This document shows, piece after piece, positions 1 to 64,000 of a stretch of DNA of 64,000 nucleotides. Position numbers and translations under genes: made by a program. Numbering within the stretch: the stretch's first letter is position 1; every line of letters begins with the position of its first letter. Source of the DNA: an uncultured Acidobacteriota bacterium (GTDB lineage: Bacteria > Acidobacteriota > Thermoanaerobaculia > Multivoradales > UBA5704); assembly GCA_963832495.1 (NCBI GenBank), contig CAWHUF010000007.1, positions 21,821-85,820 of the forward strand. Direction: 5' to 3'. Below the pieces are notes generated by a model. It was not told the DNA's origin and ran no database searches. It worked only from the letters and a program-made list of their open reading frames with translations.

Positions 1-48
1 TACGACCGGCCGCGGCACACACTACGTGCTCGCCCGGAAAGGGGCCAT

Positions 49-117
49 AAAGGGGACAAAGGGGACATGAGAGACCGGCTCTCCCCAAGGGGACAGAAAG
101 GGGACAAAGGGGACATG
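49..117. repeat. 21-bp direct repeat (AAAGGGGACAAAGGGGACATG x2) with extra GGGGAC units
   Basis: Identical copies at 49-69 and 97-117, upstream of the HTH gene. Confidence 0.7.
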
Positions 118-151
118 GGCCTGCCTTGCCAAAAGATCGAGGAGGCTGAAG

Positions 152-472
152 ATGTCTGACCGCAAGCTGAAGACCTGGGCGGAAGTAAAAGAGCGGCGAC
201 CGCTGTCCGCCGAAGCCCAGGCTTCCAATGCCACTTGGGTCGAGCAGCAGATCGTCGACTTGAATCTTCAGGCACTGAGACAGCAACTCGGCGTCACCCA
301 GGCCGAGCTCGCTGAAGCCAGCGGGATGGGGCAAGGAGAGATCTCCCGCATCGAGCAGCGTGAGGATCACATGGTTTCAACCTTGCGGCGCATTGTGCGT
401 TCCCTTGGCGGGGACCTCGAGATCCACGCGCGATTTCCCGATGGCCGCGACATCCGCCTGATTGGCGTCTGA
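152..472 (+). CDS. XRE-family HTH protein, HigA-like antitoxin type
   Basis: LQALRQQLGVTQAELAEASGMGQGEISRIEQ HTH followed by STLRRIVRSLGGDLEIHARFPD, typical of HigA-like antitoxins; GAGGAGG RBS upstream. Confidence 0.8.
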   Translation: MSDRKLKTWAEVKERRPLSAEAQASNATWVEQQIVDLNLQALRQQLGVTQAELAEASGMGQGEISRIEQREDHMVSTLRRIVRSLGGDLEIHARFPDGRDIRLIGV

Positions 473-664
473 TCGCCCGCGCTGCCTGCTGGGGAAAGTC
501 CGTCCTGTCCCTACAGGATGGAGGTTCCGGTGGAGAGTGTGCCTGCCTGACGGAATCATCCGGTAATCATCCGATGATTGGGTGAAATCATCCGGCCTTG
601 CCCAGCGCTCTGAGCCGCCGGAATCATCCGGCTTCCTGTGGGAAGGACATAGGGGCCGCCCCCC

Positions 665-1901
665 TCACACCTTCTTCTCCGGGAACTTGAACCCCAGATA
701 GGTGCCGGCGCTGATGCCCGTGAGCCCCAGGAGCTGCGCGTCGAAATCGGGCATGGAGAGCGTGGCATACACCTTCACCACAAAGATGGCGGTGAGGACC
801 ACGGTCCAGATGGCGATCTGGAAGCGGTGGAAGCTGATCCCGTTCTCATCGGAAAGCATGTCGAAGAGCCAGTTCCTGGGCTGCTTCTCCGTGATGGCGG
901 GCATCTCCTGGAGCTGGCGGTCGACCTCGGCGAGACGCTTGAAGCTCGGCGGCGCTGAGAGCCGCGGCCGCGGCCCGCGTCTGTAGACCCTGCTTTTCGG
1001 TCACCAGGGCGTTTCTCTGCTTCATCTGGTTCTCCTTGGTGTCGTCCATCACCGCGCCCAGGAGAGCCGTGCCCGAGCTGATCCCGATCAGGGCGAGCAC
1101 CGAGCCGCTGAGGCTCGAATAGCTCCCGGTGACCATCCAGATCAGGAGGAACGCGCCGACCACGAAGAAGGTCCACCAGGCCATCTGCGTGCGGGCGAGG
1201 CTCCAGGGAGACCCGGGACCGCGGTCCCGCAGGAGCCCGCGCGTCACGGCCAGCCACACGAGCAGAACCAGGAGCAGGATGAGGACGGCTATGAACAAGA
1301 GGGCCCACCACTTGCGCAGAGCCACGAGGTGGATCTGGAGCGGGTTCGTCATGCTCGTGCAGACCTCGCCGCAATCCTTGGGACCCAGGCTCACGTCCAC
1401 GGCCATCCTGGCGGTGTTGGGCCTCCCCAGCAGGGCGGCCCAGGTGTCCTTGGAGTCGTCCGTGCGGACCAGCTCGAAACGTACGCCGGACATCTTCTCG
1501 TCCTTGTGGAGGATGACGGGATCCACCCCCTTAAGAGGCATGCCGTTGAGATAGAGCTGCAGAGGCTTGCCGTCCTTAGCGATCTCGCCGAGCCTGCACC
1601 CCCTCAGGGTGAGCCACTGGCCCAGGTCGACGGGCGCGCCAGGCTTGTCCGCCGTGTTCGAGGCGACCTCTCCGAGATTCCGGCCCGAGCCCACCAGGAT
1701 CGACGTCAGGGTGGGGCGAGTTGCCTTCAGGCACGGGTCCACGGCGGCCGCCGGACCGCCCTTCTTGGGATCCGCCGCGGCGCCTGGAGGTGTTTTCGGA
1801 GTTCCCTCCGCGGGAGGCGGCGTCGCCTGGGGCTGAGCAACCGCGCAGAAGGGGAGGGCAAGGAGCAGCAGGACGGTGCAGAACCAGCGATGTTGGGTCA
1901 T
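665..1901 (-). CDS. Secreted/multi-pass membrane hypothetical protein (frameshift near 945)
   Basis: Signal peptide MTQHRWFCTVLLLLALPFCAVA; two similar TM hairpin modules (WSLARTQMAWWT..LIGISSGT and ISFHRFQIAIWT..LTGISAGTYLGFK) split across ORFs 846..2063 and 665..904. Confidence 0.65.
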
Positions 1902-2136
1902 GAACAGGCCTCCGGCTTGAGATGGCATCCGCCGAAGGAGACGGACCGCGCGGCTGATTTCCGGGCTCGGAGCCCGCTCCGCCCCCGAGGAGCCAGCAGG
2001 ATGGACCCACGCCAGCACCCACACCGGCCCCTCCAACCCAGCCCCGCCAGGGGCGGCAGACATTAGCCCGGGGCGTCAGCCCCGGGGACCGGTGGCCCCC
2101 TTCATCAACAGGGTTTGGGGTGGGGAAGATCGGAGC

Positions 2137-2187
2137 TTGACAGGGGAAGGGAGCCATGTAAGAATCTCTTACCAGTGGTAAGGAGGT
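2137..2187 (+). promoter_or_regulatory. Sigma70-type promoter and RBS of the low-GC operon
   Basis: TTGACA at 2137-2142, 17-nt spacer, TG-n-AAGAAT (extended -10-like) at 2157-2165; TAAGGAGGT Shine-Dalgarno at 2179-2187 before ATG 2193. Confidence 0.6.
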
Positions 2188-2192
2188 GGTAG

Positions 2193-2477
2193 ATGGCCCA
2201 AATACGTAAAGAGGTGATGGAGACAGTTGTTAGTGCTCTTCAGGAGTTCTGCCCTGCCTCTGGAGAGGAGATCACGGAAGACACCAACCCTCTCCTCGAG
2301 TTGGGTCTGACCAGCGCAGATGGGGTAGAGTTAGCGTGTGCTCTTAGCGAGCGGCTGCCTCATTATTTTCCTGTGGATCAGAATCCGCTCATCGATGAGT
2401 CAAAGCATTCTCCGCGAACCGTAGGTCAATTAACTGACTACCTCTGCTTCCTGTTGAGCCAAGGGAGTCTCTTTTAA
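2193..2477 (+). CDS. Acyl-carrier-protein-like small acidic protein
   Basis: 94 aa, acidic; ITEDTN..ELGLTSADGVELA resembles the ACP LGxDSLDxVEL phosphopantetheine motif, and TVGQLTDYL resembles the ACP C-terminal helix. Confidence 0.65.
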   Translation: MAQIRKEVMETVVSALQEFCPASGEEITEDTNPLLELGLTSADGVELACALSERLPHYFPVDQNPLIDESKHSPRTVGQLTDYLCFLLSQGSLF

Positions 2478-2816
2478 ATGGCCGATATCGATCCAGCCCG
2501 TACAGCTATCGCTGCGAGATTACGAGCGGCTCGCGAGCAGTCTGGCCTCTCTCAAGGCCAAGTAGCGAAGATGCTAGGCCTTCAGCGGCCCTCAATAACT
2601 GAGATTGAAGCAGGTCGGAGAAGAGTATATGCGGAGGAGCTAGCCGAGTTTGCAAGAATATACAACGTTAGTTTAAACTGGCTGGCCCGTAATGAAGCGG
2701 AAGTTGCTGATCCGGCTTTTGAGCTTGCCGCACGAGAACTCGCAAAGCTGCAAAAGCAGGATCTGAATCGGGTCCTCCAACTCTTGCGGACCCTGCGAAG
2801 GGCAGCAGATGATTAA
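2478..2816 (+). CDS. XRE-family HTH transcriptional regulator
   Basis: RLRAAREQSGLSQGQVAKMLGLQRPSITEIEAGRR..ELAEFARIYNVSLNWL; starts directly after the ACP stop (TAAATG). Confidence 0.9.
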   Translation: MADIDPARTAIAARLRAAREQSGLSQGQVAKMLGLQRPSITEIEAGRRRVYAEELAEFARIYNVSLNWLARNEAEVADPAFELAARELAKLQKQDLNRVLQLLRTLRRAADD

Positions 2817-3687
2817 TGCATCTAGCCGTACCGGGATCACTCGCCAAGGCTTTCGCGGGGCACTGGACTTGCGTAACAAGTCTAATGTAAGTGGGGCTGC
2901 TCCAATCTGCGTATATGATCTTGCCGAGACTCTTGGGGTCGAGGTGCGGTTTGTTCGTGAAACCAGTTTTGAGGGCATGTATTCCAGAGCTTCGCGAACG
3001 ATTCTGGTACCTGCTCTTCGTCCGCCAGGCAGGAAGGCCTTCGCTTGTGCTCATGAGTTAGGCCATTGGTTCTTTGGCCACGCATCCTCCCTTTATGAGC
3101 TCGAAGCCTTTGAAGGTTGCTTAGAGAGGTCCTATGAAGAGATCCTTGCGAATGCATTCGCTAGTTACCTTCTCATGCCTCCCAAGGCTGTTCGAAAAGC
3201 CTTCCAGTCTAGAGGCTGGCCCTTGAGGGGCGGTACGCCTCTTCAGGTTTACACCGTAGCAATGCAACTTGGAGTGGGGTACTCTACTCTTACCAATCAT
3301 CTTTTTCGATCACTCGGCATGATTTCCGCTGAGCAGGCTGCACGACTTCTGAAAGTTCACCCTAAGGACTTGCGCCGAAAGTTACTTGGATGTACGGATG
3401 CTCCGCACCTTGTAATAGTTGATCCTGCCTGGGATTCTGTGCCAGTGGATCTAGAAGTCGGTGATTATGCTGTAGTGCCTAAGGGTTCACATATCGAAGG
3501 CAGGGCAGTTGCTGTTTCACATGAATCATTCTTTGGGCTTGCTGTGATTGCGCTAGAGCCAGGTTCGGCTCACCTAGTTTCAGAAGATAGAGATTGGGTC
3601 ACAATCGTCCGGATAAGCAAGAGGAGCTTCGTTGGAAGGAGTATTTACCGCTACTTGGAGGATCCTGATGTCAACGAGATTGCCTGA
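2809..3687 (+). CDS. ImmA/IrrE-family (Peptidase M78/DUF955) zinc metallopeptidase
   Basis: FACAHELGH (HExxH) and EILANAFASYLLMP motifs; overlaps the HTH stop. Confidence 0.88.
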   Translation: MINASSRTGITRQGFRGALDLRNKSNVSGAAPICVYDLAETLGVEVRFVRETSFEGMYSRASRTILVPALRPPGRKAFACAHELGHWFFGHASSLYELEAFEGCLERSYEEILANAFASYLLMPPKAVRKAFQSRGWPLRGGTPLQVYTVAMQLGVGYSTLTNHLFRSLGMISAEQAARLLKVHPKDLRRKLLGCTDAPHLVIVDPAWDSVPVDLEVGDYAVVPKGSHIEGRAVAVSHESFFGLAVIALEPGSAHLVSEDRDWVTIVRISKRSFVGRSIYRYLEDPDVNEIA

Positions 3688-4534
3688 GCCCATCGATAAT
3701 AGCAATCTTTCCTATGCATGGGCAGAAGCCTTCCTCAGGACGATGAAGTGGAGTCGGCGCGACCTGACTCCTTTGCTCATATCAGTGGACGGCTTCAGCG
3801 ATGGGCAACCCTCCGAAGATCTAATCATCCGGCAGTCGCTAGACTCTGCTCTTAGGCAGACTGATAATTTTAGTTGTTCTGATTCGGCGCGCATCATATT
3901 TCCTTATGGAGAGTGGAAGAGGCAGGGCTGTCCTGGCATTGCTGACTTCTCTTCTTGGTATCTTGATAGTTACCTGCCTAGGCTAAAGGCGCGAGCGAAG
4001 GGCAGCAGGCGGCACACCTATTTTGAGCGGATGATAGCGTATTCAGGTGTTAAAGTTGTTCAAAATAAAGTCAGTGTGGAGTATGTCAATCAGCTGCTCC
4101 ACATAATAAATGATTGGAGGCGAGAGAGGAGTCGACCAAAGAGGCCGCGCCAATCGGCGCTCCAAGTCTCGTGCTTCGATCCTGTTAAAGATCATACTGG
4201 CAGTGCACTGTTGGGCTTTCCTTGCCTGCAGCAGGTAAGTTTCGGACATGACGGTGGGGACGGTCTTGCTGTCAATGCTTATTACCCCACTCAGTACATA
4301 TTTAGCCGTGCCTATGGAAATTATCTAGGTCTAATTCATTTAGGGAGCTTTATGGCTGCCGAATTGGGTCTAGAACTGAAGCGGCTTAACTGCTACGTGG
4401 CGCGCCCTGAATTAGGTGGCCTCCCCAAGGGCCAGTTAAAAGACCTTGCGTACAAGATCGAGATGGCCCTTAGCGCGCAGCCCTACTATCAGAGGCGTTC
4501 GCAATTGACTTCTGCTGCTGCGGAGGGGCATTGA
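3668..4534 (+). CDS. Divergent thymidylate-synthase-fold protein
   Basis: TYFERM..NQL..II, GFPCLQQVSF (catalytic PC) and AYGNYLGL (the Asn position); the RSxD motif is replaced by YPTQY. ATG 3668 overlaps the peptidase end. Confidence 0.7.
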   Translation: MSTRLPEPIDNSNLSYAWAEAFLRTMKWSRRDLTPLLISVDGFSDGQPSEDLIIRQSLDSALRQTDNFSCSDSARIIFPYGEWKRQGCPGIADFSSWYLDSYLPRLKARAKGSRRHTYFERMIAYSGVKVVQNKVSVEYVNQLLHIINDWRRERSRPKRPRQSALQVSCFDPVKDHTGSALLGFPCLQQVSFGHDGGDGLAVNAYYPTQYIFSRAYGNYLGLIHLGSFMAAELGLELKRLNCYVARPELGGLPKGQLKDLAYKIEMALSAQPYYQRRSQLTSAAAEGH

Positions 4535-4536
4535 GA

Positions 4537-5343
4537 ATGGCCTTCTGGAGCAGTGAGCGTTTGCGTACCGAGGCTACAAGGGTCAATATTTTTGATCCAT
4601 ATGATATCTCAAACATCAAGCATGGCGCATATGAGATGGCGGTTGGTCCGGAGGCATACATCACTTCATCCGAATCAAAGATTTTGCTCCAGGAAAAGGA
4701 AATTCTGCGTATTCCATCGGGCCAGTTTGGTCTATTGACCACTGAGGAAGTTGTGACTGTTCCGGCGATGGCAATTGGTTTCATATCAATAAGGGCAAGT
4801 ATAAAATTTCAGGGCTTGGTGAATGTCTCGGGGTTCCATGTGGATCCAGGATTTAGAGGGCGTCTAAAGTTCGCAGTCTATAATGCGGGCAGCAAGGATA
4901 TAGTTCTTGAACGGGGGCAGAAGATATTCATGATGTGGTTTGGCGATCTCTCGGGGCCTACGGAAGATGTCTACAACAAGCCACCACTCTATGGTATAAG
5001 CTCTGTCGACGTGGGGCTGCTGCAAGGAGAGATAGCATCTCCCGCTGCCCTTAAGAAGCTGGTAGAGGACATGAGGGTAGACTTTGACAAGAGGATAGCT
5101 TCTGTAGAGAAAGATATTACCCTCTGGAAAGGTATTGCGATCGCGGTACTCCTCATGGTGCTTGCGGCTATTGCTCGACCTGCGCTTGAATTTATCTCTG
5201 GTGAATTACGAAAGTGGGGCCACGCGGATGTCGAGTCAAGTCAATCAAGCGGCCGAACCTTAAACGGACGTCCAAAGTCCCAATCGGATTCTAACGCTAC
5301 TACAATACCCCCAAGGAGGCCCCAGGCTCCGTTGGAGCCGTAA
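4537..5343 (+). CDS. dCTP deaminase/dUTPase-fold protein with C-terminal coiled coil and TM helix
   Basis: AYEMAVG, IPSGQFGLLTTEEVVTVP, HVDPGFRGRLKFAVYNAG..LERGQKI; then LKKLVEDMRVDFDKRIASVEKDI and hydrophobic LWKGIAIAVLLMVLAAIA. Confidence 0.8.
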   Translation: MAFWSSERLRTEATRVNIFDPYDISNIKHGAYEMAVGPEAYITSSESKILLQEKEILRIPSGQFGLLTTEEVVTVPAMAIGFISIRASIKFQGLVNVSGFHVDPGFRGRLKFAVYNAGSKDIVLERGQKIFMMWFGDLSGPTEDVYNKPPLYGISSVDVGLLQGEIASPAALKKLVEDMRVDFDKRIASVEKDITLWKGIAIAVLLMVLAAIARPALEFISGELRKWGHADVESSQSSGRTLNGRPKSQSDSNATTIPPRRPQAPLEP

Positions 5344-5356
5344 GATAGGGCTAGAT

Positions 5357-6004
5357 ATGTCGGCGCGAGGTAACCTTATAGTCTTTGAAGGCCCTGACGG
5401 GGTTGGTAAGTCGACAATTGCACGTATGTTGGTTAGCTATCTACGGCGTTCAGGTCACAGATGCGAATACTTCGCATTCCCCGGAATCAGGCCAGGAAGT
5501 TTAGGGCGATTTGTCTACGATCTTCATCAGTCCAACGATGCTCAACGGTCACTACTTATGCATCCTGCGAGTGTGCAGCTTCTTCATGTCGCAGCCCATG
5601 TAGATGAGATTGAGGTAAGAATCAAGCCAGTACTGGAAGCTGGTCAGCATGTCATACTGGATCGATTTTGGTGGTCTACTTGGGTGTATGGACGGGTTCG
5701 AGGTGTTTCCGCGGAAGTCCTTGATCTCATGATTCAAGTCGAACTTTTGTATTGGCACCATATTAAGCCCGCTAAGATATTTGTGCTGGATCGGGCTGAT
5801 ATCCCTGACATGCATAGCCTGCAGGGTAATCATAACTTGCTAAGAGAGGAGTATGAGCGCCTAGCGCTACGAGAAGAGAAGACCACTTCCGTAGATCTGA
5901 TACGAAACTACGGCCCGATTAGTCGTACATTTAAAGATGTTATCGTTCGTCTTCCTTCTCCGCTTGGCCAAGTAGAGGAGGAGGTAGGTTCGGACGGTGA
6001 TTAA
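5357..6004 (+). CDS. Thymidylate-kinase-like P-loop nucleotide kinase
   Basis: LIVFEGPDGVGKST Walker A; IKPVLEAGQHVILDRFWWSTWVY (DR motif of the dTMP kinase family). Confidence 0.85.
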   Translation: MSARGNLIVFEGPDGVGKSTIARMLVSYLRRSGHRCEYFAFPGIRPGSLGRFVYDLHQSNDAQRSLLMHPASVQLLHVAAHVDEIEVRIKPVLEAGQHVILDRFWWSTWVYGRVRGVSAEVLDLMIQVELLYWHHIKPAKIFVLDRADIPDMHSLQGNHNLLREEYERLALREEKTTSVDLIRNYGPISRTFKDVIVRLPSPLGQVEEEVGSDGD

Positions 6005-6005
6005 T

Positions 6006-7022
6006 ATGGCAAGCCTAATAATGTGCAGTCGCTTAAGACCTGTTCAGGTTACGCCAGTATATGATACTTACTGGCGGTTTGCTGCTGAGAGGCAGGAGGT
6101 TCTATTTAGGAGACTGAAGCAACTTCCGCCTCCTTGGACTGATGATGCGATAATTCGTGAGCATCGGTTCACTAACTGCTATCGGGCTTCAGATAGGGTT
6201 AGTCAATATCTCATTAAGGAGGTAATTTATTCGGGGAGTCAAGAGCCTCAAGAAGTTTTCTTCCGGACGATCTTGTTCAAATTCTTCAACCGAATCGAGA
6301 CGTGGAGGTTGTTGAAGGCTGCGTTGGGTGACATATCTTGTCACGACTTTCGACCGAAAGACTATAGCCAAGTCTTGGGCGAAGCTCTTGTGGCGGGGAA
6401 GAAGATCTACTCGGCGGCATACATCATGCCTTCGGGGTCCCGTGAGTTGCGAATGGCTAGAAAGCATGATGTGCACTTGGAGTTGATAAGGCGTATGTTG
6501 TTTGACAGGCTTCCGGATCGACTTGCCGAATGTGATGCAATGCCGCAGGCATTTAGTTTGTTCCGTGCTTACCCTACGCTCGGAGACTTCTTGGCCTATC
6601 AATATTTGATAGACATGAATTATAGCAACTTTCTTCATTTCGATGAGATGGCCTTTGTAGTGCCTGGGCCTGGGGCGCGCGATGGTATGAGTAAATGCTT
6701 CTCGGATACTGGCGGTATGTCCGAGTCTGACTTGGTCAGGTTTGTTGCAGATCGGCAAGAGCTGGAATTTGAACAGAGGGGACTCTCGTTCAAGACCCTT
6801 TGGGGTCGAAGACTACAGTTGGTTGATGTACAAAACATCTTTTGCGAAGTAGACAAGTATGCTCGTATCTTTCATCCGGGGTTCGCTGGCCGAACAGGCC
6901 GGCGGAAAATTAAACAGAGATATCGGTCTATTGCGGCACCACTTCCGCAGCCATTCTTTCCTCCTAAGTGGGGGTTGAACCAGTTGATAGATCGTGGAGA
7001 TGTCTATGTTCCAAGTATTTGA
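6006..7022 (+). CDS. aGPT-Pplase1 / 5-hmdU DNA kinase helical-domain family protein (DNA base hypermodification-associated)
   Basis: YDTYWRFAAERQ, WTDDAIIREHRFTNCYRASDRVSQYLI, GDFLAYQYLID, GPGARDG and QNIFCEVDKYAR match my recollection of this family; the neighbourhood fits. Confidence 0.72.
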   Translation: MASLIMCSRLRPVQVTPVYDTYWRFAAERQEVLFRRLKQLPPPWTDDAIIREHRFTNCYRASDRVSQYLIKEVIYSGSQEPQEVFFRTILFKFFNRIETWRLLKAALGDISCHDFRPKDYSQVLGEALVAGKKIYSAAYIMPSGSRELRMARKHDVHLELIRRMLFDRLPDRLAECDAMPQAFSLFRAYPTLGDFLAYQYLIDMNYSNFLHFDEMAFVVPGPGARDGMSKCFSDTGGMSESDLVRFVADRQELEFEQRGLSFKTLWGRRLQLVDVQNIFCEVDKYARIFHPGFAGRTGRRKIKQRYRSIAAPLPQPFFPPKWGLNQLIDRGDVYVPSI

Positions 7023-8073
7023 GGCAGATTCGGCAGACGATTTATGGCAGATGTTAGGGGCTTCGTTTCGGGAGGGGAAACGAGTTTCCATGCAGGGAGG
7101 CAGAGGAGGAGAGACGGTAGAGATGCTGCATGCCGCTCTCTCTATCAACGATCCTCGACAGCGATGGGTCGTATCGCGGTACCCAGCAATTAATCCCGCT
7201 TTCGCTATCGCAGAGGTTGTTTGGATTGTTCAGGGTCGTAACGATTCTTCGTTTTTGAATTATTTCAATAGAAGCCTGTGCAAGTTTGCTGGGTATGGCT
7301 CTTCCTATCATGGAGCCTACGGCTTCCGTTTGCGGTATGGCCAAGGACTAGACCAGCTTGAAAGAGCGTATAGAGTGTTGCTGGCGAGTCCCTCGAGTCG
7401 GCAGGTCATTCTTCAGATTTGGAGCCCAACTCTTGATCTCCCTAATGAATTTGGAGTTGAAGCCGCTCCTGATGTTCCGTGCAACATAGCTGCTCTTTTA
7501 AAGATTCGGGAAGGAAAGCTTGAGTGGACTCAGGTTATGCGGAGCAACGATCTCTATAGAGGGTTTCCGTACAACGTTGTTCAGTTTACCACTTTGCAAG
7601 AAGTAATGGCTGGCTGGCTAGGTGTAGGCTTGGGATCGTATAACCATCTGAGCGACAGTCTGCATGTATACAAAGATTGTATGGATTATATTTGTGAGCC
7701 CCGCTTTGCTTGCCCAGTCCGGAATGAAGATTCTCTAGCCTTGCCGAAGGAAGAGTCAGAGATCGCATTTCGTGAGCTTGAGAGGGGAATATCCTATGTC
7801 ATAGACGAGAGTTTTTCGGCTGAGGAGCTTGTTGGAATGCTTAGGGGATTTTCTGTCCCTAAGGCCTTTCTTAACATGCTGTGGGTAGTCTGCGCAGAAG
7901 GTATACGTAGGCGAGGAAGAGAAGAGCTTATGGCCGATGCTATCCAAGAGTGCTCCAGCGCCGTTCTCCGCCAGTTATGGGAACGCTGGTTAGGGCGTGT
8001 TGGAGTGAGGGATCCCCGTAGATCTTCCAAAGAGGACGGTATTCGTGACTTGACGCTCGGTGCCGGCTTTTAG
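7006..8073 (+). CDS. Thymidylate synthase / phage-type dUMP hydroxymethylase homolog
   Basis: NPAFAIAEVVW, GAYGFRLR, DQL, SRQ..IW, DVPCN (catalytic Cys), MRSND, GFPYN (Asn, dUMP-type) and SLHVY; C-terminal helical extension. Confidence 0.85.
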   Translation: MFQVFEADSADDLWQMLGASFREGKRVSMQGGRGGETVEMLHAALSINDPRQRWVVSRYPAINPAFAIAEVVWIVQGRNDSSFLNYFNRSLCKFAGYGSSYHGAYGFRLRYGQGLDQLERAYRVLLASPSSRQVILQIWSPTLDLPNEFGVEAAPDVPCNIAALLKIREGKLEWTQVMRSNDLYRGFPYNVVQFTTLQEVMAGWLGVGLGSYNHLSDSLHVYKDCMDYICEPRFACPVRNEDSLALPKEESEIAFRELERGISYVIDESFSAEELVGMLRGFSVPKAFLNMLWVVCAEGIRRRGREELMADAIQECSSAVLRQLWERWLGRVGVRDPRRSSKEDGIRDLTLGAGF

Positions 8074-8227
8074 AGGCCAAGGCCTAATCTTCCTCGGCTT
8101 CCGGCCGAGGTTAAAGATCGAAGATCCCTAGGCAGCTTGGAGCAGTTCGCCATGGAGCAGGCGGCGAGCCTAACACTCAACAAACCAGCGGCCACGCTGT
8201 CTTTGAGGTCGAGGAGGTCTGTGGCCC

Positions 8228-10112
8228 TTGCTGGAAGTACGTAGTAGCAGGTCGGAGAATGCCGGCCCGGCCGTCCATGCGGCGGGACGTTGGGCCCGGC
8301 AGTTTCTGATCTCGCGGAGCGGATTCGAAGCGGCTGTCATCAGGGCCACGCGGGAGCCTGTCGAGCTGGTGCGGGTGCGATGGCGGGGACGGAGCCGCCG
8401 GGTCGTCGTTCGGCAGGTTCTCACGGAGAGCAGGGTCCGGAATGTCCAGGAGCCTCTCGATCCGGGTTTGTTCGATCCCTGGGCGGAAGCCTCGGAATCT
8501 CTGGCGGTCCGGACGCTTCAGCTCTCCCGGTGCGGGGACTGTGGCGGCGAGAAGAGGGTGCGGTGCGTCACGTGCCAGGGCTCGGCGAGGGTCTCCTGCG
8601 ATTCGTGCAACGGGAGCGGTTCTGTCGGGTCCCAGAGGTCGGGGCGGATGATTGCCTGCCGCGCGTGCCGGGGAGATGGCGAGAGGCGCTGCTCTTGCCG
8701 CGATGGGTGGGTTTCCTGCGGGACTTGCGGCGGGAAGGGCAAGGTGGAGGAGTGGCTCGAAATCAGGGAGGAGGTCTTCGATCGCGGGACGGTTTGGCGA
8801 GGCCGGATGGTGGAGGAGGCGCCTGCCGAGCTGAGGAACGTCCTCCGGCGATCGGATCTGGCAGGGACGAACCCAAGAGAGGACAGGCTTCAGGAGGTTG
8901 CGGTCCAAGGGTTCCGGAGCGAGATCACGACGGTGGCCTACCAGCTCGGAGGCGTCGCGGGCTCGGTCCAGGTCCAGGGATGGGACGGGCGGATTGTCGA
9001 GAACGATTCGAGCCGCGGGCCGTTTGAGCGTCGGCGGCTCCGGACGCTGGAAGGGATGGCGGGGGCCGTCCTGGCGGGGTCCGCTCTGGCGGTCTGGTAC
9101 GGAGCGCGGCACGCGTTTTTCCGGTCGACGCCGAATTACGGAGGGCTCTGGCTCCTCGCGCTGGTCCTGGGCCTCTGTATCGTTCCCCTGGTCCTCTGGT
9201 GGGTTCTGCCGGCGGAGCGCCGCAAAGGGAAGGGTGCCCTCGCGTCGGGGCTGCCGGCGTTGCTGGTCGTCCTGACGCAGGCCGGGCTCGCGGCGACGGG
9301 CGGACCCTCGCTCGACCATGCGCGGGCGGTCGCGGCGAGAGGCCAGTTGGAGGAGGCCCTGCGCGAGTCGGCCGCCTGTTTCGATCTTGGAGTCGAATCG
9401 GAGCCGGCCGCCGCCTTCCACGATCAGCTTCAGCTTGGAAGGGTCCGGCAGGCCCGCGATCCGCAAAGGGCCTGGGAGGCCGCCGCCTCGTTGCCTTTCC
9501 TGACCGAGACCGGGAAGGAGCAGGCCCGGGCGCACGCGATGGAGGTGACGATCCAGGCCGGCGCGGCTCTCCAGGAGAAGGGCGAATTCGCCGAGAGCGC
9601 CCTCGTGCTCGATTCCGCTCCTCCCGAGCTTCCGGCAGACCCGATCCCTGGCGGGCCTCCGCCGCCGCGTGTACCTCGAGGATGCGCTCCCCCTCTGGAA
9701 GGTGATCGAGTCCCGCCGCAAGCCGCTCGAAGACCGGGTGGCTGCCTGCAACGACATCGCTCCGCACATCCAGGGCCTGGCCTCCCTGCCAATACCCCTC
9801 CCAATACCCCTCCCAATACTGCCGGACGACGCCTCATTGATGATCCCCCAGGAGGTCGAGGAGAAGTGCGCCCAGCTTCAAGAGCAGCGCCTGGCGGAAA
9901 TCCAGCGCCAGAGGGACGCCGAAGCCCGGGCAGCCGAACGGGCGCGCCAGAGAGAAGAGGCCGCCCGGGAGGCCGCGCAGAGGAGGTGGGCCAGGGCTCC
10001 GCTCCTGTGCAACGACGGGACGCGGTCGCCGTCATGCATCTGCGGAGGATCGCACCGGGGGTGTTGCTCCTGGCATGGCGGGGTGGCGGGGTGTTCGGTG
10101 GAGTGGCCGTAG
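8228..10112 (+). CDS. Membrane protein with DnaJ-type CxxCxGxG zinc fingers, TM helices and a Cys-rich C-terminus (frameshift near 9640; start uncertain)
   Basis: CGDCGG, CVTCQG, CDSCNGSG, CRACRGDG, CGTCGGKG; 3 hydrophobic helices; continues in ORF 9669..10112, ending CNDGTRSPSCICGGSHRGCCSWHGGVAGC. Confidence 0.6.
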
Positions 10113-10189
10113 TGAGGACCCGGGCGTTTGCAATCAGAAGCCCCGATTGCCTCCAATTTGGCGACTCTACCGCCAGAAAGGAAGCAAAA

Positions 10190-10593
10190 ATGGCGACGCC
10201 GGACTCTACGTCGCCATGAGGCCCGGGGGACCGCTGGACCGGCCTGAGGAGATCGCCGGTGCCGCCCTCGAAGGGCTGGTCGCTCAGCATTTGCGGGCCT
10301 GGATCGACTATTCGGAGGCGGATCTCTCGTTGAGTTTCTGGCGCACCAAGGCCGGCAACGAGGTCGATCTCGTCCTCTACGGCCGGGACGGCTTCTGGGC
10401 CTTCGAGATCAAGCACACCGCCACGATCCGGGCCGCGGATCTCAAAGGGCTCAAGGCCTTTCGGGAGGATTACCCCGAGGCGACGTGCCGCCTCCTGTAC
10501 CGCGGCCGGGAATCCCTGGAGATCGACGGCATCCGCTGCCTGCCCTGTGAGGACTTTCTGCGCGGGCTGGTGCCTGGACGGGCGCTGCCGTGA
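10190..10593 (+). pseudogene. C-terminal DUF4143 fragment of an AAA+ ATPase
   Basis: DAGLY..GAALEGLVAQHL..FWRTKAGNEVDLVL..AFEIK is typical of DUF4143; there is no upstream ATPase domain or convincing start. Confidence 0.65.
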
Positions 10594-11423
10594 GCGGCGG
10601 CAGCGGCGGGAGTACGGCGGGCGGCAGCTTCAAGTGACGTAAGCGGCGGAGTATCCGAATTGAGCTAGAGTACGATCCCTACTCCTACCTTTGACCAATG
10701 AAAGGGGATTTCGTGATGCGCAAAGTTTCCCGGCTCAAGAACACTCCGCGTGAAATCGACTCCTCCGAGCTTCTCCCGCGTCTCGGGCGGCGCAACGTTG
10801 TCCGTCGGTAACTTGCTCCTCAGCATCGGAGTCACCGATGTTGCCGCGAGCAATATCGACACGGCGCTCCAACTCGGGCCTCGGTAAGCCGGGCTCGACA
10901 AAGCGCTGAGCCTCGACGGGCGGCGGCTCCAAAAGGTGAGAGCTCCGCCGCCCGTCCGAGGGTAGGGACTCGGTCCAGCGGCCAGTTCGCCGGGACCCAG
11001 CCGTTGGGATAGTCGCAGCGCTGCTTGTAGCCGTCCAGGGTGCCGCAGCCTCCACACCACTTCCGCTCACAGCCCGCGGGAGCCCATTCGTAATCGGGAC
11101 CGGCAGGAGCCCGCGAGGTGCGGGTGCTGGCGGGCGTAGATCATCCGCCCCGTGCCGTTGGAAAAGCCGGCCTTGTTGTAGCCCGACTTGCATGTGTCGC
11201 AGCCGTCCGTGTCGTAGGTGCACTCGGTGCTCGACGGATGGTTCCAGTCGTAATCCTGGTCGATCTCCATCACGTTCTCATCGACGATTCCGGGAACGCC
11301 GTCGCGGTATACGGGCGTCCAGAAGCCCCTGTAGTCCGAAAGCCAGACGTGCATCTGGCTACGTGGGAAATCCTGCGGCCTGTCCGTCTCTTGAGGGGTA
11401 GATAAAAAAGAAGGGAGAACCCT

Positions 11424-11768
11424 ATGGCCCTGAAGTTGATCAAGAAGATGGCCGCCGTCACGAGCGCTTCCACGCTCAGCCTCTCGGTGTCCAAGAAAGC
11501 GACGGTCGCCACGTCGGTGGAGGTTGGCTCGACGGGAAGCGACGACAAGAGCTTCACCGACAAGCAGTTGACGCCCGGCCCGGCCCAGATGCCGCTGAAC
11601 CCTGCGAACAGCTACAACATCGTCTGGAGCGGAGCCTTCGTGACAAAGGGATCGGTCACGCTCAAGGTCGAGGTCCTGGACATGAACGGAGCCGTCAAAG
11701 GCAAAAAGTCTGTCACCGTCCAGGGTCAGGCCAAAGACAAATTCTTCCGTCTCGTGATGATCCCATGA
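11424..11768 (+). CDS. Hypothetical protein (beta-rich, 114 aa)
   Basis: ORF with AAGGGAGA RBS and coding-like codon usage. Confidence 0.6.
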   Translation: MALKLIKKMAAVTSASTLSLSVSKKATVATSVEVGSTGSDDKSFTDKQLTPGPAQMPLNPANSYNIVWSGAFVTKGSVTLKVEVLDMNGAVKGKKSVTVQGQAKDKFFRLVMIP

Positions 11769-11776
11769 GGTATGCC

Positions 11777-13205
11777 ATGAGCAAGACAACGATTCTGGTG
11801 TTTACCTTGTTTCTCGGTTGCACGGCCGCAGCCCTGGCGCAGAGCGATCCTTGCACGTCGGACCTGAGCTACGGGGAGTATTTCGAGCAGTTGAGCGGGC
11901 AGATCTCGGACGAGTTCAATGGAAGGACGGATGCGGCCAAGGCCGAGACCAAGAGCCAACTGGCCAGCCGCGCCAATGCCGACGGCCTCACCGACAGCAA
12001 TCTGGACCTCCTGCACCGCGCTTTCGTGGCGCTCGGCCTGGGCCAGGTAGATGAAGAGGAAGGGCAATTGGTCTTCAACTTCAATCCCGATTTTCTCGAT
12101 CTCGACATTGGCAAGTTTTCGCCACGGGTTATCGTCCACGACCCGGTGCTCTTCACGGCATTGGACAAGCACATCGGGACCTTGCCGGCGGCCATTCTCC
12201 AGAGCACCAAGGACACCTTTGAAGAAGATCTCGGGGAGCTCGACGACGTCGAGGCGCGGTTGCGCTGGACCAATGCCTCCAGTACACCGGACGCCATGAT
12301 CCAGGAATTGGCCAGCGATATCTTCCAGCCCGCCTACGACGGTGCCGCTAAAGCGGAGCTCCTGGCGATCGCCGAGCAAGGGGCGAACTTCGAACAGCTT
12401 ATCGCCAGTGATCTGTCCGTTTCGAAGGAAAAGGTGTCGACGACTCCTGTGTCCGACATCTGCGCCAATCCTGCCGCCAGGGCGCACTTCCTGCAGTTTG
12501 CGGGCGATCTCCGGGAGAAGGGCAAGAGCGCCCTCACTACGCTGGGCGACGCCCTCACAGGGGCCCGCTTCTTCGATCTGGCGGACCTCATCGAGGGCGA
12601 GCCGCGCTTCACCGTCGAAGTCGCCTACCGCAGCCGTGACGATGCCGCCGGCCCGGATGAGCGCTCCGCCAGCGTGCGCTACGAGTTCGGCAACATCTCG
12701 TACCGGGACTTCAAGGATTGGGCGGGGGAGAACAATAAAGCCATCAAGGGAGAGGGTGCCTCGGCGAGTGTCGGGGAGTATCTGGACACTCAGAAGGCGC
12801 GCAAGGCTCTGCCGAAGTTCTCGGTGTCGATCGATTATTCGAGCTACCCGGAGCTCCGCATCCCGCTGGCGGCGAATGTACCGGATTTCGTCCAGCCCGA
12901 CGCTTCCAAGATCACGGGCATGGCGCGCGGCGGCTGGTATTTTGGCGGTGACAACGACCGCGACCGCCGGCTCGAAGCTCGAGGCCAGCTACGACGATGT
13001 GAGCGACGACCCGGCCCGTCAGGACCGGTTCGTCGGCAAGCTGAGCTGGGTGGAGAAACTGAGCGGGATCGCTCAGGCTGTAGCCGGCAGCGACCTCGTG
13101 GTGACGCTGGTCTATGGCAGCAAGCCCGAGTTCCGGGGCGAGGTGGACGAGGAGCTTGGCGTCCGCTTCGGGCTCAAGTGGTCGCTCGGCGATCCCACGA
13201 AGTAA
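11777..13205 (+). CDS. Secreted/outer-membrane hypothetical protein (frameshift near 12975)
   Basis: Signal peptide MSKTTILVFTLFLGCTAAALA; C-terminal beta-strands continue in ORF 12342..13205 (LGVRFGLKWSLG). Confidence 0.6.
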
Positions 13206-13220
13206 ACAAGCCCGCAGAAA

Positions 13221-13248
13221 GCCTCCGGCGGGCACCTCCGCCGGAGGC
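13221..13248. terminator. GC-rich hairpin after the CDS
   Basis: GCCTCCGGCGG-GCACCT-CCGCCGGAGGC, a perfect 11-bp stem; no U-tract. Confidence 0.4.
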
Positions 13249-13338
13249 CGTCCTCAGATCCCGCCGGGGTGAGGGAACCTCCTCCGCACCATCGTTTTCT
13301 CCTGTATAAAGGAAGTCCTTTCCCAGAAGGAGACCACC

Positions 13339-14364
13339 ATGGTGCGCGTTGTCTTGACTGCCATCGTCTTCACCCTGTCGCTGCTGCCGTCCTCCGCATC
13401 CTCCCAGCCCTACGATCCCACCCCCGGCCCTTCCCGGTTTGGGCCGGAGGACCAGGCGGGGGCTTCGAATACGCAGGGGCCGGCGAAGGTGAAGGAGGCT
13501 CAGAAGCTCATCAAGCGGGGGATCGTGCTTCAGCTTGGGCATGTCTATGAGGAGGGGATGCCCCAGTTCCCGGGGACCCATCCCTGGATCCTTTCCGCGG
13601 CGGAGCCTGTGTTCGTTACGGACCGGCAGATGTCGATCGGGGAGTTGCTCGAGGGGCCGATCGAGATCGGCCAGTTGGGGACTCAGCTCGATACGCTGGG
13701 CCACTTCGGATACCTGCCTCCGGGCGGGACGGGCTTCGGGGATGCGCTGTTCTACAACCAGAACACGGGGGAGGATCTGGTCCCTTCCGGGGCGCCGAAC
13801 AAGGGGCTGGCTCGGCTCGGGGTGGAGAACATCAAGCCTTATTTCACCCGCGGCATCCTGCTCGACGTGGCCCGGTATGCCAACGGCGGGCAGCGGCTCG
13901 TGGCAGGACAGGAGATCACGGTCGCGATGCTTCTCCAGACGCTGGCGGCCCAGAAGCTCAAGCCGTCAGACATCCGAGAGGGGGATGCGGTGCTCATCCG
14001 GACCGGGCATGAGGAGCTGTGGGGGGCGCCGAACTACTACCTGGATTTCTATCCCGGGCTCGGGATCACGCTCGCGGCTCCAGGGCTCGGGCTGCCGGCG
14101 GCGATCTGGCTGTCGGAGAAGAAGATCGGGTTGATCGGGTCGGACAACTGGGGCATCGACGTGCTGCCCAATTTCAACGCCCCCGCCGGGCTGATCGCTC
14201 CGGTGCACCACCACTTCCTGGCGAAGAGCGGAATACCGATGCAGGAGTCGATGCATCTGCAGGAACTGGCGGAGGCGGAGGTGTATGAGTTTGCGTATGT
14301 TTACAGCCCGATGCCGATCAAGGGGGCGAGCGGGTCTCCGGGGATTCCTTTGGCGGTGTATTAG
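13339..14364 (+). CDS. Secreted cyclase-family (kynurenine formamidase-like) metal hydrolase
   Basis: RFGPEDQAGASN, LGTQLDTLGH, RGILLDV, GDAVLIRTG, GSDNWG, PIKGASGSPGIPLA. Confidence 0.85.
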   Translation: MVRVVLTAIVFTLSLLPSSASSQPYDPTPGPSRFGPEDQAGASNTQGPAKVKEAQKLIKRGIVLQLGHVYEEGMPQFPGTHPWILSAAEPVFVTDRQMSIGELLEGPIEIGQLGTQLDTLGHFGYLPPGGTGFGDALFYNQNTGEDLVPSGAPNKGLARLGVENIKPYFTRGILLDVARYANGGQRLVAGQEITVAMLLQTLAAQKLKPSDIREGDAVLIRTGHEELWGAPNYYLDFYPGLGITLAAPGLGLPAAIWLSEKKIGLIGSDNWGIDVLPNFNAPAGLIAPVHHHFLAKSGIPMQESMHLQELAEAEVYEFAYVYSPMPIKGASGSPGIPLAVY

Positions 14365-14366
14365 AA

Positions 14367-14521
14367 GCCCCTCATCACCCCGGCCCTCTTCTCCCGACCC
14401 CTCCCTTCCCCCGCACACCGGGAGAAGAGGGAGAAATACAAAAAACTTGTTTGCTTTTTTTCTTTCCCCCTCTCCCGGTGAGGGGGGCAGGGAGGGGTCG
14501 GGAGAGGGTAGGGTGAGGGCC
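14367..14521. repeat. CCCTCACCCC/GGGAGAGGG palindromic intergenic repeat
   Basis: Imperfect inverted repeat of the same family as 15152-15261 and 42623-42800. Confidence 0.7.
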
Positions 14522-15117
14522 TACCCGGGCCACTCGCTCGGGGTGATGACGCCGTCGCGGTTGCGGTCGAGTTGGTGGAAGCGGGTGGGGCCTCCGGTCC
14601 ATTCGGGGCGGGTCAGGCGGTTGTCGCGGTTGCGGTCGAGGAGCTGGAAGCGCTGCTGCTCCCGGACGGTGGCGCGGGGGCTCCAGGTGGTTCCGATGTT
14701 GCGGGACTCGTCGTACTCGCGGAGAGTGACGTAGCTGTCCTTGTCGCGGTCCAGGCGGTCGAGGACGGTGCCTTCGGGCTGGCGCTCGGCCGGGCTCAGG
14801 CGGCCGTCTCCGTTGGTGTCGAGCTGGCGGAAACGGTCGTCGCGGCGCAGGACGTTCGGGGTCAGGAGCTCGTCGCGGCTCAGGCGGCCATCCTGGTTGC
14901 GGTCCACGGTGCGGTAGGCGGCCGGATCGAGGGGCCACTCGGAGAGGGAGACGTAGCCGTCCTTGTCGCGGTCCAGCTCTTCGAAGCGCTTGACGTAGGG
15001 GTTCTCCTGGGCCGGTTCGCCTTGTTTGGTCTGGGGCTTCGGAGTCTTGTCGTCCTGAGGGCTCGACCCTGTCAGGACCAGGAGAAGGATGAGGAGGAAT
15101 GGGGTGCGGCTTTGCAT
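14521..15117 (-). CDS. Secreted EF-hand repeat protein
   Basis: Signal peptide and six DxN/DxDG loops (DRDKDGYVSLSE, DRNQDGRLSRDE, DTNGDGRLSPAE and others). Confidence 0.85.
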   Translation of the reverse strand: MQSRTPFLLILLLVLTGSSPQDDKTPKPQTKQGEPAQENPYVKRFEELDRDKDGYVSLSEWPLDPAAYRTVDRNQDGRLSRDELLTPNVLRRDDRFRQLDTNGDGRLSPAERQPEGTVLDRLDRDKDSYVTLREYDESRNIGTTWSPRATVREQQRFQLLDRNRDNRLTRPEWTGGPTRFHQLDRNRDGVITPSEWPG

Positions 15118-15151
15118 ATGCGCCTCCTACATCCTCAGGATAGTGCAAGGT

Positions 15152-15261
15152 GGGTGCCGTAGGGACCTCACCCCGGCCCTCTCCTGAAGGAGAGGGAGAA
15201 AAACAGGGTTCGAGCTCCCTCTCCTTCAGGAGAGGGCCGGGGTGAGGTCCCTACGGCACCC
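15152..15261. repeat. Perfect 47-bp inverted repeat (palindromic element)
   Basis: 15152-15198 is the exact reverse complement of 15215-15261, with a 16-nt loop. Confidence 0.9.
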
Positions 15262-15640
15262 GCACCCTCTGCTCGAACAGCTCGCGGAGGGCGCGCTCGG
15301 GCTGGTCGCAGAGGCCGGAGTGGACGGCGGAGATCTGGAGGATGGTGCTGCGTGGGGCCACGAGCCAGTGGAAACGCTCGCGGAGAGAGAGGCGGGCGAT
15401 GGGACCCGCGTCCGGCCGGCCGGCACAGATCCTCGGAATGGCTTCGAGGTGGTGGCGCACCAGGTCCAGATCGGTGTCGGGCCAGAGGGCGCGGAGACGG
15501 GGCTCGTCGAGCTCGACGCGGGCTGCCAGGTAGTCCCTTTCGAGACAGAAGAGGATCACTCCCGCGTTGATGAATTCCTCGCGCTCCACCCGGGGCACCA
15601 CCCGGATGATGCCGTAGTCAAACGAGCTGAGCGCGGGCAC
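15251..15640 (-). CDS. DUF3037 domain protein
   Basis: FDYGIIRVVPRVEREEFINAGVILFC..RERFHWLVAPRSTILQISAVHSGLC. Confidence 0.88.
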   Translation of the reverse strand: MPALSSFDYGIIRVVPRVEREEFINAGVILFCLERDYLAARVELDEPRLRALWPDTDLDLVRHHLEAIPRICAGRPDAGPIARLSLRERFHWLVAPRSTILQISAVHSGLCDQPERALRELFEQRVRVP

Positions 15641-16400
15641 GCACCGCCTCCTCGGTGAACAGGGACGCCGCTTCGAGGCGCCGGGTCAGGAAGTCCAGGT
15701 AGCCAGAACGCCGGTCTTTTGGGGAAATACCGGGATCTGAATCGAGCCAGCCGTCGGGGATCTGCCCGATCATCTCCGCGAACAGGGCCTCGGAGAGGCG
15801 CGGGATCAGGCGCTGGGACGCCTCTTCGATGCCGTTCGCCCAGGGCAGGAGGACGTGGTCGCGGATGGCGGGGAAGCGGCCGCGGGCGCTCGTCTCCAGG
15901 CTCTCCCAGTTGTGGTGGAAGTAGAGGGCGGCGCCGTGGTCGATGAAGTAGAGGGCCTTGTGCCACCACAGGAGGTTGGGGTTGCGCGGGGTGCGGTCGA
16001 CGTTGGTGACGAAGGCGTCGAACCAGACGGCCTCGGACGCCAGATGAGGCTCGACGGTATCTGCGGCAGCGGCGGCGGCGTCGAAGGTGGCGGAGCCGGG
16101 GAGGTAGTCGAGGCCGAGGTTGATCCCCACGCTCGATTTCAGGAGGTCGCGGATCTCGGGGTCGGGCTCGTTGCGGCCCAGCGCCGCGTCCACTTCCACG
16201 AAGACCAGCTCGGGCACTTTGAGGCCCAGGGCGCGGCCGGTCTCGCCGGCGATCAGCTCGGCCACCAGCGCCAGCGGTCCCTGGCCCGCCCCCCGGAACT
16301 TGAGGACGTAGAGGCCCAGGTCGTCCGCTTCGACGATCGCGGGCAGCGAGCCGCCTTCGCGGAGAGGGGTGACGTAGCGGGTGGCGTAGACGGTTCGCAA
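15618..16400 (-). CDS. HipA-like kinase (DUF3037-associated)
   Basis: RYVTPLREGGSLP..YVLKFRGAGQG..ELI..NVDRTPRNPNLL..IDHG. Confidence 0.85.
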   Translation of the reverse strand: MRTVYATRYVTPLREGGSLPAIVEADDLGLYVLKFRGAGQGPLALVAELIAGETGRALGLKVPELVFVEVDAALGRNEPDPEIRDLLKSSVGINLGLDYLPGSATFDAAAAAADTVEPHLASEAVWFDAFVTNVDRTPRNPNLLWWHKALYFIDHGAALYFHHNWESLETSARGRFPAIRDHVLLPWANGIEEASQRLIPRLSEALFAEMIGQIPDGWLDSDPGISPKDRRSGYLDFLTRRLEAASLFTEEAVRARAQLV

Positions 16401-16610
16401 GGCTCGAATCCTATCAGGGCCTCCTGAGACAATCCCGCTCCTCGCGGCAGACCGAAGAAGGAATCCCTTCTGTTTCCCGGGGGGGACGGGCTTGCTGTAG
16501 AGAAGTCTCTATATTGGGAGGTTGTAATAACTGCGATCGGATCGCCCGTTCCTCTTTCCTTTTCCTTTCACGATCGCTAAACTCGCCGCCCTGTCACGAA
16601 AGGATCTCGA

Positions 16611-18102
16611 ATGGCCCTCCGGAATCGATGGGCTCATGCCGGCATCGCGGCCCTGGGGTTGGGATACTTCCTCTGGTATGTGCCGTACAGCGGCCTGGCC
16701 AAGGTGTTGTCGTCCGGCAAATACCCGGGCGTGCCGGGGCCGATTTCGGGGTTTGAGCTGCTGCCGGCCACGGCCCTGGGAAGCTCTCGCGGGCATGCTG
16801 GTCTTCCTGCTGGTGACGGGTTTGTGGCGGCACGCGCGGCCGCTGCGCTGGCGGGGGCTCTCGGTGCCCGGGGCGGGACGGGAGACGCTGGCGGCGGCGT
16901 TCTTCACGGCGCTGATCATCGCCGCGACGACACTCAACTTCACGTTCACGGGCGTCTCGATCCTGTTCATGCTGCTCCTGATGCGGTCGGGCGTGCTGGT
17001 TCTCTCGCCGCTGCTCGATGCTCTGCACTGGCGGCGGGTGAGCGGGTATTCCTGGGCGGCCCTGGGCTTGTCGCTCACGGCGGCGGCGGTGGCGCTGGCG
17101 GACGTCAAGAGCTATGCGCTGACGTGGGCGGCGGTGTTGTCGCTGGCCGTGTACGTCGGGGGCTACGCCGGCCGGTTCGAGGTGATGAGCCGGTTCGCCA
17201 AGACGCGCGACCCGGAGCTCAACCGGCGGTTTTTCGTCGAGGAGCATCTGGCTTCGACGCCGCTCCAAGTGCTGATCCTGCTGATCCCGGCTTTGCTGGG
17301 CCATGAGGAGCTGCGGCGGGGTTTCACGAGCTTCCTCCTGACCCCCGCGGCCGTGCCGGCGTTCCTGGTGGGCCTCTTGTACGAGGGGCTGTTCATCTTC
17401 GGCAGCCTGATCTATCTGAGCCCTCGGGAGTACACGTTCTGCGTGCCGGTGAACCGCGGCGCGAGCCTGCTGGCCGGAGTGGTGGCCTCCTTTGGCGTAG
17501 CGGCCTGGTTCGGCGAGGCGCCACCCAGCGCCTGGCAACTCGCGGCGGCCGGGCTGGTGGTGGTGGCGCTGGTGGTATTGGCGTGGCCCGCATTGGCCCG
17601 GAAGGGGGAGGTCACGGCGGGGCCGGAGCGGACGCGCCTGTTCCTCTTCGTCTGTGGCGGCAACACGTGCCGCTCGCCCATGGCCGTGGCGGTGGCGCGA
17701 GCGGAGCTGGCGGCGCGGCTGCGCATCCCCTGGCGGGACTTCGGGCGCTCGCCCATCCAGGCGGTGAGCGCCGGGGTAAAGGCCGAGACGGGCAAGCCGC
17801 TGACGCCGGAGGCGGTGGTGGCGCTGCGGGAGATCGGCGTGCCGGCGATCCGGCACCGGGCCCGCCCCGTGACGGCTGAGATGATCGAGCGGGCCGAGAC
17901 AGTCTTCTGCATGACGAGATCGCAGCGCGAGATGGTGATCGCCCTGGTGCCGGCGGCGGCGGGGAAGACGGTCTGCCTCGATCCGGACGGGGACGTCCCC
18001 GATCCGATCGGCCACGGGCAGGAGGCGTACCGGACGTGTCTCGCGCGGATCCGGGGAGCGGTGCGGCAGCGTTTGGACGAGCTTTCAGGGATGCCGGTCT
18101 AG
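16611..18102 (+). CDS. Multi-pass membrane protein fused to a low-molecular-weight protein-tyrosine-phosphatase/ArsC domain (frameshift near 16780)
   Basis: About 10 TM helices, then FVCGGNTCRSPMA (CX5R) and DVPDPIG; the N-terminus lies in ORF 16611..17306. Confidence 0.75.
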
Positions 18103-18815
18103 CCATCGTTGTCTGAGCAGGGGGAGGAGCCATCGAACCACTGCACGTAGTCCGCGAGGGGAGCCCGTTCCGGCGCGAAGGCGTTGACCGGCGCGGCGGG
18201 GTCCGGGTATCCCACGGCCATGCCGCAGACGATCAGGCGATCGGGGCCGAAGCCCGGGTGCTCGCGGCTCAAATATTCGCGGATGATGTCGCTGTAGGCC
18301 GTGATCGAGTATTGCGGGCAGCTCCCGAGGCCGCGGGCCACCAGCCCCAGCATGACGTTCTGCACGAAGAAGCCCATCTCCAGGAAGATCCCCGGCGGCG
18401 CGTCCGCGGGCAGGTGGAAGATCAGCTCGACGGGCGCGCCGTAGAAGCGCTGGTTGTCGCGCAGGTGGGCGCGGCGGGCCGCCTCGTCGGCGCGCTCGAT
18501 GCCCTTGGCCGCGAACACACCCGCGCCCGCGGCCCGCGCCCGCGCCTCCTCGACCGATCCTTCCGAAGGAGGGCGGTTGGAGTAGTCGTGCCGGGCGGGC
18601 ACGCCGCGGTCGAAGCCGTCGCACAGCCTGCGGGCGAGCTCCTCGCGGGCGGCGCCCAGGAGCACGGCCACGCGCCAGGGCTGGGAGTTGCGGGTGGACG
18701 GGGCGTTCGCCGCGGCGGCGAGCACCTCCTCCAGCACCTCCCGCGGCACGGGGCGGTCGAGGAAGGCTCGCTTGCAGTGGCGGGCCCGGAGGATGTCGAG
18801 AAAGTCCTTATCCAT
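18099..18815 (-). CDS. Nitroreductase family protein
   Basis: MDKDFLDILRARHCKRAF..APSTRNSQPW..FYGAP..GLGSCPQ..GMAVGY. Confidence 0.88.
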   Translation of the reverse strand: MDKDFLDILRARHCKRAFLDRPVPREVLEEVLAAAANAPSTRNSQPWRVAVLLGAAREELARRLCDGFDRGVPARHDYSNRPPSEGSVEEARARAAGAGVFAAKGIERADEAARRAHLRDNQRFYGAPVELIFHLPADAPPGIFLEMGFFVQNVMLGLVARGLGSCPQYSITAYSDIIREYLSREHPGFGPDRLIVCGMAVGYPDPAAPVNAFAPERAPLADYVQWFDGSSPCSDNDG

Positions 18816-18844
18816 GAGCTGGGAGGGGATTCTACAGCGCAGCC

Positions 18845-18954
18845 CCGCCCGGGCATAAATGCCCGGGCTATGCGAAAAGAGCCGGCTGAAGCCGACTCCT
18901 CGAGTCCCCTTCAGGGGGCTCTTTTGGGTAGCCCGGGCATTTATGCCCGGGCGG
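18845..18954. repeat. REP-like composite palindrome
   Basis: Perfect 26-bp inverted arms (18845-18870 and 18929-18954), each internally palindromic (CCCGGGCATAAATGCCCGGG), plus an inner AAAAGAGCC/GGCTCTTTT pair. Confidence 0.85.
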
Positions 18955-18973
18955 AGATGCGGGATTCCTCGCA

Positions 18974-20465
18974 ATGACCGCCATGACTGACGCCACCCTG
19001 ATCGCGACGCTGTCGGCGTCCCCGAACGGCGAGCTGTCGTCCCTGCCGAAGGCGGTATGTGCGCTGGAGGTGCGGGCGGACCTCGCGGGCGACCTGAATC
19101 CGGAGGGTCTGCGCAACCGTTTTTCCGGCGAGTTGATCTACAGCCTGCGCGGCCGGGCCGAGGGCGGCGCCTTCGAGGGTTCTCCCGAAGAGCGCCGCCG
19201 GCGGCTGGCCCGGGCGGCCGAGAATTTCGACCTGGTGGAGCTCGGGGCGGACGACCTCGATCCCCAGACCCTGGCCGCCGTGCCTTCCGGCCGCCGGCTG
19301 ATCTCGTGGCATGGCCCCTCGGCCGGCCTCGACGGGCTGACGGAGCGCTGGGCGCGGCTGTCCTCGGCCGAGGCCCGGCTCTACCGGCTGGCTCCCCAAG
19401 CTGCGCGGCCGGAGGAGGGCCTGGCGCCTCTGCGGCTCCTGAAGGGCCTGGACCGGCGCGACGTGCTCGCCTACGCCACGGGCCCGGCGGGAACGTGGAC
19501 GCGGGTGCTGGCCCCCCGGCTGGGCGCACCGGTCGTCGTGGGTTCGCTCCTGGGGGACAATCGTGGAGACGGTGAGCCCACGGTCTCCCAACTCATGTCG
19601 GACTACGGGCTGCCGGGCCTGCCGCCGGTGCGAAGATCTGTTCGGCATCGTGGGCCGCACGGCCGGCAAGTCCCTGTCGCCGCGCCTGCACAACGCCGCC
19701 TACCGCGCGCTGGGGATGGAGGCGCTGTATCTGCCCTTCATCGCGGAGGGCTTCGACCGGGTTCTGGCAGGACGTGGTGGCGGGGCTGGACAGCCTGGGC
19801 TGGCCCCTGGGAGGGCTCACCGTGACCTCTCCGCACAAGGAGGAGGCGCTGGCCACGGCCAGCGGCGCGAGCGTGCTGGCGCGGCAGGCCGGCTCGGCGA
19901 ACACCCTGCTGCGCAGGAACGGCTCCTGGCTTGCCGATACGGCCGATGCCGAGGGAGTCGTCCGGGTGCTGGCTCAGAAGCGCGTGCCACTCGCCGGGAG
20001 GAAGACGGCGGTGGTGGGCTGCGGCGGCGCCGGGCGGGCCGCGGCGGCCGGCCTGAAGCAGGCCGGAGCCGAGGTGACCCTGGTCAATCGCGGGACGGAG
20101 CGGGGCGCCTACGCCGCCCGCCTGCTGGGCCTGCCGTTCGTGCCGCTCGCCGGAGTCTCCGACGCGAGAGATTTCTTCCTGGTGGTGCATGCCACGCCCC
20201 TGACTTCCGAGAGCCCGTTCCCGGTGGCGGAGCTGCGCGCCGGACGGCGTGGTGGTGGAGCTGCGTCTACGGTCCCTCTCCAACGCCGCTGATGACGGCG
20301 GCCCGGGAGCGCGGGGGCGTGGCCATCGACGGCCGCGAGGTGCTGCTGGTGGAGGCCCGCCGCCAGTTCCGGATGATGACGGGGCGGAGCATGCCGGCCG
20401 GCCCGGCGCGGGCCCTTATTGGAGGCCCCGGGAGGCCCGGAAGCCCGGAGGTGCGGCCGTGCTAG
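18974..20465 (+). CDS. Type I dehydroquinase-shikimate dehydrogenase (AroD-AroE) fusion, frameshifted
   Basis: LEVRADL, YSLR..EGG, ISWH; then KSLSPRLHN, VTSPHKE, SANTL, VVGCGGAGRA, IDGREVL..QF across ORFs 18974, 19563 and 19774. Confidence 0.75.
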
Positions 20466-20497
20466 CATCTGCGGCACCGGCAGCGAGCCCTCCCACG

Positions 20498-21670
20498 ATG
20501 AATCCCGTCGACCGCGTCCGAGATCTGGCCCGCGAGAAGATCGCGCCGCGCGCCGCCCAGTACGACCGGACGGCCACGTTTCCCGCCGAAGACTTCGACG
20601 ACCTGTTCGCCGCCGGCCTGCACGCGCCGACGGTTCCCGACGAGCACGGCGGCCTCGGGCCTCGGCCCCCTGCGCGGCGACGCCTTCACGCTCTGGATGA
20701 TGACCAAGGAGATCGCCAAGGCCGACCTGTCCCTGGCCCGCTGCTGGGAGGGGCACGCCAACTCGCTGGTGCTGCTCGACGCCATGGCGGCTCGACGAGC
20801 AGAAGCGGCGCTGGTTCCGGGGCGTGGTCGAGCGCGGCGAGAAGTGGGTCGTCTGGAGCGGCGAGCCGCAGGCGCGGGCGCCCGGCGAGACGTCGCGCTT
20901 CGGCACCACCCTGACGCCGGTCGACGGCGGCTGGATCGTGGACGGCACCAAGGTGTTCTGCCACCAGCGCCGGCGGCGCGCGACTGGGCGATCCTGCTGG
21001 TCAACTCCGCCGGCCCGGGCGGCGCCCGCCACACCACGCTCGCCCGAGACGCTGCTGATGCTGGCCTGCGACCTCGCCGATCCCAGCGTCGAGGTCGACG
21101 GCTCGTGGTGGGACCCGATCGGCATGCGCGCCACGGTCTCGCACCTGGTCCGCTTCCAGCGGACCTTCATCCCCGACGAGAACCGCATCGGCGAGCCGGG
21201 CCAGTACCTCGCGGACGACTGGCAGACCGCCTTCGCGCCCGCACTACGCGGCGAGCTTCCTCGGCGCCGCCGAGGCGGCCTACGAGTACGCGCTGGAGTA
21301 CCTGACCACCCAGGGCAAGACGGGCGATCCCTACGTGCAGCAGCACGTCGCCCGCATGTCGATCCACGTCGAGACGGCGCACCTCTGGCTGCGCCACGTG
21401 GCGCGAGCTGTGGGACGACGGGCCGGCGGCAGGAGGCGCAGATCGCCGGCAGCCGCGTCCGCCACGTGGTGGAGCACCTGGCGGAGGAGACGGTCGAGCA
21501 CGCCATCCGCGCCTGCGGCGCGCGGTCGCTGATCCGTCCGAGCCCGCTCGAGCGCATCCTGCGCGACCTGTCGTTCTACATCCGCCACGACAACGACGAC
21601 CAGGTGCTGGCCACGATCGGCCGGGCGGTGCTCGGGCCAGCCGTTCGACGCCTCGTTCTACAAGCCCTGA
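20498..21670 (+). CDS. Acyl-CoA dehydrogenase-family / flavin-dependent monooxygenase (DszC/SfnB-like), frameshifted
   Basis: IAPRAAQYDRTATFP, VPDEHGGLG, DGTKVFC, WDPIGMRATVS, CGARSL..LERILRD across several frames. Confidence 0.75.
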
Positions 21671-21680
21671 GGGTTTCCGG

Positions 21681-22445
21681 ATGGACAGCATCCTGCACCG
21701 GGCCACAGCCGCCGATGTCATGGACGATCCCTTTCCCCACCTGGTGCTGGAGGAGGCGCTGGACCCGGAGCTGTACCGGGATCTGGCGCGGCAGTTCCCC
21801 TCCCCCGAGGTGATCCTGGGAGGGCGCACGCGGGCCGGCAACAGCTACGCCCATCTCCACGCCTCCCAGGCCCTGGACAACCCCGGCGTGAGCCCGCTCT
21901 GGCGCGACTTCATCGCCCGCCACGTGTCGCCGCGGTTCTTCGCCGAGGTGGTCCATCTCTTCGGCGGCCGCATCCGCGCGCTCCATCCCCACCTCGAAGG
22001 GGCTGTGGGCCGGCGGCTGGAGGAGATGGCGACCGGAGTGCGCTTCCGCGACGAGGGGTGGGACGCGGGCCTGGAGTGCCAGCCCACGTGCTGCACGCCG
22101 GTGGACGAGCCGTCCCGCTCCATCGGCCCCCACGTGGACCGGGAGGTGGCCCTCTACGCGGGCCTGCTCTACTTCCGGCGGGAGGACGACGACTCGACGG
22201 GAGGAGACCTGGAGATCTACCGCTTCAAGGGGAGCCGCCGGGAGTACGGGGAGCGGCGGAGCGTGCCGGAAGAGCTGGTGGAGAAGGTGAAGACCGTCCC
22301 CTACCGGCCGAACACGCTCGTCTTCTTCCTGCACTCCCCCGAGTCGGTGCATGCGGTCTCGGAGCGGTCCCGCACCTCGCACCCCCGGCTGCACGTGAAC
22401 TTCGTGGCGGTCTCGCACCCGCGTCTTCGAGGCCGCTCCTCAGCG
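21681..22445 (+). CDS. 2OG-Fe(II) oxygenase family protein (3' end uncertain)
   Basis: DPFPHLVLEEAL, GPHVD, LLYF, GGDLEIY, PNTLVFF..SVHAV..R; the ORF reads on into the opposite-strand gene. Confidence 0.7.
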
Positions 22446-22862
22446 GTAGAAGAACTCGCGGGTGAAGTAGCTGGACCGGCCGCTGGCGTCGGTGAATTCG
22501 TTGAAGCTCGCCACCACCAGCACGCCCTGCTTGACGTTGGCCTGGAGGTGGACCCGCTGGAAGCCGAAGTCATAGAGGGCGCTGAAGGCCATGACCTCGC
22601 GGGAGCCGGCGTTGTAGGCGAAGGGCTCGGCCGGGATCTCGCCCCAGTCGATGGGCGATCCGCCGTTCGCTCCGGAGACCCGGACCGTGAAGCGTCCGGT
22701 GTCCGCGGCCAGCACGATCCGTGCGATCCCGCGCACCCGCGGGTTGGTGTTGATCCAGGTGCCCAGCAGGGGGGCGGGGTCCAGCGTCCCCGGCCCGGGT
22801 TGGGGAGTGTCGTAAGGGAGGTCCTCGGCGCGCGACCAGGGCAGGCTCGTCGTCATCGTCAT
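22440..22862 (-). CDS. Hypothetical beta-barrel-like protein (paralog A)
   Basis: LLGTWINTN..DWGE..YDFGF..LQAN..GRSSYFTREFF. Confidence 0.75.
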   Translation of the reverse strand: MTMTTSLPWSRAEDLPYDTPQPGPGTLDPAPLLGTWINTNPRVRGIARIVLAADTGRFTVRVSGANGGSPIDWGEIPAEPFAYNAGSREVMAFSALYDFGFQRVHLQANVKQGVLVVASFNEFTDASGRSSYFTREFFYR

Positions 22863-22873
22863 CGTCAGTCGCC

Positions 22874-23317
22874 TCAGCGGTGGTAGAACTCGCGGGAGAA
22901 GTAGCTGGACCGGCCGCTGCCGTCCTTGAAGGTGTTGAAGCCCGCCACCACCAGCAGGCCGAGGTTCATGTTGGCCTGCAGGTGGCTCTCCAGGAAGCCG
23001 AAGTCATAGCGGGCCGTGAAGGACATGACGTTGTCCGACGCGAGGCCGTCGGTGAAGATCCGCTCCGCGTCCACCTCGCCCCAGTCCTTTTCGGCCTCGC
23101 CACCCCCCTCGGTCATCCCGGCTCCGAAGGCGCGCACGGTCAGGACGCCGTCCCGGGAGCCGAGGACGAACCGCACGATGCCCCGCGAATCGGGGTTGGT
23201 GTTGATCCAGTGGCCCAGCAGGGGGGACACGTCCAGGGGACCCGATGCGGGAGCCGCGCGAGCCGCGTCCACCCGGTCCGCCTCTCTCATGAAGCGCAGG
23301 TCGGTCAAGAAGCCCAT
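22874..23317 (-). CDS. Hypothetical beta-barrel-like protein (paralog B)
   Basis: MGFLTDLRF..LLGHWINTN..DWGE..YDFGF..LQAN..GRSSYFSREFY; clearly homologous to the neighbour. Confidence 0.75.
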   Translation of the reverse strand: MGFLTDLRFMREADRVDAARAAPASGPLDVSPLLGHWINTNPDSRGIVRFVLGSRDGVLTVRAFGAGMTEGGGEAEKDWGEVDAERIFTDGLASDNVMSFTARYDFGFLESHLQANMNLGLLVVAGFNTFKDGSGRSSYFSREFYHR

Positions 23318-24444
23318 CCTCCTTCTGATCGGGGTTCCTCGGCGGGGGCCGGCGCCAGCCCTTCGCGCTCGCGCACAAGGGGCAGCACCTCCCGGCCGAA
23401 GAAGGTCATCTGCTCGTAATCGGGCCAGCCCATGAACAGGAACTGGGAGACGCCCACGGCTTTGTACTCCAGGATGGCCCCGGCCACGTCCTCCGCCGAT
23501 CCCACCAGGGCGATGGCGGGGGCGCCGAGGTAGGGCACGGCCCCGGTCCACAGCCACGGGGTCTTCCACGGCGAGTCCTCGCTGGCGAGCTCGTAGGTGG
23601 AGCGGAAGGCCACGGAGTCGGAGCGGTTGGCGAAGGTCTGGTGCACGGCCAGGGCCTCGGCGCCGGCCGACTCCAGGATCCCGGAGGCCGCGGCGAGGGC
23701 CTCCTCCCGGGTGGGCCGGGCGATCATCGACACCAGGAGGCCGACCTCCGTGCCCCCGTCCAGGAGCGGCCGGATGCGCGGCGCCATCCGCTCCGGCGCC
23801 TCGGGCAGGCGCAGCAGGCAGGAGGCGTGGCGCGCGGCCAGGCGCTCGGCGCTGTCCGAGTTGCCGCCCAGGAAGATCTCGGGCGCCGTGCGGCCGTTCG
23901 CGGAAAAGGGCGTGTTGAGCTTGGCGCCTTCGACCCGGTAGTGCCGGCCCTGAAAGGTCACCTCGCCCTCCCGCCAGAGGCCGTGGCAGATGGACCAGAA
24001 CTCGTCCGTGCGCTCGTAGCGTTCGTCGTGGTCCAGGAAGTCGCCGTAGAACTTCTGCTCGTGGGGGGAGTGGCCGGCCACGATGTTGATCGCGACCCGC
24101 CCGCCGGTCAGCAGCGAGAGCGTGTTGATCTGCTGCACGAAGGCGGTGGGGGAGCAGATCCCGGAGCGGCTGGCGATGAGGAACTTGATCTTCTCGGTGC
24201 GCAGGCCCAGGGCGGTGCTGAGGACGATGGGGTCGGGCCGGTGGAAGCCGAACGCCATGAGCAGCGATTCGATGCCGCACTCCTCGGCGCGGCGGCAGAA
24301 GAGGGCCAGGCCGTCCAGGTCGGGAGCGCCCGACTGCGCGGCCCGCGCCTTGGCCCCGCGCAGCTTTTCGCCCGCCGAGGAGAGGCTCCAGTGAAAGCGC
24401 AGCGGCCTTGCCGGTTCCAGCGGTTCCAAGTTGATGGCTCTCAC
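23305..24444 (-). CDS. LLM-class flavin-dependent oxidoreductase (SsuD-like)
   Basis: AEECGIESLL, GGRVAINIVAG, HDERYERTDEF, FQGRHYRVE, PEIFLGGNS, LVGSAEDVA. Confidence 0.88.
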   Translation of the reverse strand: MRAINLEPLEPARPLRFHWSLSSAGEKLRGAKARAAQSGAPDLDGLALFCRRAEECGIESLLMAFGFHRPDPIVLSTALGLRTEKIKFLIASRSGICSPTAFVQQINTLSLLTGGRVAINIVAGHSPHEQKFYGDFLDHDERYERTDEFWSICHGLWREGEVTFQGRHYRVEGAKLNTPFSANGRTAPEIFLGGNSDSAERLAARHASCLLRLPEAPERMAPRIRPLLDGGTEVGLLVSMIARPTREEALAAASGILESAGAEALAVHQTFANRSDSVAFRSTYELASEDSPWKTPWLWTGAVPYLGAPAIALVGSAEDVAGAILEYKAVGVSQFLFMGWPDYEQMTFFGREVLPLVREREGLAPAPAEEPRSEGGWAS

Positions 24445-24518
24445 GTTTTCAGGTTCTCGCGAACGATAGCACAGAGCCGGATGGGCTGCGGTAGGATAGG
24501 GCCTTCAGAGGATTGAGA

Positions 24519-25225
24519 ATGCGGATCGACGAGCGGACGGCGGTGATCGTGTGTGCCGGTCCTTCCCTGGACCGGCTGTCGGCCCAGGCCTGGAACGAAG
24601 TCCAGGGCGCCGGGGCCGTGGTCTCGGTGAACGGCGCCCTCATGGCCGCGGCTTGCGAGGCCCATGGCGTGCGGTTCACCCACGTGGCGGCCATGCGGGC
24701 CGGCAACCACCTGGAGGAGACAATCCCCGGGTTCGTCGACCGCTGGGCCGGCATCCCGGCCTGGCGCCTCACCCAGGAGGCGGAGCGCGAGGAGGTGGAG
24801 GCGGAGACCTACGTGCGCCGGGTGCTGGAGTGGAGCGACGATCCGGCGGGCGGGCTGTTCGGCGGCAGCTCGGCCATGGCCATGGGCAACTGGCTGCACA
24901 ACGACTGGCCGCGCGACGCGGAGGCCTGGAGCGGCTCGAGCGCATCGCCGCCCGCACGGGCAAGGTGATCCCCCGCCGGGGCTACCGCAGCTTCGTCTTC
25001 CTGGGGCTCGACATGATCCCCGGCCAGGGGGGGCACGCGGCGGGGGCCGGCAGCCACCGGAGCGGCTTCACGGACGATCCCGGCCGCGACGGCCGCGTGC
25101 GCGACGGCTGGCGGCGTTTCTACGAGGCTGCTTCGGCCCGCGGGTCGCGCGTCGTCAACCTGTCGCCCGGCACGGGGCTGCGCACGATCCCCCACGAGGA
25201 GCCGCCCGCGGGCTGGCTGCTGTAA
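24519..25225 (+). CDS. MptE/DUF115-like (glycan-modification-associated) protein, frameshift near 24930
   Basis: AVIVCAGPSL..SVN..; FVFLGLDM..VVNLS in ORF 24551..25225. Confidence 0.55.
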
Positions 25226-25230
25226 CTCCT

Positions 25231-25941
25231 ATGGAAGACCTCAACGTCGTTTGCCTGAAGTGGGGGACGAAGTTCCCCCCGGAGTACGTCAACAACCTCT
25301 ACCGCGGGGTGCGCCGCCACCTCACGGTTCCGCACCGGTTCGTCTGCCTCACCGACGATCCCGAGGGCCTCGATCCGGGGGTGGAGGTCAGGCCGCTGCT
25401 GGAGGACCTGCCGGGCTGGTGGAACAAGCTCGCCCTGTTCAAACCCCGGCTCCACGACCTCACCGGCACGGTGCTCTTCTTCGATCTCGACATGATCGTC
25501 ATCCGCAACATCGACGCCCTGGCCCGGTATCCGGGCGAGTTCCTGGCCATCCTGGCCACTCAGGGCGAGACGGAGTACTGGTCGGGCCTGTTGCGGTTCC
25601 CCGTGGGCCGCTACTCCCAGCTGTGGGAGCAGTTCGAGCCGCGAAAGGAGGAGGTCATCCGGGAGATCGTCGGCGATCAGGACTGGATCAACGCCTGTGC
25701 CGGCAACCGGCACGCGCAGGGGGTACGGAGCCGGAGGGCGCGGCTCCTGTGGCCCGAGGTCACTCCTGAGAGCAGCCTGATCGAGCCGCTGCCCCGCAAC
25801 TGGTTCTCCAGCTACAAGAGAGACCTCAAGGGGCGGGAGGACCGGCTGTCGCGGGACACCCGGGTGATCGTCTTCCACGGCGTGCCCATGGTCCACGAGG
25901 TGGACTGGGTGGGGAAGTACTGGCGGGGAAAAGCCGGATGA
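25231..25941 (+). CDS. GT-A fold glycosyltransferase
   Basis: VVCLKWGTKF..YVNNL..FVCLTDD..WWNKL..LFFDLD..GDQDWI..IVFHG. Confidence 0.75.
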   Translation: MEDLNVVCLKWGTKFPPEYVNNLYRGVRRHLTVPHRFVCLTDDPEGLDPGVEVRPLLEDLPGWWNKLALFKPRLHDLTGTVLFFDLDMIVIRNIDALARYPGEFLAILATQGETEYWSGLLRFPVGRYSQLWEQFEPRKEEVIREIVGDQDWINACAGNRHAQGVRSRRARLLWPEVTPESSLIEPLPRNWFSSYKRDLKGREDRLSRDTRVIVFHGVPMVHEVDWVGKYWRGKAG

Positions 25942-26828
25942 AGCTGGCCGGCACCATGGTGGCGAGGAACGAGCGCTGGGTGCTCGGGCTCTCCCTGCGC
26001 GCGGCCCTGCTGGCCGCCGACGAGATGATCCTCCTCGATCACGCCTCGACGGACGGCACGGCGGACCTGGTGGGGCGCATCGCGGAGGAGCACCCGGGGC
26101 GCGTCCACTTCCTGCGGGAGGAGGACCCGGTGTGGCACGAGCGGGAGATCCGCCAGCGGCTCCTGGAGGCCGCGCGGGCCCGGGGGGCCACCCACCTGAT
26201 CTCCCTCGACGCCGACGAGGTCATCACCGGCAACCTCCTTCCCTCCCTGCGCGGGCTCTTCGCCTCCCTCGCGCCGGGCGAGGCCCTGCGCCTGCCGTGG
26301 CTGGCCCTGTGGCGGAGCCTGGACCGCTACCGCGACGACGAGGACCGGCTGTCCCGGATCGTCCGCGACCTGGGCTACCGCGACTCCCCGGACCTCCATT
26401 GCGCCTCGCGGGTCGAGGGGTACGACATCCACTGCCGGGAGCTCAAGGGCACCTCCGGCCAGCGTGAGCCGCTCGCCTCCATGGCGGAGGGGGGCGTGTT
26501 CCACCTGGCGTTCGCCAGCCTGCGCCGGCACCGGAGCAAGCTGGCCTGGTACAAGATGATCGAGACCCTCCGCTTCTCCTGGCGCTTCACGCCCGAGCAG
26601 CTCAACGACCGCTACGACCGCTTCCTCAACGAGCAGGGGCTGCGCACCTCGCCCGTGGACCCCGCCTGGTGGGCTCCCTATGCCTCCTGGCTGGGCGAGC
26701 TCGATCTCGAAGGCGAGGGCTGGCACGGCGAGGAGTGCCGGCGCCTCTGGACGGAGCACGGGATGGAACCCTTCGCCGGGCTCGAGCTGTGGGATATACT
26801 GAATCAATCGAGTCCCAGTCTGGCTTGA
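25938..26828 (+). CDS. Glycosyltransferase family 2
   Basis: ARNE..DHASTDGT..SLDADE. Confidence 0.8.
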   Translation: MKLAGTMVARNERWVLGLSLRAALLAADEMILLDHASTDGTADLVGRIAEEHPGRVHFLREEDPVWHEREIRQRLLEAARARGATHLISLDADEVITGNLLPSLRGLFASLAPGEALRLPWLALWRSLDRYRDDEDRLSRIVRDLGYRDSPDLHCASRVEGYDIHCRELKGTSGQREPLASMAEGGVFHLAFASLRRHRSKLAWYKMIETLRFSWRFTPEQLNDRYDRFLNEQGLRTSPVDPAWWAPYASWLGELDLEGEGWHGEECRRLWTEHGMEPFAGLELWDILNQSSPSLA

Positions 26829-26901
26829 AAGCGGCTTGAAAGCTGTCATTGGACCACGGCAGGGACCTCACCATCCGCAGCAATCCATAGGGAGGTATGT
26901 C

Positions 26902-27048
26902 ATGGCGGGACACGGAAATGTGGCAGGCTCCGCGGGGACGGTCAAAGTGGAGCTCAGCACCGAGACGGCCAAGGATCTCCTCCTGGCGCTCAGCCAGGCG
27001 CTCGGCATGACCTGCCAGCCGAAGAAGGACGGCGCGGTCAAGAAGTAG
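26902..27048 (+). CDS. Small 48-aa protein/peptide
   Basis: GGAGGT RBS at 26891 then MAGHGNVAGSAGTVKVELSTETAKDLLLALSQALGMTCQPKKDGAVKK; GC3-rich codons. Confidence 0.55.
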   Translation: MAGHGNVAGSAGTVKVELSTETAKDLLLALSQALGMTCQPKKDGAVKK

Positions 27049-27075
27049 GCTCTCCAGGATCCGGACAGACAAGGG

Positions 27076-29145
27076 ATGGGCGGGGCTCTGCGCAGCGCCG
27101 CGTCCGCCGAGGGGCTGAGTGACCGCGGTGACCGCGATCCTGCGGTCCTACTCCTGCTCCAGGAGGTCCGCGAGCATCCGGCGTACGATCGCGGCTTCGC
27201 GTCGCGGCTCCTGCACCGCGCCCGCGGCGGTGAGGGAGACGCCTGGGAGGTCCGCTGCCTGGCCGCCCTGATGCTCCAGGCGCAGGCCCTGCGGATCCCG
27301 GTTCGGGACCTCGGCGAATACGGCTTCCTCTTCCAGAGCCTGGGGATCGAAGGTTACCCGGGGGCTGATCCCCGGGACTTCGTCCGCCGGTTCCGGCGCC
27401 GCATCGGCCGGGCGGCCCCCCTCCTCTCCCGGCTCCGGGGCGAGGCCACGCCCACGGCGGTCTGGCGGGACGTCATCCGCCTCTCCCGCTCCGAGTGCCG
27501 GCTGCCCCTGGCTCGCTACCTGTTTACCCCCGAGGAGGTAGTGGCGCGGGTCCGCGGGCTGGTGAAGGTCTCCCGGGGCCTCGACTCCCCCTCCGCCATC
27601 GAGCCCGCCTGCGTCCTGTCGGAGGCCGGGCTCGCCCTCTCGCGCCTGCCGCCGTTCGAAGCGGAGATCGTGCGGCGGCTGTGCGAGCCGCCCGCCGTCT
27701 ATTGGGTCTCGGAGCGCACCCCCGCCGGCCCCCACGCGCTGGTGGAGCGCCCGCCGGGCACCGTGGTGCTGGTGGTGAAGCCGCCCGGGAGCGATCTCGA
27801 GATCGAGATCAAGAGGTGCGGCCTCCTGGAGGAGCGCCCCCTGAGGCTGGTCTTCCGCCGCAACGGCGCCGCGGTGCCCGTCCCCCACCGGCTGCAGGGC
27901 GGCAGCATGCTGCGCTCCCTCCACTGGGACGCCGGGTCCGCCGCCGTGCTCTCGCGGATCTACCGGCTGGTGCACGGCCGCGAGGCGCCCATCTCGCGGA
28001 CTCTCTCCATCAAGTCCATCTACTCCATCCCGTCCGGGGACCGCCTGTGGCACACCCTGGACTACTTCACGGAGCCGGACGCCTTCGGCGAGGGCTTCGC
28101 CCGCATGCGGGCCGCCATGGCGGAGGTGGTCAAGGCCTTCACCCGCGAGGACGGCGACAGCATCGCTCAAAGCATCGGCCACCTGCCGGGGGACTTGGGG
28201 CTGACGCTCCTGTTCACCTCCCAGGCCGCGCCGGGGCAGGCCATCCTCGCCGGCACGAGCGCGTTCCGGCTGGACCGGCTGGCCCGGTATTTATCAGGGA
28301 GAGGAGACGGCGAGCCTGCCTGGCCCGAAACCCGGGAAGCGGCGGACGGAATCCTGGAGGAGGTACTCGGGGCGTACGTGCCGCCGGAGAGCCGACACCG
28401 TGGCCACCAGAGCTACGTGCGGGCAGCCTTCGCCGTGCCCGCCAACCGCGCCGCCGCGGACCGCGCCTGGCGGGACGCGATGCGCGATCTGGGCACCCTC
28501 TGGGGGACCCTGCTGGCCATCCGCGGCTACTCGCGGGGCGAGTCCTTCGTGGGCCGGAACATGGGCCTGAAGAGCGCCTGGACGGGCTCCCGCTGGCGGG
28601 TGGGCCTCGTCTCCATGGACCACGACGCCCTGCGGGTGGACACCGGCCGGGACGGGGACTTCCGTCCCCTCAAGGCGCTCCGCGGCATGGAGGCTGACGA
28701 GCGCTTCATCCTCGGCCCCTGGAGCGACGGCCGGGCCGGCCGCGGCTCCGTGGGCTTCCTCCAGGACCTCTATCACGTCTCCGAAGAGGGCGGCGAAAAG
28801 GGGCGGTCGCTCCTGCGCCGGGAGCTGCGCCGGGCCTACCGGAAGACGCACGCCGCCCTGGCGCACGTCCCCGGTCTCAAAGAGCACTTCTGCCCCTCCT
28901 TCGTGGAACGGATCGGCGACTGGGACACCGTGGTGCGGGCGCGCCTGCGCGCCCTGGGGAACGGCTCCGGGAGCTCCTGGCAGGCCCGGATGCGGTCCTT
29001 CCTCGCCGGCCGGGGCTACACCCCGGAGCTCCTCGAAGAGCACCTGGAGGCCGCCGGCCGGTACGCGCCCCTGCTCTCCCGGCAGGCGTTCCTCTACGGC
29101 GTCAGGGGCGTGCTCCCCTTGAAGCGTGGAGAGGCCTCTCCATGA
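27076..29145 (+). CDS. Large hypothetical protein, possible kinase-like fold
   Basis: 689-aa ORF with EIEIKRCG, GGSMLRS, GESFVGRNMGL and VSMDHD (weak kinase/SelO-like spacing). Confidence 0.55.
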   Translation: MGGALRSAASAEGLSDRGDRDPAVLLLLQEVREHPAYDRGFASRLLHRARGGEGDAWEVRCLAALMLQAQALRIPVRDLGEYGFLFQSLGIEGYPGADPRDFVRRFRRRIGRAAPLLSRLRGEATPTAVWRDVIRLSRSECRLPLARYLFTPEEVVARVRGLVKVSRGLDSPSAIEPACVLSEAGLALSRLPPFEAEIVRRLCEPPAVYWVSERTPAGPHALVERPPGTVVLVVKPPGSDLEIEIKRCGLLEERPLRLVFRRNGAAVPVPHRLQGGSMLRSLHWDAGSAAVLSRIYRLVHGREAPISRTLSIKSIYSIPSGDRLWHTLDYFTEPDAFGEGFARMRAAMAEVVKAFTREDGDSIAQSIGHLPGDLGLTLLFTSQAAPGQAILAGTSAFRLDRLARYLSGRGDGEPAWPETREAADGILEEVLGAYVPPESRHRGHQSYVRAAFAVPANRAAADRAWRDAMRDLGTLWGTLLAIRGYSRGESFVGRNMGLKSAWTGSRWRVGLVSMDHDALRVDTGRDGDFRPLKALRGMEADERFILGPWSDGRAGRGSVGFLQDLYHVSEEGGEKGRSLLRRELRRAYRKTHAALAHVPGLKEHFCPSFVERIGDWDTVVRARLRALGNGSGSSWQARMRSFLAGRGYTPELLEEHLEAAGRYAPLLSRQAFLYGVRGVLPLKRGEASP

Positions 29146-30185
29146 GACGGCCGCGGCTCTGCCTGGTCTTTCCCCACCTCGGCCTGGGGGGCGGGGAGAC
29201 CGTCATGATGGACGTGGCGGAAGGATTGCGGGGCGAGCTCGACCTCGACGTCTGCGCCCTGTGGGACGGCAGGGCCCCCGGCGAGCACCGGACCCTGGTG
29301 CCGGAGCTGGACGCGCGCTTCCCCGGCTGGACCCCCATCCGCAAGCGCTGGGAGCTGCGCCCCCGGTTCCGGGAGGCGGACGCCGTGCTCTGGTACGGGG
29401 TGGTCAACGCCGTGCCGGACGTGCTGGCGGCCATGGGCGAGCGCCCGGCCTCGGTCCGAGTGGTCCACACGGAGCGCGAGGTGGACGGCCCGGGCTTCGA
29501 GCGGCGCTGGGGGCGTACCGTCGACGCCACGGTCCGCGTCTCTCCAACGATTAAGATCCCGGGCGCCGTCTTCATCCCCAACACCTGCTCGGGGGAGACC
29601 CTGAAAGGACCTGCGATGGAGCTGTTCCCGCCCGGCCGCCCCACCCTGGGCTTCCTCGGCCGCCTCGCCCCCATGAAGAACGTGCCCTGGCTGGTCGACA
29701 ACGTGGAGGTGCTCGGCTGCAACCTGCTGATCCAGGCCTTGGACACGGAGCTCGTCACCGTGGCGGAGCTGAAGCGCCGGGCCTCCAAGGCGGGATTCAG
29801 GGAGCGGGTCCGGTTCCTGCCGCCCTCCCGGGACGTGGGCACGCTCCTGCGCAGCGTCGACGCCCTGATCCTGGTGTCTGATCACGAGGGGTTCCCCCGG
29901 GTGGTGATCGAGGCCGGGATGGTGGGGACTCCCGTGATCTCCACCCCGGTCGGGGCGCTGCCGGAGCTGTTCCGCGAGGAGATCCTCTTCGTGGACCACC
30001 CCCTCTATGCCAGATCCGTCCAGACCGCCCTGGAGCTCCTGAAAGATTCACGGGAGGCCTGGGGGCGGCGGCTCCAGGAGAAGGTTGCCCGCCTCTGTGC
30101 CCCGGAAACCGTGGTGGCGCGCTACGCCGAGGTCCTGCGAGAGGCCATCGCGGTCAACGCTGCCCGGCCGGCTCCCGGCTCCTGA
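29142..30185 (+). CDS. Glycosyltransferase family 4 (GT-B)
   Basis: LGGGE, GFLGRLAPMKN, SDHEGFPRVVIEAGMVGTPVISTPVG. Confidence 0.88.
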   Translation: MRRPRLCLVFPHLGLGGGETVMMDVAEGLRGELDLDVCALWDGRAPGEHRTLVPELDARFPGWTPIRKRWELRPRFREADAVLWYGVVNAVPDVLAAMGERPASVRVVHTEREVDGPGFERRWGRTVDATVRVSPTIKIPGAVFIPNTCSGETLKGPAMELFPPGRPTLGFLGRLAPMKNVPWLVDNVEVLGCNLLIQALDTELVTVAELKRRASKAGFRERVRFLPPSRDVGTLLRSVDALILVSDHEGFPRVVIEAGMVGTPVISTPVGALPELFREEILFVDHPLYARSVQTALELLKDSREAWGRRLQEKVARLCAPETVVARYAEVLREAIAVNAARPAPGS

Positions 30186-30795
30186 GTCTCCGTCCCACCA
30201 TCCAGAACAGCCCGGCCACGCCGAGCACGAGGCCGAAGACGAGCGCCAGGTTGTCCAGATTCCGGGCCGTGGCGCCGGTGAGGGCATAGATCAGCGCCGC
30301 GGGGAGGCTGCCGGCCAGGGTCGCCAGCACCATCCGTCCCCAGCCTATAGGGGAGGCGCCGGCCAGGATCGAGACGGTCTCGGCCAGGATGGGGATAGGC
30401 CGGGTGACGATGATGGCGAGGTCTCCCCACTCGGCCAGCAGGGCGTCGGCCCGCCGGCGCTCGTCCTCCGGCACCAGCCGGGCCAGGAGGGGACCGCCGC
30501 GCCGGCCCAGGGCGAAGCCGAAGAGGGCCGCCCCCACGGCGCCCGCGAGCGAGAGGAGCGTGCCGGTCAGCACGCCGAACAGGGCGCCGTGGGCGATCAT
30601 CACCAGGCTCGCGGGCACGGGCAGCAGCACGTCCGCGATCAGCAGCCCCACGCCCACGGCCGCCGCGATCCACCCGCCGCGCTGGAGCCACGGGTCCGGG
30701 TCCGTCAGCAGGGGCACCCGGAGCCATTCGGCGATCCCGAACAGGACCAGGAAGGCGGCCATCATCCCCAGGGTCAGCAGCCAGTAGTGTTTCAT
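30154..30795 (-). CDS. VTT/DedA (SNARE-associated) membrane protein
   Basis: DVLLPVPASLVMIAHGALFG..IIVTRPIPILAE. Confidence 0.85.
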   Translation of the reverse strand: MKHYWLLTLGMMAAFLVLFGIAEWLRVPLLTDPDPWLQRGGWIAAAVGVGLLIADVLLPVPASLVMIAHGALFGVLTGTLLSLAGAVGAALFGFALGRRGGPLLARLVPEDERRRADALLAEWGDLAIIVTRPIPILAETVSILAGASPIGWGRMVLATLAGSLPAALIYALTGATARNLDNLALVFGLVLGVAGLFWMVGRRLRSREPAGQR

Positions 30796-30879
30796 CACCG
30801 ATCCAAAGGTATTTCAGGTAGCGTATCACTTGCAGCCCGCGCGCCCCGCGCCTGCCGAGTTGAGGGAAAGGGGGGTCTC

Positions 30880-32368
30880 ATGGTCCTGCGTCTTCTTCTC
30901 GGAGTCCTGCTCCTCGCCAGCACATCCGTCCCAACTTTACGGGCCGCGGAACAACCATCCCCGCCATCCCCGCCCAAGATCGTCAACGGCAGCAACGAGC
31001 CCGGGTATCCCGCCGTCGGCTGGTTCCAGGCGTTCGGCGGCCTCTGTACGGCCACGCTGATCGGCTGCCAGACCGTGCTGACGGCGGCTCACTGCCTGTG
31101 CACCCACCCGGTCACGGGAGTCGACCTGGCCCCGGCCGAGTGCGCCAGCGCCGGCCTCCTGGAAGCGGCGGACAAGGCGATGTTCTTCCACGACGCCGGG
31201 GTTTTCGCCGTCTCCTCGGTCGCCGTCCACCCGGAGAGGAATCCGGGCAGCGCCTCCTCGAACCCTCTGCACGACCTGGCCGTGATCCGCCTCGCCTCGC
31301 CCGTCACCGGCATCGCGCCGGCGGTGATCAACCAGAACGCCGCGGTCGCGGACGGCGTCACCGGCACCATCGTCGGCTTCGGGCTGACCAGCGGCTCCGC
31401 GAGCGATCTCGGCATCAAGCGTTCGGGCGCCATCACGACCGCCCCGTGCGACATCCCGGGCCACGTGTGCTGGGAGTTCAGCGGCAGCCAGTCGAACACC
31501 TGCAGCGGTGATTCCGGCGGCCCTCTCTTCGTCAATACGCCGCAGGGCGTCGTGCTGGCCGGGGTGACCTCGTTCGGGCTCCACCCTTCCTGCCTGGCCA
31601 ACGATTTCTCGTACGACGCCGACGTCTTTTCCGACCGCGCCTGGATCGCCTCGGCGGCCGGGGCCGACCTCGCCACGGGACCGGTGCAGTGCAGCGCCCT
31701 CCCCAACGCCGGAGCGGCGAACACCTCCGTCCTGGGGCGGGTGAATTTCGTGACCTCGCAGGCGACGTCCAATTCCGTCGCCGTGCCGGCCGGGGCCGCC
31801 CAACTCCGCGTGGGGACGAGCGGCAACAACCTGCTGCGGACCCAGCTGTCGGGGCCCTCCGGCACGGTCAGCTGCGGCTCGGGGATCCCCGTGGCCTATT
31901 GCGAGATCAACCAACCGCCGGCCGGCATCTACACGGTTACCGTCCGCAACCAGGGAGGTGGCACGGTCCAGGTCCAGACGGTGTTCACCCTGCTGGGGGC
32001 GGAGATCGGGGTGGCGGACCCGGACCCGCCCGCCGGCCCATGGCTCACCACCACGGAGCTCCCCCGGCTACCGGTTCAAGGTGCGGATCAACGGCGGCGC
32101 CGCCGGCACCCAGGTGGCGGACTGCGTGCCGGAGACCCTCTGCGTGGCCGGTTCCCTGCCCACGCGCACGGAGCTGTTCCTGCGCGTCATCGGCCCCCGG
32201 CCCAACGGCTTCCTCTGGACGCAGGCCGTGCGGTTCACCGTCTCCCGGCTGGAGGTCTGGGTGGAGCGGACGGCCGATTCGGAGGTCCGTTACTACGATC
32301 TGCCGGCGGTGTCGGCGGACAGCGAGACGCTGCCCGGGATGGTGGACAAGGAGGCCTTCACGCCCTAG
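30880..32368 (+). CDS. Secreted trypsin-like (S1) serine protease with C-terminal domains (frameshift near 32060)
   Basis: Signal peptide, KIVNG, TAAHC, HDLAVIRL, GDSGGP; C-terminus in ORF 31958..32368. Confidence 0.85.
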
Positions 32369-32421
32369 CACGGGCTCGAGATAGGACTACAATAGGTGGC
32401 CACCCACGAGAGGAGGCTCCC

Positions 32422-32589
32422 ATGACGAGAGAGTCCCAGCCGCCCAGATACTTCGCCGAGACCGCGATCGGAGCGGTGGTGCTGGTCGCCATCCAGTTCC
32501 TCTCCCTCCCCGTCCTGGTCGGGGGGCTGGCCCTGATCGGGATCGCGAAGCTCGTCTCCTCCATACGCACTGCAAGAACGGGCCGGTAA
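32422..32589 (+). CDS. Small membrane protein (55 aa)
   Basis: GAGGAGG RBS; two hydrophobic segments. Confidence 0.45.
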   Translation: MTRESQPPRYFAETAIGAVVLVAIQFLSLPVLVGGLALIGIAKLVSSIRTARTGR

Positions 32590-32604
32590 GGCCTCCCTGT
32601 TGGC

Positions 32605-32865
32605 CCCAGCGCAGCCACTTGCTTCGCGAAGCGAGCCGCTTGATCCGCGAAGCCAGCGGCTCCATCCGCGAAGTGAGGCCTGATTTCGCGAATCAAGCCC
32701 CGTGCATGGCGGATCAAGCCTCTTGCTTCCCGAAGCAAGCGCCTTGATCCGCGAAGCAAGCCTCTGCATTCGCGAAGTGAGCCCTGATTTCGCGGATGCA
32801 GCTCCTTGCATGGCGGATCAAGCCCCTCGCTTCGCGGATCAAGCCGCTCGCTTCGTGAAGCAAAC
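32605..32865. repeat. Degenerate 21-nt-period tandem repeat array
   Basis: Recurrent CGCGAAGC/GCGGATCAAGCC units; a higher-order copy about 104 nt apart (GCATGGCGGATCAAGCC at 32704 and 32808). Confidence 0.7.
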
Positions 32866-32902
32866 GGGAGCCTTCCCGGGGCTGCGGTATACTTCGGCCA
32901 CC

Positions 32903-33247
32903 ATGGACCGGGCGCGCTACCAGCAGGAAGCCCAGCGTCTGGCCGCCATTCTGCGCGGAGAGATCCAGCGTCAGGGTGTCTCGATCCGGTCCCTGGAGCA
33001 GAAGATGGGGGTCGGCAACTCCGTCTACCAGAAAGTCCTCGGCGGCAAGATCTCGATGACCCTGGGCCACCTCCTCCAGATGGCCGACGCCCTGGGCCTG
33101 GAGTGGTCCGAGCTCTTCCGCATGGCCTACCCCGGTCCCGCCCAGAACCCCGAGGCCCCGGCCCCCGAAGGAGACGATTTCGATCAGAGGGTCATGGACG
33201 TCCTCCGCCGGCACGGCCTGCTCCCCGAGTCCGCCTCCGGGCGCTGA
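32903..33247 (+). CDS. XRE-like HTH protein
   Basis: GVSIRSLEQKMGVGNSVYQKVLGGKISMTLGHLLQMADALG. Confidence 0.75.
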   Translation: MDRARYQQEAQRLAAILRGEIQRQGVSIRSLEQKMGVGNSVYQKVLGGKISMTLGHLLQMADALGLEWSELFRMAYPGPAQNPEAPAPEGDDFDQRVMDVLRRHGLLPESASGR

Positions 33248-33258
33248 GCCTCGACAGA

Positions 33259-34632
33259 CTACGGAGCGAACATCGCCGGCTCGAACCGCAACCCCGCCTG
33301 CCAGGGGAGCCGTTCCAGGAAGGTCCGCACGCGCTCGATCATCGGCACGGTGACGGCCTGGCACCGGCAGGCTTCGCGCACGAAGTAAAGTGCCCGTGCC
33401 GCTTCCACATGGACGCCCAGGTCGTCCAGCGTGGCATGCATCTCCTCGGCCAGCTGCAGCACCTCGGCCGCCCGGCCCTTCTTCAGCCAGGCCGCCGCCA
33501 GGTCCAGGCCCACGAGGGCGGCGTCATACCCCTGGCCGCGCTGGACGAACCCCTGCCTCGCTTCGGAAAACGCGCGCTCCGCCCGGGCCAGACGGTTGAG
33601 CCCAGCGTAGATCTTCCCCTCGACCCACCGCAGCTTCAAAAGGTTGAGAGGCTCGGCTGAGAACGCGTTCCGCAGACCGCTCTGAAGGAGGAGGAGGCTG
33701 GCGCGGCTGTACTCGCCGCAGGCAGCCAGGGCGTCGATGGTATTGAGGACTGTGGACCGCTGAAGTTGCGGATCTCTATCAGGCTCGAGCAGACTGGCCC
33801 CTCTTTCAAAGAGATCCAGAGCCTCCCGGGGATGTCCTTGATAGTAGGTGTTGGTGCCCTTAGAGATCAAAGCTCGGCCAGCAAGATGGGTATCACCAGC
33901 TTCTAGATAGAAGTCATGAACGCGATCGAGCAGAGAGATGGCCTCATCGAGACGCCTCTCAGCTCTCCGGACTGAGGCTTCGAGATCCAGCACGCGCGCT
34001 TGCAGAAGTGGATCGCCCGATCCTTCGTTCAGGAACTCCCGAGCCTGTGAAAGAGCCGCATTGGCTTCAGCCCATCGGTCGTTGATACGGTAGGCATTAC
34101 CTAACTCGGCAAAAGCTCTGGCGCGCAGATCCGCAACAAACCCTGGCCAGGGATACTTGTCCGGCTGAATATGCTTGGCCACTCCTGCGGCATCTTCTGC
34201 CAGGGTCAGCATCCGTTTGGGATCGCTGAAGCGGCTTTCGTAGCTCTTTCGAAGCAAAGCTTCGCAGAGAGGCCAGCCGTGGAGCGCTCGTGCCTCCCGG
34301 TATGAGACTCTCGCGTCTCCCAGTCCTTCTGGGACCTGATCAAGGAGGGCGACGGCCCGTTCAAGCTTAGCGGTCTCTTTACTCCAGCGGGCCTTTAAGG
34401 ATCGTGCCGCAATCCTGGCACGAGCGAGGGCTTCATCGTACTGCCCTTCTGCTACAGGTTCCGCCGCCGTCCAGGGTTCGTCTCCAAGAAGTGGCTCAGC
34501 CAGCTTCTTGAATAATCGTTGGCAGCGCAGACAGCCTTCGCCGAACACGTGCCGAACCACCCGGCTGCGGACGTCACCCTCCAGCCGGCCGGCGAGAAAA
34601 TCCGCGATCTCTCCCTTCCCAGGATGCGTCAT
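33259..34632 (-). CDS. TPR-repeat protein with N-terminal anti-sigma-like zinc finger
   Basis: MTHP..IADFLAGRL..VVRHVFGEGCLRC (Hx5CxxC); multiple TPR-like helices (RAFAELGNAYRI, DEAISLLDRV). Confidence 0.75.
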   Translation of the reverse strand: MTHPGKGEIADFLAGRLEGDVRSRVVRHVFGEGCLRCQRLFKKLAEPLLGDEPWTAAEPVAEGQYDEALARARIAARSLKARWSKETAKLERAVALLDQVPEGLGDARVSYREARALHGWPLCEALLRKSYESRFSDPKRMLTLAEDAAGVAKHIQPDKYPWPGFVADLRARAFAELGNAYRINDRWAEANAALSQAREFLNEGSGDPLLQARVLDLEASVRRAERRLDEAISLLDRVHDFYLEAGDTHLAGRALISKGTNTYYQGHPREALDLFERGASLLEPDRDPQLQRSTVLNTIDALAACGEYSRASLLLLQSGLRNAFSAEPLNLLKLRWVEGKIYAGLNRLARAERAFSEARQGFVQRGQGYDAALVGLDLAAAWLKKGRAAEVLQLAEEMHATLDDLGVHVEAARALYFVREACRCQAVTVPMIERVRTFLERLPWQAGLRFEPAMFAP

Positions 34633-34749
34633 GCGAACGCTCCATGCAGATGAAATTGACACCAAGCTGCGAAAGTATTTCACAAAAGCACGTCGGGAGA
34701 GAACCCGGAAGCGGATTGCCCCCGGGATCCTCTGCCGCGACAGAGTTAT

Positions 34750-35049
34750 TCAATGGTGGCCGTTGGGATCGATCTGGGAGCCGTCTTTAGCCAACGTGCT
34801 ATCCATAGGGGCCGTGGCTCTTGGACAGCCGTTGGGATCGATACTTGACCCATGGTCGCACTTCGGCAAGACCGTGATTGGCCCGAGGCCCAGCCACGAC
34901 AGCACGCGCGGCACGATCCCGCCCGACCACTCCCGGGCTTCGTCCCAGCCCGACCATCCCGCGGCCCCGGCGGGAGCCGCCGACGCCAGGGCGAGCGCGG
35001 CCACGAGCGCGACGGCGGCTCCGATTCGAATCTCTCTTTTCAAGAACAT
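34750..35049 (-). CDS. Small secreted peptide with repeated IDPNG motif
   Basis: AGGAGG RBS; signal peptide (AAVALVAALALASAAPAGA); GSSIDPNG and GSQIDPNG near the C-terminus. Confidence 0.65.
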   Translation of the reverse strand: MFLKREIRIGAAVALVAALALASAAPAGAAGWSGWDEAREWSGGIVPRVLSWLGLGPITVLPKCDHGSSIDPNGCPRATAPMDSTLAKDGSQIDPNGHH

Positions 35050-35349
35050 ACATCCCTCCTCCATCGCCGTGGCTCGCGCACGAGCCGTCATTGGCCCGGG
35101 TGTCCACGGGATCACCGAACGGCATTCCCTAGTTTGCGCCTTCCGGACCCAATTTCTTGTCCGGGGGGCAATAAACGCCTCCAAGGGCAGGGTGCGATGG
35201 AATCGAATCTACGGGGATGGCCTCTCGATCCGCAACGATTTGACCGGTGGACAGCACGGCGAGATCGGCTCAGCGTTCTTTGGAGTCTCCCTGAACCATT
35301 GAGACGCTAGATCTACAATTTAGTAAAAAGGCATTGACAATCGGCGTTC

Positions 35350-35760
35350 GTGCCGCTCATCATGCTGCACATGGATGATGAAGCGGCGGTCCTCGCGGAA
35401 GCGGGGGACTGGAACCGGCCGTTCCGGCAGGCCTTCGGTTCCCGTCTAGCGCAACTACGCCGGGTGAGGGGATGGAAACAGCGGGAACTGGCCCGGCGGG
35501 CTCAGATCGACCCTGGACGGCTCTCGAAGCTGGAGCGCGGAGGGGTGCGAGCCAGCGCCGCGGAGCTGGTCCGGCTGTCGCTGGCCCTGGGGACCGCGCT
35601 GGACGAGCTCGTCTTCGGCGCTGCCGCGAACCTGGAAACCGGCTGGCAGCGCCTCCGGGAGGAGATCGAAAGAGCCGGAGGCCCGACGGCCCTCGCCTGC
35701 GCCACCCACATGCTCCGGGCGTTCGCCCTGGGCTGCCAGACTTCAAGAGCGGAGGGATGA
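35350..35760 (+). CDS. XRE-family HTH regulator
   Basis: FGSRLAQLRRVRGWKQRELARRAQIDPGRLSKLERG..LDELVFG; TTGACA at 35334-35339. Confidence 0.85.
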   Translation: MPLIMLHMDDEAAVLAEAGDWNRPFRQAFGSRLAQLRRVRGWKQRELARRAQIDPGRLSKLERGGVRASAAELVRLSLALGTALDELVFGAAANLETGWQRLREEIERAGGPTALACATHMLRAFALGCQTSRAEG

Positions 35761-35862
35761 CGTATGACGGAACCCGAGGCCAAGCTGGTCCTTCTGAAGA
35801 TCATCTACGAACTCGAGGCCGCCGGGCTCTCTTTCGCGAGTCTCCTGGGCCAAAGCACAAAG

Positions 35863-35895
35863 GCCCGGGTGGATCGCTCCACCCGGGCTTTGTGT
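35863..35895 (+). terminator. Intrinsic terminator-like hairpin
   Basis: GCCCGGGTGGA-TCGC-TCCACCCGGGC followed by TTTGTGT. Confidence 0.5.
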
Positions 35896-36214
35896 CCCCC
35901 CTAAGAGACTTCAAAAAATCAAAATAAGAACTGCTACTTCGAACGGCTCGAGGTTCCCTCGTTCGCTCTCGCGTCTTCAGGTCGCTCTTGTTGATTGGGA
36001 GTGTAGGGCAGGGCCTTATCAGGAGTCCTCAAATACTGGATCAAAGTTCATCAAAAGATCTCAAACTATTCTATCCATTGGAGATCCAGTCCGTCCGAGC
36101 GGCTGTGGGACGAAGGTCCAATAGGTTCGGGCCAAGCGAATAGGGAAGATTCCTGGACGGAGTCCTCCGGATCAGAGGCCGCGGTCACGGTGTATCGGAG
36201 GACGGGAGGAAGCC

Positions 36215-37333
<1,119 letters not shown>

Positions 37334-37426
37334 GGGCAGGTGCTGCTCGGTCTCGCGGCGCGGCGTTTGGATTCGAAGGACCAGCGGGACGCCAGCGTTC
37401 CCCCAAAGCCCTGTCCGGACCCCGAA

Positions 37427-37794
37427 CGAGCCTCTCGCGCCGCCCTGCGGAAGGCTCGCCGGCTGGAACGAGTGGCCCGTTGACCCTTACGAGAGGCTCG
37501 CCGGCCGGAACGGGCCAGCTTTTCACCGGAACGGAAGGCTCGCCGGCCGGAACGAGCCGGCTTTTGACCGGAACGAGCGGCTCGCCGGTTGGAACGGGTG
37601 AGCTTTTGACGGGAACGAGAGGCTCGCCGGTCAGAACGGATCAGCTTTTCGATGGAACGAGCGGCCCGCCGGCCGGAACGAGTGAGCTTTTGACCGGAAC
37701 GGGAGGCTCGCCGGCCGGAACGAGCCTTCTGTAAGGGTCAACGGACCCCTCGTTCCAGCCGGCGAGTCTTCCGCAGGGCGGCGCGAGAGGCTCG
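37427..37794. repeat. Element with 64-bp terminal inverted repeats enclosing about 5.5 x 42-nt tandem repeats
   Basis: 37427-37490 versus the reverse complement of 37731-37794 differ at 3 positions; inner units start GGCTCGCCGG (one GGCCCGCCGG) at 37495, 37537, 37579, 37621, 37663 and 37705. Confidence 0.85.
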
Positions 37795-37809
37795 TGCAGG
37801 GGGCCAGAG

Positions 37810-39690
37810 CTAACGGCGGGGTCCGTACCGCAATCCCACCCGCAGGGACCGTCCCGGCCCCGGAAAACCGATCAGCGTCTCGTACTCCCGGTCCGTCAGG
37901 TTGTCGATGCGTCCCTGGATCTCCCACGGTCCGTTGAGACGCCAGGTGCCTCCCAGGCCCGCGAGGGCGTAGCCGGGGACGGTGTCGCGCTCGGGGACGG
38001 GGATCTGCTCGTCGAAGCTCTCGGAAACGCCCTGGGTGTCGAGCTGGAGGGCCAGGCGGTCGGAGGGGCGCCAGTCGATCCTCAGACCTCCGACCCACTT
38101 CGGACGGTGGCGGAGACGGGCCTGGGTCGTGAGGTCTTCGACCTGCTGCCAGGTGGCGTTGGCCCGGACGGCGAGGCTCTCGACGGGCGTCCAGCCGAGG
38201 GTGGCCTCCACTCCCTGGGCTTCCACCTCGGAGCGGTTCAGGTGGGTGAAGGTGTCGAAGTCGAAGTCGATCAGGTCCTCGTAGCGGTTGTAGAAGAGGG
38301 TGAGGCCGGTCTCCAGGCGGGCGGCGGCGAAGTGGCGGTCGATTCCGATGTCGCCGCCCAGGACCTTCTCGGGCCGGAGGGCTGGGTTGCCTCCGAGCTG
38401 GGGCGGGCTCGCCAGGGCGAAGAAGCTCGGCTGCTTCCAGGCCCTGCCGGCGGAGGCGTGAAGGCGTGTGGGGCCATTTCCCGAGGCACCGGGGCGGAAG
38501 CTCACGCCCAGGCGCGGGCTCCACTGGCGGGGGCCGTCCTCGGGTACGTCGAAGCGGGAGCCGGCCTCGAAGACGAAGGCGCCGCGGTCCACGACCAGCT
38601 CGGCGAAGGCGCCGGGCAGGGTGCGGGTGATCTCGTAGTCGCCCCGGACCTCGCCGCCGAATTCGGGTGGCAGGAGGAGGACGCTGTCGTTCTCCCCCCT
38701 CTCCCGCTGCACGTCCGCGCCCGCGCTCAGCCGCACGCCTCCGGCGTCGTGGAGGGTCGAGGTCCAGCCGGCCCGGGCCACGGTGTAGCGGGCGGATTCG
38801 AGGGACGGCGGCACCTGCGGGAAGACGGCGGGACTGTCCGTGTTCCGGTCGTGGCGGTAGAGGGCGAGGGTGAGCTTCTGGGTCCCAAAGGCCAGCTCGG
38901 AGGCGAGGGAGGCCTCTTCGTGATCGGACCGGCGGAGCTCGCCCGTTCCGTAGACGGGACCGCCGGAGGCATCGGGGTAGTCGTTGCCTTCCCAATCCGC
39001 CCAACGGGTCTTCAACTGGAGGCGCGCCTTGCCGAGGGGGACGGCGACGTTGGCGTGGAGGTTGGACTGCTGGAATCTCTCCTCGGCCACCCGGTGCTCT
39101 TCCTCTTCCCAGGTCCCGCCGAGGAAGTACGTGGCCTTCCCCACGGAGCCGGAGACGGAGCCCTGCCCCCGGCGCAGGTCGGCGTCGCCGGCCATGGCCT
39201 CGGCCTCCACGGCGGGTGGCCCGTCCTGCCCCTGGCGGGTGACGATGTTGATGGCGCCCGCGAGCCCCGTGGAGCCGTAGAAGGAGGAGAGGGGGCCGCG
39301 GACGATCTCGACGCGCTCCACGGCGGCCGCCGGGAGTCCCTCGAAATTGAAGACGTCTCCCACCTGGTAGGTGGGGTCGTTGAGCGGCACGCCGTCCAGG
39401 AGCACCAGGGTGAAGTTGGGATCGCCGCCGCGGATCTGGGCCGTGGAGAAGCCGCCCCGGGCGCCGTTGGTGGTGACGTCGAGGCCCGGGACGAAGCGCA
39501 GCACGTCGGCCACGGTGCGGGCACCCGAGCTTTCGATGGTCTCGCGGTCGAGCACTGTGACGGAGCCGGTGGCGGAGGAGAGGGGGCGCTCTTCTACCGT
39601 GGCGGTGGAGTAGAAGGTGGCGGCCGGCTCCTGGCCGGCCGCCATCGGAGCGAGCGCCAGCAACGGAATGGCGCAGAGGATCTTTCTCAT
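37810..39690 (-). CDS. TonB-dependent receptor (BtuB-like)
   Basis: Signal peptide; plug motifs VADVLRFVPG, IRGG, LVLLDGVPLN, VERVEIVRGPLSSFYG..GAINIVT; C-terminal NLTDREY..PGRSLRVGLRY. Confidence 0.92.
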   Translation of the reverse strand: MRKILCAIPLLALAPMAAGQEPAATFYSTATVEERPLSSATGSVTVLDRETIESSGARTVADVLRFVPGLDVTTNGARGGFSTAQIRGGDPNFTLVLLDGVPLNDPTYQVGDVFNFEGLPAAAVERVEIVRGPLSSFYGSTGLAGAINIVTRQGQDGPPAVEAEAMAGDADLRRGQGSVSGSVGKATYFLGGTWEEEEHRVAEERFQQSNLHANVAVPLGKARLQLKTRWADWEGNDYPDASGGPVYGTGELRRSDHEEASLASELAFGTQKLTLALYRHDRNTDSPAVFPQVPPSLESARYTVARAGWTSTLHDAGGVRLSAGADVQRERGENDSVLLLPPEFGGEVRGDYEITRTLPGAFAELVVDRGAFVFEAGSRFDVPEDGPRQWSPRLGVSFRPGASGNGPTRLHASAGRAWKQPSFFALASPPQLGGNPALRPEKVLGGDIGIDRHFAAARLETGLTLFYNRYEDLIDFDFDTFTHLNRSEVEAQGVEATLGWTPVESLAVRANATWQQVEDLTTQARLRHRPKWVGGLRIDWRPSDRLALQLDTQGVSESFDEQIPVPERDTVPGYALAGLGGTWRLNGPWEIQGRIDNLTDREYETLIGFPGPGRSLRVGLRYGPRR

Positions 39691-39720
39691 CGGACGGTTC
39701 TCATCGCCTATTTCGGGGAG

Positions 39721-41370
39721 CTATTTCGGGCAGCCGTTTTTGATCCAGGTGAGGATGAGCTGCTGCTGGTCCCTCGACATCTCGCGGGTGACGGGCATGT
39801 AGTTGGGATCGGAGAACGGCAGGTTCAAGACCTGTTGGATCTGCTGAGCGCTGGCGACGACGCTCTCGTAATTGGAGAGATCCACATAGCCGACCATGAC
39901 GGCGTAGAGGTAATAGTACTGGTAGAGGATGGGCTGCACGTCCTCCCACTTGGGGTTGGGGATGGGCGGCTCAATGCTGTTGAAGACCTTGAGGGTGAGC
40001 GGTGCGCCCGCGCCAGAGCTGGCGGCGCCTGACGCCCAGGGCCCGCCCACGAAGTAGAGCTGGCCGCCGATGCTCTGCCGGGTCGACGGCATGTCCTGCG
40101 CGGGAAAGGAGTCGCTCGCCTTGAAAGTCGCGGGAGCGCTGCCGTCCGCGCCAAGGGTCACACTGGAGGGAAAGGTGAGGATGTTGGGGGGTTGGTTGGC
40201 GTCGGATGGTACGTTCTGGTTATCGCTGTTGCTGATAATTTGGAGGGGCACCGGGAGCCCGGCTGCCGGGGCTCCGAAACGGGTCCCCCAGATCGTGACG
40301 GTAACCTCGTCGCCAGGGTTCATGTACTGGCTCCAGCCATCGACGTCGACGTAGGTCCCCAGGTCGTTCTCCGCCAGCGCTGCACTGGAGCCGAGGAGGA
40401 TGCCCAGGGGTAGCTGGGCCGCCTGGGCGGTCTGCTCGGGCGTGAGGTTGAGCTGGAAGACCGCCGCCGTCTGCTGGAACGCCGTCTCGTTGTCAGGACC
40501 GTAGTCGATGGTCCCCAGCACGGTGGGCAGGCTCGGGCCGAGGATGGCGGCCTCCATGGTGCCGAGATTGAGCGGCGGACCACCGGGCTCCTGGTCGGGG
40601 ATGGAGTTGCCGAGGTCAATGGTGAGGGTGTTGCGTGTGGCGTCGAGCTTGGCTGGGGCGTAGTACAGGGGGCTGTTGCCCTGCGCCGGGTTCAGGAAAC
40701 GGCCGGCCACGAGGTGCTTGGGCTCGCCGGCGGAGTAAGGCCCAACGGTCCCCACGATGATGCCGGTGTGGAACCCCGGTGAGGCCGTGCTGGCATTGTA
40801 GCCGTAGGTAGAGAGGCGCACCGAGAGACCGTTCGGGCTCGCCTCCTGGAGCTGCTGCAGGAAGGGAGAGCTCTCCAGGTTCTGCCAGACGAGCTGTTCG
40901 AGCACCGACTGGAAGGCGCCGCCGGCCCCGGAGTCTCCCCCTCCGCTGGGCACACGGCCGAACCAGAGGTTGATCAACGTCCCCGCGTTGTCCCACGCCC
41001 CCTGCACGGTGAAGCCGCCGCCAGCCTCGGGCGCGATCTGGAGCTCGAGCCCGAAGAGGCGGGTGACTCCCTGCTGTTCCGTGTCGAGGTCCACCAGCTT
41101 GGCGGGAAACTGAGGCGCGTAGCTCGTGACAGCGGCGCCGATCAGGGGATCGCCGCTTGTGTGGAGCACCCCCGAGCTGTCCAAGAAGCTCTGGACGGTG
41201 GCGTTGATGGTCCAGGCATGGTCGCCGTAGGGATTCCACGACGGGGCGATCTGGATCGGGTTGTTAGCGGCGGGGTTGTAGCCGTAGTTGGTTGGGGTGT
41301 TGTTGAGGGTCGATGGATTGGCCGTAAAGGTCCCGGCAAAGTGGAACCGGGGGACGTCGAGGTAGCTCAT
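39721..41370 (-). CDS. VioB-N-terminal-like hypothetical protein
   Basis: MSYLDVPRFHFAGTFTANPST resembles the VioB start (MSILDFPRIHF, from memory); AKLVDLD and YMPVTREMS motifs; no ferritin-like C-terminal domain. Confidence 0.6.
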   Translation of the reverse strand: MSYLDVPRFHFAGTFTANPSTLNNTPTNYGYNPAANNPIQIAPSWNPYGDHAWTINATVQSFLDSSGVLHTSGDPLIGAAVTSYAPQFPAKLVDLDTEQQGVTRLFGLELQIAPEAGGGFTVQGAWDNAGTLINLWFGRVPSGGGDSGAGGAFQSVLEQLVWQNLESSPFLQQLQEASPNGLSVRLSTYGYNASTASPGFHTGIIVGTVGPYSAGEPKHLVAGRFLNPAQGNSPLYYAPAKLDATRNTLTIDLGNSIPDQEPGGPPLNLGTMEAAILGPSLPTVLGTIDYGPDNETAFQQTAAVFQLNLTPEQTAQAAQLPLGILLGSSAALAENDLGTYVDVDGWSQYMNPGDEVTVTIWGTRFGAPAAGLPVPLQIISNSDNQNVPSDANQPPNILTFPSSVTLGADGSAPATFKASDSFPAQDMPSTRQSIGGQLYFVGGPWASGAASSGAGAPLTLKVFNSIEPPIPNPKWEDVQPILYQYYYLYAVMVGYVDLSNYESVVASAQQIQQVLNLPFSDPNYMPVTREMSRDQQQLILTWIKNGCPK

Positions 41371-41441
41371 GGTCCCTCCCTAGGGATTCAGTTCTATAAA
41401 GTCAGTGCCACGGAGGCACGGTCTATCCCATCCTGCTGCCG

Positions 41442-41822
41442 TCAAGCGGCCGGAGAGATCGTCAGGACGCCGCTCGCGGCGTCAAACGAGAAGGCGCCGC
41501 CAATGTAGGCCGCGAAATCCGGGGAGGCCGCGCTGACGCTCCCGGTCTCGTCGTTGGTGGTGAGGTCGTGGACCCCCTGGAGGGTGAGGTTTGGCGGCAC
41601 CAAGCTGCCGGCCGTGGAGGGGAACATCACGGTCGCGGTCAGCATTGAGGCCGGGAAGCTGAAGTTGCAGTGGCTGTTGTCCCGCTTCGTGGCGATCAGC
41701 GTCGCCGTCTGCCCGGTCTTGGGATCGACGGCGTTGGCACCGGCGTATTGCCAGTTGCCTCCGTTGTCGTTGAACTGGACGTTGAACAGCAACGTGAGCT
41801 GAAATGAGAGTTGAGACGCCAT
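41442..41822 (-). CDS. Hypothetical protein
   Basis: AAGGGAGG RBS, ATG 41822, beta-rich 126 aa. Confidence 0.6.
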   Translation of the reverse strand: MASQLSFQLTLLFNVQFNDNGGNWQYAGANAVDPKTGQTATLIATKRDNSHCNFSFPASMLTATVMFPSTAGSLVPPNLTLQGVHDLTTNDETGSVSAASPDFAAYIGGAFSFDAASGVLTISPAA

Positions 41823-41856
41823 GGTGACCCTCCCTTTCCTCGCTACAAGGAGCATT

Positions 41857-43536
41857 TTAACGACGATTAAAAACTGAGGGTACCATGTCCAGCTCCGCCT
41901 CCGGTCCTTTGTAGGGAGGGGTGAGTCCCAGGAGCTGCCGGCGCAGGGGCGTCTTCGCCGCGGCGGCGAGGCGCTCGGAGGGCTCATGGCCGGCCCACAT
42001 CCGCATCCACTTGTGCCCGTAGTTGAAGAGCAGCACGCGGCGGGTGGCGGTGCCGCGGTTGGTGCCGGGGGAGTGGACGAGGTTGCCGTTGAAGAAGTAG
42101 GCCGTGCCGGCCTTGCAGGCGAGGGCCACGGCGCCGGGCATGTCCTCGGGCACGGCGACTTTGGGGATGGGCGTGTCGTCCGGCTGGCGATGGGTGCCGG
42201 GGAGCACGAGGGTGGCGCCGCCGTCCTCGGGGATGTCGTCGAGGGCGATCATGACGCGGACCATCAGGGTCGAGCCCGCGTGATGGACGCCGGGCACGCG
42301 CTTCCTCACATCGGTGTGCCAGGCCTCGCCGTCCAGCGCGCCGCCGGGCGGGGTGATGTAGTAGGCGTGGTCGATCAGGGCGATGTCCGGAGACAGGATC
42401 TCGCGCACGAGGGGAAAGATCCGCGGGTGGACGGCGAGGTCGAAGAAGAGCAGGTCGTACTCCAGGATGCCCTCGATCTCCAGGAACTCCGGGATGCGCG
42501 TCCCGGGGCGCGACGGATCGGCCCGCCACGCCGCCTCGGCTGCGTTGGCGGCACGGCGGGCCGCTTCGAGCTCGGCGGGGGAGAGGGCGTTTTCGATGAC
42601 GAGGTAGCCGGGTTCGCCCCCTCCCGGACCCTCACCCCCCCGGCCCCCCTCTCCCGTCCCCCTCCCTTCCCCCCTCACCGGGAGAGGGGGAGAAGTAAGA
42701 AGAGGCTCGATCGCGGGCGTTCCCTGACTTGCTTTTCTCCCCTCTCCCGGTGAGGGGGGAAGGGAGGGGACGGGAGAGGGGCCGGGGGTGAGGGTCCGGG
42801 AGGGGGAGTACGGATCCGTCAACCCCAGCAACTGCCGCCGCACCTCCGTCTCCGCCCCCGCCGCCAAAGCCTCCGACGGCCGGTATTCATCCCACATCCG
42901 CATCCACTTGTGCCCGTAGGTGTAGATGAGCAGGCGCCGGATCACGTCCGAGCGGTTGTTGCCCGCGGCGTGGTAGGTGCGGCCCGTGATCATGTAGGCC
43001 GAGCCGGCGGGGAGGGCCATCTTCACGGCGCCGGGGAGGTCTTCGGGGGCCTCGGAGTTGGGCATCTCTACACCCAGGGGCGTGCGGTGGGAGCGGGGGA
43101 GCACGAGGGTGGCTCCGCCGTCTTCCGGGATGTCTTCCAGCACGTAGAAGACCTTCACCATGAGCCGCGAGCCCGGATGGTCCACGGCCGGCATGTCGAA
43201 GTCGAAGTGCCAGCCGAAAGGGATCTCGGCGCCCGGAGGGGTGATGAAGTAGTCGTGGTCGAGCATCATGACCGAGGGGCCGATCAGCTCCCGCACCCTG
43301 GGGAAGACGCGCGGGTGCTCCAGGAGATCCGCGAGGAAGGGGTCGTACTCCATGATCCCCAGCACCTGTTCCAGGTCGGGACGGCGCACGCCGGGCAGGG
43401 ACGGATCAGCCCGCCAGCGCGCCTCGGCGGCGTCGGCGGCCCGGCGCGCCTGCGCCAGCTCCTCCGGCGTCAGGGCGTTCGGGATGACGAGATAGCCCTC
43501 TTCCTCGAAGAAGGCCCGCTGCTCCCCGGTCAGCAT
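41857..43536 (-). CDS. Tandem two-domain phytanoyl-CoA dioxygenase (PhyH) family protein
   Basis: Two repeats of GYLVIxNAL..WHxD..GATLVLPxxH..H..N..RR.L...YGHKWMRMW; the linker derives from a palindromic repeat. Confidence 0.85.
   Translation of the reverse strand: MLTGEQRAFFEEEGYLVIPNALTPEELAQARRAADAAEARWRADPSLPGVRRPDLEQVLGIMEYDPFLADLLEHPRVFPRVRELIGPSVMMLDHDYFITPPGAEIPFGWHFDFDMPAVDHPGSRLMVKVFYVLEDIPEDGGATLVLPRSHRTPLGVEMPNSEAPEDLPGAVKMALPAGSAYMITGRTYHAAGNNRSDVIRRLLIYTYGHKWMRMWDEYRPSEALAAGAETEVRRQLLGLTDPYSPSRTLTPGPSPVPSLPPSPGEGRKASQGTPAIEPLLTSPPLPVRGEGRGTGEGGRGGEGPGGGEPGYLVIENALSPAELEAARRAANAAEAAWRADPSRPGTRIPEFLEIEGILEYDLLFFDLAVHPRIFPLVREILSPDIALIDHAYYITPPGGALDGEAWHTDVRKRVPGVHHAGSTLMVRVMIALDDIPEDGGATLVLPGTHRQPDDTPIPKVAVPEDMPGAVALACKAGTAYFFNGNLVHSPGTNRGTATRRVLLFNYGHKWMRMWAGHEPSERLAAAAKTPLRRQLLGLTPPYKGPEAELDMVPSVFNRR
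42623..42800. repeat. CCCTCACCCC-family palindromic element inside a CDS
   Basis: CCCGGACCCTCACCCCC ... GGGGGTGAGGGTCCGGG termini; same family as 14367 and 15152. Confidence 0.85.
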
Positions 43537-43605
43537 CGGGATCGACCTCCGTTGTATCTTTGCACTGCATCTTAATTGATCTGCATCGTAGTGGAGCTGT
43601 GTCCC

Positions 43606-44544
43606 ATGCGCGAGGTCCGTTGGGAAAGGATGTTCCCCCACGAGTTGGAGGAGGCCTTCGCGGCCTGCCCGGCGGCGTGGTTCGCCTATGGCCTCTGCGA
43701 GCCCCATGGGCCGCAGAACGTGCTGGGGCTGGACGGCCTCAAGGCGCACGGCCTGCTGGTGCGGGCGGCGCGCGAGCACGGGGGGATCGTGGCGCCGCCG
43801 GACTTCTGGCACGTGCACGAGCTGGGCGGGTACGCCATCTGGGCGGAGCGGGAGATCGGCGAGGCCCGTCCCTGGCTGACCGCCGTACCCCCGTGGGTTC
43901 ATTTCAAGAACGTCTGCTATCACGTGAGGGCGGCCGAGGTGCTGGGCTTCCACGCGGCCGTGCTCCTGACCGGCCACTACGGTCCCAACTGGGAGGATCT
44001 GAAGACGCTGGTGGACCTCCTCCAGCCGTGGGTGCGGATGCGCCTCCACGGGCTGCCGGACTTCGAGGTGAACCGGCCGGGCTTTCCCGGGGACCCCGCA
44101 GATCCCGCAGACACTGCGAACGGCGATCACGCGGGGAAGGTCGAGACCTCGCAGCTCCTGGCCCTGGAGCCGGAGGGGGTGGCTCTGGACCGCATCCCCG
44201 CGGAACCGGTCTTCCCTCTGTTCGCCATGGGGAAGAACGCCGCCGCGGCGAGCCGGGAGGCGGGCGAGCGCATGGTGGCGGACATGGTGGCGGGACTGGG
44301 GGAGATCGAGCGGCGGCTCCTCGCGGAGTGGGACCCGGAGCGGCCCTCGCGCCTGCGGAGCTTCGGGGACGTCGAGCGGTTCTGGGACGAGGTGGTGAAG
44401 CCGGTGCTGCCGGGTTTCAAGAGCCTGCGGTCCACCTGGTACGCGAAGGAGGCCCCGGAGCGGGGCTCGCGGTGGTTCGAAAACTGGGCGTCTTCACCCT
44501 CAGGCCCAGCCGCCGCGCCTCCTCTTCGAGATGACGGGCAATGA
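43606..44544 (+). CDS. Creatininase/mycofactocin-peptidase-family amidohydrolase
   Basis: WERMFPHEL, GLCEPHG..GLD, LTGHYG, DHAGKVETS. Confidence 0.8.
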   Translation: MREVRWERMFPHELEEAFAACPAAWFAYGLCEPHGPQNVLGLDGLKAHGLLVRAAREHGGIVAPPDFWHVHELGGYAIWAEREIGEARPWLTAVPPWVHFKNVCYHVRAAEVLGFHAAVLLTGHYGPNWEDLKTLVDLLQPWVRMRLHGLPDFEVNRPGFPGDPADPADTANGDHAGKVETSQLLALEPEGVALDRIPAEPVFPLFAMGKNAAAASREAGERMVADMVAGLGEIERRLLAEWDPERPSRLRSFGDVERFWDEVVKPVLPGFKSLRSTWYAKEAPERGSRWFENWASSPSGPAAAPPLRDDGQ

Positions 44545-45052
44545 GGTCGTCGCGCTTCATCCAGCCTTCAAAAGCCAGGTCAGGATCGGGGAGGCCTGCC
44601 AGGGTCTCTCGCACCACGTCCTCGCGCCCGGCGTAGACCCGGCGCCGGAAGGCCGGGGTGGCGATCCGCCAGAGGGAGCGGCGGGGATCGGGGCAGACGG
44701 CGGCCACAAGGTCCGGCAGGAGGCCCACCCCCTCAGCCACGACCGGGCCGGGCAGGGCGCGGAGGTCTTCCAGCACCATCTCCCATTCATCGCGGTAGAA
44801 GCCGAGGAGCTCTTCGGCGCGTGCCTCGGCCGGCGGCGCGAAGAGGCGCTCGGGCGGCAGGTCCATGAGGGCGCGGAAGCGCGGGTGGCGGCGCGGGCCG
44901 GCCCGGCGGCGGTGGTCTTCGAAGCGGTCGTCGCAGGAGTAGAGGACGAGGCCGTGGCGGGCCGCGAGGCGCCGGGCCAGGGTGGTCTTGCCGGCGCAGG
45001 CCGAGCCGCCGATCCAGAAGACAACGTGGGAGAAATCGTCCAAGACACGCAC
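44417..45052 (-). CDS. P-loop NTPase / small-molecule kinase-like protein
   Basis: WIGGSACAGKTT Walker A; VVAEG. Confidence 0.7.
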   Translation of the reverse strand: MRVLDDFSHVVFWIGGSACAGKTTLARRLAARHGLVLYSCDDRFEDHRRRAGPRRHPRFRALMDLPPERLFAPPAEARAEELLGFYRDEWEMVLEDLRALPGPVVAEGVGLLPDLVAAVCPDPRRSLWRIATPAFRRRVYAGREDVVRETLAGLPDPDLAFEGWMKRDDLIARHLEEEARRLGLRVKTPSFRTTASPAPGPPSRTRWTAGS

Positions 45053-45240
45053 GGCACGCGTATACTACGGCGCGGAAAAGCTTTCATCAGTAAAGGAGGC
45101 CCGGGATCGCGACTTTTTTCGATCCGCGGCAGCCGCCCATCTCGGCTCCCGCGAGCTCTTTTGGACCGCCCGCCTCCCGGCCGGCGGCAAGCGCGGCCTT
45201 CAGGGATCTCTCGCCGTTTGACCGGGCGGGCCGGCTCCAC

Positions 45241-46771
45241 GTGCTGTGCCTGCGGCCGATCCACCACGTGCTCGAATACCAGGGGCTCCAGGGGATCCTG
45301 GAAGCCCTGCGGGAAGCGGCGCCGGACGCGGAGATCCATCTGCATGTGCGCTCGGCGCTCCGGGACCTGGCGCCGTTCGGCCCGCTGCCGGTCCAGCACG
45401 TATCGAGGCTCACGGAGGAGGGGGGGCGTGGACGGCTCGCGGCGGGTCTGCGCCGGTTCCTCGACGAGGTGCCCGAGGGGGCGGCCTGCGTGCTGGTCGC
45501 GCCGCCCCGGGGCGCCCGGCGCCTGGTCGCGGAGTGCTCGCGGGTCCGCGTGGCCGCGGCCGTGCCCCTGGACTTCAGCACGGCCTGCGTCTGGGAGCCT
45601 GAGAGCCAGCAGGCGTCCTCGTCGTTGCTCTCCGCGTTCCGGCACGAGTCGCCGCGCTGGAGCACGGTGCCGGCGCCGCCGGCCGCGGGGTCCCGGTCCC
45701 TGGCGAGCCCCGCACGCTTCCTGGTCCATCAGGCCCGTTTCCACGTGGGGGACACGCTCTGGCTGACCCCTCTGCTGCGGGAGATCGCCCGCCGTTTCCG
45801 CAGAGCGGAGATCACGGTGGTCGGCCCTCCCGTGGCCGGGGAGGTGCTGGAAGGCAATCCGCGGGTGACCCGGCTCGTCCCCTACCACCCCGAGGAGGGC
45901 GAGGCGGGGCGGCGGCGCGTTCTCGGTGTCCTTCGGGAAGCTCCAGGAGTCCGGGGGACCGCCGTTCGACGCGGCCCTCTTCGCCTTCGCACGGCGCTGG
46001 GAGAGCCGCTGGCTGGCCGAGGCCACGGCCGCCTGGGGAGTGCCCTGGCGGATCGACCTGGAGTACCACGACCTCTTCCTGAAGGACGGTCCGCCGGACG
46101 GGCTGTTCACCCATGAGGGGCGCTTCTTCTGGGGATCGATGGCGAGCCCCCGCATGCTGCTCCATACCCTGGACCCTCTCCTGGCGCCGGAGCCCTGGGA
46201 CCGGTTCCAGGGGGACCGGCGGGTGGAGGTCCACGTCTCCCGGGCCTCCCGGGAGCGGGCCGACCAGGTGCTCCAGGAGAACGGCTTCGACCGCGAGCCG
46301 TTCGCCGTGATCGCCCCTGGAGGCTCGTCGTCGCGCCGCTGGCCGGCGGAGAAATTCGCCCGGCTGGGGGTGCTGCTGACCCGGCACTTCGGCTTCCACG
46401 TGCTCCTCTCCGGAGCGCCGGCGGAGGCCGGCCTGCTCGCGGAGATCCTGGCGGCGGTGCCGCCGGGCGAGGCACGGCGGCGGTTCGTAGCGGCCACGGA
46501 GCCCCTGGGAGTGCTGGCGGCGCTCCTCGAAGGGGCGCGCCTGCTGGTGGCCAACGACAGCGCGGCCATCCACATGGCCGAGGCCGTGGCGGCTCCCACC
46601 CTCTATTTCGCGCAGCGCGAGAAGCTCGCCCACTCCCACCCGCGGACCCGCGCCTGCTGGGCCCTCTGCGACGACGTGGCCAACGACCCCGCCGCCATCA
46701 CCGTGGAGCAGGCCCTGGGCGCCCTGAGGGAGATGGCGCGGCGAGGGCTCCTGCGGCTCGGGGTGAGATAG
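45241..46771 (+). CDS. Glycosyltransferase family 9 (heptosyltransferase-like), frameshift near 45930
   Basis: HVGDTLWLTPLLREI..AEITVV; APGGSSSRRWPAEKF..LVANDSAAIHMAEA. Confidence 0.75.
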
Positions 46772-46988
46772 CCGTCCGGGCCGCGGCAGAAGAGGGGTAG
46801 GCCTTCGGGAATTCTGGGTCTATGCAAACACGAAAGCTTCGGGTATTCTGCGAAAGATCCAACGGAAATTCTGCAGGCTCTTTTGAGACTGGCTGTCGTG
46901 GGTATGCGCCGCCCTGAGGGGCTGCCGGCGCATCCCCTCTTTCATTGACGCGGGCTGCCGCTCGGCCGCCGCGCAGGAGGGATGATCC

Positions 46989-49900
46989 ATGAAGGCTGGA
47001 CGTGTGTTCACCAGATTTCTGCTTTGTTGTCTCGCGGCGTTCGCGGCGTTGACAGTACTCGCGCCGGAGGCCGGGGCGCAGGATTGCCCCGAACGAGGGA
47101 AGACCGTTATCGCGAAGGTGGTCGCTCTCAACCAGACGGTCTTCTACAACCGTCTGGGGGCAAATCTCCTGAACGGAATGATGTTCGCCCTGGAGAGGGA
47201 CGTCTGCGCTCCCGGTGGGCCGATCGTCAACGGCCAGCCGACGTGCGATCCCAATGGGGTGCCGGCCGCGGGGAAGGTCATGCTCAAGCCGTACAAGCGG
47301 CCGCGTCCTCTCGCGTTGCGGGTCAACCGCGGCCAGTGCCTCCAGATCCAGTTCACGAACCTCCTGGGCCCCGCCCCTTCGAGCTGCTCGTCGGCGAGCT
47401 CGAACTGCACCACGACGGCCTCCGTCCATGTGCAGGGGCTGGAGTGGGTCAGCGGCCCCAAGGACGACGGCTCCTCGGTGGGCGACAATCCGAGCAGCCT
47501 GGTTCCCCCTTTGCCTACAGGGAAGTCCGGTCCGCAGGCGACCTACACCTTGTACGCGCCCCACGAGGGCACCTACCTGCTCTACAGCGCCGCGGACAAC
47601 TTCAGCGGCAACCCCGACGGCGGCCAGCTCCAGCAAGGGCTCTTCGGCGCGGTGAACGTCGAGGTGGAGGGGGCGGAGTCGTACCGCAGCCAGGTGACGG
47701 CCGAGGATCTCGAGGTGGCGACGGACAAGCTCTCTCCCTTCAACCAACCCGAGATCAGGTACCAGGCGCTCTACACCAACACCAAGGACAGTGCCTGCTT
47801 CAAGCAGGGCCTCTGCCGGGTGGGGCCGGTCTTGAACATGCTGTGCACCCCCGAGGCCGCCGAGCAAGGTTCCTGTGAGATCGACGAGATCGTCCACAGC
47901 GACCTGACGGCCCTCATCACCGGACCGGCCGCCGGCCGCTTCGTCGCGGGCGAGGAGGAGCCCGTCATCCTCCAGTCCTCCTATCCGCTGCCGGACCGGC
48001 TGCAGCCGTACCGGGAGTTCACGATCATCTACCACGAATCGATCCTGGCGACCCAGGCCTTCGCCAACCTGTACAAATCCGCCACCGTGAAGACGGCGCT
48101 GACTCCCGGCGGCGACTACTTCGGCATCAACTACGGCATGGGCGGCATCGGCTCGGAGATCCTGGCCAACCGGCTGGGCGTGGGACCCATGGCCAACTGC
48201 CCGACCTGCAAGTACGAGGAGTTCTTCCTGACCTCGTGGACGGTGGGCGACCCGGCCATGGTGGTGGACAAGCCGGCCACCAACCAGTGCAGCACAACGG
48301 AGGGGAAGTGCTCGGACGGCGTCACTTCGTGCAATCCCGGCACGTCCCCTTCGACCTGCTCCGGCGGAGGCGTGTGCACGCCCACCTGCAAGGTGACCGC
48401 GGACAACCGCGCGACGCAGGCCTTCTACCCGGACGACCCGTCGAACGTCTACCACAGCTACATTTCGGACCACACGGTCTTCCGCATCCTCCACGGCGGG
48501 GTCGGACCTGCACCACCTCCACCACCAGCACGCCCACCAGTGGCTGCACTCGCCCGACACGGCCAACGGCGACTACACCGACAGCCAGTCGATCGGCCCC
48601 GGCTCGTCGTTCACCCTGGAGATGGTCTACAACGGCAGCGGCAACGTGAACCAGACGCTGGGGGACTCGATCTTCCACTGCCACTTCTACCCCCACTTCG
48701 CGGGCGGCATGTGGTCGCTCTGGCGGGTCCACGACGTGTATGAGACCGGCACGGAGCTGGACAAGGCCGGCCGGCCCGTCACCGGCTTCCTCCCCGGAGG
48801 GGGCGGACAGGTCACCACGACCCGGGCCCTGCCCGACGGCGAGATCGTCGACCGGCACGCCGATCCCGGCGGTGGTCCCGGTGCCCACGATCCCCATGCC
48901 GCCCATGCCGGCCCAGATCCAGCTCACCAACAACGGCACCCAGGTGTCGGTGTGCAGGCCGACGCGAACGGGACCACGGAGTGCCGGCCGAACCTGCTGC
49001 CCGCGGACGGGACGGACAATCCCAAGGATTGGCGCAACCCCGGCTATCCCCTTCTTCATCCCGGGCATCAGCGGCCAGCGGGCGCCCCATCCGCCCATGG
49101 ACTTCGCCTATGCCTGCTCGGACAACGGCGAGGCGTGCACCCCGGCCTTCCTGGGCAAGCCGGCCGACCTCGCCGCCTGCCGGAGCCCCAGGCGACCTGC
49201 GAGCCCCTGGACGGCGGCCTGCCGCGGCACCTGGTCAAGGCTTGCGCCGGCAAGGCCAGCGACTGCGCCACGGTGCCGCCGGTCAACCCGACCGACTTCA
49301 GCAAGACGCTGGAGAAGGTCGACGCCTTCCGGCTCCCCGAAGAGGGGACGTTCGATCGAGAAGGTCGCCATGGCGGCCCAGCAGCGTGCGCCTGATGCGA
49401 CTCGGTGACGCCGACCGGCGATACGGAGACAGTCAACGGCTACGACCCCGGCAGCCACTCGCAGGAACATGCGGCCGGCGCAGTTCATCCTGAACGGCCT
49501 GCCGCCGGCCCCCGGCGCGCCGTATGCCGACCCCTGCATCTCCTACAGCCTGCAGGGCGGCGTACCGCCCGAACCTCCAGACCCGCCGCTACAAGGCGGC
49601 CGACATCCAGCTCGACGCCATCTTCAACAAGGAAGGGTGGCACTATCCCGCAGCAGCGCATCTGACTCCTCTGGGGCGACGTGAAGGCGACGCTCGACCG
49701 GCGAGCGGCCCCCGGAGCCGCTGTTCTTCCGCGCCAACTCCGGGGAGTGCATCGAGTACACCCTGGCCAACCTGGTGCCCAACGTCTACGAGCTGGACGA
49801 CTTCCAGGTGCGCACGCCCACGGACATCCTGGGCCAGCACATCCACCTGGTGAAGTTCGACGTCACCTCCTCGGACGGCGCCACCAACGGCTTCAACTAC

Positions 49901-52900
49901 GAGGACGGCACCTTCGCCCCCAACGAGGTGACGGAGCGCATCGCCGCCATCAACAGTGGGGGCGGCCTGAAGCCGGCCTCCACCGGCGGCACGGGGGAGA
50001 CGCTCACGGCCGAGACCCTGCCCTTCTTCGGACCGGGCCCCGGCGGCCAGTGGGTGGGAGCGCAGGCCACCATCCAGCGCTGGTTCGCCGACCCCATCCG
50101 GGACGGCACCCTGCAGCAGCCCGGGGTGGACCGTACGTTGCGCACGGTCTTCACGCACGACCACTTCGGCCCCTCCACCCACCAGCAGGCGGGGCTCTAC
50201 GCCGGCCTGGTGGTCGAGCCGGAAGGCTCGAACTGGTTCTACAACGAAAGGCCGGGTGACTATCCGGCCAGTCCGTTCGGCGGCGTCGACGCCCAGGGCA
50301 GGCCACGGCCGGGACGCGTGGCGACTGGGCCGGGCGGCCTCCAGGTCCTGGACGGCGGCCCCACCACCTGGCAGGCGGTGATCGTGGCGCCCGCGCCCGA
50401 CAAGCCCGCGCCCAACACGCTCGCGAGCTTCCGCGAGTTCATGGTGGAGATGCAGGACTCGGCGCTCCTCTACCAGCCGTTCGACTCTTTCACCACGGCT
50501 CCCCCGGCGTTCCTGACGACGGGCTTCTGCTCCGACACCGGCGCCACCTGCACGCCGGCCACGGCGAGCCAGCCCGCGAGCGGTTGCGGCGTGGGGGCCG
50601 TCTGCTACGCCTACGGCTTCTGCTCCAACAGCCTGAACCAGAAGTGCACCCCGGAGACCGTCGAGAAATACGTCTGCGGGCACTGCACCAACGGCAAGTG
50701 CTCCAACAACCCCCAGCTCTCCTGCGGGAGCACGGGCTCTGCGATGGTCGCCACCTGTCCGACCAATAACGGGAAGAACCCGAGTTGCAACCTGGTGGCC
50801 GGCATCCCTGGGACGCCGATCGCCAACACCACGATTGCGCAGCCTTTGTCCTGGGGAACCACGCCGATCAACGCCCCGGGCCCGGGAACGTCCACCACGA
50901 CGCCCAACGGCACGGTCGAGCTGGTCACCCTGGGCGGCGCGACCAACAACTTCCTGTTCAACTACCGTAGCGAGCCGCTCTTCCAGCGCGTCAACTCCTC
51001 GAGCACCGCGGCCAACGCGGCCGACCTGTCGTTCGCCTACAGCTCGATCGACCGCGGCAGCGTGCGCGGGCAGTGCTCGGGTGCACTGCAGATGAGCTGT
51101 ACGGCAACTCAAGGCCAGTGCGTGGGTACGTGCGTGAATTCCAAGTGCTCGAACACAGGAACTTCCTGCAGCTCTGACTCGAACTGTAATTTTGGAACCT
51201 GCAACCTCGGCGGCTTCTGCTCTGACAACAACGCGTTCTGCACGGAGGGCGACAAGTCCCGGTGCGGATCACCGTCCACCGCCGTCTGCAAGGGCTTTCC
51301 GTACCCGCCGCTGACGCCCGGCGTCCAGCCCGGCGACCCCTTCACGCCCCTGATGCGGGCCTACGCGGGGGACGACGTGCAGGTGCGGGTGCTGACCGGC
51401 GCCCACATCAATCCCCATAACTTCTCGATCCACGGCGTCAAGTGGCTCATGGAGCCCTCGTTCGTCGATTCCGGATGGCGCAGCAGCCAGGTGATGGGGA
51501 TCTCGGAGCACTTCGAGCAGGTCTTCAAGATGCCGCCATCGTTCACGGGCGGCCCGGGTGCTCCGCAAACCGACTACCTCGTCCTCGGCGGGGCGGCCGC
51601 GATCGAGCAGGCCGGCGGCAACTGGGCCCTGATGCGAGCCTACAATTCCCAGCAGGGCGACCTCCTGAAGGTGCCCACCGACCAGGGCCTGCCGCCGGCG
51701 ATGCCGGTCTGCCCCCTGGGCTCCACGCCGAGGGGTTATAACGTGGTGGCGACCACGGTCCAGCAGGCCACGGGCGGCTCGCTGATCTACAACCAGCAGG
51801 GCAGCAGCATCATCGCCCAGGACCAGAAGGCCATCCTCTACATCAACCAGGACGACCTGGTGGCCTCGAACGGCGGCTCCCCCTGCACCAGGGCCTTCCA
51901 GACCTGCAAGCTGCCCCAAGGCGTTTCGCCGCAGCCCCTGGTGCTGCGTGCGGCGGCCGGAGACTGCATCAAGGTCACGCTCTACAACGCGATCCAGGCG
52001 TCCAATCTCGGGACCGGCTCGACCAGCCCGGTGGCGATCGCCGGTTCCTCGGCGGCCCCGGTTTCGCTCAAATCGAACACCTCGTCGGCCGTCGGCCTCC
52101 ACCCGCAACTCGTCACCTTCGACAGCGGGGTGAGCAACGGCTTCAACTCCGGGCTCAACCCGGCGCAGACCGTGGCCGCCTCCAACGGAGCGAGCACGTC
52201 CTGCACGGCCAACCCGAACTCGGGAGTCAACTGCGTCTCCTACACTTGGTATGCCGGCAACATCTCGCCCAAGGCGCCGGAGCCGTACATCCCGGTCGAG
52301 TTCGGCGCCGCGAACCTGCTGGCCTCCGACCCGATCAACCACTACCAGTACGGCCTGTTCGGCGCCCTGGTCATCGAGCCGCCGGGCGCCACCTGCCAGG
52401 GATCTCCCCTGGAGCAGTGCCGGGGCACCTCGGCCGTGATCCAGACTCCTAAGCTCACGTTCCGCGAGTTCGTCCTCGCTTTCCAGGACGGCCTGCCGGC
52501 TCTGTGGCAGCTCCCCTCGACCACGGTGGGCGCCCCGACCCTGGGCGGTGGCAACATGGAGGCGGTCAACTACAAGACGGAGATGCTGGCGCTTTCGATT
52601 CCAACCCCCACGCTCCTGCGGAAGTGCGCCAACACCACCGACCTTTCCTGCGTGCTTTCGACGGCGGCGCAGTGCTGCACGCAACTGGTCAGCGGGAGCA
52701 ATCCGGCCCGGCCGACCTGCCCGAGCACGAACTACGCCACCTGCGCGCCGCTCCAGACGCCGACCTTCCAGGCCTGCGCCGGCGAGGAGGTCCGCTTCCG
52801 CGTCCTGCATCCGGGCGGCATCAACACCAACCAGGTGTTCGAGCTCTTCGGCCACACCTTCTCGGAGGCGCCGTACATGAGCCAGGGCCTGGGCTGCCTG

Positions 52901-53275
52901 ACGCCGACCACCCACACCAACCTCTACTCTTCGTTGACGATCGGGATCTTCAACGAGTGCGCCACGAGGGCGAACAACCCGGCCACGATGGCTCTGTCAA
53001 AGGCAGTCCTCGACCGGCTCCAGCTCAACTACTCCAACCGCGGCACCAGCGACGAGTCTCTCAACGAGTGGCAGGGCTCGCACATGGGGCACGGTCCGCA
53101 GAACCACTGGGACGTGCTGATCCCGTCGGCCGGCGGGGCCAACAGGACGCCGGGCAACTACCTCTACCGGAGCTATTCGGGGGCCCACTTCCGTCTCGGC
53201 CCCTGGGGGATCTTCCAGGTCCTGAGCTCCACGGACGCGCAAGCGAAAGGCCTGACGTGCGCCGTTCAGAATTGA
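46989..53275 (+). CDS. Giant secreted multicopper oxidase, MnxG-like, with Cys-rich insertions (several frameshifts at about 48500-49750)
   Basis: RPRPLALRVNRGQCL, HHLHHQHAHQW, GDSIFHCHFYPHFAGGMW, QHIHLVKFDVTSSDG, THDHFGPSTHQQAGLYAGLVVEP, PHNFSIHG. Confidence 0.8.
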
Positions 53276-55189
53276 AGCTCGCCGTTCCGGCGCTCCTCGG
53301 CGCTCTCCTCTCGGGGAGCGCCGGGGCGGTGCGGGGGGACACCCCCTCCCGGGTGGTGGAGCAGGGGATCGCCATCGAGGCTCACGGTGGAGCCCGTGTC
53401 CAGGGGACCGGTGAAGCGGACCGAGGTGCGGGAGGGGGATGACGCGGCGGTCCGGTTCAGGATCACCGACACGGCCACGGGGAGCCCGCTCTCGGGTGTG
53501 GCTCCCGCCGGCTGGATGGAGATCCTGGCCGACGGCGCCCTGACCGATCCCGGGGAGTGCACCCGCCAGGTCGAGAAGTTCCTCGGCGGCGACCTGTTCT
53601 CCAGGCCGGACGTCGATCTCAACACCTACTTCGTGCTGGCGCTCAACGACGACGCCTCGATCACCGTGGTCGATCCCCTGTTCGGGTTCGGAGGGACCAA
53701 GCTCCTGGCCATGGTCAAGCTCCGCAGCCCCGGAGAGGACTGGGTGCTGAGCGCCGACAAGAGCCGCCTGTTCGTCTCCCAGCCGGAGGCCGGCCGGCTG
53801 GCCGTGATCGACACGGCCTCCTGGCAGATCCTCGCCGATCTCGAGGTGGGTCCGCGTCCGGAGCGCCTGGCCCTGCAGCCGGATGGGGCCTATCTCTGGG
53901 TGGCTCTCCAGGACGCCATGGTGGCCGTCGACGTCCGGAATCCGAAGACCCCGCGGATCGCCGCGCGGATCCCGGTCCCGGCCGGGCGGCACGACCTCGC
54001 GCTCTCGGAGGACAGCCGGTTCGTCTTCGTCGCCAACCTCGACGCCCGCTCGGTCTCGGTGATCGACGTGGTGAAGCTCGCCGGGGCCGGGGACGTCGAT
54101 CTCGGCGCGGCGCCCGTCTCCATCGCCTACTCCTCCCTGGCCCGGTCGGCCTACGCCAGCAGCGAGACGGGCACCCTCACGGCCGTCTCCCTGTCCAAGG
54201 GGAAGCCGCGGATCGCGGCCCGGTTCCAGGCGGAGCCCGGGCTCGGGCAGGTCCGGTTCGCCCCCCGCGGCGGGCTGGGCTTCGCCGTCAATCCACAGAA
54301 GGACCGGGTCCACATCTTCGACGCCGCCCGCAACCGGGTGGTCCAGACGGCGTGCGTCCAGGATGGGCCCGACCAGGTCACCTTCTCCGACCACCTCGCC
54401 TACATCCGGCACCGTGGCAGCGAGGTCGTGATGATGATCCCCCTGGAGCAACTCGGCCGGGAAGGCGGCACGGTGCCCGTCGTCGATTTCCCCGGCGGCC
54501 AGCATCCTCTCGGCCGGTGGACCCGCTCCAGCCCCGCGGACTCCATCGTGCGCGCGCCGGGAGCCACCGCCGTGCTGGTGGCCAACCCCGCGGACAAGGC
54601 CATCTTCTACTACAAGGAGGGGATGGCGGCGCCCATGGGGAGCTTCCAGAACTACAGCCGGGAGCCGCGGGCCGTGCTGGTGGTGGACCGCAGCCTCAAG
54701 GAGCGGCAGCCGGGGACGTACTCCACCGTGGCGCGGCTGTCGCAGCCGGGCCGCTACCGGGTCGCCGTCTTCCTCGACTCGCCGCGCACGATGCGCTGCT
54801 TCGAGGTCGCGGTGGCCCCCGACCCCGAGCTGGCGGAGAAGCGCCTCCAGGAAGCGCCGGTGCACGTGGAGCACCTCACCGACCTCTCCGTTCCTGCGGT
54901 GGCGGGACGCCCCCTCCGCCTGCGGTTCCGGCTGACCGATCCGCGCACGGGAGCCCCGGCGGAGGGGCTGGAGGACGTCAGCGCGCTGGCCGTCCTCTCG
55001 CCCGGGATGTGGCACAAGACGCTCCCGGCCCGTGCCGCCGGCAACGGCATCTACGAGACCGACCTGGTGCCGCCGGCCGGAGGGGCCTACCTCGTCTCGG
55101 TGGAATGCCTCTCCCAGAAGCTGCCCGCGAACCGTTCGCCGCAGCTGCCCCTGAACGTTTCGGAACCCGGAGCAGCCCTGAGCCCCTGA
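53272..55189 (+). CDS. YncE/cytochrome-d1-like beta-propeller protein with C-terminal YtkA-like Ig domain (frameshift near 53385)
   Basis: TTG overlapping the oxidase stop; signal peptide LKLAVPALLGALL; repeated blades (LFVSQPEAGRLAVID, VFVANLDARSVSVID); YYKEGMAAPMG. Confidence 0.75.
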
Positions 55190-55888
55190 ATGACCCCTGG
55201 TTCAGCTCGCGCCGCCTACGACGCCCTCGCCCCGGAGTACGACGCCGCCGTCGCGCCGTCCTCCTGGGTGAGGGAGCGCCTCTGGGAGCGGCTGGACACC
55301 CTGTTTCCCCCGGGCGCGCGGGTCCTGGACGTCACGGCGGGCACGGGCCTCGACGTCCGCCATCTCGTGGAACGGGGAGTCCACGTGACCGCCTGCGACG
55401 TCTCCCCGGGGATGCTGGCCTGCCTGTCCGTGAAATCCCCGTCCGTGCCCGTCTTCGTGGCGGATCTCGAACGCCTGGAGGAAGCGGACCCCGGCGGTCC
55501 CTTTGACGGACTGATCTCCACCTTCGCGGGGCTCAACGCCGCAACGGACCTCGGCGGCTTCGCCCGTGCCGCGGCCCGGCTGGTGCGGCCCGGGGGCGTC
55601 TTGTTCCTTCACGTCCTCAACCCGCGCCGGAAGGGCAAGGCCCTGACGGTGAGGATCGCCGGGGTCGAGGTGCCTCACCGTCTCTGGAGCCCTCGCGAGC
55701 TGGCGCGTTTTTTCTCTCCCGATTTTTCGGTCTCCCGGCTGGCCGGACAAGGTATCCTTCGTCCGGTGGCCGATCCTGGACAAGACAACTCTGGACAATC
55801 CCTGGATCGCTGGGAGCGGGCCGTCTCGGCTCTGCCCGTTTTCCGGATCCTGGGGACCTTCTTCGCACTGGAGCTTATTCGGAGATGA
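55190..55888 (+). CDS. Class I SAM-dependent methyltransferase
   Basis: RVLDVTAGTG, DVSPGML, FDGLISTFAGLN. Confidence 0.85.
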   Translation: MTPGSARAAYDALAPEYDAAVAPSSWVRERLWERLDTLFPPGARVLDVTAGTGLDVRHLVERGVHVTACDVSPGMLACLSVKSPSVPVFVADLERLEEADPGGPFDGLISTFAGLNAATDLGGFARAAARLVRPGGVLFLHVLNPRRKGKALTVRIAGVEVPHRLWSPRELARFFSPDFSVSRLAGQGILRPVADPGQDNSGQSLDRWERAVSALPVFRILGTFFALELIRR

Positions 55889-55897
55889 ATCGCCGCC

Positions 55898-57367
55898 ATG
55901 GCTGACGTCCTGCTGGCCCACTCGTTCTTCCTCCGGAACGACCCCAAGCAGGTCGAGAAGATGCGGCCCTACGCGCCGCTCGCGACCCTCTACGCCGCCT
56001 CCCATCTGCGGGCGGACGGCTGGGACGTGGCCCTCTTCGACGCCATGCTTGCCGGGGGCGAGGAGGAGTTCGCCGCGGCCCTGGAGCGCCACCGGCCCCG
56101 CTTCGTCGCCTTCTACGAGGACAGCTTCAACTTCCTCTCCAAGATGTGCCTGGAGCATGCGCGCGAGGCCGCCTGCCGCATGAGCCGCCGCGCCCGCGAG
56201 GCCGGGGCCGTGGTCATCGCCGCCGGCTCCGACGTGACGGACCACCCCGGCCCGTATTTCGAGAGCGGCGTCCAGTACGGCATAGCGGGCGAGGCCGACC
56301 ACACCCTGCGCGAGCTGCTCGGCGCGCTGGAAGGAAAGGGAAAGGCCGAGGAGGTGGCCGGTCTGATCTCCCCAGACGGCCGGCGTACCCCCGCGCGCGA
56401 GCCCGAGCGGCACCCCGACGTCTTCCCGTTCCCCGCCTGGGACCTGCTGGACGTCGAGCGCTACCGCGCCGCGTGGAAGGCGGCCCACGGCTTCTACAGC
56501 GTCAACCTGGTCACCACCCGCGGCTGCCCGTTCCACTGCAACTGGTGCGCGAAGCCCATCTGGGGACGGCGCTACGCCATGCGCTCGCCCGCCAACGTGG
56601 CCGAGGAGATGGCCCTGGTCAAGCGCACCCTGGCTCCGGACCACGTCTGGTTCGCGGACGACATCTTCGGCCTGCAGCCCAAGTGGGTGGCCGAGCTGGC
56701 CCGCGAGGTGGAGGAGCGGGACGCCGTGATCCCCTTCACCATCCAGTCCCGGGCCGACCTGATGACGCCCGTGGCCGTTGCCGGGCTCGCCCGCGCCGGC
56801 TGCTCCGAGGTCTGGCTGGGCGCCGAGAGCGGCAGCCAGAAGATCCTCGACGCCATGGACAAGGGCACCCGGGTCGAGCAGATCGTGGAGGCCACGCGCC
56901 GCCTCCAGGCCGCCGGCATCCGAGCCTGCTGGTTCCTCCAGTTCGGCTACCCGGGCGAGACCTGGGAAGACGTCTCCGCCACCGTCTCCCTCGTGCGCGA
57001 GGTCCTGCCGGACGACGTCGGCGTCAGCGTCTCCTATCCGCTGCCGGGCACCCGCTTCTTCGACATGGTCCAGGCCGAACTGGGCGAGAAGACCCACTGG
57101 CAGCACAGCAACGACCTCGCCATGATGTTCCAGGGCACCTATCAGACCCCCTTCTACCGCAAGCTCCGGCAGGTCGTGCATGCCGATCTCGATCTGCGTC
57201 TGAAGATTCGAAAGGGAGAGGCTTGTACCCTGGAGCTGGGCTGCCTGGAGGCGGACTGGCGCGAGCTGGAACGGCTCGAACGGACCTGCCGCAGCGCCGC
57301 CCCCACCGCCGTGCACAAGCCCTACGAGTCCCTCCCGGAGCCCGACCTCTCGCGGCCCTGGAACTGA
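55898..57367 (+). CDS. B12-binding radical SAM protein
   Basis: N-terminal cobalamin-type domain (PLATLYAAS, GEAD); TRGCPFHCNWC; FADD; GAESGSQ; FGYPGE; YPLPGT. Confidence 0.9.
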   Translation: MADVLLAHSFFLRNDPKQVEKMRPYAPLATLYAASHLRADGWDVALFDAMLAGGEEEFAAALERHRPRFVAFYEDSFNFLSKMCLEHAREAACRMSRRAREAGAVVIAAGSDVTDHPGPYFESGVQYGIAGEADHTLRELLGALEGKGKAEEVAGLISPDGRRTPAREPERHPDVFPFPAWDLLDVERYRAAWKAAHGFYSVNLVTTRGCPFHCNWCAKPIWGRRYAMRSPANVAEEMALVKRTLAPDHVWFADDIFGLQPKWVAELAREVEERDAVIPFTIQSRADLMTPVAVAGLARAGCSEVWLGAESGSQKILDAMDKGTRVEQIVEATRRLQAAGIRACWFLQFGYPGETWEDVSATVSLVREVLPDDVGVSVSYPLPGTRFFDMVQAELGEKTHWQHSNDLAMMFQGTYQTPFYRKLRQVVHADLDLRLKIRKGEACTLELGCLEADWRELERLERTCRSAAPTAVHKPYESLPEPDLSRPWN

Positions 57368-57376
57368 GGGTTTGCC

Positions 57377-58767
57377 ATGGCCGACCTCCTGCTCACCCAC
57401 GGCTACTTCCTCGACGAGGACGAGAAGGAGCGGGAGATCATGAAGCCCTATCCCACCCTGGGGCTGCTCTACATCTCCTCCTATCTGCGGGAGAAGGGCT
57501 TCGCGGTGGAGCTCTTCGACACCACCTTCGCCCGCCGCGAGGAGCTGCTGGCGCGCTTCGCCGCTGAGCCCGGGGGCGTCGTGGGCTTCTACACCAACCT
57601 GATGACCCGCCGGCCCGTGCTCGACCTCGTGGCCGCCGCGAAGGCCCATGGCTGGACGGTGGTGCTGGGCGGCCCCGAGTCCGCCAACTATCCGGACGAG
57701 TACCTCGCCCGCGGCGCGGACGTGATCGTGGCGGGGGAGGGCGAGGAGACCCTGGCCGAGCTGCTGCCGGCCCTGGCCGCGCGCGGCCCCCACCGGCTCC
57801 AGGGGATCGCCGGCACCGTGTTTCGCGACGAGGCGGGCGCCGTGGTCCACAACCCGGAACGGGCCCAGATCGCGGACCTCGACGCCCTGCCCTGGCCCGA
57901 CCGGGAGCGGATCGACCAGCAGCGCTACGTGGACGTCTGGCGGACCCACCACGGCATGGGGAGCGTCAACCTGATCACCGCCCGCGGCTGCCCCTACAAG
58001 TGCCGCTGGTGCTCCCACGCCGTCTTCGGCTTCAGCCACCGGCGGCGCAGCGTCCTCAACGTGGCGGACGAGCTGGAGCACATCCGCGACCGCTGGCGTC
58101 CCGATCAGGTCTGGTACGCGGACGACGTCTTCACCATCAACCACCGCTGGCTTTTCGAGTACTCGGCGGAGCTGAGCCGCGGGGCCTGCGCCTGCCTTTC
58201 GAAACCATTTCCCGGGCCGACCGCATGATGCGCGAGGAGGTGCTGGAGACCCTGGCGCGCATGGGCTGCTACCGCATCTGGATCGGCTCGGAGAGCGGCA
58301 GCCAGCGCATCCTCGACGCCATGGAGCGCGGGGTCACGGCCGAGCAGGTCCAGTGGGCCACCCGGGCGGCCCAGCGCCACGGCATCCAGGTGGGCATGTT
58401 CCTCATGTGGGGCTACGAGGGCGAGACCCTGGAGGACATGGAGGCGACCGTCGAGCACGTCAAGAAGGCCAACCCGGACGTCTTCTTCACCACCGTCGCC
58501 TATCCGATCAAGAACACCGGCTTCTAGGACGACGCGGCCGGCCGCGTGGTGGCGCCGAAGGCCTGGGACGAGGCGACCGACCGCGATTACCTCCTCCGCG
58601 GCCGCCACTCCCGCGACTATTACAAGCAGGCGGACCGCTGGCTGAGGAGCGAGGTCGCGGCGTTCCGGTTGGAAGGCGAGGATCCGGAGACCGCGGCGGC
58701 GAAACGGGCCGAGGCCCTGGCCGCCCGCGAGGCGATGATGGCGATGGCGGGGGAGGTGGAGGCGTGA
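57377..58767 (+). CDS. B12-binding radical SAM protein (frameshift near 58180 and in-frame TAG at 58525)
   Basis: PTLGLLYISS, VLGGP, GEGE, RGCPYKCRWC; continues GSESGSQ..WGYEGE..YPIKNT in ORF 58000, then in frame into ORF 58546. Confidence 0.8.
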
Positions 58768-59531
58768 AGACCAGTTTCGATACCCTCGCCGCCGACTACG
58801 ACGCCCGTTTCACCGGCACGCCCCTCGGCATCTATCTCCGCCAGGCCGTCTACCGCCGCCTCGATGCCCGTTTCGCACTTGGCCATCGTGTCCTGGAGCT
58901 GGGCTGCGGCACAGGGGAGGACGCCGTCCACCTGGGACGGAGGGGAGTACGTGTCCTGGCGACCGATGCTTCTCCGAGGATGGTGGAGCAGGCGCGGGCC
59001 AAGATCGTGACCGAGGGGCTCGCCGGGACGGTCGAGGTCCGGCGGCTCGCCATCGAGGACCTGGGCACCCTTTCCGGCTCTTTCGATGGGGCCTTCTCCA
59101 ACTTCGGCGGCCTCAACTGCGTGGCGGACCTCCGGCTCGCGGCCGCTTTCCTCTCGGACCTCCTGAAGCCCGGCGCGCCTCTCCTGCTCTGTGTCATGGG
59201 ACCTCTGGTGCCCTGGGAGTGGGCCGGGTTCCTGCTCCGGGGGAAGCCCGGCGAAGCCTTCCGCCGTCTGCGGCGGGACGGTGTTGCCTGGCGGGGGATC
59301 ACCGTCCGCTATCCCTCGATCGGCGCACTGCGAGATACCTTCGCCGCCGGTTTCCGGCCCCTCCGCGTCAGCGCCGTGGGGGTTCTCCTGCCACCCACCG
59401 AATGGGAGCCCTGGACGAAGCGGCACCCCCGGCTTCTCGCCACGCTGGCCCACTGGGAGCAGCGGTTGGAGACCGTGCCGCCCCTGCCCTGGCTTGCCGA
59501 TCACTACCTCCTGGAGCTGGAGCGGCGGTGA
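58764..59531 (+). CDS. Class I SAM-dependent methyltransferase
   Basis: GTG start overlapping the upstream TGA; VLELGCGTGED, FDGAFSNFGGLNC. Confidence 0.88.
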   Translation: MKTSFDTLAADYDARFTGTPLGIYLRQAVYRRLDARFALGHRVLELGCGTGEDAVHLGRRGVRVLATDASPRMVEQARAKIVTEGLAGTVEVRRLAIEDLGTLSGSFDGAFSNFGGLNCVADLRLAAAFLSDLLKPGAPLLLCVMGPLVPWEWAGFLLRGKPGEAFRRLRRDGVAWRGITVRYPSIGALRDTFAAGFRPLRVSAVGVLLPPTEWEPWTKRHPRLLATLAHWEQRLETVPPLPWLADHYLLELERR

Positions 59532-60568
59532 CCGTCCTGGTGCCCCGGCCGCGGCCTGATACAAGCCGCGAAGCCGTTCTGCCTCGGCTCGACCCGGTCA
59601 CGCGGCTGCCCATCCTCATCCTCTATCCCCATAGCCGCTGCAACTGCCGCTGCCTGATGTGCGACATCTGGCGCGACCGGAACCGGCAGGAGATCTCCGC
59701 CGCGGACGTGGCCGGCTGGCTCGCCGAGTGGCGCTCCCTGGGCGTCCAGCGCGTAGTGCTCTCGGGAGGCGAGGCCCTGCTGCATTCGCACCTCTGGGAC
59801 CTCTGCGCCTTGCTCCGCGAGGCGGGGATCGGGATCACGGTCCTGACCACGGGCCTGCTCCTCGCCCGGGACGCGGCCCGTCTCGCCCTCTACTGCGACG
59901 ACGTCATCGTCTCCCTGGACGGCCCCCGCGAGGTCCACGACCGCGTCCGCGACGTACCCCGCGCCTTCGACCGCCTGGCCGAGGGGGTCGCGGCCCTGCA
60001 CGCTGCTAGCCCTGGTATTACGATCTCGGGCCGCTGCACCGTCCAACGGGAGAACTATCGCGAGCTGAGAGCCACGGTGGCCGCCGCCCGCGAGCTGGGT
60101 CTCGACCGTCTGAGCTTCCTCGCCGCGGACGTGACCAGCGAGGCTTTCAACCGACCCGGCGGTTGGGATTCCGATCGCGTTTCCGAAGTCGCCTTGCGCC
60201 GCGAGGATCTGCCGGTCCTGGCCGCCGAGCTGGACGCCTTGGACTGTTCAGACGGCTTCGTCGCCGAGACTCCTGAGAAGCTCCGCCAGCGTCTCCTCCA
60301 GCATTTCTCCGCCCTGCTGGGAGAGGGCGACTTCGCGCCTGTGGCATGCAATGCCCCCTGGGTCTCCGCCGTGGTGGAGGCGGACGGCACCGTGCGCCCC
60401 TGCTTCTTCCAGCCGCCCCTGGGCAACCTCCGGCAGGCAGGGAGCCTGGACGCCCTCCTCAACTCTCCGGAATCCATCGCCTGGCGCCAGGGGCTCGACA
60501 CCCGCCGGGACGAGGTCTGCCGCCGCTGCGTCTGCTCGCTGTCGCTGCGGGAGGGAGACGCGCCATGA
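59528..60568 (+). CDS. Radical SAM protein with SPASM/twitch domain
   Basis: RCNCRCLMC, LSGGEAL, VSLDG..HDRVR; C-terminal CNAPW..GTVRPCF..CRRCVC. Confidence 0.88.
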   Translation: MTVLVPRPRPDTSREAVLPRLDPVTRLPILILYPHSRCNCRCLMCDIWRDRNRQEISAADVAGWLAEWRSLGVQRVVLSGGEALLHSHLWDLCALLREAGIGITVLTTGLLLARDAARLALYCDDVIVSLDGPREVHDRVRDVPRAFDRLAEGVAALHAASPGITISGRCTVQRENYRELRATVAAARELGLDRLSFLAADVTSEAFNRPGGWDSDRVSEVALRREDLPVLAAELDALDCSDGFVAETPEKLRQRLLQHFSALLGEGDFAPVACNAPWVSAVVEADGTVRPCFFQPPLGNLRQAGSLDALLNSPESIAWRQGLDTRRDEVCRRCVCSLSLREGDAP

Positions 60569-61983
60569 ACGGCCCACGGAAGGTCGTCTTCTACAACCCG
60601 CGGGCGGTCTTCTACACCATGCCCCTGGCGCTCGTCGCCATCGGCTCCCATCTCGATCCGGAACGCTACGAGGTGGTGATCGTGGACGGCCGCCTCGAAG
60701 CCGATCCGGTCGCCGCCGTCCGCGCCCACCTGGACGGCGCCCTCTGTCTGGGGGTGACCGTGCTGACCGGCGCGCCCATCGCGGACGCCATCGCCGTCTC
60801 CCGCGCCGCCAAGGCCCGAAATCCCGATCTACCTATCATCTGGGGCGGCTGGCACCCCTCCATGTTCGGCCGCGAGTGCCTGGAAGAGCCGAGCGTGGAC
60901 GTGACCGTCCAGGCCCAGGGCGAGATCACCTTCCACGACATCTGCGACCGGCTGGCGGCGGGGGAATCCCTTGAAGGCTGCCCCGGCTGCGCATACCGGA
61001 CCACGGACGGCGAGGTGAAGCAGAACCCGCCGCGTCCCCTCCAGGACCTCAACCGCCTGCGCCCCCACGACTACCGTCTCCTGCCCGTCGAGCGCTATTA
61101 CGGCTTGAAGGGCAAGCGCCAGCTCGACTACATCTCCTCCCAGGGCTGCGCCTTCCGCTGCGCCTTCTGCGCGGACCCCTTCGTCTACAACCGCAAGTGG
61201 GTGGGCCTGGAGCCGGAGAGGATGGGCGAGGAGATCGAGACCCTCTGGCATCGCTACCGATTCGACGACCTCTCCTTCCAGGACGAGACCTACTTCACCT
61301 ACGCCCCGCGCGTCGAAGCCGTGGCGGACGAGTTCCTCCAGCGCGGCCTCCCCATCACCTGGGCCGCCACCATGAGGGCCGACCAGGGTGCGCGCCTTCC
61401 CGAAGACGCAATGGCGAAATGCAAGCGCTCCGGCCTGAGAAGAGTGATCATCGGCGTCGAATCCGGCTCCCAGGAGATGATGGACAGGATCAAGAAAGAC
61501 ATCAAATTGGAGCAGGTTTTCGAAAGCGCCGAGAAGTGCCTGCGCCACGGCGTCAACGTGATCTTCCCCTTCATCGTCGGCTTCCCTGGCGAGAGCGACG
61601 AGAGCGTCCAGGCCTCCCTCGACGTGGCCAAGCGCCTGAGGGCCCTCTCCCCCGGCTTCGAGACCCCCATCTTCTACTTCAAGCCCTACCCCGGCTCGGC
61701 CCTCACGGACGACGCCGTCCGCGACGGCTACCTCCTCCCCCAGACCCTGGACGATTGGGCCCGCTTCGACTTCATCGGCTCCGCCGGCCCCTGGGTGAGC
61801 CCCGAAAGGCACCGGCTCATCGAGCGCTTCAAGTTCTACCAGCGCATCGCCTGGAACCGGACGGCCTCCTGGAAGCGCCCCGTCCAAGCTCTCGCCCGCT
61901 GGCGCCTGGAGAGGGACGCCTACGGCCTGCCGGTCGAGAAGATGCTCGGCGACTGGCTGTGGCCGCAGGCGGAGATGTCGTGA
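60565..61983 (+). CDS. B12-binding radical SAM protein
   Basis: PLALVAIGS, WGGWHPS, QGCAFRCAFC, FQDE, GVESGSQ, VGFPGE, PYPGS. Confidence 0.9.
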   Translation: MNGPRKVVFYNPRAVFYTMPLALVAIGSHLDPERYEVVIVDGRLEADPVAAVRAHLDGALCLGVTVLTGAPIADAIAVSRAAKARNPDLPIIWGGWHPSMFGRECLEEPSVDVTVQAQGEITFHDICDRLAAGESLEGCPGCAYRTTDGEVKQNPPRPLQDLNRLRPHDYRLLPVERYYGLKGKRQLDYISSQGCAFRCAFCADPFVYNRKWVGLEPERMGEEIETLWHRYRFDDLSFQDETYFTYAPRVEAVADEFLQRGLPITWAATMRADQGARLPEDAMAKCKRSGLRRVIIGVESGSQEMMDRIKKDIKLEQVFESAEKCLRHGVNVIFPFIVGFPGESDESVQASLDVAKRLRALSPGFETPIFYFKPYPGSALTDDAVRDGYLLPQTLDDWARFDFIGSAGPWVSPERHRLIERFKFYQRIAWNRTASWKRPVQALARWRLERDAYGLPVEKMLGDWLWPQAEMS

Positions 61984-61984
61984 T

Positions 61985-62640
61985 CTTCCCGGGAAGTCGT
62001 CGCAAAATCTCTGGGCATTGCGGCAAAGAAGGAGGGATGGCCACAACGTCTCGGGAAGGTGTTGCAATCTCCGCGGACCTCGTCGCGACGTCCCGGGAAG
62101 CCGCCGTTCGATCCGCCTACCGGCTGGTAGCTCTCCGAGAAGTCATCGCTCCATCAGCTTACCGGAAGACCACTTCTCCGGAAGTCGCAGCTCCGTCTGC
62201 TTATCTGCGATAACTTCTCCGGAAGCCGTGGCTCGATCAGCTTATCTGTTGACAACTTCCCGGGAAGCCATCGCTCTGTCGGCTGACCGGATGGCGACTT
62301 CTCCAGAAGTTGCTGCTCTGTCGGCTTATCTGAGGCGACTTTTCCGGAGACCACGGCTCCATCAACCTACCTGCTGACAGCTTCCCGAAAAGTCGCCGTT
62401 CCATCCGCTTCTCGGATGACAACGTCGCCGGAAGTCGTTGCTCCGTCCGCTTATCTGCGGCAACTTCTCTGGAAGTCGCGGCTCCGTCTGCTTATCGGCT
62501 CGCCACTTCTCCAGAAGCAGCCGATCCGTCGCCTTCTGGTGGGACGACTTCCTCAGACGGAGTCACAAGGTTCCGGGACCTTGCGGCTCCGTCCTCGGAC
62601 CTTGCGACGGCTTCTCTCGAAGTTGCGACAGTTTTTCCTT
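61985..62640. repeat. Degenerate 42-nt-period tandem repeat array
   Basis: Recurrent ACTTCTCCGGAAGTCG..GCTCCGTC.GCTTATCTG units between convergent genes. Confidence 0.75.
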
Positions 62641-62660
62641 CTCCCGACACACGCTCGGAG

Positions 62661-64000
62661 TCACGAAGGTGGAGACAACCACCGTGAGGTATCTCCCGTC
62701 TCGAAGCCGTCTTCGAAGATCAGGACGGGCAGGTCGGAGCCGGGGACCTCGATGATCACTGTCTCCGAGTCCGAGAGGGATGGCGTGCCGTTGTCCGTAA
62801 CTGTAAAGACAAGAGAGTGAACCGCCGGGCCCTGGTTGCTGGACGGCGTCCAGCAGAAACGTGCCGAGCTCGGGCTGAGCGGGACCAGGGAGGTCCCCGT
62901 GAGAGCTGGCGAGAACGAGAACGACAGAGTATGGCCATTGGGATCGCTGGCGCTCAGATTCAGGCAAAGCTGAGCCCCCACTCTCACCATCCAGGGTCCA
63001 CCGATCGGCGCCAGGACAGGGGGCTGGTTCATCTCGGACACGGTGATGAACCGGACCGGGGCCTCGTTGTTACCCTCGTTGCTCTCGCCGATCAGCCCGT
63101 CCGGATCGACGACCATCCGAATGGCGTGCGTTCCCGGTGTATCTGGGTAGACGATCGGTAAGCTGAAGTCCTGCGAATGGTTGATGTCTCCCCGTACCTC
63201 GGCATAAACGCGGTCGTAGAGAACTTGCGTCTGCCCCTGAACGTCCATCAACACTCGAAAGTACGGCAGTCCCGGGGCTGGCAATGGAGGAGAGGCGGCG
63301 AAGCCATCTCCGGTGTTACGCGGCGTAATTTGCAGATTGTAGACCGTCCTCGGTGGGCGTGGATTGCTGAGAGTGTTGCCGACATTCAAAAGGAAATCCG
63401 GTTGCGCCTGGTTGACCACCGAGATCCGTTGCTGATCGAGAAAAGAATTGACGTTCGAGGTACCAGTCACCTCAATGAAGTAGTCGCCCGTGGGCAGATC
63501 CTCATCGGCCCCGAAGCTGCGGTCACAGCTACCCGCCCGGCCCGCTGCGAGGCAGCCCATGATGCACTGAAACGGGGCGCCGCCCAGGATTGACATGTTC
63601 CGGGTGTTGAGCACACGAAAGGTCAGAATCACATTGCAGACGATTTGTGACCCGAAGTTCGCGACCTCAAAGAGGATCTCCGCGTGCTCGTCCGACTCGA
63701 AAACACCGTCGCCATCGGTATCGGAGGTCACTCCCGCCGCCAGATACCTGAGGGATGTTCCGGTGACGCTGGTGTCGTTCTTGACTTCGATGATGAAGCT
63801 TCTTTGCCCGGCGGTAGGCTCCGAGGCGGCCAGCGTCACGTATACGTCGTCGGTGCTGCTATGGTTCAGGCGAGCCCGAAGCTCGACCTCGCCGAGAACC
63901 TCTCCCGCCGGGATGAAGATCTCACTCAGGCCGGTGAGCTCACCCGGAGGCGTCTGCGTGAGGGTGACCGTCCGGTCGACTGGCACAGGCTTCTCGAACC
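62661..64000 (-). CDS. Large secreted/surface protein (3' part): CARDB-like and Ig/cadherin-like domains, C-terminal IFEDGFETGD motif; runs off the window
   Basis: VVDPDGLIGESNEGNN (CARDB), NQPPVLAPIG..ASDPNG..FTVTDNGTPSLSDSETV; terminal LIFEDGFETGDTSRW. Confidence 0.8.
   Translation of the reverse strand, partial: FEKPVPVDRTVTLTQTPPGELTGLSEIFIPAGEVLGEVELRARLNHSSTDDVYVTLAASEPTAGQRSFIIEVKNDTSVTGTSLRYLAAGVTSDTDGDGVFESDEHAEILFEVANFGSQIVCNVILTFRVLNTRNMSILGGAPFQCIMGCLAAGRAGSCDRSFGADEDLPTGDYFIEVTGTSNVNSFLDQQRISVVNQAQPDFLLNVGNTLSNPRPPRTVYNLQITPRNTGDGFAASPPLPAPGLPYFRVLMDVQGQTQVLYDRVYAEVRGDINHSQDFSLPIVYPDTPGTHAIRMVVDPDGLIGESNEGNNEAPVRFITVSEMNQPPVLAPIGGPWMVRVGAQLCLNLSASDPNGHTLSFSFSPALTGTSLVPLSPSSARFCWTPSSNQGPAVHSLVFTVTDNGTPSLSDSETVIIEVPGSDLPVLIFEDGFETGDTSRWLSPPS

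What the first reader, a model, noticed from the sequence alone, without database searches (positions are those of the whole stretch)
4537..5343. Deaminase-dead dCTP-deaminase fold fused to a coiled coil and TM helix: possible nucleotide sensor-effector
Seen: by-eye alignment to E. coli Dcd (RSSLARLGL..IDPGWSGCIVLEFYN, from memory) gives RASIKFQGL..VDPGFRGRLKFAVYN. The positions of the deaminase residues Ser111, Arg115 and Glu138 read Ala, Phe and Ala, while the DPG nucleotide-binding motif is kept. A heptad-like helix and an ~18-aa hydrophobic helix follow, which housekeeping Dcd/Dut lack. Known: the Kongming system uses a repurposed nucleotide-sanitising (HAM1/ITPase-like) fold as a dITP receptor, and many immune systems use TM effectors. 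Inference: a trimeric receptor for a modified dUTP/dTTP analogue made by the neighbouring enzymes, triggering membrane damage or abortive infection.
Basis: partly seen in the sequence, partly recalled or inferred. Interest (0 to 1): 0.85.

Follow-up and report, generated by a model that had tools for sequence, protein, structure and literature searches.

The report
Membrane-anchored dead dCTP-deaminase-fold defence subunit
This gene encodes a membrane-anchored, three-part protein built on the dCTP-deaminase/dUTPase fold that has lost the deaminase residues and sits in a widespread, horizontally moving operon of nucleotide-modifying enzymes of a type recently shown to protect bacteria from phages; its exact job (nucleotide sensor or odd enzyme) is still open.

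Summary
Window 4537-5343 (+) encodes a 268-aa protein with a confident Dcd/dUTPase-fold head (aa 1-150), a conserved lid, one long helix and a TM segment (aa 197-215). Against E. coli Dcd, Ser111/Arg115/Glu138 read Ala/Phe/Ala while the DPG Asp is kept. In the 120 best homologs none has the Glu, and 119 keep a C-terminal TM. The dUTPase motif II Ser and motif IV Gln are also missing.

The gene lies in a 6-kb low-GC island: ACP, CapH/CapP-like regulators, a remote TS-like protein, this protein, a P-loop kinase, HMUDK_hel and a second TS-like enzyme. In 80 related loci from many phyla, 76 carry HMUDK_hel.

A published study validated an E. coli defence system with TS, dNMP-kinase, 5-hmdU-kinase and NMAD domains. 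It also listed predicted systems containing a dUTPase. No mechanism is known.

Closely related operons exist without this protein, so it is an add-on module and not the sole effector.

The sensor-effector reading is plausible but unproven (about 0.4). A membrane-tethered atypical dNTP pyrophosphatase is the main rival (about 0.3).

The parts
2137..2165 (+). Promoter-like site (TTGACA-17-AAGAAT with TG) just upstream of the first gene of the island
   Evidence: This is weak: 7 sites were found against 4.6 +/- 2.0 in shuffles.
2193..2477 (+). Acyl-carrier-protein-like gene (94 aa)
   Evidence: Pfam PP-binding 1.4e-5. An ACP homolog lies in the same position in 11 of 80 related loci by tblastn. 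More divergent ACP-like ORF clusters are present in further loci.
2478..2816 (+). CapH-like XRE-family HTH regulator (112 aa)
   Evidence: Pfam HTH_31 7e-14. PADLOC capH 4.2e-12. Present in 55 of 80 loci.
2809..3687 (+). CapP-like M78/IrrE metallopeptidase (292 aa)
   Evidence: Pfam Peptidase_M78 4.4e-12. PADLOC capP 8.3e-18. Present in 54 of 80 loci.
3668..4534 (+). Remote thymidylate-synthase-like protein (TS-like 1, 'orf300') with an invariant Cys
   Evidence: No Pfam, PHROG or PADLOC hit as a single sequence. A profile of 23 homologs hits PDB thymidylate synthases weakly: E 0.02, and 18 of the 21 listed are TS. That alignment places invariant Cys186 on the TS 'PCH' Cys. 2 of 23 members hit PF00303. 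Present in 52 of 80 loci. The start at ATG 3668 is my choice within ORF 3632-4534.
4537..4986 (+). Dcd/dUTPase-fold head of the finding (aa 1-150), with the invariant motif FIS..K..GL.NVSGFHVDPG (nt 4780-4893)
   Evidence: (pLDDT above 94 throughout).
5014..5058 (+). Conserved 'lid' (aa 160-174, GLLQGEIASPAALKK; G164, S168, P169 and L172 are conserved in at least 98% of homologs)
   Evidence: In the trimer model, residues 158 and 161-169 of one chain touch the 97-105 pocket strand of a neighbouring chain.
5041..5124 (+). Coiled-coil stalk (aa 169-196)
   Evidence: A single helix spans aa 169-227 in the AF2 model. The trimer model shows interchain contacts with 3-4 residue spacing at 169, 172/173, 176, 179/180, 183, 186/187, 190 and 193/194.
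5125..5181 (+). Transmembrane helix (aa 197-215)
   Evidence: The Kyte-Doolittle 19-residue window peaks at 2.36. A TM segment is conserved in 119 of 120 homologs.
5182..5343 (+). Low-complexity Pro/Ala/Ser/Thr-rich tail plus stop codon; variable and dispensable
   Evidence: pLDDT below 50 for aa 228-244. Tail length in homologs runs from 3 to 94 aa, median 50. Composition is P 14%, A 11%, S 11%.
5357..6004 (+). P-loop dNMP/thymidylate-kinase-like protein; probably the kinase half of a split 5-hmdU-DNA-kinase-type protein
   Evidence: Pfam Thymidylate_kin 1.5e-16. phrog_761 1.7e-19. It overlaps the next gene by 8 nt. It is fused to HMUDK_hel in other loci, for example L003 4340-6052. Present in 33 of 80 loci.
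5997..7022 (+). HMUDK_hel protein (helical domain of 5-hmdU DNA kinases)
   Evidence: Pfam PF18723 9e-106. phrog_2396 4.5e-59. Present in 76 of 80 loci.
6994..8073 (+). Thymidylate-synthase-family enzyme (TS-like 2), of the phage type
   Evidence: Pfam PF00303 4.8e-19. phrog_5131 1.8e-59. Present in 37 of 80 loci and never together with MazG-MazG_C in that set.

Best explanation
Shown or strongly supported:
- The protein is a cytoplasm-facing homotrimer of a Dcd/dUTPase-fold head.
- The head sits on a parallel three-helix coiled coil that runs straight into a single C-terminal TM helix per chain.
- It lacks the deaminase residues and also the dUTPase motif II Ser and motif IV Gln. It keeps the motif III Asp, the motif II Arg/Lys, an invariant pocket strand (NVSGFHVDPG) and an invariant lid (G..SP..L).
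- It is an add-on module of a horizontally mobile operon built around an HMUDK_hel protein and TS-like enzymes. The operon is usually accompanied by CapH/CapP-like regulators. A system with these domains has been validated as anti-phage in E. coli.

Inferred mechanism:
- When the operon is expressed, its enzymes change the pyrimidine deoxynucleotide pool, for example towards a 5-substituted dUTP, or by altering dUTP/dTTP levels. For CapH/CapP-type regulators the published trigger is DNA damage or ssDNA.
- The dead head binds one such dNTP at the subunit interface without turning it over, or only slowly.
- The lid, which is contiguous with the coiled coil, closes over the ligand.
- That movement is passed down the stalk to the TM helices and compromises the membrane, giving an abortive-infection arm that supplements the enzymatic arm.
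For: - Fold and lost residues. In the 120 homologs, 0 have Glu at the E138 position, 118 have Ala or Phe at the Ser position, and 0 have Gln at the motif IV position. D103 is kept in 120 of 120.
- A Phe always occupies the former deaminase site. A87+F91 occurs in 87 sequences and F87+non-F91 in 31. In the trimer model A113 of one chain contacts K90/F91 of the next, with an expected error of 1.2 A.
- Trimer model: score 0.79 against a best control of 0.01. The runs agree in at least 96% of contacts and partner pLDDT is at least 82. The mark was reached by 20 of 30 proteins solved as pairs of one chain and by 1 of 23 proteins solved as single chains. The pass may reflect likeness to solved Dcd trimers.
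- The lid touches the neighbouring pocket, and heptad-like contacts run from 169 to 212.
- The TM is kept in 119 of 120 homologs and in 72 of 75 genome loci. A plain metabolic enzyme would not be expected to keep it.
- The genome already has a Dut and a Dcd with intact Ser/Arg/Glu.
- Operon linkage: HMUDK_hel in 76 of 80 loci, capH in 55, capP in 54, TS-like 1 in 52.
- Defence signals: a low-GC island, 9 plasmid records, a position next to Shedu, and no family member in 50,697 phage records.
- Literature: the DefensePredictor sections and legends that I read.
- Precedent: Kongming, in which a purine NTP pyrophosphatase fold is used as a dITP receptor (abstracts only).
Against: - No ligand, binding or membrane effect has been tested.
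- Related operons work, or at least persist, without the protein: L088, L090 and L091. 18 of 21 HMUDK_hel plasmids have no homolog of it. It is therefore not the sole effector.
- 22 of 80 loci also carry a ThsB-type TIR protein, another candidate effector.
- The modelled TM is a tight three-helix bundle with poorly conserved sequence. No pore is evident.
- The nearest solved structures are active archaeal dUTPases, with TM-score 0.87-0.90 on the target.
- The catalytic-base Asp and the phosphate-binding Arg are retained, so hydrolysis cannot be excluded.
- Invariant S84/K90/N96/S98/H101 could form a rewired active site.
Confidence: 0.4

Rival explanations
1. Membrane-tethered atypical dNTP pyrophosphatase (dUTPase, dTTPase or dCTPase-like). 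The head still hydrolyses a pyrimidine dNTP using Asp103 and a rewired site. This would feed dUMP to the TS-like enzymes, or remove the competing canonical dNTP, as phage hydroxymethyl-pyrimidine pathways do. The TM only localises it.
For: - The best structural and sequence matches are true dUTPases of the Dcd-like archaeal type: 9ln0 'dUTPase P45' and 8y1w T. pacificus dUTPase with dUMP.
- D103 is kept in 120 of 120 and R/K86 in 120 of 120.
- The gene sits between TS-like genes and a dNMP-kinase-like gene.
- In S. fredii it lies next to a TS gene in an add-on block.
- Being accessory fits a booster enzyme.
Against: - The motif II Ser is present in 1 of 120 and the motif IV Gln in 0 of 120. 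No dUTPase motif V equivalent aligned.
- The host already has Dut and Dcd.
- The TM is kept in 119 of 120, which this model does not explain.
- The protein is also present in 32 loci of the MazG type. These lack TS-like 2 and already encode an NTP pyrophosphohydrolase.
Confidence: 0.3
2. Non-catalytic membrane anchor or scaffold. The trimer recruits other operon proteins (for example HMUDK_hel/kinase or TS-like 1) or DNA to the inner membrane. Alternatively it buffers a toxic nucleotide product as a self-protection factor. It has no effector activity of its own.
For: - Universal TM, lost catalytic residues and near-obligate linkage to HMUDK_hel in 76 of 80 loci.
- Tight operon packing, with a 2-nt gap after TS-like 1.
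- From memory, not from a call: phage trimeric dUTPases act as protein-binding switches towards the Stl repressor. The corresponding PDB entries appear among the Foldseek hits (3zez, 6h4c).
Against: - The strongest conservation lies in the nucleotide pocket and lid, not on an outer surface.
- No partner was tested.
Confidence: 0.15
3. Ordinary housekeeping dCTP deaminase or dUTPase, or a phage thymidine-hypermodification gene in a prophage, with the TM being an annotation artefact.
For: Public sources name homologs 'dCTP deaminase'. The operon's enzymes resemble phage hmU pathway enzymes.
Against: - The catalytic Glu, Ser and Arg are absent in the whole family.
- Separate Dut and Dcd exist in the genome.
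- No close homolog occurs in 50,697 phage records. The best phage hits are halovirus Dcd genes covering at most 44% of the query at 27-34% identity among the 25 rows listed, 18 further records not being shown.
- There are no phage structural genes, no integrase and no tRNA in the 6-kb island.
- No aGPT-Pplase family hit appears among the island's eight proteins.
- The TM lies inside the same ORF, is modelled as a continuous helix and is conserved.
Confidence: 0.03

Closest known systems
E. coli dCTP deaminase (Dcd; PDB 1xs1, and E138A variant 1xs4)
   Same: Same fold and predicted trimer, with the active site at the subunit interface. The DPG motif and Arg110 equivalent are kept. Sequence E values are 1e-11 to 2e-12 and Foldseek E is about 1e-12.
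   Different: Ser111/Arg115/Glu138 read Ala/Phe/Ala. The query in effect resembles the inactive E138A mutant, which scores slightly better than wild type. It adds a lid, a coiled coil and a TM. It lies in an accessory operon, not a housekeeping context.
Archaeal Dcd-like dUTPases (Pyrococcus-type 'P45' 9ln0; Thermococcus pacificus 8y1w)
   Same: These are the closest solved relatives by sequence (4e-13) and by structure (TM-score 0.87-0.90 on the target, rmsd 1.7-2.1 A). They also lack the deaminase Glu.
   Different: They keep RSSLAR (motif II Ser and Arg) and the motif IV Gln in the printed alignment. The query family has Ala/Phe and Met/Leu/Ile at those positions. They are soluble proteins of about 155 aa.
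DefensePredictor-validated E. coli system with TS, dNMP kinase, 5-hmdU DNA kinase and NMAD domains, and its listed predicted systems with aGPT-Pplase, MazG, MazG-C, dUTPase and NMAD (DeWeirdt, Mahoney, Laub; PMC13092281)
   Same: The window has TS-like, dNMP-kinase-like and 5-hmdU-kinase (PF18723) genes. Related loci carry Nmad2 (21 of 80), MazG-MazG_C (32 of 80) and this 'dUTPase'-fold protein.
   Different: I read the text sections and legends only; figures and supplements were not available. I therefore cannot say whether the validated E. coli operon contains a homolog of this protein. No Dcd or dUTPase is among the ten 'newly validated' domains named in the text. The paper gives no mechanism. 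The window has no Nmad2.
Kongming KomB (non-canonical purine NTP pyrophosphatase fold used as dITP receptor)
   Same: Same concept: a nucleotide-sanitising enzyme fold repurposed to bind a base-modified dNTP in immunity (abstracts in the listing).
   Different: The fold is different (HAM1/ITPase rather than Dcd/dUTPase). KomB partners a SIR2 effector and is not membrane-anchored. Ligand binding is shown there but not here.
Small-ligand-gated membrane immune effectors (CBASS Cap15, Pycsar PycTM, type III CRISPR Csx23/Cam1); recalled, not checked by a call
   Same: A cytosolic ligand-binding domain is joined to one or a few TM helices and acts as an oligomer.
   Different: Their ligands are cyclic nucleotides and their sensor folds are unrelated. 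Here the TM is C-terminal and follows a trimeric coiled coil. No membrane activity has been shown.
Phage thymidine hypermodification clusters (5-HMUDK + aGPT-Pplase + dUMP hydroxymethylase; PMC8989533, PMC5889632)
   Same: PF18723/P-loop kinase and phage-type TS homologs.
   Different: No aGPT-Pplase is present. The setting is cellular or plasmid, not phage. The operon has CapH/CapP-type regulators. The DcdTM family is absent from the phage records searched.

Membership tests
dCTP deaminase (Dcd, EC 3.5.4.13) | Dcd/dUTPase beta-barrel fold | tested here: met
   PF22769 1.3e-11. PDB phmmer 1e-11 to 4e-13. Foldseek probability 1.00. AF2 pLDDT above 94 for aa 1-150.
dCTP deaminase (Dcd, EC 3.5.4.13) | Catalytic Glu (E. 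coli Glu138) | tested here: not met
   Ala113 in the query. In 120 homologs: Ala 98, Ser 22, Glu 0. 0 Glu in 75 genome loci.
dCTP deaminase (Dcd, EC 3.5.4.13) | Ser111 and Arg115 of the deaminase site | tested here: not met
   Ala87 and Phe91 in the query. Ser occurs in 1 of 120 and Arg in 14 of 120.
dCTP deaminase (Dcd, EC 3.5.4.13) | Homotrimer with interfacial sites | tested here: inconclusive
   The model supports it: score 0.79 against a best control of 0.01, at least 96% contact agreement, pLDDT at least 82. The mark was reached by 20 of 30 proteins solved as pairs of one chain and by 1 of 23 single chains. It may pass by likeness to solved Dcd trimers.
dCTP deaminase (Dcd, EC 3.5.4.13) | dCTP to dUTP activity | not testable with these tools
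   Needs an enzyme assay.
Trimeric dUTPase (including archaeal Dcd-like dUTPases) | Motif III catalytic Asp | tested here: met
   D103 aligns to the Dut 'IDSDY' Asp. Kept in 120 of 120.
Trimeric dUTPase (including archaeal Dcd-like dUTPases) | Motif II Arg-Ser | tested here: not met
   Arg/Lys is kept in 120 of 120, but the Ser position is Ala 87, Phe 31, Ser 1, Gly 1.
Trimeric dUTPase (including archaeal Dcd-like dUTPases) | Motif IV Arg..Gln | tested here: not met
   The Gln position is Met 77, Leu 28, Ile 12, other 3, Gln 0. The Arg position is Arg 86, Pro 24, other 10.
Trimeric dUTPase (including archaeal Dcd-like dUTPases) | C-terminal motif V (Gly-rich P-loop-like arm) | tested here: not met
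   hhalign to the genome's own Dut stops before motif V (query columns 72-157). The query has the unrelated conserved G..SP..LKK lid instead.
Trimeric dUTPase (including archaeal Dcd-like dUTPases) | dUTP to dUMP + PPi activity | not testable with these tools
   Needs an enzyme assay.
Ligand-gated membrane immune effector (Cap15/PycTM/Csx23-like logic) | Cytosolic ligand-binding domain fused to TM helix or helices, conserved in the family | tested here: met
   Architecture shown (TM in 119 of 120).
Ligand-gated membrane immune effector (Cap15/PycTM/Csx23-like logic) | Encoded with enzymes that make the ligand, in a defence operon | tested here: inconclusive
   The defence-type operon is conserved. 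No ligand is known, and sister operons lack the protein.
Ligand-gated membrane immune effector (Cap15/PycTM/Csx23-like logic) | Ligand binding triggers membrane damage | not testable with these tools
   Needs binding and depolarisation assays.
TS / dNMPk / 5hmdUk / NMAD defence system (DefensePredictor) | TS-family, dNMP-kinase-like and PF18723 genes in one transcription unit | tested here: met
   eight same-strand genes with overlaps or short gaps.
TS / dNMPk / 5hmdUk / NMAD defence system (DefensePredictor) | NMAD (Nmad2) gene | tested here: not met
   No Nmad Pfam hit among the eight island proteins. Nmad2 is present in 21 of 80 related loci.
TS / dNMPk / 5hmdUk / NMAD defence system (DefensePredictor) | Protects against phage | not testable with these tools
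   Needs plaque assays. The E. coli operon's gene list is in a figure and supplements that I could not see.
CapH/CapP-regulated immune operon | Adjacent XRE-HTH and M78/IrrE peptidase genes matching capH and capP profiles | tested here: met
   PADLOC capH 4.2e-12 and capP 8.3e-18. Here they are co-directional with the operon, whereas the CBASS paper describes divergent placement.
Phage thymidine hypermodification cluster | aGPT-Pplase transferase and a phage genome context | tested here: not met
   No aGPT-Pplase hit. No phage structural genes in the island. No family member in the phage records.

The most novel reading that the evidence does not exclude
The dead Dcd-fold trimer is a receptor for a base-modified pyrimidine dNTP made by the operon's own TS-like and kinase enzymes, for example 5-hydroxymethyl-dUTP or a phosphorylated derivative. 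Binding closes the SPA lid, twists the trimeric coiled coil and opens or disorders the TM bundle, depolarising the cell. After Kongming's dITP, this would be a second case of base-modified dNTP immune signalling. It would also be the first with a Dcd/dUTPase-fold sensor wired directly to the membrane.
Probability: 0.2. Interest if true: 0.85.

Novelty: new variant of a known kind. Interest (0 to 1): 0.62.

Why it matters
The family occurs in 429 of about 185,600 species-representative genomes across many phyla, and everywhere it is annotated simply as 'dCTP deaminase'. That label is wrong as to mechanism.

The protein marks a large, modular and almost unstudied group of operons built around HMUDK_hel and TS-like enzymes. 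They come with TS+kinase or MazG-MazG_C, and with ACP/AcpS, Nmad2/TIR, UDG or C1 peptidase in varying combinations. A published screen has just shown one version to be anti-phage, without a mechanism.

Knowing whether this subunit is a pseudo-enzyme sensor or a rewired pyrophosphatase would show how these systems couple pyrimidine-nucleotide chemistry to cell fate. It could also add a second example of base-modified dNTP signalling in immunity.

Tried and rejected
- Housekeeping Dcd or Dut: rejected. The genome has separate Dcd and Dut genes, and the family lacks the catalytic residues.
- Prophage hypermodification cluster: rejected. There is no phage homolog, no aGPT-Pplase, no integrase or tRNA, and the island is 6 kb.
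- Fused forms with other effectors: only 3 of 3032 longer candidates matched. One is a 1176-aa 'Tanacetum' record that looks like several bacterial genes called as one. This was not informative.
- PADLOC: no model hits this protein, TS-like 1, HMUDK_hel, TS-like 2 or the ACP. Only capH, capP and PDC-M51B (for the kinase) hit.
- E. coli counterpart: blastn 'distant' of window 4537-8073 against 5,426 E. coli genomes found nothing.
- Literature: searches found no paper on the mechanism of this protein or operon.
  - Burroughs et al. 2015, cited by DefensePredictor as the earlier bioinformatic prediction, is not held and may describe the family.
  - The DefensePredictor figures and supplementary tables were not available and may list this gene.
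- Protein Atlas: a stored homolog returned only 'dCTP deaminase family' clusters.
- Promoter and terminator scan: not above chance.
- I did not run the representative-library search, the RNA-seq tools, a metagenome scan or a second fold.
Full report
WHAT IS THERE

Window 4537-5343 (+) is an ORF of 268 codons, ATG to TAA, with a GGAGG 9 nt upstream. It lies in a 6-kb stretch (about 2100-8100) whose GC content is 0.49-0.53. The flanks are 0.65-0.68 and the rest of the window reaches 0.73. No tRNA lies within 16 kb, and the island has no integrase or phage structural genes.

Eight genes on the same strand fill the island, with overlaps or gaps of a few bases:
- an ACP-like protein (PP-binding 1.4e-5);
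- an XRE HTH (PADLOC capH 4.2e-12);
- an M78/IrrE peptidase (PADLOC capP 8.3e-18);
- a 288-300-aa protein with no family hit;
- the protein in question;
- a thymidylate-kinase-like P-loop protein (1.5e-16);
- an HMUDK_hel protein (PF18723, 9e-106);
- a thymidylate-synthase-family protein (PF00303 4.8e-19; phrog_5131 1.8e-59).

A profile of 23 homologs of the unassigned protein hits PDB thymidylate synthases weakly (E 0.02; 18 of the 21 listed are TS). Its invariant Cys falls on the TS catalytic Cys. The operon therefore has two TS-like genes.

CHECKING THE OBSERVATION

Pfam gives DCD 1.3e-11 and dUTPase 3.5e-5. PDB phmmer gives 9ln0/8y1w at 4e-13 to 2e-12 and E. coli Dcd at 1e-11.

In the printed alignment to E. 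coli Dcd:
- R110-S111-S112...R115 falls on R86-A87-S88...F91;
- D128-P-G falls on D103-P104-G105;
- E138 falls on A113.

The E138A mutant chain even scores slightly better than wild type.

hhalign of the family profile against the genome's own canonical Dut (probability 91%, E 1e-6) shows:
- the dUTPase motif III Asp is kept;
- the motif II Ser is Ala;
- the motif IV Gln is Met;
- the alignment ends before motif V.

The AF2 model built on 42 sequences is confident: mean pLDDT 87.6, above 94 for aa 1-150. It shows a short helix at 156-165 and one uninterrupted helix at 169-227. The hydrophobic maximum is at aa 197-215.

IS IT A FAMILY FEATURE?

The word-index search found 1822 proteins with E <= 1e-3 among 2878 candidates. 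The best 120 are 43-60% identical and 220-317 aa long. In these 120:

| Position (E. coli Dcd / dUTPase motif) | Residues found |
|---|---|
| Glu138 | Ala 98, Ser 22, Glu 0 |
| Ser111 | Ala 87, Phe 31, Ser 1, Gly 1 |
| Arg115 | Phe 88, Arg 14, other 18 |
| Motif IV Gln | Met/Leu/Ile 117, other 3, Gln 0 |
| Asp103 and the strand N96-V-S-G-F-H101 | invariant |
| Lid G164, S168, P169 | 119-120 of 120 |

A C-terminal hydrophobic segment is present in 119 of 120. The one exception lies on a 1,082-bp contig. Nineteen of the 120 have a second such segment.

In the genome loci, 72 of the 75 with the intact motif have the TM. The three without it look truncated or frameshifted.

There is a compensating pattern. 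A87 goes with F91 in 87 sequences, and F87 goes with a non-Phe at 91 in 31. One Phe therefore always sits in what was the deaminase site.

TRIMER

Three copies of aa 1-232 were folded together.
- The score was 0.79 against a best control of 0.01.
- The runs agreed in at least 96% of contacts, and partner pLDDT was at least 82.
- In the tool's calibration, the mark was reached by 20 of 30 proteins solved as pairs of one chain and by 1 of 23 proteins solved as single chains.
- Dcd trimers are solved, so the pass may come from likeness.

Useful details from the model:
- A113 of one chain touches K90/F91 of the next, as the Dcd interfacial site would predict.
- Lid residues 158 and 161-169 touch the neighbour's 97-105 strand.
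- Interchain contacts recur every 3-4 residues from 169 to 212. This is a parallel coiled coil running into a three-helix TM bundle.

CONTEXT ELSEWHERE

A scan of one genome per species found 429 relatives. The best 80 loci come from Acidobacteriota, Planctomycetota, Verrucomicrobiota, Pseudomonadota, Bacteroidota, Actinomycetota, Gemmatimonadota and other phyla.

tblastn of the island's proteins against these 80 loci:

| Protein | Loci with a match (of 80) |
|---|---|
| HMUDK_hel | 76 |
| capH | 55 |
| capP | 54 |
| TS-like 1 | 52 |
| TS-like 2 | 37 |
| kinase | 33 |
| ACP | 11 |

With further queries:

| Protein | Loci with a match (of 80) |
|---|---|
| MazG-MazG_C (often fused to HMUDK_hel) | 32 |
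| AcpS | 30 |
| ThsB-type TIR | 22 |
| Nmad2 | 21 |
| C1 peptidase | 14 |

TS-like 2 and MazG-MazG_C never co-occur in this set (37, 32, both 0, neither 11). The kinase is fused to HMUDK_hel in several loci, so the window's two overlapping genes look like a split 5-hmdU-kinase-type protein.

In the plasmid collection, 9 records carry a family member. These are H1-H9, covering 67-74% of the query at 35-42% identity. The other 7 hits are ordinary dcd genes. One family member lies beside a Shedu nuclease gene, in a variant operon with UDG, MazG-MazG_C, C1 peptidase and AcpS.

In 50,697 phage records there is no family member. The only hits are halovirus Dcd genes covering at most 44% of the query.

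THE PROTEIN IS AN ADD-ON

HMUDK_hel occurs on 21 plasmids. Only 3 of these also appear in the list of plasmids matching this protein.

Three plasmids carry ACP-HTH-M78-TS-like-HMUDK_hel-MazG operons without it: Allocoleopsis pMIC7113.01, Rhizobium rosettiformans p3 and a Streptomyces plasmid. The R. rosettiformans operon is 79.8% identical in DNA over 4.8 kb to the Sinorhizobium fredii operon. The S. fredii operon has the protein in an adjacent block with another TS gene.

Linkage is therefore asymmetric. The protein almost always comes with an HMUDK_hel operon, but such operons often lack it.

LITERATURE

Only DefensePredictor (PMC13092281) places these domains in defence. I read sections 5 and 7, passages of section 8 and the figure legends.
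- It reports 5-hydroxymethyluracil kinase and thymidylate synthase as domains newly validated in E. coli.
- The Fig. 3C legend abbreviates TS, dNMPk, 5hmdUk, NMAD, TM and CC.
- It lists as predicted but unvalidated systems those with aGPT-Pplase, MazG, MazG-C, a dUTPase and NMAD.
- No mechanism is given.

Figures and supplements were not available to me, so I cannot say whether the validated operon includes this protein. Burroughs et al. 2015, cited there, is not held.

CapH/CapP biology (derepression after DNA damage) is taken from passages of the 2022 preprint and from one abstract in a search listing. Kongming is taken from listing abstracts only.

HOW IT MOST LIKELY WORKS

Shown:
- fold;
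- lost deaminase and dUTPase residues;
- retained Asp, Arg, pocket strand and lid;
- conserved coiled coil and TM;
- accessory paralog status (the genome has its own Dut and a Dcd with Ser/Arg/Glu);
- operon linkage;
- mobile, patchy distribution.

Inferred: the head binds a pyrimidine dNTP at the interfacial pocket. The lid is contiguous with the stalk and closes on the ligand. The signal reaches the membrane. I rate this sensor-effector reading at about 0.4.

Points against it:
- its add-on status;
- the presence of TIR proteins in a quarter of loci;
- a TM bundle with no evident pore;
- the fact that the closest solved relatives are active dUTPases.

Rivals:
- A membrane-tethered atypical pyrophosphatase feeding or clearing nucleotides for the TS-like enzymes, about 0.3. 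This fails to explain the universal TM, the missing Ser and Gln, and the protein's presence in MazG-type operons.
- An anchor or scaffold, or a buffering role, about 0.15.
- A housekeeping enzyme or prophage gene. This is essentially excluded.

VERDICT

The protein is not a member of the catalytic Dcd or Dut families, because defining residues were tested and not met. It is a new variant within the general kind of immune proteins that join a ligand-binding domain to a TM, or else a rewired enzyme. It sits inside an operon type that has only just entered the defence literature.

Interest is 0.62.

Noticed in passing
window 5357-6004 and 5997-7022: The P-loop kinase and the HMUDK_hel gene overlap by 8 nt. 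In several related loci they are one fused ORF, for example L003 4340-6052 and L007 10831-12543. The window therefore seems to carry a split 5-hmdU-DNA-kinase-type protein.
   Followed up: partly
L001-L080: TS-like 2 (37 loci, 30 of them with the P-loop kinase) and MazG-MazG_C (32 loci) are mutually exclusive: 0 loci have both and 11 have neither. This suggests two interchangeable enzyme modules around the same HMUDK_hel / TS-like 1 core. S. fredii plasmid L094 is an exception outside this set: it has MazG-MazG_C plus a distant TS gene.
   Followed up: partly
window 2193-2477; L005 9588-9986 and 29 other loci: An acyl carrier protein (window and many loci) and a holo-ACP synthase (30 of 80 loci) belong to these operons. 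A phosphopantetheinyl carrier in a nucleotide- or DNA-modification defence operon has no explanation so far.
   Followed up: no
P0001 residues 87 and 91 (window 4795-4797 and 4807-4809): Compensating swap across 120 homologs: Ala87+Phe91 in 87 sequences and Phe87+non-Phe91 in 31. One aromatic ring always fills the former deaminase site.
   Followed up: yes
L087 (Bradyrhizobium elkanii plasmid pK03D-1, locus 2287-9669): A variant operon has AcpS, HTH, a peptidase annotated 'inhibitor I42', a C1 peptidase, TS-like 1, a uracil-DNA glycosylase, MazG-MazG_C and the DcdTM homolog, but no HMUDK_hel. It lies next to a Shedu nuclease gene and a DUF499 gene. UDG standing where HMUDK_hel usually is hints that HMUDK_hel acts on a uracil-type base in DNA.
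   Followed up: partly
L092 (Erythrobacter aureus plasmid) and L093 (Parabacteroides distasonis plasmid): HMUDK_hel also occurs in quite different settings. In one it lies between a dnaQ-like exonuclease and a dnaE polymerase gene, next to a methyltransferase. In the other it sits in a TIR / Nmad2-like / HMUDK_hel / radical-SAM cluster beside an integrase.
   Followed up: no
L015, L025, L028, L031, L038, L039, L060, L071 and others: A third architecture lacks CapH/CapP and TS-like 1. It reads ThsB-type TIR, Nmad2, DcdTM, kinase, HMUDK_hel, TS-like 2. 14 of the 21 loci with TIR+Nmad2 have no capP. By its domain list this may be the closest to the published E. coli system.
   Followed up: partly
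own genome, L081 1345-2220 (-): The genome's other Dcd-like gene has Ser, Arg and Glu (KSTLGRLW...GEITLEL). After that point its ORF departs from the Dcd consensus, and the ORF also has a long N-terminal extension. This may be a frameshift or assembly error.
   Followed up: no
window 2478-3687: The CapH/CapP-like pair is co-directional with, and embedded in, the operon (after the ACP gene). The CBASS paper describes the pair as divergent from the operon it controls.
   Followed up: no
window 665-2063 (-) and 152-472 (+): Just left of the island lie a 405-aa and a 79-aa predicted membrane protein on the minus strand, and a second XRE-type HTH gene. They sit in high-GC DNA and have no family assignment beyond HTH.
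   Followed up: no
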